From contig ADNK01003441.1 of assembly GCA_000320545.1 (NCBI GenBank), positions 1 through 41,267 on the forward strand: a stretch of DNA of 41,267 bases, given 5' to 3'. Position numbers and translations under genes: made by a program. Position 1 is the first letter of the stretch; the number at the start of each line of letters is the position of its first letter. The DNA is from Bigelowiella natans CCMP2755 (Eukaryota; Protista; Cercozoa). Below are positions 1 to 41,267 of this stretch, one piece after another. The notes under the pieces are model-generated. The model had not been told where the DNA came from, made no database searches, and was given only the letters and a program-made list of their open reading frames with translations.

Positions 1-90
1 GCTGTAGCATTAGTTGCAGTAGCAGTAGTCGAAGTAATCGTAATAGTAGTAGTAGTAGTTGTTGTTGTAATAGTAGTAGTAGTAGTAGTA
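1..90. repeat. (TAG/TTG)n microsatellite in an intron
   Basis: Directly visible tandem gtagta/gttgtt units. Confidence 0.9.
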
Positions 91-97
91 GGAGTAC

Positions 98-244
98 CTT
101 GACGTTTAAGGGGTGTACAATCTCCAAAACAAGTCTCCCATCTTGCACGTGCAATGCCTTCCCCGTATACTGATCATTGTGGTGGTGGAAATGATGATGA
201 TGACGACGATGATGATGATGATGATGATGACGGACTTGTTGGTT

Positions 245-289
<45 letters not shown>

Positions 290-2927
290 AGGACGATTTC
301 ATGTAACACACCATCATATGATATTGACAATCGTGACTGCATTCTGACAATACTTCCTTTTTCCATCACATCCATCATCATCATCGTCGTCGTCATCATT
401 TGTTCTTTTCCTCCTCCTCCTCTTCTTCTTCTTCCTCTTCTTCTTCTTCTTTCGTGGAACTAGGTCCTCTCTACCTACTACCTACCTTGGATTTTTTGTC
501 TGTGTAGAATCGGCCAGGGATATAACCCCACTTAATAGCAAGCTCGGGCCTGGCCATCTTGCGGAGAGGACGACTCGACTGAGTGTTGCATGGTCAGATA
601 ACGATGGTTATTACGAGGGCGATTTTGGTTGGTAGTAAGCAAGTACTGCTGCTGCTGCTGCTGATGATGATGATGATGGTGATGCGATGAGCTACAAATG
701 ATGCGTTGATATTGAGTCTATGAAGAAAGGCACACACACACACACACACACACAGACACACACACAACACACATACAGAGGGAGAGGGAGAGAGAGAAGT
801 AGAAGAAAAGAGGACACACAGAAGTGTCATCACACAATGCACAATAGCCACCAAAGACCTTAGCTTCTGTTGTTCTGTGGATTGGGATCATCGTGTCATC
901 TTCTTTCTCGTTATACAATATAGATTCGTCGAGCTTGAGAAGCTGATTAGAAGACAACAGGAAGAGATCCATACCACATCTGTTATTTATTCTTTCCTAA
1001 ATGTCGTATTGTCTATCTAGCGAGGGAGGGGGGGGAGGTGGCGGGGCATGAGACGTCACTGGAGCTTGATTGAAGTACCAGGTAATAAAGATCTTCACTA
1101 GTAGCTTCAGGGACCTTTGCCTCCCACTACCGATGGATGGACAACAAAAACAACGATAACTTTTTGCATCAATACAATCACAAGAGAGGGAGATGAGAGA
1201 GGGGGGGGAGGAGGGTGACCTCTTCGTGCTTGAAACCGCTCCTGAAGAAGTCGATTTTGACATTGCGTTTCATTTCTAAGACGGCCTGAAATGGTGATGA
1301 TAATCGGGTTGTTGAGGTGATTCATAGTTAATTCCAATTATCCTTTGATCATGTGTGATAGAAGAGTTTTTGTTGTTGTTGTTGTTGTTTACCCTTGCTA
1401 ATTCCCCTAAGAGCGTCGCGCCCTTGACTCCTGTCAACCACCTGTGTAGTTGCAGCAAGTAGAGAAGATATAACGCCGTTTGCATGATGAGAGCAACACC
1501 TAGCAGCAAGCAGCAGCAGCAGCAGGATTTTGACCTATCTCGCCATTCTTGGTCGGTGACTAACACGGCTTCATGGGGGATGGCAGCTTCAATGTCCACA
1601 ACAAGCGCTTTAGATACCAGCATTATCGGGGACACCTTTGAAGAGTAAGAAGAAGAGGATGATGACGACAGTTCGGGGTTATGGGTAATCTTTCTTTATT
1701 GGGTAATAGTCATCATCATCATCATCATCGTCATCATCATCGGCATCATCTTCATCATCTACGTTATCGAGCTCAGGAAGAAACAGCCGTCCTTCAGCAA
1801 CCTGTGATTATTGATAATACGTGGTAGAGATATATGTGACAATATAATAGAGAGAGGGAGAGGGGGGGGGGGGGGGAGGAGGAAACCCCTGCCTTGGTTG
1901 GTACTTAGTTGTTGCAGATGATCTATCTTCCAGTTGTCTATTACCTCCTTCTTTGTGAATAGCAAATGATCCCTAAAATCTTCTTCGGTAAACTCACCCT
2001 TATTGAAAGTCTGATGATCAGATTAAGCGAATGATGGGGCCAAAATCAACGTCAGGAGGGAGACATTCAAAAAGATTTTAAGACTCTATCAGCGGGTCAG
2101 CAACAGCGCCATCATACCTCATGAGTTAGTGGCGAGTGGTATTCTTCTTCGTCGCAGGTCCACTCTTGGCACGTGGAACATCGAGTATAGTCGTTACTGT
2201 CGGGCTCCTCTCGCAACACCCTCATCGCTGCTGATACTTCCTGTGGTTGTTGTTATTTTACCACCAGGATTTTAGGTTTTGGCCGAACAATTGTTCGATC
2301 TCTCTCTCCCCCCCGCCTGCTAATCCATTTTGAAATTTTTGGGAAAGCGAAAGCGCATATTATTATTATTACGTGGAATGAATGAATAAATAATACCGAT
2401 GTGACGCTGAGGAGGTCTCCGTAAGCGTTGCAGCTGTTAGAGTTTCGGGCAGCTTTAACCATACGACGGATACGATTGTTAGACGTCACGCTCGTAATCT
2501 TGGGTTTGTACGAAGAGGTGGCGAGGGTTCTTGAACTGTTGTTATTGATTTTGCTCCCCGCATTACCACTGCTACCTGATGCACTGCTAATGCCTCCCGC
2601 ACTGCTGCTGGTAGCTTGTGTGACGGCAGTGATAGGGGCGAGAGTGGTAGCTGTGGTGGCAGTCGTGATGATAGTGGGAACGTTTGCATTCGTTGCTAAT
2701 ATCTTAGATCCTTCAGTAGTCGCGCCGTGATCGTCGTCATTGCCTCCTCCTCTACCTTCGATATCGTGTGGTGTCCCTGATGACACAGCAGCAGCTACAT
2801 TGGGGTTCGGTGGTACATCCGATGACATTCCGGGGATGTTCTCTGCCGTTAATGGTAACGGAGTAGAGCGTTGATCAAAGCTGTTTTCATGCCCACCGCC
2901 TGCGCCGCCCTCACCTCCGGGCATCAT
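98..2927 (-). CDS. Multi-exon gene for an unknown protein with a low-complexity Thr/Ser/Gly N-terminus; 3' end lies beyond the left edge of the window
   Basis: ATG at 2927 in ORF 2253-2936. Exon 1 is 2397-2927, followed by about 10 short GT-AG exons that splice in frame: EVSAAMRVLREEPDSNDYTRCSTCQEW..HE | TFNKGEFTEEDFRDHLLFTKKE | VAEGRLFLPELDN | VSPIMLVSKALVVDIEAAIPHE.. | AVLEMKRNVKIDFFRSGFKHEE | VPEATSEDLYYL | LLKLDESILYNEKEDDTMIPIHRTTEAK | SSRPLRKMARPELAIKWGYIPGRFYTDKKSK | EVLSECSHDCQYHMM | YTGKALHVQDGRLVLEIVHPLNVK, with a donor at 97. No family recognised. Confidence 0.7.
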
Positions 2928-3305
2928 GATTAGCACGTGAATTTCAACTTAGAGAGGTATCTCTAATAATTTAACGATGATAGAATCGCCTGTATTTTCG
3001 TGCGGCGACGTCTTATTTGAAAAGCATCTCCTAGAATATTCCGAAATCTCTGCAGCCTAGATCCTGTCGTCGATGTTTCACTTTCTGAATTTCCTTTGTA
3101 GACAAAATTCTTGACTGCCGCTTTTTTAATTTTCGAAATTTATGCGGGCGGGATCGCGTTGCCGGCGTCTTGTGAGATGCGGGGCTCAACTTAGGGATAG
3201 TCTCGGAGATTCTCGAGAGATCTGTCGGATCACCTCCCTCTACCGCGGCTCTATTTCCTACAACCCCCTGAATAATAATAGTACTACGAGGGTGCCGCTG
3301 CCAAG

Positions 3306-3865
3306 ATGTATGAAGAGGAGAAGCGCAAGAAGAAAAAGAAGAAGAAGAAGCAGAAGAAGCAGGGCCGAAATGAAGAGCGGCCAAAGGAATGGACGGAAAG
3401 GACGATACATATTCGAGAATTGGTAGCCATGCGACGTTAAGATGGGAACGCCAGGGTTCCACTGAGCTTACACTGTATCCTTTGTAGATTTTGAAGCTTC
3501 CTGGGAACACAGAATGTGCAGACTGCACGACCAAGTATCCAGACTGGTCGTCAATAAATCTCGGTGTGATGATCTGTACTGAATGCGCAGGGATTCATCG
3601 TGGGTTAGGAGTGCACATTAGTAAGGTCAGATCGATCGTCGTGCAAAAGATAGATGATGAAGAAGAAAAAGAGGAGGAGAAAAATACTGAAAAACAGCTG
3701 AAATCAAAATTTCATCTCAGAGAATATGAAACATGAAAGAGATAGATTTGAAACTAGGTACAAAAAAATGAGATGCATTTGTAGGCACGCAATCTCATTT
3801 TTCGAGCGGACGTATCGTGTGATATTGTCCCCTCCACCCTACTTATCCTCATACCGCCCTCTTTC

Positions 3866-3912
<47 letters not shown>

Positions 3913-4803
3913 TCGCATATCATTTTTAAAAATTTCGTTACATTTATGTAAAGATTCACACACATACACATAACTCACAATTGGTCCGTGGAATACGTGT
4001 GGATATCATCAACAGGTGCGTTCTATCGAGATGGACGTGTGGTCAGAGGAACAGCTAACGTACTTCTACAGGTTAGGTGGAAACACAAGAGTCAATGGCT
4101 TCTATGAAGCTTCATTGAGAAAGGGCGCAAAACCAAGTACATTTTGATATGGATATCTTCCGCATTCTAGAGAATAGGACGTGTTTTATATTGAAAATGG
4201 TGTGTTTTACGCAGCGGAGAGTGATAGACGAATGTCAACGGAATACATTCGACAGAAGTACAAGGAGAGGGCTTTCATTAAAAAAGACAATGATGATACC
4301 GACGACTCCGATGACGACTCTGATTCTGACGATGAGGAGGAGGAGCGTCGTAGGAGCCAGAAGAAGAAGAAGAAAAAAAAGGACAAGAAGAAGAAGAAAA
4401 AAAAAAAGAAAAAGAAGAAGAAAGAGGAATCATCCGATAACGAATCGGTCGAGAATGAACCGGAGGATGAAACACAAGAGAGCAGCGACACCGTTGATGG
4501 AAAGCAGAGCTCGAAAGCAAATGAGGCTGATACATCGTTGCAAAATTCGTTCGCCAACATTCTCAGTTTAAATGAGGAGGAAAGAGTCAATGTAGTTGCT
4601 AATACTGAAGCGCCTGAGAAAACAGAGGATCAAGAGGGCGACTTACAAAATGAGGACGAGGAAGCTATGTTTGATAACTTTTTCGGTGAGGAAAAGGAAG
4701 GTAAATTACCGTTTTTTGGCTGTATTTCACGAATAATACACATATACACCAATTACTTACAGATGTATCGGCAGCGGATGAAATGGACGCTCTCTTTAGA
4801 TAG
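3306..4803 (+). CDS. ADP-ribosylation factor GTPase-activating protein (ArfGAP domain, SMAP/AGD-like) with a Lys/Asp-rich tail
   Basis: Exons 3306-3422, 3488-3625, 4016-4136, 4215-4700 and 4763-4803 splice to ..ILKLPGNTECADCTTKYPDWSSINLGVMICTECAGIHRGLGVHISK | VRSIEMDVWSEEQLTYFYRLGGNTRVNGFYEASL..EYIRQKYKERAF. The CxxC-x16-CxxC zinc finger and the catalytic Arg in GIHR are present. Confidence 0.95.
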
Positions 4804-4833
4804 CTTTCTATCAGAGTTATGTTTTTGTCTAGG

Positions 4834-4883
<50 letters not shown>

Positions 4884-5728
4884 GGGGGGGGGGAGAGAGA
4901 TATGTGCACTTCAGATCGAGGTTATCCTCGAGTCGTAATTGTAATAATGGCTCTACTACTTCACAGTACAACTTTAACTGGAGAGTGTACGTCTCAGATG
5001 CATAAAAATATTTGTTGCAGCAGCATGAGCATGCTATAATTTTCGCTATCAGCTTGGTTCGCCGCTTACACTCTTATCCCAAGCACGCTATAACTAGTAG
5101 TCTGGTGGTGTGGCGCTAGCATAGCATATATTTGTATCGCATCGTGATAGATGCGACAGACAGAACATCAACATTGCGTCTTGCTAGCTTGCTAGCTTGA
5201 TGGTACATGTGTGGATGCAAACCTGCATTTACCAGGCCAGATTAAAATTTTGTGTGCGCTACGTCACACACGTACGTCACACTCATGTCTAGTCACAATT
5301 GCCGCGATCCATGCGTTGCTTCTAGTGCAGTCGCATCGAAGCGCCTTCGATCATTCAAGCTGATGTTGCCTTTCTGGCTCCACTGGGACCATGAACTGTC
5401 ACGTATGTGCACCAAACAAATTGCACTAGCTATGCTAGCTAGCGTGCACCGCTAGACCAAAGTTACTCCAATTGTCGTGTCGCAACTCTTGTGTGTCATC
5501 GGAGCATTCAAAGATGCGCATATTGCATGATCTACTCTAGTACCATGCATGCATGCTTCATGTAATGGTCACTGCATGCCTTTGAATCAGTAAGCAAGAG
5601 AAGAAATGTATGTAAACTAGCTCATGTGCAAAATAATGACATTAGACGAAGGTATCAACATAACCAAGTTTGAGGACACAGCTAAAATTATCAAAAGATG
5701 CTTAAGTCGTGCAATATGAAGAACTAGA

Positions 5729-7432
5729 TTATTTAGCTTTGGAATGTGCATAGTACTGCTCAAAGAGAATTTCGAGAATGGTAACATAAAAAGATAAATC
5801 AGAAGGAAAACTATAATTTTTGGCCATATCGCGATTGTGTCGGCTGAAACTAACATCTGACAACTGCATACTAACTAAACCGGCGACAAAGGTTACCAAC
5901 ATTGCAAGTGCACCGACTATTGGAATAAGGACAACAAAAAAATTCAACCTGAAGCAAAGGTTTTTAAAATTTTCGTCCTGCCTCTGCGTTGCAACGAAAG
6001 TACTCGCCCTAGATTGGAGCTTTGATTTTTTGTTGCTTTTTTTATTTCCTATTTCGGAAACCGTGACTGATGTAGCATTTTGAGAAAGGGGATAGCTACT
6101 TTCGGTTCTGATACGATAAGGAGCCATTTCAATTTCATCTTTTCTGCGAATTGAGTCTTTTGACTGTCTACGACTCATCGCTATTATCCGTGGAAGTCTT
6201 TGCGTATTTTCCAAATCTGAATCTGATTCTGTAACTGAAATTTTATCTTCAGTTGTAGAGACGTTGCTTTTATTCGATACCATTCCCGGAAAAGTGAGTT
6301 GAGGCATTATTTTTCCCTGTTTAATTTGCTCTGCGTTTTTAGAACTATTAAGTTTGTTTTCTCTTCCTATATTTATTTCTGTCATTGGAGTTGTCACTAT
6401 ATCCCGGTCCGTTCCCATGTAAAATCTTTTTTCATAGTTTTTATTGGATTTAAGAGGGTCCATTGTGGTAGTTGTTTGCGTTTTCGATGGGTAAAACTTA
6501 GATCTTTTTTCTTCGTTTTGGTTGGATTCGAGGGGATCTGTGCTGTTCACTGTTTGGATTCTCGACGATAAAAGTTTGGAACGGAGTTGAAGAAAACAAA
6601 CCTGTAGCGTAAAGACCGCAAAGGAAACAACAACAAATATGGAGAAGTGTCTCACCGAATCAAAGAGAAAATTGTCGGTAAGGATAACGCCGATCGCCTG
6701 TTTCATTAGATGAGGCATTAAGATGGTAGACATTGCATTTCATTTGTTACCGAGGCGACACCCAGAAGAATCGTGGAGACCATGAATGAATAGCAGAATA
6801 TTGACACCTGCGCAGGAAGCTTAATCGCTCTTGCAGCCATTAATGTTACCGCATTGTAGTGTGCTGTTAGGATAGCGTGTGTGATGTATAATCCTGAGAC
6901 TGCAGCAGAAGCCTACGAGTTATTTTCCCATTAGATGAGTAAATGGATATTGTGAGATGATGACAATGCACATATTTGAAATGTTACGTTCTTTGCTGAT
7001 CCCAAAGACACAAAAAATTGTGGTCCAAAATAGAGAGGTTCATGGGCACCCTTGAAAGTTAACACAACACATCATTGGCGTTTCCTTTCTATCTACAATC
7101 TACAAATACGAATACATACACTTTACATTGGGATACCAGAGTGTGGGTGAAGGTCAATGCCACAGTAACAGTGTTGATTCTAGTGAGAAATATAGAAAAC
7201 AAACGAACTATTGATGGTTTGTTTTGACACTCAAAAAACTAGGTCAGACATTATTATTGTAGTTTTCGAACGGTTTCTGGTCTTGCCGAGCTGATTTATG
7301 TTGTAGACTTGCTGCAATAGGTTGATGACAAGCTTGATGACATCTATCATTTAAAATTATTAGCAATCTGAGGCATAAGTTCGACACAACGGACAACAGA
7401 CAGACGCACACAAACAAAGTGTAGCTGTGCAT
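5729..7432 (-). CDS. Multi-pass (probably 7TM, GPCR-like topology) membrane protein of unknown family
   Basis: The large terminal exon (ORF 5729-6733) has one hydrophobic helix, a hydrophilic loop of about 190 aa, then two more helices (LNFFVVLIPIVGALAMLVTFVAGLVSM and DLSFYVTILEILFEQYYAH). Upstream hydrophobic exons (e.g. LSGLYITHAILTAHYNAVTLM..VSIFCYSFMVSTILLGVAS) have GT-AG borders. The start at 7432 is tentative. Confidence 0.65.
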
Positions 7433-7473
7433 CACCGGTCACGAGCCACCCGGCAGACATTCTATTTTCTCAA

Positions 7474-9104
7474 ATGCTCAGTAGTGCTCTTAGCTGCTGA
7501 ACTGCAGATGATTTGCAGAGCGACATTCCTCTTTTTCAAGCATCCCCGGTAATACCAGATCGCTACCGGAACGCCAAGGGAAACAACGCAGCGACATCTT
7601 CAAATGTTTTAGGGGAAAATTAAACGGTCCAATGGTGGAGAATAAATCTATGTCTTTGCTGGCTGCACAGCAAGACAACGTTTGTCGCCAGTCGCACACT
7701 TTCTTCAGCATGTACAGCTTCTGAAATTGGACACCATTGTCAAATTGAAGTGTCCATTAAAAAACTGCATTCCTTTATCTAACGCGACAACCTAACTGTC
7801 GAGAATACATGCCTAGCTGGCTGTCGAACCGGCACAAGAGATTTGTGCTGCACGTCGCGTTGGTTTCTTTCTTTCGAAAAAGCTCCACCAAAAACCCATT
7901 CGCACCAGAAAGGGAGAAAATGGTCGATGCTATCGATGAAAGTGTCAACGCTATTTCACTCGATGGCAGTCTCAGGGCAGTCTTTTCTAACGAGTCACAC
8001 ATATTGATTCTGTCCGACGGTAGTTGCGTTTGTCTTTGGGACGTTATGACGTGCGCGATCCGACATGCACCCGCAACTGCTTCAACATTGTGTAGGATCA
8101 GATGGAGCTGTGTTGTTCAAAAAGGAGCTTAGTCCCGAATTTACTGAAAAAGTGGAGCAAATTGAATTCTCTATTACAACCTATGCGCTTTACTTGCACA
8201 CATACGGTAACCAATTATCATCTGAAGTTGAGTTTGAAGTGATTGCTGATAGAAAATGAATTTCTACACAGACAAGAGTTTTCTCCTTGATTTGGCCACA
8301 AAAGAATTTGTGGAAATAAGCAAAACGGATACAAGAGCGTATGACACATTAGTTGGAAAAACAAGTATTAAATATGGCTCAGTTATTTCGAAGAGGAAAG
8401 AAGTCTCTACCGAGCAAGAAATCCAAATCATGGTTGGAATGTGCAGCACGTTATGCTCATCTCTCACTTCTGTAACCGTGACGCGTAACGCGTCTATTTG
8501 CATACAATCAGATTAACGAAAGTGCCATGGAAAACAGACCGAATCAATGTCGTAGTCGCGATCATGATGAGCCCCAAGAAGTAATTTGTACTACTTGTTC
8601 ATAGCCCTGCGTTAAAGCATTTTCACATGTTCACTCTTCGTCAAGTATCATGCTCAGATCATTACAACATCCTCGTTGCAATTAATGTAGGGGGACAAAC
8701 TAATTCATCGCATGCGAAGCAGAGATAGGCACAAGGGAAATTTTATTGCTCGCAGAGATTCAACGTGCCCGAGATTCGAAGCTGCCTCAGAAATCGATGA
8801 TCTTCAGCCATTTCTTTTGAAGCAAAAGTTATCGTTACGCAGCAGTCTTGTGCTGTGTCTGGCTTTCTTTCTACTTGGGGCAATTTTTCTCTCCCCATTG
8901 AATTGTGCATATGCGCATAGTGATTGGCAGCAACTGTCAAGGGGTGAGGTCGGGGCATCCAAAATTTCATCCATCAACACAGTGAACAGCGACCCGGCTC
9001 GATCGACTTTGTTCAATCACATTCCTGAGGCATCTGGTCAGGGAATGAAAACGTCGCATAGCTCTCCAATCAGAAATCATTTTTCGAGGAGAAAGGACAT
9101 TTGA
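7474..9104 (+). CDS. Multi-exon hypothetical protein with a beta-strand-rich (possibly propeller-like) core and a possible C-terminal TM segment
   Basis: In-frame spliced exons ..AISLDGSLRAVFSNESHILILSD | GSDGAVLFKKELSPEFTEKVEQIEFSITTYALYLHTY | DKSFLLDLATKEFVEISKTDTRAYDTLVGKTSIKYG.. span about 7940-8430. The start is uncertain, and so is the link to ORF 8712-9104 (hydrophobic SSLVLCLAFFLLGAIFLSPL). Confidence 0.5.
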
Positions 9105-9784
9105 AGAACGTCTTGAAACATACACCAACGTAGCAATGTCATGAGTGCACAATGAAGCGTAAACAAAAAAATGTCATGCTGTGAAAGCGATCGGTCACTA
9201 AGAAATCTAAATGTTCGGTAGCATTTGAACTTCTGAAATGCAACGCGCTGCCATGCAATGCCATGATTTCTTGGGTGAGATGGGCATTGCAGGTTGTTGA
9301 TCGTTGCTAGATGGGTGCAGTTAGCCGCTAATTTGCTCATCTTGCATTTTGCATTTTTCAATGGAATGTGCATGTAGCACATGCTAGCATGCAGTTGAGA
9401 TGGAAATCATTATTGCTTTGAATTCAGTGCATGACGCTAGCTAGCTACTAGAGTTGGGACGCTTTGGTCATTGCAGATTGAGCATGTGGAACATCTAATC
9501 AACCAATCAACAATGATGCTTCCAAATGAACATTCATTTTCATCGATGGGCGGATGAGTTTGGGACATGTCAGCCAGACTTGCAGACAGTCTCACGCGCG
9601 CGCAAGTGCATGAGAAATCATGAATGCGAGATTAGGCCACGCTAGCATGGGACATGTCTAGCTAGGCACTAGCTAGCTAGCACTAGACTTGCTACCTAGG
9701 CATGCTACCATGTCTAGACGAGCTGATTACTAGATAAAGTCACACATGACAAGCAATGAGTCACAGCATAGAATAAATCAATCA

Positions 9785-10143
9785 TTATCTGAAGCTACCA
9801 CAGAGCATAATATCGCTGCCAACGCATGTGTAACGAATTTTAGAAAATCTTGGGAATTCTGCTTTGAGTGATGAAGCTTGGTCTGTGCAAGGATTGAGTC
9901 CGCCAACCTGCGAGGATGCGAAATATGACATCCGTTAGAAACGCATATCTAGACAGGTAATGACTACGTACAAATAGCGGGGCGATGGTGATGATGACTT
10001 GATCGACTGCGCAGCGACACTTCTCCTTCTGGGCGGCTAAGTAAATGGCGAGTATTAAAAATCAAATCCTATTAATCTTATATCGTAGGTAGCATGCAGG
10101 AGGACCAACCGTATATCACAGCAATAGTAGCTACTAAGTACCA

Positions 10144-10179
<36 letters not shown>

Positions 10180-10426
10180 ATAGGCATGTGCAACCCTATT
10201 CTCGAATTTATGGCCAAGTGTGCTACTTTATAAAGGTTTTTCAGATGTTCATCGGACGTCACCTGTTTCTATGAAGCTCCTTATCACCGAGGCACCGCCT
10301 TCAATCATTATGCTCTTCACAAATGGACGCAAGAGATCTATCATTACGCAACACAAACAATAAGCTTTTTGTTTTTGGTTTTTCGATTCCCTCAAAAATC
10401 TCATACGCAACGAATGCTCTTTAAAG

Positions 10427-10469
<43 letters not shown>

Positions 10470-12157
10470 TATGTGCGTGTCTACGCGTGTGATAACCTAG
10501 CATCGAATGGATATCTATTCGCCCATCTTCCGACTCCTTACACCTGGTGGGGAATTAATAAGAAACCGATAATACATCGGTTCAATCGTCAATTAACGAC
10601 GCGCTTATTTCACTTTTTGGGTGATAGCGTGTAAGTGCGACACTGATGATAGTTGCCCCCGCCGCTTCCTAAAGGCAAAAAGTACACGCAAACACATATA
10701 ATATCACGTCATTCCCATTAATAGTAACAGCATCTCGAGTAATACACCAGTGTCTTCTTGCGATGGTCAAACTCCTGGTCCTTCTGTTATTGGAGAATTG
10801 AGAAAAGAAAAGGGAAGGAGCAATAACACGGACAGTTATTGTCTCCAACGATTCAGACAATAGATTGTTTGTTGCGACAGCTATGTTATTGTATCTGTGT
10901 CCTTTGTCACCTTTTGGTCGGAGCAAACAATGATGGGTAAATTCCCTTTTTTCCTGCTAAATATCTTTCTCGATATTGGAGCACGCAGAGACCTTGAAGA
11001 AGGGTGAAGAATGAAGAATGGTGGGTTCGTTGCCATCGGAAGTATACCCAAATATACATCAAAAGGACGTCAAATACATGCAAACTTGAGAAATTAAGTA
11101 TTGTGATAGAAGAAAATTACGTGTCAAGTATAATCGGACGTGGATGCGAACCTAAAGTGCAGTTATTATCCTTCAAAAACAATGGGTTTACAAATACATC
11201 AGCGCCACTAAAACTGCCTTATCTAGCAGTTGATGAAAAGTCGATAGCCAAAGCACCATGTCCCCCCAAGTAACAGACGATCCTCGGTTCAAAGATCCAA
11301 TGCAATCACTACAAATGTCTTCGGTAAAGGATAATGGTATTGGCTATACCTGGAACTAAACGTGTTGTGAGCGAAGGATTGTCTGCGATTAGTGTCCCTA
11401 CACCGATCATGATCCCGCTGGTAAGAAGAGGTATGTTCGCTTAGCGTTCAGCTCATATTCTACGAAATGCCTCTCTCAACTACTAAATCCGACAGCCGAA
11501 GGCCGTATAACATGTAATACGACATGTGTACGCGTGTATGAATGCGACCGAGTGAGTGTGGAGTAGGGGTGTTTGGAACATTACTCGTGCAAGGCACGAA
11601 GTCGATGAGTCATAATCATTGATTCCTTGCCACTAAGAAGCAGTGGTTTCCCTGTGTACGTTGGTTACAAAAGATAATAGCTCAGCGTGACGGTTAGTAA
11701 TAGGTCTGCTTCTCAACTATACTGACAGTGTAAAATCGAGATCCAACAAAAATTAAACATTCCGATAAAATGCTACTCTCAGGCAGAACCCTCCTCATCG
11801 GACTGACCTCTTTCCGCAGCGATAGATCCGTCGATGCTTTGGGCGTACCTGGAGTTTGTGGAACATCAGTGAGTGAAGAAAGAAATGATAGAGTAGAGAG
11901 ACTAAGACTGGGCAGAGAGTACTTACGTGAGAGTGATGAAGGGTCTCATCTGGGTATCATCGTCATCATCTTTGCCTTTGCTTTCCGAGTGACTTTTCAC
12001 GTTACAGTTGAAAATCTCAACGAAAGTATCAGGAGGTACCATTTTATGATCGGACTGGACGGTATTTCCCCCTGTTCATGGCATTATTATGTAAGAATGG
12101 AGGGGGGTGAAGGGGGGCGATGAGGGGGATACCTTTGGGATCCTTCGGAGCGCTCAT
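9785..12157 (-). CDS. RIB7: Stand-alone riboflavin-biosynthesis pyrimidine reductase (RibD C-terminal / Rib7 family)
   Basis: About 12 exons (12133-12157, 11927-12071, 11808-11848, 11585-11651, 11350-11417 and onward) splice to MSAPKDPKG..RPFITLTYAQSIDGSIAAERGKPLLLSGKESMIMTHRLRALHDGIMIGVGTLIADNPSLTTRLVPGSHPRPIILDTSLRAP..DGRIDIHSMLDLLRPFVKSIMIEGGASVIRSF..VDQVIITIAPLFVGG..VGSDIMLCGSFR*. All hallmark RibD_C motifs are present and there is no deaminase domain. Confidence 0.9.
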
Positions 12158-12376
12158 CCAGGGCTCCCTCAGTCTTTGACTTAATGTGTTGATGTTTCTC
12201 GTATTAAAAATAGTCTAAATTAATTTCAACTCAATCTACGGACACGTGCTCGGCTTTGAGTTCTCGCTTGACGCAGGCAGAAAAGGCAGGTTGTTTTCCC
12301 AAGTTCACTGCATTTAGGCCAGAAAAAAAGACACAAGAGCGGAACGCAAGCCACGGTGCACCTGGGCCTGTTTTAG

Positions 12377-13330
12377 TCGAAATTTCAAGGATGTCACCAT
12401 AGAGTGTGCTTGCTCTTGTCGGAAAAAGCACTTTTTCAACCGGTTTCTTCCCTGGAAAAGTCAAGGCTCACTCTTGAATTGTCCCAGGATTTGCCTTTGG
12501 GTGTCATCAAACTCTGGTCAAGGAGGCGTCGATACGACTTGAACGACTTCTCATTGCTGCGTTTGACATAGAAAGGCAACATCCGTATCTTTCAACATTC
12601 GTAAAAGCAACTTGATTCTCTCCTACGACAAGTCATTTTTCCATAGTGAAGCTTATACGCAACTCATCCATCATCAAACACGCTAACAAATGTGCACTCT
12701 TCGACCTTCACAAGAATCCCGGATGTACCGGTGTTAGTCAAATCTTTGTAAATATGGATGCCGAATTGTGAGTTTTCAGTCGAAGGACACCAATTATGTC
12801 AGCACTCGAACGAGACGGGCAGCTTTTCAAACGCGCTGCACCACAAAATGCATCAGAACAAGATGTATTTCTGCAAAGTGAGAATTATTTGCATGTCGTT
12901 AGTGATAAACCTCCGGGACTCGTATTCTCTTGCGGAACTAGTTAAAATCTTACAAGCGAGTGGAACTCCGGGTTCCCCCCCTCTTTGCCATTGCACCGAT
13001 TCTTCTTCGGTAATTCATGGATTTGAAGAAGGATCATATAGGGTTCGATCTAGCACATGCATGGGATTATGGACGACGAGTGATTTGTTGAAATGTAGAG
13101 CAATGCCCTCCCCTGTGCGTATTCTGGTTCGCCTCAATTGAATTGAATGGTCCCGACGTTGGAAAATGTATCGTTTCCGAGTTTCACTCAAAATATCTTA
13201 AAACAGTATAATGCGATGTGATGTAGATATAACACCTAATTCATGTCCTTTCTCGCAGGCAAACGGCAAGAGACGCTCGCCTTCTCCAATCGTCACACGG
13301 GGCGAAGAAGGAAGATAGTGCCACCAACGT
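12377..13330 (+). CDS. Candidate multi-exon gene; strand and structure unresolved
   Basis: Protein-like + strand segments flanked by AG/GT: FAFGCHQTLVKEASIRLERLLIAAFDIERQHPYLSTF, RRTPIMSALERDGQLFKRAAP, WNSGFPPSLPLHRFFFG and FDLAHAWDYGRR. I could not close one continuous frame, and plausible splice signals also exist on the - strand. Confidence 0.35.
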
Positions 13331-13408
13331 AGCACAAGTCTGGGGCCTGGACATCACACAAAACGTGTCTTCTAGATTTAGTTAGAAACTGGAGTCATCG
13401 GTATCATA

Positions 13409-14200
13409 ATGGGTACCCGCGACGTGGCCCTATCTGGTCGTTTGTTAACCATTTCGGTGCTCATCCTACTTGCTGCAGAATCAGCAGCGAATCGCCGAGG
13501 AGCTGCTACACCTAGCCCCAAGCTTTCAATTTTGCGAGCTCCGTCATCACGATATTCAACGATGCTGCCTTGGCAGAATGATCATAAAAAGGTGCGGCAG
13601 AGACAGCAATTCACCGTAGGAGCGCGAAGGCGGCAGCTCCTCCGTACGGCGTCCTCGAGGTCTGCTGATGCAGAAGGGAGGCCTTCCTTCGGTGCAGGCA
13701 ACTACACAGAACGAGGGGCACGACAACCCCAACAGGATGTGCTGCAGATCCGCGATAGGGGTGAGAAGCAGACCTATCATTAGTGAGAGTGCTGCCTGAA
13801 ACCCACCGATATAGTAGTCATCTAAGAATTTCAGGAGGCATTTGATTAATAATATATGCAATTGTGCTGTTAAATGGGAGGGATGATGGTGAAGAGATAT
13901 ATCCGTTCTTGCTAAAAGATCCTACCTACAATATATAGCGGCGCTCCGCTCCCTGGATCTGGACTCGTCCTCCTCCTCCTCTTCTTCCACCAGATCTCCT
14001 TTGAGAGCTTCTCCTACTGTTGTTGGCGCTGCTGCTTCAGCGCAATCTTTTCCGGAAGAAGAGGGCAATGAATCGAGAATTGCCGACTCAAACGCCTCGT
14101 CCCCAGCGCCACTATTAGTTCCCGGCGATACCGTCGGTAAACAAGGTACAGCGAATATGAGTGAGATTCAGGCGGCGCATTGCTTGCAAGGGGCTATTAT

Positions 14201-14237
<37 letters not shown>

Positions 14238-15379
14238 ACAATGTGCTATCTTTTATGTTGGGGTTTATGCGGGAGGATGCGAGAATTAAGCGGTTGTTCC
14301 GATTCACATCAACAAGTAAAAGATGATGTAATAATGCCCTCCCTTATTCTGCTGCGTTTCTCTTTCTTCTTCCCGTTTAAAACCCAGTGGAGATATCTGG
14401 TGATGTAGCTGCGGCAGGAATCATAGCATCGAGCGCGATCATCTTTGAGGTCGTTGCGACACCCATTCATTACCCGCTACTAATATGTACGTCCAGTGGC
14501 GAATAGCAGCAGGGCCTTCATATGTGGGCTCAGAGATGCTGGATTCAAATCGACTCAAATGTTCATTTATTTTTCAAACTCCGACCCCCCCCCCCCGCCC
14601 GCCCCCGTTGGCAGGCTATACAGTTCGCTGGTACAGCATTGGTGGCCTATCTCATACATCAGGCCATCCCGGAAGCTTCGGTTACGAAAAGAAAAATAAG
14701 ATAATGATGATGATGATGATAACGATGATGTTGGATTTCATTCCGCAACTGTTTGTCCTTAATTTTCACGTTCTTGATCGTTGGGATTACGATGACAACT
14801 AATGATGCCTACGGACTCTGATGATAGAGCCTCGAGGACTTAATCAAGATGTTATCCGGGTCGATCCAGCAAATGGGGCCTGAGGGCTACTTCGCATACG
14901 CTGCCATTCAGATGGCCTTTCAGGTTGTTGTTGTTGTTGTTCGTCGAAGTGATGGAGAGACCAGAAATAGTTCTTATGAAATAAGAAGAAGCAGAAGAAG
15001 AAGAAGAAGAAGAAGAAGAAGAAGAAGAAGAAGAAGAAGAAAGAGAAGAAGAAGAAAAAGAAGAAGGAAGTCATCGCTGTCAGCTCAGCGGCAAATTTAG
15101 TAGGCGTGTTTGTTATGTAACGACGATGTATGATAGGTGCAACATCATCACCATCATCATCATCATCATCATCATCATATCTTCCGTCGCCGTCAGATCA
15201 TCCCTGTTGCGAGCGCATTTGCGATGACAGTAAGCGCTGGCGTCGTGTTCGGCTCAGTCAAGGTACTACGCGTTTGATGTTCTAATGTCGCAGTGAGGAT
15301 GATTGATGGATGGATGGATATGGCGAAGCGAGGAGCAGTGGGAAGAGTATGTGTAGCTGGGTTTTTATGAAGGGGTCTA

Positions 15380-15424
<45 letters not shown>

Positions 15425-15671
15425 GCAGAACGGAGTATTCATAGTATCTCTCGCCTCAACGCTGTCAGCTGCAATATCCTTCCTGATATCGAGGTCTGTT
15501 AGTAGTAGTGGTAGTGGTAGTAGTAGTAGTAGTAAATGTTGCAGTTGTTGTTGTATTAGTTCTAGTCGTCGTTGGAGGAGGAGGTGGAGGAGGAGGAGGG
15601 AGAGAAGAATATACAAATCTCTCACGATTCTTTCGTTGGTCCTTCCAAGGGCAGCGATTTCCCCTCATTGA

Positions 15672-15715
<44 letters not shown>

Positions 15716-16331
15716 CAGCGTGTTTCATTTATCTTCGTCGCCATCATCATCATCATCATCATCATCATCACCATCACCGTCATGTGTGGTGTTCGCTTTG
15801 CGCAAGATGACATGTTAATTAATTGCTGTCATCTCAGGTCTGCTTCTCAGGGACGCTTCCAATCTTATAAAGACAAGAGCTCGCAACTTAGGGTAGCCTG
15901 TGATAATGAACATTTTGGCTGCTACTATTTGAACCTGATGAGTTCCAGCAGCAATAGTAGTAGTAGTAGTAGTAGTAGTAGTGTTAGGCTCATATTTTTG
16001 TCCTTCCCATCCTCCTCCTCCTCATCAGGCCATTGATACAGCGCTGGCAGATGCTGGTTTTTTCAACTCAGTTCTGCTCATGTTTTTGGTAGTAGTAGTA
16101 GTAATAGTGAAAGTAGTCGTGGGTAGGTGTTATCGTCGTCTTAGTCTTACGCGGGAGGGGGGTGGCTGAATGTTGTCGTTGTCGTAGTTGTAGAAGTGGT
16201 AGCAGTCCACTGGAGTTTGTCTATTGAAGGCACTAGCAATCAGCATGCGTGCATGTTTTTCGTCTTCTCTCTCCCTAATTTATTTTCTCTTATTTACGAA
16301 GTTGTACGTCGGTGTTTATCGCCATTCTCAC

Positions 16332-16366
<35 letters not shown>

Positions 16367-16720
16367 ATTGCCACTATCATCATCACCGCTATCAGTTGCG
16401 AAGCTCACCGATAATACCATTCTCGTGGGCAAACTACTTATTCGGGTAAGAAGAGAAAGGAGGGGTACGGGGTGGTACGGGAGGGGGAGGGTTGGGGGGG
16501 GGGTTCTCCAGTCTTTCCATTCATCATTGTTATTATTATATTAAATCTAAGTCGCACTTATCCGTCTTATCCCCTTACCCATCATCGTCGTCCAGGCTGT
16601 CACGAGTGCCTTTCATCCCATTCGTGCTTGGGACCTTCTTCGGGACTCTTCCGGGGATCACTGCCTTCGTGTCGGCTGGAAGGCTTGGCAACGAGGTGAG
16701 TGTGAGTCGTAATCGTGCTA

Positions 16721-16759
<39 letters not shown>

Positions 16760-16796
16760 ATTTTTGTTGGTGTTGTTGTTGTTGTTGTAGGTGTGA

Positions 16797-16827
<31 letters not shown>

Positions 16828-17206
16828 GGTTGTTGTAGTTGATGTGGTGAAAGTCACGCTACTTGAGAACAAAGAATTTAGAAGCCATTACCTGCATAGC
16901 CAGCAATTCCAATCATCGCAAATAACCAACGTTTTTCACGCGCATTGGGTGGTTATTTCAATGGGCCGTCGTCGTTGTTGCCGTCATCGTCGTCGTCATC
17001 ATCATCATCATCATTCTTACTCGTTTCAGGCGCTCATGGGGCAGGGCGGCGGACTCGCAGTACAAGGAGGCCTCGTAGCCACAATCTTGAGCATCAGTCT
17101 CATCGGAAGAATAAGCGACATGACTCTCAAAAAAATGAACATTGACCTAGAGGAGCCAGAATACAACACCGAAAATGATAGGAGAGAGGGGTCATCATCT
17201 ACATAG
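13409..17206 (+). CDS. TVP38/TMEM64 (DedA/VTT, SNARE-associated) membrane protein with a bipartite signal + transit-like leader
   Basis: Exons include 14828-14923, 15197-15262, 15429-15493, 15838-15892, 16029-16088, 16396-16445, 16596-16695 and 17030-17206. They give QMGPEGYFAYAAIQMAFQ | IIPVASAFAMTVSAGVVFGSVK | NGVFIVSLASTLSAAISFLISR..AIDTALADAGFFNSVLLMFL | LRSSPIIPFSWANYLFGLSRVPFIPFVLGTFFGTLPG, matching the DedA RxxPxxP..NY..G motif. The N-terminus MGTRDVALSGRLLTISVLILLAAESA is followed by an R/S-rich stretch. Confidence 0.9.
14985..15068. repeat. (GAA)n microsatellite in an intron of the DedA gene
   Basis: Long, near-perfect agaagaaga run. Confidence 0.9.
16724..16845. repeat. Compound (TAG)n/(TTG)n/(TGG)n microsatellite in an intron
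   Basis: Directly visible tandem trinucleotides between DedA exons. Confidence 0.9.
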
Positions 17207-17747
17207 GGGGAAATCCAATAATATTTGGTAATTTGGTACCCACAGCAGTATGCTTCAAATGCATACACAAGTATAAAGCGCTAGTTATACATTTACATCT
17301 ACTATACTAGCTCCTGCTACATTAGGTTACGTGTAGGCAGGTGTGATGTAATATTTAGCTATTGTGCGTGCCCGTTCCAGCTTGAAGGCAGGCACGAAAA
17401 ATAGATTGTATATGGCTGTCAAGCATAACTTAGCAATTAACGCTATACGCTTTTCGTTGTACCCTCGCAAAGAATCTAAATCCGGTATTGTGTAGACCCT
17501 GCCAGCAGTCAAACATGCAACAAAATAAAGAGTACGTAGTGACAAGGATGAAGCTGCATGCGGTTGATGATAATTTTGTAAATTTAGCACAAATCTAGCA
17601 ATACTAGATCGAATCGAATAGCTAAATCATGGTCATGATGCGAAAATAAAGATACCGACACAGACTACGTACAGCATGTCAGCGAATTACGTTTGCGTGG
17701 TAGCGATCACATATATATAAGCGCGCAGTACACGATAGCTAGATAGA

Positions 17748-17815
17748 TGAGACGGATGTAATGAACAAATTAAATTTTTTCAATGGTCATCCTGATGTAG
17801 CTGTGCAATGCAGCG
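17748..17815 (+). repeat. Dispersed intergenic repeat, copy A
   Basis: tgagacggatgtaatgaacaaattaaa..ttcaatggtcatcctgatgtagctgtgcaatgcagcg aligns by eye with 31000-31074. Confidence 0.8.
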
Positions 17816-18151
17816 GCTACAGCGCCAATGTTGCATCTGTTAGCTAGATAGATAATCGAATTTGCACATAATAACTAGATAAACTAGTAAAATAAGATGC
17901 GCCCCGCCCTCAATTGTATATGATTGTCGCCCTGGTGATCGATGCTAGCTGGCATAATGGCGATGGCTTGTCGTCATGCAGATGCGCGTGTGCTGCAACC
18001 TATTATTGGAAAATGCAGCGCTGTGCCGCTTTACTGTTTGCACACTGCACGTGGCAAATAATTCACGTGTTCATGCTAGGGATGATGCCAATGAAGCGTT
18101 TTTTCATCGAAGAGTTTGCTGCATACAGCCGCCAGCGATAGTAAGCAGACT

Positions 18152-18625
18152 TCAAATTTGTCGTTTGCATCTCCACTCTTGGGTCACTGATATAGCTATG
18201 TGGTTGATGCCGGGGTTCATAAACCTCTTAACCTGAGTCAAGCAGAATAGATCGTCATTTCTTCTAACTTCAGACATTTGATGGTTAAAGTTCGACAGAA
18301 TGTTCGCATACGTTTGGCCCCCAGGATCACAAATCAAATGGAGGTGAGTAATCAAATGCAGTAGTTCTCGCACACATACCCGCCATTACAATATGGGAGA
18401 ATGCAACGGTTGAAACGAGTGGTGCAAAAGTAATTGTTATGTATTCTTTCGTGTTTACATGTACTTCCTGCAACCAAACGCAGCACACACAGAAAGTGCA
18501 CTAACGAGAGGCCGCTGAAGTGTTTAATCTGGCTGAACCTTAGCACTCAGAAGACAGAGCACACGCCTCCAAGAGGTCAATGTGGCCCACGGAGTGACTC
18601 TAGGCCAGCATTGTTCCAAAAAAGG

Positions 18626-18705
<80 letters not shown>

Positions 18706-20006
18706 AAAATCGGTGATGTTAGAACTCACCCCTGTTCATTGTTTATTCCGCGTTTATTCAATATCTATAACCGTTTCACCTGCCACAAACAACGAGACAA
18801 TATAATCATACATTTGTGTCTAGATGTGCAAGCCAACAGAGAATGCATGCTAAATGAGGTTTTGTATAATATCAGTGACAACTGTGGTCAACAGCGCTGT
18901 TGCTTCGTGATCGCCCGTCGTTGTCTAGGTCATCATATATATACTTTCTGCATTGAAGGTGCTGACTTTTCTAATGCTTCCATGAAGGAAAAAAGTACCT
19001 TCGGAGAGGCAGCCATACGATGCTTCTTACGAACAGGACACGCCAGGGTAGAACACCGTCAGTTTAAACCCAATCCCTCGGCTTCAAGGATGTGCAAAAT
19101 CGAAGACCTAGATTAATGTTAGTTGCGTGAGGTTTGGCTATTTATATACTCTATGTGATTAATTAGTAACTTCGATCAGGAATTCTTTTGTTTTTATCAT
19201 GAGCATCGTTCAACAGTATCCATTGAATAACATCATTTCGAAGGGACATGAGTGCAGATGAGAGATGAGCTTGCACATACATTAAATTCTCGTCGTTCCC
19301 CATCCTTGCCAAGGCAAGCGTCGATTTGTAGACACACGAATTCTTTTAGCCTTGACGGCTCATTTTTCGACGCACATAGTGAGTGTTCTTGCGCTTAAAG
19401 TCTCGACGGCTAGCTACTCGCGCATTGATGTTGAAGATGGCTCTAAGTACTGGAAAAGATGTTCCCATCTTTCTCAATAATAGTTGATGATATGAAATAG
19501 GATAGTCGCATTATATCCTCTGGTTCCTGCCTTCTTTTGCAGCGCATTCTCTGCTCGCTGCACATGTAGTATGAAGTGGGTGTGGGTGGGACTGCGCAGA
19601 TTTCATTTTTCAGAGTTATAGTTGTATGAAAGCTGTATCAAACTCCGCGCAAAATATCTATTATCTACAAGATTAGCAGTTTTATCGTAAAATTAGTCTT
19701 GATTTAACTTAAAGGATATTTAGAAAACGGGGAGTATAGGGACCATTTTTTGTTGCCGTGAAGGCGAGAAGGAACGCGCCAAAATGATGTTCCAGATGTT
19801 GTATCGTTGTTTTCCCGAAACTGCGATGAAATGGACAGAAAATATCAGATATTCTCGGTATATAGGACGGCTCGCCTGCAGGTAATAGCGACCTGGATTT
19901 CCTACTGTCATCGATGTTGTCGCAGGATAAAAATCCTTGGTAATTTTTAGGTAATCTTAAGGATAAGCAACCAAACTCTTTTTTAACCGAAGGGCGTCTC
20001 CGCCAT
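18152..20006 (-). CDS. Candidate multi-exon hypothetical protein
   Basis: The first exons splice in frame: MAETPF | GEPSYIPRISDIFCPFHRSFGKTTIQHLEHHFGAFLLAFTATKN | DNRYFAR | TSRECAAKE | VLRAIFNINARVASRRDFKRKNTHY. One junction needs a GC donor. The 3' exons (18150-19110) are not resolved. Confidence 0.45.
18627..18702. repeat. Compound (TA)n-(TG)n microsatellite
   Basis: Directly visible. Similar compounds occur at about 24587-24650 and 40965-41025. Confidence 0.9.
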
Positions 20007-20027
20007 CGGAAGATCACCGAAAGGAGG

Positions 20028-20897
20028 ATGGAGGCTACGGAATCGTCGTCGGCCGTGCCATCCCTCCCACAGAGTGATAAAGAGAGAAGGGGCGAGCATC
20101 CAGGGATTAATCGAGATAATGGAGCCAAGATGAAGATCTGGGAGCGACGGTAACATGCTGAAATATGCCCCGTGACTCCTGTGGATGAATGGTCAAATGA
20201 ACTATAGGTTGCGAAGAATTCTACGCGAGTCGGTGCGGTTAGCAGGGGGGAAGAACGCCCTCATCGAAGAATCGTAAGTGTGTCTAATCTTTCTTCTTCA
20301 ATGCTGCAATGACGATGGAGTTGACACGCATACATTCTTTTGGCTCTGTGCCTGCAACTATCCAGAGTCAAAGAGGTCGGAAATCTCGTGAGAAAGTTTG
20401 TATCGCAGCTTTTAGCCAAGGCAGCGCTCAATTCAGTACAAAGACGGAAAGTAATTGAGATCCAAAAGCTCCAAAAACTTTGTAAAATCGATTGAATTTT
20501 TATATACCACTCTTAGATATGGATCTCCTGTGTACGTACGAAGGGGTGCTATAAGATGCGTGGACATCGGTCAAAGTGTAAAGTCCAACAATATAATGGA
20601 TTCGAAAACTTTACAAAGAATCACGCCCAAACGTCTGCGTTCAAGAGCGACGATGTATTGATCGCATTTGAAGATGTTGTGACTGCACTTCGGCAAACAG
20701 GCTTTGCAAAATTGTGGCCACCTGAAGGGCAGTTGGAAGCGGTTAATAGCACACGAACGGGAAGCAACGTGACACCTATTCCACTTGCAGAACCTATTGC
20801 TGTTCCAATAATATCAACTACACCGTTTACCTCACTTCCAAGAAGTCAGTACGGACCGTCTACATTAACGTCGTCATCCAATGAAAAGAAGTTGTGA
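20028..20897 (+). CDS. Small histone-fold-like protein (TAF/SAGA-type histone fold domain)
   Basis: Exons 20028-20149, 20208-20273, 20366-20450 and 20619-20897 give ..RLRRILRESVRLAGGKNALIEESVKEVGNLVRKFVSQLLAKAALNSVQRRK | NHAQTSAFKSDDVLIAFEDVVTALRQTGF. This is a helix-loop-long helix-loop-helix pattern ending in an EDxxxAL..G motif, as in histone folds. The subfamily is not assignable by eye. Confidence 0.55.
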
Positions 20898-21439
20898 TAT
20901 CCATAGAAAATCAAGTCCCAATGCATTGTTGTTGATTTGCGATTAGAAACTATTAACATACGCGCAATCGGAGTTGTGCAACGGATATTTGAGATCATAA
21001 TTTTAAGTGCTACACTTTGCCACATATGCGACACAGCTGCCTTTCGCCAGCAAGCACCTTTATTTCGTAAGAAGAGTAACGACACTTTAAGCGAAAAGCT
21101 GGCGGCTGATCGACGTGATGTGCAGAGTACACAATGACAAAAATAGTTCTATAGAGACGTACGCATGTTCATGTCACATATAATGGCTCACATGTATACA
21201 TTCACGCGCGCGCGCGCGCACACGCTCGTATGTGTATGCATGTCACGGTGATGTATGTGTGCTTGCTTAGCCTGAGCAGTTGCATGGCAATCAAGTCTAG
21301 TGACTCATAAATCAGCAGTAATAGCTGTATACACATCTGTACAACATTCAGTATAAAATACGAGGGCGCAAATCATTAGCGATAATGTGTAGTTCTATCG
21401 ACCGTCAGCAGAGCAGTCACGTATTTTACACTACAACTA

Positions 21440-23192
21440 TTACATAACAGCGCAACTATGATGATGGTGCCTTCGTCCTTTTCTTATTATGCACACCAGA
21501 GAATTTTCATTTTTCTTCACATCTCTCTGGAATAAGCACGCTTCTCGGTAGTCCTGAAGCATAAGCTGAACACAGAAAACGTGCTTCTTCCAAGAGTTCT
21601 CGCACCATTTATTACCGGCAGCGTATGCTAGCACTTTACTCATTCCAGCCACAAGACTGTGACGAAAGGATCCCATATTCGATGCTTCAGCAACATTAAG
21701 AGTTAACTCGCCCATTTCCTTGCGAAGGTTTCGCACTCTCTCAAAATCTTGGTCCGTTTGCCAGATACGAATGCATTTAAAAAACCACATAAAAATCTCT
21801 TCTAGGTGATCGACTGCGTTTTCCTTCTTTCTTTGGAGCTTTGTAAGGCAATGTATCCAGTCGTTGCGGTCTTTTTCATCTTCTGCAGCTAACACATACT
21901 CGTTGATTTTACCCTTTTTCGTCGGCGACTTGCCCTTGATGAAGAAGCAGTTGTGAGATAAGTAGTCATCGTCGAGACGGCCTTTAAGTTCATCGTCATC
22001 TTCAAGCGGTACGACGTGAGCATCTTCAAGAATAATGGCCTGGGCGAGTGATGAATTTTCCTCTTCCATACCTGCCCTGATGAAGATGAAATGCATGCCT
22101 CCTTCATACATGTCGCTGTTGATATCACTGGCATTAGATTTTGCAGCCACTTCGTCGCGTAGCACTTGAATCCTCCACTCCATGATCGAGGGATCGCTTG
22201 AGGAGAAGCACGATCGCGATACATGAATATTATTCTTCCTTCTCCTCCTCCTTCTACGATGTGAAATAGGAACTGCTGTGAGGGTGCCATGTTTTAGGTA
22301 TTTCTCTGGTTGGCGAGGTAGGCTGTACAGCGTCGCCACCACCTCGGGGTTCGTCTCCCACAGCACTTCGTAGAGAAGGCCATGGAGCACGTTTGCAGGG
22401 AACCTGTTCTCGATGTAGTCAATAACATCGTTAAGCTCGGAAATGACCGATTCATAGTCGGGAAAGAGGGCGTCACCAACATGCAGCAGTATTTCGGTCT
22501 CTATGGCGTCGTAAATAGGCAGCGGGAACTTTCTTCGGACGGATTCATGTGTGGAGAGCGCTTCCGACATGATCGTGTTCAATCCTTTCGCGCTGCGGAA
22601 CTTCGAATTGAGGTTCATATTCTTAAGCTCGAGTCCCCCTTCATCATCGTCATCGCTGAAGTGCTCCCGAAGAATAGCCCGTGTCTTCACTGTACATGCG
22701 TATCGGATTTCATTAATTTTGCATAGCAGACGTGACTCCGCCTGGAAACCTTTATTCTCCATAACCCTCTGGATAGTCTTCGACCATGTACACTGATTTC
22801 CCAAGATCAGTTTATAAAATTCCAAGTCTCGCTTTCGCTTAGGGTTTAACTTCGGTGAAGACGTCGAGATCTCTTCTCGCGGGGATGGTGCAATTTCTTT
22901 CCCTCTTTTTACAGGAAGGGGCATGGGTTTGAATGGTTGTTTCACCTCAGCATCGCCCTGCTTTTCCCTCTTCAACGTTGTGGGAAATTCTTTCCCCTGA
23001 TCATCCCGCCCGAACACATAGCTTGTGCCGGCGTAGCGCGTCGCGAAATGACGAAAGACAACATTGAAGATAAATCCCAAAAAGGCCTTGGTAACAAGCA
23101 AAATGTTAACTAATGACATTCACAACTGTAAAGAACTGAGCAACACTAACCATTACGGCCAAAATAGCAGATTTCCCGATAGCTTCCATCAT
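21440..23192 (-). CDS. N-terminally membrane-anchored PH-domain protein
   Basis: A short exon MMEAIGKSAILAVM (from 23192) splices to AFLGFIFNVVFRHF.. in the 559-codon ORF 21440-23119. The PH C-terminal signature is QAIILEDAHV..HNCFFIK..EYVLAAEDEKDRNDWIHCL. Confidence 0.75.
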
Positions 23193-23551
23193 CTCAAACC
23201 GAGTAATGGCTCGGGTCAATGGGAAAGAGGGAGCTAGTGTGTGCTTTAATATGTGCAAGCTTCTTCTCCCAAAAAACATAGGCGATTTATGTTCTAAAAC
23301 AGCAGGATGATAGCTAAGGACAGAGAAGAATGCCTTTGGATGACATCCAGGTTTATTTCCCTAAAAAACGTCTTCTGCTGTGTACGATTTTACGACCCTT
23401 TTTACGACAAATTGAGGGAAAATTCAAAGGGAGTTTCCCAAAAATGGAAAATTTTCAAATAAAAATATTCAGACAAGTGGTGCATGTCGTAGGTAATAAA
23501 TGCCCTCCCAGTTTGTTTTCATATTTCATAACGTGAGGAGAAGTGGAGGCC
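23193..23551. promoter_or_regulatory. Putative bidirectional promoter rich in GGGAAA/TTTCCC
   Basis: The nearer start codons diverge from this spacer. The hexamer occurs at 23221, 23356, 23416 and 23434, plus 23172 just inside the first exon of the - gene. Confidence 0.45.
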
Positions 23552-24233
23552 ATGCCCTCTTTCCTCCCAGTGGCCATTGTCTTAGCCATCTCGCATTGCC
23601 TCCCTGTCCATGCTTCCATCATCGAGCTGAGGGCAGGAAATGTTGATACCGAAAAGACTAAAGAAATCCCTCAGCTAGAGGTGGTTAAGAGATTTTAGGA
23701 AGGATCACACAAACGTCATCTGGAATGCATGATCTTCATGTCAATACCTTACTTCTTGCCCCCTTCATGATCAAGGTGTCACTCCAAGACGAGGAGCAGC
23801 GACCATACCTTATTAATCTTAAGGAGGTCAACGAGGTCGATTTCGATGGTGCATGCCAGTTTTAGGGAGGGGATGAAAGACAGACTTGTTGTCTGGACCA
23901 CTGTCATTGTACATGACACGCTTATTTTTGTTACTACTTTGTCAGGATATCAAGAAATCCATTTCTAACATTATCCACGAAAGCTTAGAAGGTACGTTTG
24001 GTTGAAGACAGTGATAGCACAAACGGTGAATTTTCCCACCCATGATCTCTTTGCTGCTGCTGCTCTCCCTCTTTATGCGCATTCGATCAGAATACATACC
24101 AGAAAATACGTTCGTCATCTTGGCAAGCCACCCTGAAATATATGAAATCCAGAAACTTCCTGGTGTAGCATGGGGTAATTTGATTGTAAATCTACTGCGT
24201 TCATCTGCCTGCACATTAAAATCTCTCTCTCTA

Positions 24234-24271
<38 letters not shown>

Positions 24272-24377
24272 GTAAATGTCAGTAATGGTACAAAATATAA
24301 GTAGTTTCATGTGAAATATGTATTTTGAAGCAAATTTTCCTCATATTTGATACCTTAGTGCGGACATGTGTGTATGT

Positions 24378-24415
<38 letters not shown>

Positions 24416-24584
24416 ATCCACCAGTCGGAGACTACAAACCGGGGTATAAAGTTTCGCCAGATATAGGGAAAGTAAGATATAAAGTTTGACTATGATCATC
24501 CACAAAGAATAATATGCTACTATTTACTCTTGGATATTTTCGGATGCAAAGATGTGTGAGTGTGAATGTGAGCATGGACATATG

Positions 24585-24652
<68 letters not shown>

Positions 24653-25197
24653 TGTACAAAGGGCGCAAGGAAGTTGACCGTACTTCTGGGACACGATATG
24701 CATCGGGGTGAGGAAGAATCATTAAGATTTGCGCAAATACTATCGGAATCCTGCAAGATTACAGCAACCATGGCAACGTCCAAGACGTTACTACTTTCGT
24801 TGAAGGATGAGCAGGACGCACTCAAGGTAGCATTCATAATAATAGAAATTACGACATGTCCGCACGAGATACAAGAGAGTAAGACCACATTTATGCGTCT
24901 ATACTCGCTATTGTGGTTTCTTTTTCCTGGAACAAATACACGAAAATAGTACGGCCCGAATAGGCAATCCAGAAACATACGACTGATACTTAATCGTCAT
25001 CTACAGATTGCATCGTGTACCTCCAATCATCATCCTGTTCTGTGGATTGAAGAACGCAAAGACGTGAAGGTGTGGTCAGCCCCTACAACGGGGAGCACCC
25101 ACAATTTACACGATCCCGCCACGGAAATACATTTTCGCAGCACAGACCTTTAGGGTGCACACTTACAACATGCAGCCCATCCGATGTATGTTTATGA
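23552..25197 (+). CDS. Secreted protein of about 213 aa resembling the prodomain of KP-43/TagC-type S8 subtilases; no catalytic domain found
   Basis: Exons 23552-23680, 23776-23826, 23946-23991, 24091-24174, 24425-24471, 24662-24826, 25007-25069 and (tentative) 25141-25197. They give signal peptide MPSFLPVAIVLAISHCLPVHA, then SIIELRAGNVDT..RPYLINLKEDIKKSISNIIHESLEEYIPENTFVILASHPEIYEIQKLPGVAWVGDYKPGYKVSPDI..LTVLL..IASCTSNHHPVLWIEERKDVK. Confidence 0.7.
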
Positions 25198-26147
25198 AGA
25201 AACACAAATCGTAGCAAGTCAATTGCATTACATGCAATTGCTTTGTCCACAAACAAATATAGCATACAAGCAACATGAAAGCGCGCCAAAAAGAAGCAAA
25301 TAATGCACGGTTAATCTGTTGTGCTGGCACAGCGTGTGCAAAAAAACTCGATGATTGATGACAACACGTGCATGCACACCCGCCACAGCCAGACAGCTTA
25401 GCTAGCTAGCGCTAGAGCGTACCTTTGTTCTTGTAATCGTCAGCACGTACTTGCTGTGACGGTAATTAATGACGACAACATTGTCAAGCTAGCAGAGCTA
25501 GAGAGAGCTAGAGAGTGTCAGGATTGTGGAGCATGCAGGATCGTATCATGTTTGCACACACATGCGCACGCATTGAATTCTAGAATTAGGTGCTATGACT
25601 AAATGATGCACACACACCGACACGCACGTGTGCAAAATTTGCATGATACACGTTGTGCATTGCACGTGAAAAATGTGCCCCGTGTCCATTCTGGCATTGA
25701 TGCAGCCCACGTCCGCAGCACATTTGCTTGCGCTTGTTCATTGCCATGTTGCTCAGTCATGCACTTGTTCATCACGCTCTGAGCCATTCACGAGTGCATT
25801 ACATCGCTGCACCACAAGTGGCCTCTGCACCAAACGTTGTGCGTTCCACTCCCACGGTGTGCACGTCTGTGTGTGAGAGGCCATGACGGACACAGTGATG
25901 TGACTCACATGATACACATGAAATGTTGCGTTGTCTATCATAGACACATTAATGTAATATATCACATGTATGTAATGTTACGTTGTCTGTCATGGCTGCT
26001 CACAATCGCGATGACACCACGGGTGAGTGTTCGACGTTTGCACAGGACAGACAAGGAGGATTGGTGTTGTTGTGAACGTACGAATTGCGAACAACCGAAA
26101 GCGGCGAGTTCACTCACATTGCTCCGTTGGTGGTGGGGAAAAATCAC

Positions 26148-26716
26148 TTAGCTTCTTCCGGCTTTCACAAATGGCTTCAGTGTGAGCCAGCCTGACCCTG
26201 TGCACAACCCTTCGATCGCAAAAACCGGCACCAGAAATTGCACAGGTTTCCTGCACGAACCATTTTGTTTGATCTTCGTGAGACTTTTCAACTTGGCAAG
26301 TACCAGAGACTTCGTTGCTCCACATTGAGAGCGCAAGGAAGATGCTTTTGGTTTGGCAATGCAAGAACCCCACGCGACGCCACATTGAAGACCATTGGTT
26401 TCTTCTCCGACAGGGCTGACCGAGAGCCGAACACCCAAATTCCTCCTAAAATAAGCGATCCTCCTTGTCGCAGTATAGAAATCATGAAGTGAGAAGACTG
26501 GAACCAAGAACTCCACGCGTTCCTGGAATGAGACAATGAATATGGGAAGACGCAAGGACTAAAACGACGGGGAATTATCAAGAAAAATGACTTGAATCCC
26601 CGAAATCTCAAGGGCTTTTTGTGTAAGAGGAAAGAGCAGATTTCCGTGCCCCCCCCTCTCTTCATTCTCCCCTCCGGGTCACACCAGAACACAACAGTAA
26701 AGAAGGCGTTTTCCAT
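26148..26716 (-). CDS. Candidate small hypothetical protein
   Basis: Overlapping open frames 26148-26555 and 26288-26734 with a credible GT-AG junction near 26250-26300. The terminal segment is KPVQFLVPVFAIEGLCTGSGWLTLKPFVKAGRS*. The true frame is ambiguous. Confidence 0.35.
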
Positions 26717-26721
26717 ATAAG

Positions 26722-28098
26722 ATGCACTTATCACCCTCCTTCCTGCTTCTGTGCTTCGTGGTCGTCGGTGGAAAGGGCAGCTTAGGGTCTCACACGTCGA
26801 TGCTGCGTCGTGTGTCGCCCGCAGTGGCCGCTACCCCGACCGATCGCTCGTTGAGCATTCCGGTCCATGCCAGGGAAGGACTGGTGCAAAGACGGGGTAG
26901 AGCTTCGAATTTTCACAAACTTGATCATGGCGCCCTCTACATAGGGTCGGCACCGAGAAGAAGGTATGAGCCACACAAGAGATAGGTTCGATTGGAACAC
27001 ACGGTAAGATGCACACCTGTCATCAATACCCCCAACCCCTTTTCACATTCAGTTTACGAGCTGGTGCTAGATTAAGCGAGAAGGAGAAAGAGCAGGCTAC
27101 TGACATATCTAAAAAGTGTGTAAGCTCGTCACAAGACTCATTTTGTGGATTTAGATTTGAAAATACGAATGACTCGCGAGAGGGAGAGAGAACCTCATCC
27201 CCCATTTCCACATTCGACCCTACACCCTTACCTCTTCGCGTCCTAATGTTTTTTTCATTTTCGATGTTATGTAGGATGAAGAATGCCGGTTGGAATTGGC
27301 CACTAACGGAGGTCTTCGAGAGCCAGGACTGGGATGAGATTAGAAATGTCAGCGATTACTTTACAAGCGAAATGTGATCGTCATCTTCACTTAGCGGACG
27401 TATTTTTTTTAGGAGCTCGACATGTCCCCGGTGGATGCTTTCTCCCTCGTTGTCTCTGTGACAATATACTTCAAGGCGGCTGCATATGTACGAACCACGT
27501 ATCACTCTGCACACTTACTGCCTTTGAAGCCGATAATGATAGCCCGCGACTTTAATTCCACCTCTTTCTTTCGGCACAGCAGCTACACAGCAAGATTTTT
27601 TTAACCCCCCACCCCGCCGTACCCACCCCGCCGTCTCCTCCCATTACCCCCCATTTTCCAGGTTGCTGCGACCTACCTGAGTTTGCAGATAATCGACGGA
27701 CTTCCGGATGAGGACAACTGGAGCTTCGTGGCCGCCGCTTGTGCGGGATATTTCGGCATTGGGGCTTTCCGTCAGCTGCTGACCCTACGCGCCCAGTACG
27801 AGTTGAACAAGGAAATTCTAAAGCTCGATCGACCCGACGTAATCTTAGCGAGAAGAGACAGCGTTAATGATGATGATAATGATGATGATGATGGTGATGA
27901 TGATGATGATGAATAACAGCCCCCTTTTGCGTGCAAGTCGCGGTTCTTGCGCCGCCTCCGTTGCTGCTCTAATGTAGTCGTTCTTCTCTACCAACGAAGG
28001 AGGTGGTTCGGCAGGCCATGGAAGAAATCAGCGATTCTGGACGCCAGGCAAGGGTGAGCCACAGAATTAGCATTGTTCTCTTGCGAGCGAAGAGGATT

Positions 28099-28140
<42 letters not shown>

Positions 28141-28271
28141 ACCACTGCTGCTGCTCTTTACTGCTCAATGCTACTGCAGGATCGGCAGCTGGCCAAGTTT
28201 AAGACGGGGGCAAAGAACGTGGAGGTTATGCTGCTTATCTTTTCATGAGTAAATGAGAGATTCCTAAAAGC

Positions 28272-28312
<41 letters not shown>

Positions 28313-28559
28313 CAGCTCAGCGAGGTAGTGCCTGCATTTCGGGCGGATAAATTGATTAAAAGCCGTGTTCTTTGTCTCGTCATCGTCATCGTCATCATCA
28401 GTGGGACCCCGAGGGCCTTCTCCCACCCCGTAATGATGAGCCTAGGAGCTTGTTCTGGAGGGACAATGTGGAGGGGAGGAAGGACAAAGATGGTGGTGAC
28501 TCGGTGGGGGAAGGAGGAGGGCTGATTGACGGTACTACTGCTACTAATGCTGCCACTAG

Positions 28560-28595
<36 letters not shown>

Positions 28596-28888
28596 TACTG
28601 TTTGATGTGTGGGACAAATGACACATGGATAGCACAGAAGAGTCAGCTGAGGGCACGGCGATTAAGATTCTCTATGTAAAGCGGTTGGTCAGTTAGCTCT
28701 CCGATACCTTTTTCAATTTTTGAAAGTCGAAAGCTCGACATAAGACAACATTGCTTATCATAATGATCTGTATAATGCATGTTTGTATTTGGGCAAATAC
28801 TTGCTACTGTTTGTAGAGATGTCAAATAACACTGGACAACGTCAGCCTCTCTCTATATAAATATAGATATAAATAAATATATATATAT

Positions 28889-28919
<31 letters not shown>

Positions 28920-30624
28920 TTAATTATTAGTAGTTCGAGTACATACCCCTCCCCCCCCAACTCACACACACACACACACACACACAGCGAGAAAGAGAGA
29001 GGGGGGGGGGGGGGGGGGGAGAAGAGAAAAGCAGTGAACCCGAAACTATTACATCAAAAAAACGTACTATACTCGTCTCTATAAATAATCCCTCCCCATA
29101 TGAAGAAAAAAGAGGAGGAGGAGGAGGAGGATCATTCATTCGCCATCGTCGATCAATGCTATCGTTATATATATCGTATAGGTTGATAGGTTTCGCGATT
29201 TAGTCGTCACGGCGGTGAGGAAGACTGCTGAGAAGACAGCAGCATCAAACAATTCAGAAGGCCCCGCCGCTGCTATGGGGGCGCTTGCCAGGTAGGAAGT
29301 AGTGTGTAAATGGCTATTGCACGATGTTAAGGAGAAAGAGGGGCGAAGGGGAAGGGGTTGTATTTTTATGCTCTCCACTTCCATTCCTTTGCACGTGTTG
29401 CTCTGTATTCGTTCAAAATACCTACCCCCTTCCCAATTACATTTGTCAGCCTCACCGTCAGCATCATCGTCAGCATTGGCAATGTCGTTATAGTTATCAT
29501 TATCAATACTACCATCACTAATAAGCCTCCCCATCGCAATGTCAGCTTGGACACGTTGATGTCGGGCTATACAGCATCTGGCGACGACGACCTAACAGCC
29601 GAGGCACTGGGCGTGGAGGAGGAGCTCTTTGAGGCCGCGAAAAAGCTCTTTCGGAGGTATGATGACCAGTGCAACAACAGACAAAAACCGGAGCAGCAGC
29701 AGCAGCGACGTGAAGAATACGAATAAGAATAAGAAGACGACGATGAAGTTCTGTTGTCAATAAGTAGTATTGCAGCGTATTTAGCGGTTCTCCCACACAA
29801 ATAATAATACGTGAATCTGCTTCTTTTCAATCCCTGCCTGTTCTCCTTCGTATCAGATATGACGACAACGGCAACGATGTGCTGACAATAAGTGAGGTAA
29901 TTCTCCCCTATTCAGTAGGGAAAACCGAGGAGGAGGAGGAGGAGGAGGAGGAGGAGGAGGAGGAGGGGGGGGAGATGGTGATGATGAAGAAGAATTAGGA
30001 GGAGGAGAAGGCGGGGAAAAGGGAAGAAGACATGAAAAAGCTATACACATGATACAGCGGGCGCGATGTGAGCGTATTAGAGTAAAATTAAATCACTATT
30101 GTTTACATTATCAGCTCCGTGAAATGGCCCGAAAATTCGATTTGCACCTCCCAGGCGACGAGGTCGGTAACCATGAGGGGCAGCTTGTTGATTCCTTGCT
30201 TCCTTCCTCCCATTTGTCCTGCTCCTTTGTATAGAGCAGCCTCGTACTCACTGCATAATTTGCCTCACCCATGACATGAGAATATTGCACTGCGAGTTCG
30301 GTTTTCATTTCTGTATTACAACTGTCATTTATCTATCACTCATTCCTCCTCGTCGTCGGCCCCCTCCCCCCTTATTCCGTGTGGTAGGAGCTTTCACTCT
30401 TTGCTGAGGGGTGTGGTAGCAGTGACAACGGGTAGGATGATATCAATGATGACGATGATGATGATGATGATGATGATGGTTAAGAAAAAGAAGAAGAAGA
30501 AGATGGCAATGATAATATTTCGCTGAGAAGATACCGTGTATTCTGATCTAGGGGTCTAAATCGAGCTGATTTCCTCCGATTCTGGGCGGATGCCGAGAAA
30601 GCGTCAGCACTGTCCGAACAGTAG
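26722..30624 (+). CDS. Membrane protein with a signal + transit-like leader, about two central TM helices and a C-terminal EF-hand pair
   Basis: About 16 exons splice in frame from MHLSPSFLLLCFVVVGGKG.. through ELDMSPVDAFSLVVSVTIYFKAAAY | VAATYLSLQIIDGLPDEDNWSFVAAACAGYFGIGAFRQLL.. to LFEAAKKLFRR | YDDNGNDVLTISE | LREMARKF..ELSLFAEGCGSSDNGGLNRADFLRFWADAEKASALSEQ*. The loop DDNGNDVLTISE (exon 29857-29896) is a canonical 12-residue EF-hand. Confidence 0.75.
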
Positions 30625-30934
30625 GGGGATGATGCAGCTGTAACCATGATAGAGAATTTAATGTGGTTATGTTAGCGCAGCATTGCAGACGCGATTATCT
30701 GGTGCATGTGTGCATGTACTATGACACATATTTACGACAGCTTTGGGATTAAAACCTGAATGCGTATTGTCCATAGTCAAAGTATGGGCATGATAGGATG
30801 CACTGTGATAGAATATAGATAGAATCAGACACAGCGTACCGTATAGCGATACCTACATAGCATGTACATTGCATGCATGACTAACAATGGCCATGTGTGT
30901 GTGCATTGCGCGGATATAGAGCTATAGCAAAGAT

Positions 30935-30972
<38 letters not shown>

Positions 30973-30999
30973 ACATCGAGCATGGTACACACATCGTGG

Positions 31000-31074
31000 T
31001 GAGACGGATGAAATGAGCAATTAAACTTTATAATTCAATGGTCACCCTGATCGATGTAGCTGTGCAAAGCAGCG
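31000..31074 (+). repeat. Dispersed intergenic repeat, copy B
   Basis: tgagacggatgaaatgagcaattaaac..ttcaatggtcaccctgatcgatgtagctgtgcaaagcagcg aligns by eye with 17748-17815. Confidence 0.8.
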
Positions 31075-31448
31075 CTAAAGATCTTATGTTTGCGCATACA
31101 TTGATGTGGCTGTAAGTCTACATCCTGCAAGCTAGCTGGATTGTGCATCGCAGAGGTATTTTTGGATAACTAAGCACGCTCACAAGCAGGTTGGCCACGA
31201 GCTAGCTAGGTAACATGCGCTAGTTGCACGCATGTCGTTTACGTGTGCACGTCCATTCAATTTACATTGTTACACTCATGACTTTCTGTTCTTTCCCTGC
31301 CGTGCATGTCTACGGCACTCACTCACTCACTCACTCACTCACACGCACGCGCACACACACACACACACGCACGCACACGCAAACAAACAGCCACGACATA
31401 GATACACATCCAGATAGCTGCAAGCCCCTCCCCCCTCCATTTCAAATC

Positions 31449-33910
31449 TCAACCAGCAGGAGCAGCGACGACGTACCAGCCGTCGTCGTCCATGCATCCG
31501 GCGTGCGACACGTAATCGCTGGGGTAGTCCTGGAGAAGAAGGTGGCGGAGGACCTCCGCCGTGTCGCGATCAACTTGCGCCTTAACAGGGTCTTCGGGCT
31601 GATGCCCCGGAGTGATGAACTTGTTTATCAGCGTATCGAGCGCTGCTATTGCCTTGTCAATGTCCACGGCGACGTGCTTGCTACTCAATGTGGCGGCTTC
31701 GTGGATGCCGTAGGCTAAAAGCCCGAATACGTGGTACCACTCACCCCACTTGTCCCCCCCCCCGTCGTTGCGGAGGGGGAGCATGGCTGCATTGAGCGCG
31801 GGGGCGACGCTCTTCATCCAGTAGCTCTCCTTGGCGCGGAGCCACGCCGGGGCATAGTCAACGCCTGTTCAATAATTGTGGGTGATGATCTTGATGAAGA
31901 TTAGAATGGTGATGACACTGATGAATGGTGAGACGCCACGTGATGATCACGATCTACAACACGATTGAGATGCAGTGATCCTAGGTTGTACATGCACATG
32001 CACATGCACATGCCCAGGCCCCCGGCCATATGTGTACATAAATATATAAATATATACATAAACATATCTGAATATGTGTATATACCATGCTTATCCGTGT
32101 ATGTCGATCGACGGCCTAGAGCACGTAGCACGTTATGGCACATCAGCGCAGCGCAGAAGACATCCCCGGAGGCATCTGCAGTGTCGTTGCATATCGACGC
32201 CGCAGTCCGGAATAAGAACCCAGGGCTGACGTATCTTCTCTCCTGCTCTCCGATGAGCGTCTCCGCGATCGTCCTCGCCAACGCCTCGCCCTTCGCTTCA
32301 TACGCCACGGAGAACCGCTCGTACGCCGGTTGCTGTACTGTCTTATTCAGCATTGGCTCACGCTCACCAGCATATACAGACAGGTAGACCAGCACGCCGT
32401 CGGTGTTCGTCAGGTCATTTATTGCTCTGATCGCGGTCAAATCGGCCGTGTCACGGTACCCCGCTGGCGAGAGGCAAGCTGCAAAGGCTGTGGTATTGAG
32501 CTGGCGTTGGGGTGCGGCCTGAACGTGGTAGTAGAAGCCGGGAGGAGAAGCAGCGAAAGCAGCCATGAGGCAGCTGACCACGCCAGCATAGAGGAGGGGG
32601 CGAGGGATGGTATTTCCCTCTTGTTTGGTTGCCGTCTCCCGAGCCCCTGCAGCAGTAGCATTGGCGGTGTCGTTTGTTTTCTGCGAGGGGGGGGCTGCGC
32701 TCCGGCCTTTTGCCGCTTTCCTATCAATTGACGAAGGCGTTTCGGGCTTGTATGCAGTGAAGTCAATGTCGGCGCTACTTGAACTTGGGGGTCTGATCAA
32801 GATTGACTGTCGCTTCTTTATCGCGAGGACGCTGGAGCGTCGTGCTTTTGAAATCCGCTGCTGCTGCTGCTGTTGCTGCGGCTTCTTCGCGCTGGGGGGA
32901 ACCGTAGCTGTTACAGCCTCCTCTGCACTCGCTTTGGAAATAGCTTTCTCACGCGTGTACATTTCATCGAGCGGCTCTGGGACGGAGAAGGCCTCCTCGA
33001 GAGTGTAAATCTCGTCCAGATCCGGGAGAGCGTCGATCTTATGCTGGTCTTCTTGATGCGTGGCAATGATTGTATCCATGGCCGCTACGACACCTTTGAA
33101 CTCCGACTCCCCTCCCTCGCTTTTTTTCTCCTTCACCTTGCCGTATTGACGATCGAGGAGCTCCGCCCATTCTTCCAACTCTCTATCTTTTAGGTATTCC
33201 TTCATGCCTTCGATGCTTAGAAGCCCTCTGCTGTCGGTAAACTTGCTCAGTAGATCCATATGAACTGAGCGGAAGAAGTTGAACGTGACATCATACTGGA
33301 GGTCAAGCATTCCAGATCGGTAACTAGCTAGCTCTACAGCGTCCCATCTGGATGGAGTGTGTACCTACATGTTGCAGTGTAATTTTAAGGGGGGGGGGGG
33401 GGGGTCGGCGATCGATTCATGTTAGAAGTATTCGTAGTCTGCAATAATCTCACCTTTGGATCTGCACCAGCTTTCAAGAGTCCATTTATGGCCGCGGATG
33501 AACCAAACAGACACGCGATGTGCAGTGGCGTGTACCCAACTTCCTCCTCTTTCTCTTCTTCCAGATGCTTCGGCCATTGTAAGTTCAGGAGGGCTCTGAC
33601 GGCCTTGATCTTCCCTGTCGTCTTGATGGAGACGTGGCTGGCAAGACCTTGGCGCAAAGACTTTGAAGAAAACACCCAATCACTGCCCGGCATCGTAGGA
33701 ATGAGATGGCATGGATGAAATCCCTGAGAACACAAGCATTCAACGATCGTTGGGCAATGTCGCACCTTCAGGCTCCCTAATACGCATTATTAAGCACTCT
33801 ACTGCCTGGATCACCTGAAACCACGCATCTCCCTCCAGCGCATCCTTGACCAAGCTGCTCTTCTGGTCCGATACAGCCTTGCGAAGCTCCTCCAAGCCCT
33901 TCGTGTCCAT
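31449..33910 (-). CDS. Ankyrin-repeat + single-TM protein with a C-terminal domain of unknown function
   Basis: Exons: MDTKGLEELRKAVSDQKSSLVKDALEGDAWFQ (from 33910); an ankyrin exon VGYTPLHIACLFGSSAAINGLLKAGADPK; a large exon 32086-33295 with TM PLLYAGVVSCLMAAFAA; and the last exon 31449-31864 (GVDYAPAWLRAKESYW..GDKWGEWYHVFGLLAYG..). Confidence 0.8.
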
Positions 33911-34586
33911 TATCGTCGAGGAAGAAAAAAGATACGATTGGGAGATGAGCGATCTTTCGAGCCGAACTCGACCTCGGGAGAGTGTCGAGAGAGGTCGCAG
34001 CCAAGCGCGAGCAGCGGAGAATTTCGACTTTTTTCCTGCAAGATTTCGCCTGAAATAGCCATCGGAATTTGGGAAATTCCCCGAGACCGAAGAGCTCGAA
34101 CTTCTTAATGGGCAGGATGTTTTCAGGCGACTTCGCCGGAGTGCGCGGCGATCGGTGAATTTCCCATGTTTCTGTCGAATGTCGCGAAACGCCCTGGGTT
34201 TTCGAGCAGTTTAGTGTTCGGAAGTGGGAGGGCAGTACTCGAAAGATGTACTCCTGTAGCCTCCCTTCCGGTGGGAGAACATATCTTCGAAAAACGTGTA
34301 AGCACCGCGAGCTCCATTCTGGAAATAAAATATTCGAAGTTTCCGGGATAAGGGACACACACGTTCGCTTTTGAGAAAACTCAGAAATCTCCATGCCAGC
34401 TTCAAAAGCTACACCGTTCATGATGGCTGTAGTTTTATATAGAAATGAGGGTAAGGTGAGATATTATCGTGCAAAATGAACGGCATTACGTATATTGTGA
34501 GCATAGATCTGGATCCGACAAAAGGGATACGATTTGAGTTGCCACATTTCCCACACATCCCACACACATCCCACCCACCCTCCATC

Positions 34587-37361
34587 ATGATGGAACCCGA
34601 AGCACACATGGAAGAGGAAAAGGCCACCAACAACCCGTATCTCATGGATGACGACTTTGCGAAGGATGGATGTGCACCCAAATGTGCGGTGTTCGGGGTT
34701 GTCAGTGGAAACCATGGCCCGGTCTCCTCGCAAGGGGCGAATCTCTGCTACTTTGTACGTGAAAGGGGGGTGGATAAGGGTGCTTGGATCACACTTCCTT
34801 CGAATTTTTCACGTCTACATGATGTGTTCAGATGATATTTTTTATTTGAAAGTGGGTGTTCGGTTGTTCATCCATTCCATTTGTCATTGTCATCTCATCC
34901 GGCTAACACAGCGCTCTCTCAATATAGGGACTCCATGCTCAGCAGCACCGTGGGCAGGAATCTGCCGGGATCTTGAGCATGGAAAGACATGACGCTGTGT
35001 CAGCTGCAGCAACGAAGAAGCGCAAGCGTGACGAGATGATGAAACCGGTCTAACCAAAGAAAAGTCCACAAAATAACTTGCTCTTCGGTTTCTGATGTGC
35101 TATAATTTACAGGGAAATAAGGATCTCGGACGTGGCTGGCATTCTCATCCGAACTTGACCGCACTTCACCCTCGCAAGAATGTAGGGAATATGCACCCGA
35201 CCTTACGATAGTGCTCAACTATAAACATCGAGTTGCAATGAAATGTACTCTGCTGTGCCTCCTGGTGCCCCCACCCCCCCTTCATATCATAGACCCTTGC
35301 AAAGAATAAACCCATTAAAGCAAAGGCATATCTTCATAAGGTTGGCATTGTGAGAACTTGGTAATAGTCGTTCGCGCTTTATCTGATTTCCTCTCGTCCA
35401 TCCCCACTGCCACAACAAACGGTATCCAGGACTTTGGCCTTGTGACCGACATATTCACCAAGGAAATTCTTGGCGCCCTGAAAGGAGGATGCAGCATCGG
35501 CCACACCCGCTATTCGACTTCTGGAAGCGATAAGACGACGCACAACATCCAGCCTTTCCTGGTTAAGTACAAGGACGGTCACATCGGCCTCGCCCATAAT
35601 GGCGACATTTCAAACTTCTCCAAGATACAGGAGCAGTTCGTCAAGGTGCTATCAACTTAAATTCTTTTTTGTCTTCTGAAAAAATAATGATGGTATGATG
35701 GGCCTTGGTTGTGATGCCAATGTTCATAGTGGTGGTGGTGGTGGTATAACGTCCGTCATTTTCTTTACTCATCAGCAAGGGACCCTGTTCCACTCCACAT
35801 CCGACTCTGAGCTCATTCTTCACCTCATCTCGAGATCGAGAAAGAAGACACAGCCAGAACAGGTCATCGAGGCACTCGGCATGCTGGAGGGGGCGTTTAG
35901 TATCCTTCTGGTCACGGAGAACTACTTCTTCGCCGGGAGAGACCCCAATGGCTTCCGACCTCTGCACATGGGCGTCATCGAGAAGTCAAAGGCTGATGCG
36001 AAGGAAGATGTGCGTTGTGTTGCGGTGTAACTTATTTTTCCAATCTGCCACCTACTACATACCATACTACCTGTGAATGATATGTCGTCACGGTGGGGCT
36101 GTTTCAGAAACACTTGAAAATTTATTCACCTATTTTGTCTCTCCTCCTCTTCCACTTGCTTCCATTAGCCATCCGGGGCCCAGCCCATGTTCTGCTTTGC
36201 TTCTGAGACGTGCGCCTTCGACCTGGTGGGGGCAAAGCTCATTCGCGAGGTGGAACCTGGAGAGCTCATCTGCATCGATCTCAACAACGTGAAGAAAGCT
36301 TCCGAGTTCAAATCTTACCGTCTGCCTCGCAAGTACGGCATCACTCCTTGCATCTTCGAGTTTGTGTACTTTGCACGCGCCGACTCCTCGATCTTCGGTG
36401 CCTCGGTGGATAGCGTGCGCTACCGCTGTGGACAGCAGCTTGCAAGGTGATGATCAATGATCTTTTTTATTATTTTAAGGGTGGGGGGTGGGGGGGGATG
36501 CATATTCGGTGACATAAAGACGCCCTTTTTACCGACTGACTGATCGAGATATAACACCTCGTCGATGTGGGGATCTTTCCTGAAATAACCATGCCTGGAT
36601 GTAAAATCGCCACAGAGTGGCTTCAGCTCTGACTTGTTGATTTCCTGGATGTTGGTGACTGACTGATACTAGGGAGTCACCTGTTCCCAAGGGCGATAAA
36701 GTTGTTGTCATTCCCGTACCAACTTCCGCAAACGCTGCTGCGCTCGGGTAGAGAATCAATTGTTCATCTTCGTAGTCGTCGTTGTCACTATCATAAACGC
36801 CATCGTCGCTCCCCCCCCCCCCCTCGTATCAGATACGCTCGAGAGTGTCAAAAGCTGGGATACAAATGCGAATATGACCTGGGGCTCGTCCGCAACAACT
36901 ACGTCGGACGCACCTTCATCACCCCTGGGCAGGTGGACCGCGCGCTCAAAGTGCGGCGGAAATTCGGCGTCTCCAAGCGCGTTGTGAAGGACGCGATCGT
37001 GGTCATTGTAGACGACTCCATCGTCAGAGGGACAACGTCCACGCGGCTCGTTAGCCTTATCCGCGAGTACGGAGCGAAGGAAGTGCACTTCCGCAGCGCC
37101 TCCCCGCCGGTGAAACACCCCTGCTTCTTTGGGATGGACTTTCCGAATCCTAAGGAGCTTATCGCCAACCGCGTGGAAGACATCAAGGGCATCACGAAGA
37201 AGATTGGAGTAGACGGCCTGGCCTACCTCACTTGGGAGGGACTCAAGGATGCGGTGATGGACTGTAATCCCTCCTCCAAGACGTGGTGTGGCGCTTGTTT
37301 TACTGGAAACTACCCAGTCCCCATCCCTCAGGGAAAGACAAAAGGCGATACTGAGTGGTAG
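34587..37361 (+). CDS. purF: Amidophosphoribosyltransferase (glutamine PRPP amidotransferase), Fe-S/propeptide type
   Basis: Spliced motifs: CAVFGV, GLHAQQHRGQESAGI, SIGHTRYSTSG, AHNGD, TSDSELI, RDPNGFRPL, ASETCAFD, CIFEFVYFARADS, RNNYVGRTFI, VIVDDSIVRGTTS (PRPP loop), HPCFFGMDFP and CGACFTGNYP. Stop TAG at 37359-37361. Confidence 0.97.
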
Positions 37362-38073
37362 GTGCCCCTTTCGGACGTACATTTATCACCAATTACTGTC
37401 ACGAATGAATATCTCCCCTTTATGTGCTTGAGCCATCAATTTTTCTGTGAAGATGGCATGATGCACATCGCAGCGACAAAAAGAATATTTGCGTAGGTGT
37501 GTGCTTTGAAAAACAAATCATGATCCATCATTATTATATCTACCAGTATATGTTCGTTCACTCTGGTGATTACGTCTTCTCATTGCATTGCATCTTCTTG
37601 TAACAAGCGTATACCAATGATCTACACGCATGTGATCGAGCAGTTGCATTATGCTGTGGCTATGGGGTTCGCATTGCAATGTGATCTCTAGATCAAGCTT
37701 GTGTGTGCATGACCGCGATGGAATGGAGAATTGTGCACTGGCTGCGTCTAGGCGACGAGCGTGCACAGCAATGCAATAGCAAACTAAACATGACTTGCGC
37801 GATGTGTTACGTGCTACAATCGCATTCATGATGTACAGCGTTTTGTAAAGCTGCATAAGGATGCCTTTTGAAACGATTATTTTAATCACTTCATTACTTA
37901 CCGTCTCATTCATGATTTCCTCACACATTGATTGGGCATGCATGCTGGCTAGCATGCATCGCATGTGGTGCCATGCAGCTAGCCAGCTAGCCAGTGAGAG
38001 CCATTCTAGCATTGCATGATGATCGAGTAGCATGTTACACGTTGCGTGCAATGAAAAATTGCACGTGCCACAC

Positions 38074-38106
38074 ATTGCCACGTGCGTGGCAATTGACACA
38101 ATCTAG
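38074..38106 (+). mobile_element. Helitron-like 3' terminal signature (hairpin followed by CTAG)
   Basis: A perfect 9-bp stem ATTGCCACG-TG-CGTGGCAAT (38074-38093) is followed 9 nt later by CTAG (38103-38106). The flanking base is A, not the T expected at a Helitron insertion site. Confidence 0.3.
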
Positions 38107-38126
38107 ACAATGACTGCCGACAGTTC

Positions 38127-38336
38127 TCACGCAGCACACGCTCGCTCACGCGATTGCGAGCTTGAGCTGCTCTCCAGTTGTCTCGCTCTGGAGTTCTCCT
38201 TCAAATTATGTTGCGAAATTCCCTTTCGTACGGTAGCCTTAGGCGTTTTGGTCTTTATTGCTCTCTTCAGCAGGACAATACGCTCCTCACTAGCACGACA
38301 ACTTGCGATTATTCTCCCTTGCATGGCGGCCGCCAT
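38127..38336 (-). CDS. Possible small basic protein or first exons of a gene divergent from the cold-shock gene
   Basis: The 69-aa ATG ORF MAAAMQGRIIASCRASEERIVLLKRAIKTKTPKAT.. sits where the local divergent-pair pattern predicts a gene. No family recognised. Confidence 0.25.
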   Translation of the reverse strand: MAAAMQGRIIASCRASEERIVLLKRAIKTKTPKATVRKGISQHNLKENSRARQLESSSSSQSRERACAA

Positions 38337-38486
38337 TCTAGCATTGACAAAGCTGCTGGGTGCACAGTGGCATCATCGTTGTCGCTGATCTTCATAGGAC
38401 AAAAAAGCGGGGGAAATACAACCGCGACAAGGAAAAATCGATTTTTATTTGATTTCTTCAGAAGGGAGAAGACAGCCAAGAACACA

Positions 38487-39624
38487 ATGGCCTCCATCCT
38501 GCTCTGTGCGGCTGTCCTCGTCCTCGTCCCCCCCCTGCGCTCGTCAAGGGTTGACCCTGTTTCTGCACGTGCCGCAAGTGAGTCGTATATTAACAGATCA
38601 ACACAGTTTCGCACCACGCACGTGTAATTGCTAATTCGTTCCTACACAAAGCAGGGGCAAGATTGAAGGCGATGCCCTACTCACCGACGAGACGATGGAA
38701 AAACACTCATCGTTATAGTGGCCACAAGGCTGCTATAAATGACCGTTTTTTATCAGAAGGATTTTTATACCCAAGATGGAATCCTCGTTTGAGTATTAGA
38801 GCTGCAGGGAGCTCTGAACAGCTTGGAAACGGTATTGACGGATATGGCAACGAGGGCACCGCCAGGAGCGCCTTCAATGACTCCACGACTCATGGTCGCT
38901 AACAGTGAGACAACTGCCATCATTATTTCACGAACCTGCGCAACATTAATAACGAAGCGCGGGAACTAGATTTTGCCGAGTTTAAGGCCAAATCCCCCCC
39001 CCCCCCTTACCCTTTATCTTTTTATTTTTTTTCAGCTGGACCTAAGAGGGCCGTGGTGAAATGGTACGATCCTGCTAAGAACTTTGGTTTTGTTATGCTC
39101 GAAGACACGTTGAGGTTACCCTTACATACGGGAATAGGTATTCTCACTCCTTAACCTTCGCTGCCGCAAGGCTTTCCAAATGGGACGGGGGGGGGGGGGG
39201 GGCTTTTTCATGAGCATCGTTGCTGTCGTGCGGATACATTATTGTATTTTTAGCTTCTTCCTACCATCTCATTAACTTCATCATCATCATCACCACCACT
39301 ACCCACGGTTTTGAGCGGAATCATGACATCCCATCTTCTCCATGCAGCGACGCCTTCTTCCACGTATGCCACTGTGACGAGAGCGTTGCAAAATCTTCTC
39401 TAGCGCGCGGTCTCCGAGTAACTGTCACTGTCAAGTGGTGGGTATAAATGAGCTGTTTATGCTGGATTGGCTGCATTGCTTGCTGCATGCATTTTTTTAG
39501 GGTGAATCAATGTCGTATATATTCTCTGATTATCCGCATCATCATCATTATCATCCTACTATGCTTGAGATGCGACCGAGGGGGTGCACCTGTACTTCCG
39601 CACATAGATCCAGATATAATATAG

Positions 39625-39667
<43 letters not shown>

Positions 39668-39919
39668 TAATATATGTGTGTATATATATTTTCCGCGCGG
39701 AGTTCTGCTCATTTACTAGATGTTTTCTGCCTCGACTATCAGGAACGTTACGAAGCACAAATACACCGTTAGTCGCCTATGGCAGCAGCCCAACAACGCC
39801 GAGGGAGATGTCCGTCCGTGTGAAGGGGAAGAGAGGGAGGATTACTATCAACCTTCAAGAACCATCGATAGGGTATGAAGGCGATTTTGCAGTTATTTCT
39901 CACCATTTGGTTTGAATCA

Positions 39920-39958
<39 letters not shown>

Positions 39959-40360
39959 TGCACGATTCCGCCGTCGTTCGTTTGTCACCAGGCACTCGAG
40001 GTCAACCGGATGTCAAGAATCTCTCGCGATCTCGAAAGCCTCCACTCCGTGCTCGGCAACCCCCGAGAGCAGCCCGACAAGTGGACCAGAGCCGCCCAGC
40101 AAGTGCTAGCAATGGGGAATGCGTAAGTCTCGACTCGGGCTCTAATGAGAACGCCGACAGCGACGGCGCTAATTGTTTTCTCTTTTTTCTGTTTCCGTTT
40201 TTTGTTTTTGGGTTGGTTTTTGAACTCGATGGTCTCCAAATAATGCGTGGTGCATCTCCGTGGCTTGGATTCGGCAGATATGGATTTGACACCGTGCTTA
40301 TCAGAGGTGCGTCTTCGATTTCCTTCTCTCATAGAGCAAGAGCGCAAAGCGATGGCGCAC

Positions 40361-40403
<43 letters not shown>

Positions 40404-40963
40404 GCGGATGGGGGGGAGGAGAAGAGGTGTTTCTCTGCTCGCCATTTTCTATCCTTCGTTTTATTTTTTTCTCTCCTCATCCGCCCCCCCCCCACACCTA
40501 ACTCAGGTTCAGTTTGGAAGGCAGTGTTCGTAATGCTCAAGGTAATAATTCGGCAAATTGTGAAATGCTTTTACATCTTTTTACAAAGGCAGCAGCAGCC
40601 ATATATGACAGTTTGCATGTTTACATGGAACTGGCAGTCTCCATGCACAGTCCCTTATCATCATCATCATCATCAACGATAAATGAGATAGAATCACATT
40701 CTGCGTAGCTCTTGAGGAACCCTGCCATCTCCGCCGAGATCCTCCAGAGATTAGTCGGAGTGTTGAAGGAAATCGAGAATTGCAGATGGTCTTTCTCTCC
40801 CCGTCAGAGGAGGATCCTCCACAGGGTACAAATCCCTCGTAGTGTTTCATGATTCGGTGTTGAAATAGTGCGGGTGTTGTGAGATAGTGTTAGAGATGTA
40901 CCTTTGCGCCCATGCATATACCGAATTCATCTATAGATTAATACATTAATCATTTATATGTAA

Positions 40964-41028
<65 letters not shown>

Positions 41029-41267
41029 CATATTATTTACATTCTTATGCGACTGTCAAAGCACTACAGCGCCAGATGAATTTACAAATGACGATAACAA
41101 CAGAGCTTCTCGTTGGCGGGGGACACCGCCAGGGCGAGAGGATGGGGAGGCGGAGAGGAGGAGAAGGGAGAAGATGGAGGAGAGCACAACAGCAGCAATG
41201 GCAAGAGGTCCCCTTTATTCCAACTGGAAAAGGCATCGAAGGTGCTCGCCAGCCGAACAAGTAAGAC
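38487..41267 (+). CDS. Cold-shock-domain protein with a signal + transit-like leader and a helical C-terminal region; 3' partial
   Basis: The leader MASILLCAAVLVLVPPLRSSRVDPVSARA is followed by an R-rich exon. Exons 39036-39114 and 39348-39434 give GPKRAVVKWYDPAKNFGFVMLEDTLSDAFFHVCHCDESVAKSSLARGLRVTVTVK, containing RNP1 (KNFGFV) and RNP2 (AFFH). Further in-frame exons continue to a GT donor near 41261. Confidence 0.8.

Follow-up and report, generated by a model that had tools for sequence, protein, structure and literature searches.

Does the gene that begins at position 23552 of a 41,267-nucleotide stretch of chlorarachniophyte DNA (hereafter the window, meaning the whole stretch analysed) encode a subtilase propeptide on its own, or is it the front part of a protease? 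An earlier note on this DNA had proposed either a free prodomain-like inhibitor or a truncated relic. The free-standing prodomain stood up to a profile comparison, to the mapping of the transcript end and to the discovery of a homologue, P0003, and the architecture of this homologue spoke against the relic. Our analysis established that the gene is expressed and maintained and that its product, which is directed to the secretory pathway, corresponds to the long propeptide of KP-43-type S8 subtilases as a free-standing homologue.

The window is eukaryotic in character, with short GT..AG introns and microsatellites within introns. We examined RNA over positions 23250-29200, using one raw run (X21) and the contigs of three other runs (X1, X3 and X5), together from three studies. 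Spliced contigs of 738-767 nt with depths of 60-138 (X1, X3, X5) from the three studies define a gene of seven exons (Table 1), with the ATG at 23552 and a TAG stop at 25151-25153. The coding sequence of 678 nt comprises 225 codons plus the stop, encoding a protein of 225 amino acids; GT..AG borders are found at every intron, and the exon phases are consistent. The frame across several exons, its signal-peptide-like start and the four motifs initially read from the letters are all present: YLINL, EYIPENTFVI, LPGVAW/VGDYKPGYKVSP and HPVLWIEE follow the signal-peptide-like segment in successive exons. The contigs have 47 letters between exon 4 and exon 6, and these, together with the GT..AG sites, gave the position of exon 5. 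This exon has no directly listed joints because of the flanking microsatellites, which were skipped in read mapping: introns 4 and 5 are filled by long (CT)n, (CA)n, (TG)n and (TA)n repeats (24216-24283, 24364-24422 and 24552-24660).

Table 1. Exons and 3' end of the free-standing propeptide gene, in window coordinates
Feature	Position	Strand	Evidence
Exon 1, coding part	23552..23680	+	contigs start at 23543-23557 and splice 23680/23776
Exon 2, VSLQDEEQRPYLINLKEVNE	23776..23835	+	joints 23680/23776 and 23835/23946 in X1, X3 and X5 contigs
Exon 3, DIKKSISNIIHESLE	23946..23991	+	contig joints (23835/23946, 23991/24091); ends in phase 1
Exon 4, (E)YIPENTFVILASHPEIYEIQKLPGVAW	24091..24174	+	contigs, translation; 64% identical to P0003
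Exon 5, (V)GDYKPGYKVSPDIGK	24425..24471	+	contig arithmetic, GT..AG sites
Exon 6, GARKLTVLLGHD...DEQDALK	24662..24826	+	contigs, translation; 42% identical to P0002/P0003
Exon 7, coding part, ...HHPVLWIEERKDVKVW + 25-residue tail + TAG	25007..25153	+	joint 24826/25007; contigs unspliced; P0001 end identical
3' UTR and approximate transcript end	25154..25239	+	contig ends 25218 and 25238; X21 depth

Does the transcript continue into protease exons? Exon 7 is unspliced in all three contigs and ends at 25218-25238. The raw reads of X21, which are 3'-biased, have a depth of 23 in 25041-25239 and of 0.3 in 25240-25438, and those split across the junction of exons 6 and 7 carry exon-6 letters ahead of 25005. 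Because the contigs run on and the read depth falls after 25239, the transcript ends near this position, as placed by contig ends and one 3'-biased read set rather than by mapped poly(A) tails, and it includes no protease exons; no splice departs from exon 7. A splice donor assumed at 25070 (GT at 25071, after ...DVK) is unused, and since the last exon runs past this GT, the protein ends ...VKVWSAPTTGSTHNLHDPATEIHFRSTDL. P0001, the ORF of an MMETSP transcript that is 98% identical to the 3' half of the gene, has the same junction between exons 6 and 7 and the same C-terminus (...RSTDL). The end of the feature, previously drawn at 25197, had thus to be replaced by a stop at 25153 and a 3' end near 25239, according to RNA contigs and raw reads.

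The absence of downstream DTG, HGTH and GTSMA motifs, on which the original proposal relied, extends to all six frames of the whole window: a scan of all 41,267 bases revealed no D[TS]G-, HG[TS]H- or G[TS]SMA-type contexts. Pfam found no Peptidase_S8 match in the window exons or in P0003. The protein lacks the Asp-His-Ser triad motifs of peptidase family S8, and no Peptidase_S8 domain is covalently attached after the propeptide region. It is a propeptide homologue and not a protease precursor. Searching the window exon by exon with tblastn detected no paralogue.

The gene downstream, from about 26627 to beyond 28532, is a separate transcript with at least seven GT..AG introns on the + strand and an RNA depth of 140-346 in two runs; because of the strand of these introns, seen in RNA contigs, it is co-directional and not convergent, as had been supposed. 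It has an ATG near 26722 and a hydrophobic N-terminus, MHLSPSFLLLCFVVVGG, and is not S8-like by motif scan. Between the two genes lies an unspliced RNA contig (25946-26404; depth 4-15 in three runs) without a long ORF; it may represent carry-over DNA, a non-coding RNA or the extended 5' end of the downstream gene. The divergent upstream neighbour (21440-23119, - strand) is a single ORF of 559 amino acids with a PH domain (Pfam E 1e-5).

The assignment to KP-43-type propeptides depends on a premise of the earlier note, namely that such S8 proteases carry a long N-terminal prodomain with the same motif pattern. In a scan with the back-translated motif W[VIM]G.Y.P.YK[LIVMF].P, in which each bacterial and archaeal species was represented by one genome, we obtained at least 120 prokaryotic loci; under uniform base composition we estimate that chance alone would give about 4. 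Among the matches listed, the context V-x-W-V-G-x-Y-x-P-x-Y-K occurs in 119 of 120 ORFs, and in 83 of the 120 the His and Ser motifs of S8 lie farther downstream, at distances of about 170 and 350-400 residues; the ORFs without both motifs are for the most part cut by contig ends. All five ORFs that were checked contain Pfam Peptidase_S8 from residue ~243-256 with no Pfam model upstream, and the solved structures nearest to one of the five are KP-43 (1WMD) and SubHal (5FAX), with E about 1e-77. The S8 motifs, the Peptidase_S8 matches and the nearest structures confirm the premise for KP-43-type enzymes. In the loci L004-L123 (e.g. L041 956-3796 and L123 4304-6547), the ~200-240 residues ahead of Peptidase_S8 have no Pfam model, and this propeptide region is conserved in Chloroflexota, Verrucomicrobiota, Acidobacteriota, WOR-3, Thermoplasmata and Methanosarcinaceae.

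In the window protein, the product of exon 1 begins with the signal-peptide-like MPSFLPVAIVLAISHCLPVHA; after it comes SIIELRAGNVDTEK..., a match to the first part of the S8 N-terminal region. Exons 2 and 3 supply the first strand and helix 1 of propeptide domain 1, the last W of exon 4 together with exon 5 forms the hallmark W-V-G-x-Y-x-P-x-Y-K-V-x-P, and exon 6 provides most of domain 2. The hallmark, which spans exons 4 and 5 as WVGDYKPGYKVSP, agrees with W[VI]G.Y.P.YK[LIV].P, and the frame, intact over all seven exons, retains all eight hallmark residues.

We searched exon by exon for homologues. Exon 6, compared with 1.84 billion representatives, returned only P0001 and P0002, a metagenomic protein of 133 amino acids that is 42% identical to it. 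P0002 led to P0003, a protein of 217 amino acids encoded on a 14-kb contig of NCBI assembly GCA_977009605.1, which we used as a natural full-length proxy for the whole protein. P0003 is an uninterrupted, intronless ORF with a signal peptide and has counterparts of exons 1, 2, 4, 5, 6 and 7 at 36-64% identity, so that the search for prodomain-only relatives suggested at the outset did yield a free-standing one. Its stop lies 11 residues past F206, the P1 equivalent (see below), which follows VVWVEERLENKA. Because its contig is compact and intron-poor and carries SH3 and protein-kinase genes, P0003 comes from another eukaryote. No S8 motifs are present within 10 kb on either side of the P0003 gene (on a 29.6-kb contig of the same organism). 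In five population copies, the 654 nt of the gene contain 2 synonymous changes and 1 non-synonymous change, located in the signal peptide, and the 3' flank contains 7 differences in 131 nt. A free-standing, intronless gene in another eukaryote with no S8 motif within 10 kb indicates that the gene is maintained and is not a fresh relic. RNA is found in three studies, and coding changes in P0003 are few relative to its flank, which speaks against an unexpressed, decaying gene.

Word searches with P0002, P0003 and profile A5 (see below) brought no further members beyond P0003 and apparently partial ORFs. A metagenome scan for EYIPENTF hit a bacterial QueA, a chance match, and tblastn of P0003 against plasmids also gave chance matches only. 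There is no synteny of the upstream neighbours between the window and L002; what adjoins the homologue on L002 bears no relation to the PH-domain ORF. The contig encoding P0002 (L001 1-361) is 98.6% identical to L002 10001-10371 from mid-gene to the 3' UTR, and its upstream part is unrelated or very divergent and has no WVGEYKAEYKVSP motif; L001 may stem from a paralogue, from recombination or from chimeric assembly.

Homology to the protease propeptides was quantified with a profile built from the N-terminal regions of 76 prokaryotic S8 proteases, with the consensus ...IRLKGAEFDT...YYIVQFKGP...NYIPNNAFLVRM...VRWVGEYQPAYKISPEL...VTVLL...EVEWIEPYVEPELH|NEVA...ADTGLDTG. Most of the statistics were computed on P0003 and not on the joined window protein. 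Residues 21-205 of P0003 matched profile positions 17-198 with 66.8 bits, and 20.7 bits were retained when the 13 residues of the selection motif were masked as X, against 7.0 bits for the best of 2000 shuffles. The profile search against S8 prodomain regions that had been recommended therefore came out in favour of homology. In the window protein itself, exon 4 without the motif W scored 9.1 bits (reached by 0 of 2000 shuffles), exon 1 scored 1.3 bits and exon 7 1.5 bits (7 of 2000 each), exon 2 scored -1.3 bits (132 of 2000) and exon 6 scored -1.7 bits (563 of 2000, not significant). The exon matches are collinear along the profile, and the collinear similarity to the KP-43-type propeptide region is carried by P0003 and by exons 4, 1 and 7. 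The P0003 match stops at the junction of propeptide and mature enzyme, equivalent to residue 1 of the KP-43 crystal chain. General domain libraries were blind to this relationship: Pfam Inhibitor_I9 (PF05922) did not match the exons, P0001, P0002 or P0003 even at E up to 10, NCBIfam returned nothing for P0003, and PDB sequence searches with the exons, P0002, P0003 and the family profile gave chance matches only.

Compared with the propeptides of the KP-43 subfamily (Bacillus KP-43, SubHal and bacterial and archaeal homologues), the protein shows collinear homology over ~185 residues at an identity to prokaryotic members of only 14-25%. Shared with them are the motifs I-x-L-(R/K)-x-G..D, Y-I-P-x-N-x-F, W-V-G-x-Y-x-P-x-Y-K-x-x-P and V-x-W-I-E, the signal peptide ahead of these and the end of the match at the junction with the mature enzyme. 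Unlike them, the protein has no Peptidase_S8 in its transcript or in the window, belongs to a eukaryotic host and continues after P1 with a non-homologous tail of 25 residues.

To examine the fold, which was obtained on the homologue P0003 and not on the joined window protein, we used alignment A5, composed of P0003 and the 76 S8 N-terminal regions. The AF2 model (pLDDT 83.3, pTM 0.75) has two tandem domains plus an N-terminal hairpin. A model from a 7-row alignment reached a pLDDT of 36, and a fold search with it gave generic ferredoxin-like matches only. The P0003 model superposes on S8 peptidases of 779-984 aa in the ESM Atlas with TM 0.69-0.73 over 178-186 residues. Among 48,161 PDB representatives, subtilase propeptides or their mimics fill at least 14 of the best 50 rows: the PCSK9 prodomain (VIA-align Z 8.1), pro-subtilisin E (7.2), the BPN' prodomain (7.0), the PC1/3 prodomain (6.8) and POIA1 (6.1), as well as Tk propeptides, EpiP, fervidolysin and cucumisin. 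Both domains of the model contribute to these propeptide matches at Z 6.1-8.1, a range in which values of 6-8 are ordinary for ferredoxin-like folds. Nor do the structural matches count as evidence separate from the sequence homology, since S8 propeptides made up the AF2 alignment. Independently of the AF2 model, ESM sequence features placed CspB_prodomain in 11 of the 20 nearest clusters; those of P0002 pointed to serpin fragments, which we treated as chance. There is no solved two-domain propeptide among the structures searched, where Foldseek against the PDB gave tandem ACT-domain proteins at TM 0.2-0.3. Structure prediction, also proposed as a check at the outset, thus agrees with S8 prodomains, with the P0003 model superposing on S8 N-termini and resembling solved propeptides.

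Where would such a protein meet a protease? In the profile alignment, residue 1 of the KP-43 crystal chain (NDVARG..., 1WMD) aligns with the Asn immediately after the segment of WIE plus eight residues. This alignment, combined with the mature N-terminus in the KP-43 structure, places the propeptide P1 at a Trp in the window protein (codon 25073-25075) and at Phe206 in P0003. The segment V-x-W-[IV]-E-E-R-x5-aromatic is conserved in both proteins and is the site where the propeptide threads into the protease active site. Past P1, the tails of 25 residues (window protein) and 11 residues (P0003) are mutually unrelated.

We consider it probable, at roughly 0.6 and by analogy with characterised propeptides, that the protein functions as an inhibitor or regulator of one or more subtilases. 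It would bind tightly, in the manner of a substrate, to subtilases of the alga itself or of foreign origin and inhibit them, with domain 2 docked on the enzyme and the WIEERKDVKV-W segment in the S-subsites, its Trp at P1. Inhibition would then resemble that by cleaved propeptides and by the free-standing mimics POIA1, Pbi2, SPI-1, TgMIC5 and SUB1-ProM, which are potent subtilase inhibitors (PMC6993865).

An alternative explanation is that the protein acts in trans as a folding chaperone for a propeptide-less KP-43/TagC-type protease encoded elsewhere, with inhibition as a transient by-product. The whole two-domain region is kept collinearly, including the N-terminal hairpin and domain 1, beyond the domain 2 that binds the protease, and a KP-43-subfamily enzyme without its N-terminal domain is inactive, for which its authors suggested a possible need of the domain in folding (PMC11982257). 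However, inhibition by the free-standing mimics characterised so far is described as not depending on a chaperone activity (PMC6993865), and we regard a chaperone as unlikely. Just as unlikely is the recruitment of the propeptide fold for a job unrelated to proteases, such as a secreted binding or scaffold protein, in which case the similarity would reflect ancestry. The lack of significant similarity of exon 6, and with it of most of domain 2, to the prokaryotic profile would fit this explanation, but both eukaryotic proteins have kept the hallmark residues, V-x-W-[IV]-E-E and an aromatic P1, and the kept hallmark and V-x-W-[IV]-E-E are the parts expected to contact a protease. A stricter form of the chaperone model would regard the subtilase as split in two, with this protein as its detached half: acting in trans, it would be the folding catalyst on which a KP-43/TagC-type protease encoded elsewhere, with no propeptide of its own, depends. 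This seems rather improbable; if it were true, the time and place of secretion of the free propeptide would control protease activity. A transcribed, functionless relic of a truncated subtilase gene is very improbable: the protein does coincide exactly with the N-terminal part of a protease precursor, with a stop shortly past the junction, and the family is tiny in public protein collections, but a diverged, intronless homologue elsewhere has the same architecture and stop region and an intact signal peptide, its coding diversity is low relative to its flank, the window frame and hallmark are intact, and RNA depth is steady in three studies.

Subtilase control by free-standing propeptide mimics is recurrent, and such proteins are already known from fungi, plants and parasites (POIA1, Pbi2, SPI-1, TgMIC5, SUB1-ProM). 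To our knowledge, the known mimics are single I9-type domains. POIA1 (Pleurotus), Pbi2 (yeast) and SPI-1 (Arabidopsis) are single domains of ~76 residues, whereas the present protein has two tandem domains plus a hairpin, of which domain 2 in the P0003 model aligns with POIA1 from its complex with subtilisin (Z 6.1 over 70 residues, within the ordinary range given above); unlike these three, it descends from a KP-43-type propeptide and is undetected by Pfam Inhibitor_I9. Plasmodium SUB1-ProM and Toxoplasma TgMIC5 are free-standing subtilisin propeptide-like proteins of the secretory pathway that regulate an endogenous subtilase (PMC6993865). Like the present protein, both are free-standing, secretory-pathway proteins of unicellular eukaryotes, but lineage and propeptide type differ, and SUB1-ProM adjoins subtilisin genes, whereas no S8 gene occurs in the 41-kb window or within 10 kb of P0003.

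Three features are new: the propeptide is of a long two-domain KP-43 type outside Pfam coverage, it occurs in a chlorarachniophyte and in another microbial eukaryote, and no protease gene lies next to it. In both hosts, the complete two-domain propeptide of KP-43 type has been kept as a gene of its own. Annotation pipelines entirely miss free-standing proteins of this type, and Pfam has no model either for the ~200 residues that precede the catalytic domain of many S8 proteases from bacteria and archaea. KP-43-type enzymes include detergent proteases and putative bacterial virulence factors. If the protein is an inhibitor, it would offer a natural, specific inhibitor scaffold for these enzymes and a handle on protease regulation in chlorarachniophytes.

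Two prokaryotic ORFs with the N-terminal motif, L047 3795-4820 in an Acidobacteria MAG and L120 2298-3596 (- strand), stop ~93-96 residues past the motif, at the propeptide end. Neither has a Pfam match, and no catalytic His or Ser motif occurs within 3 kb downstream of either. A convergent uvrA follows the L047 ORF, and a lone Asp-type motif lies downstream of the L120 ORF. With these two candidates, free-standing propeptides probably exist in prokaryotes, too.
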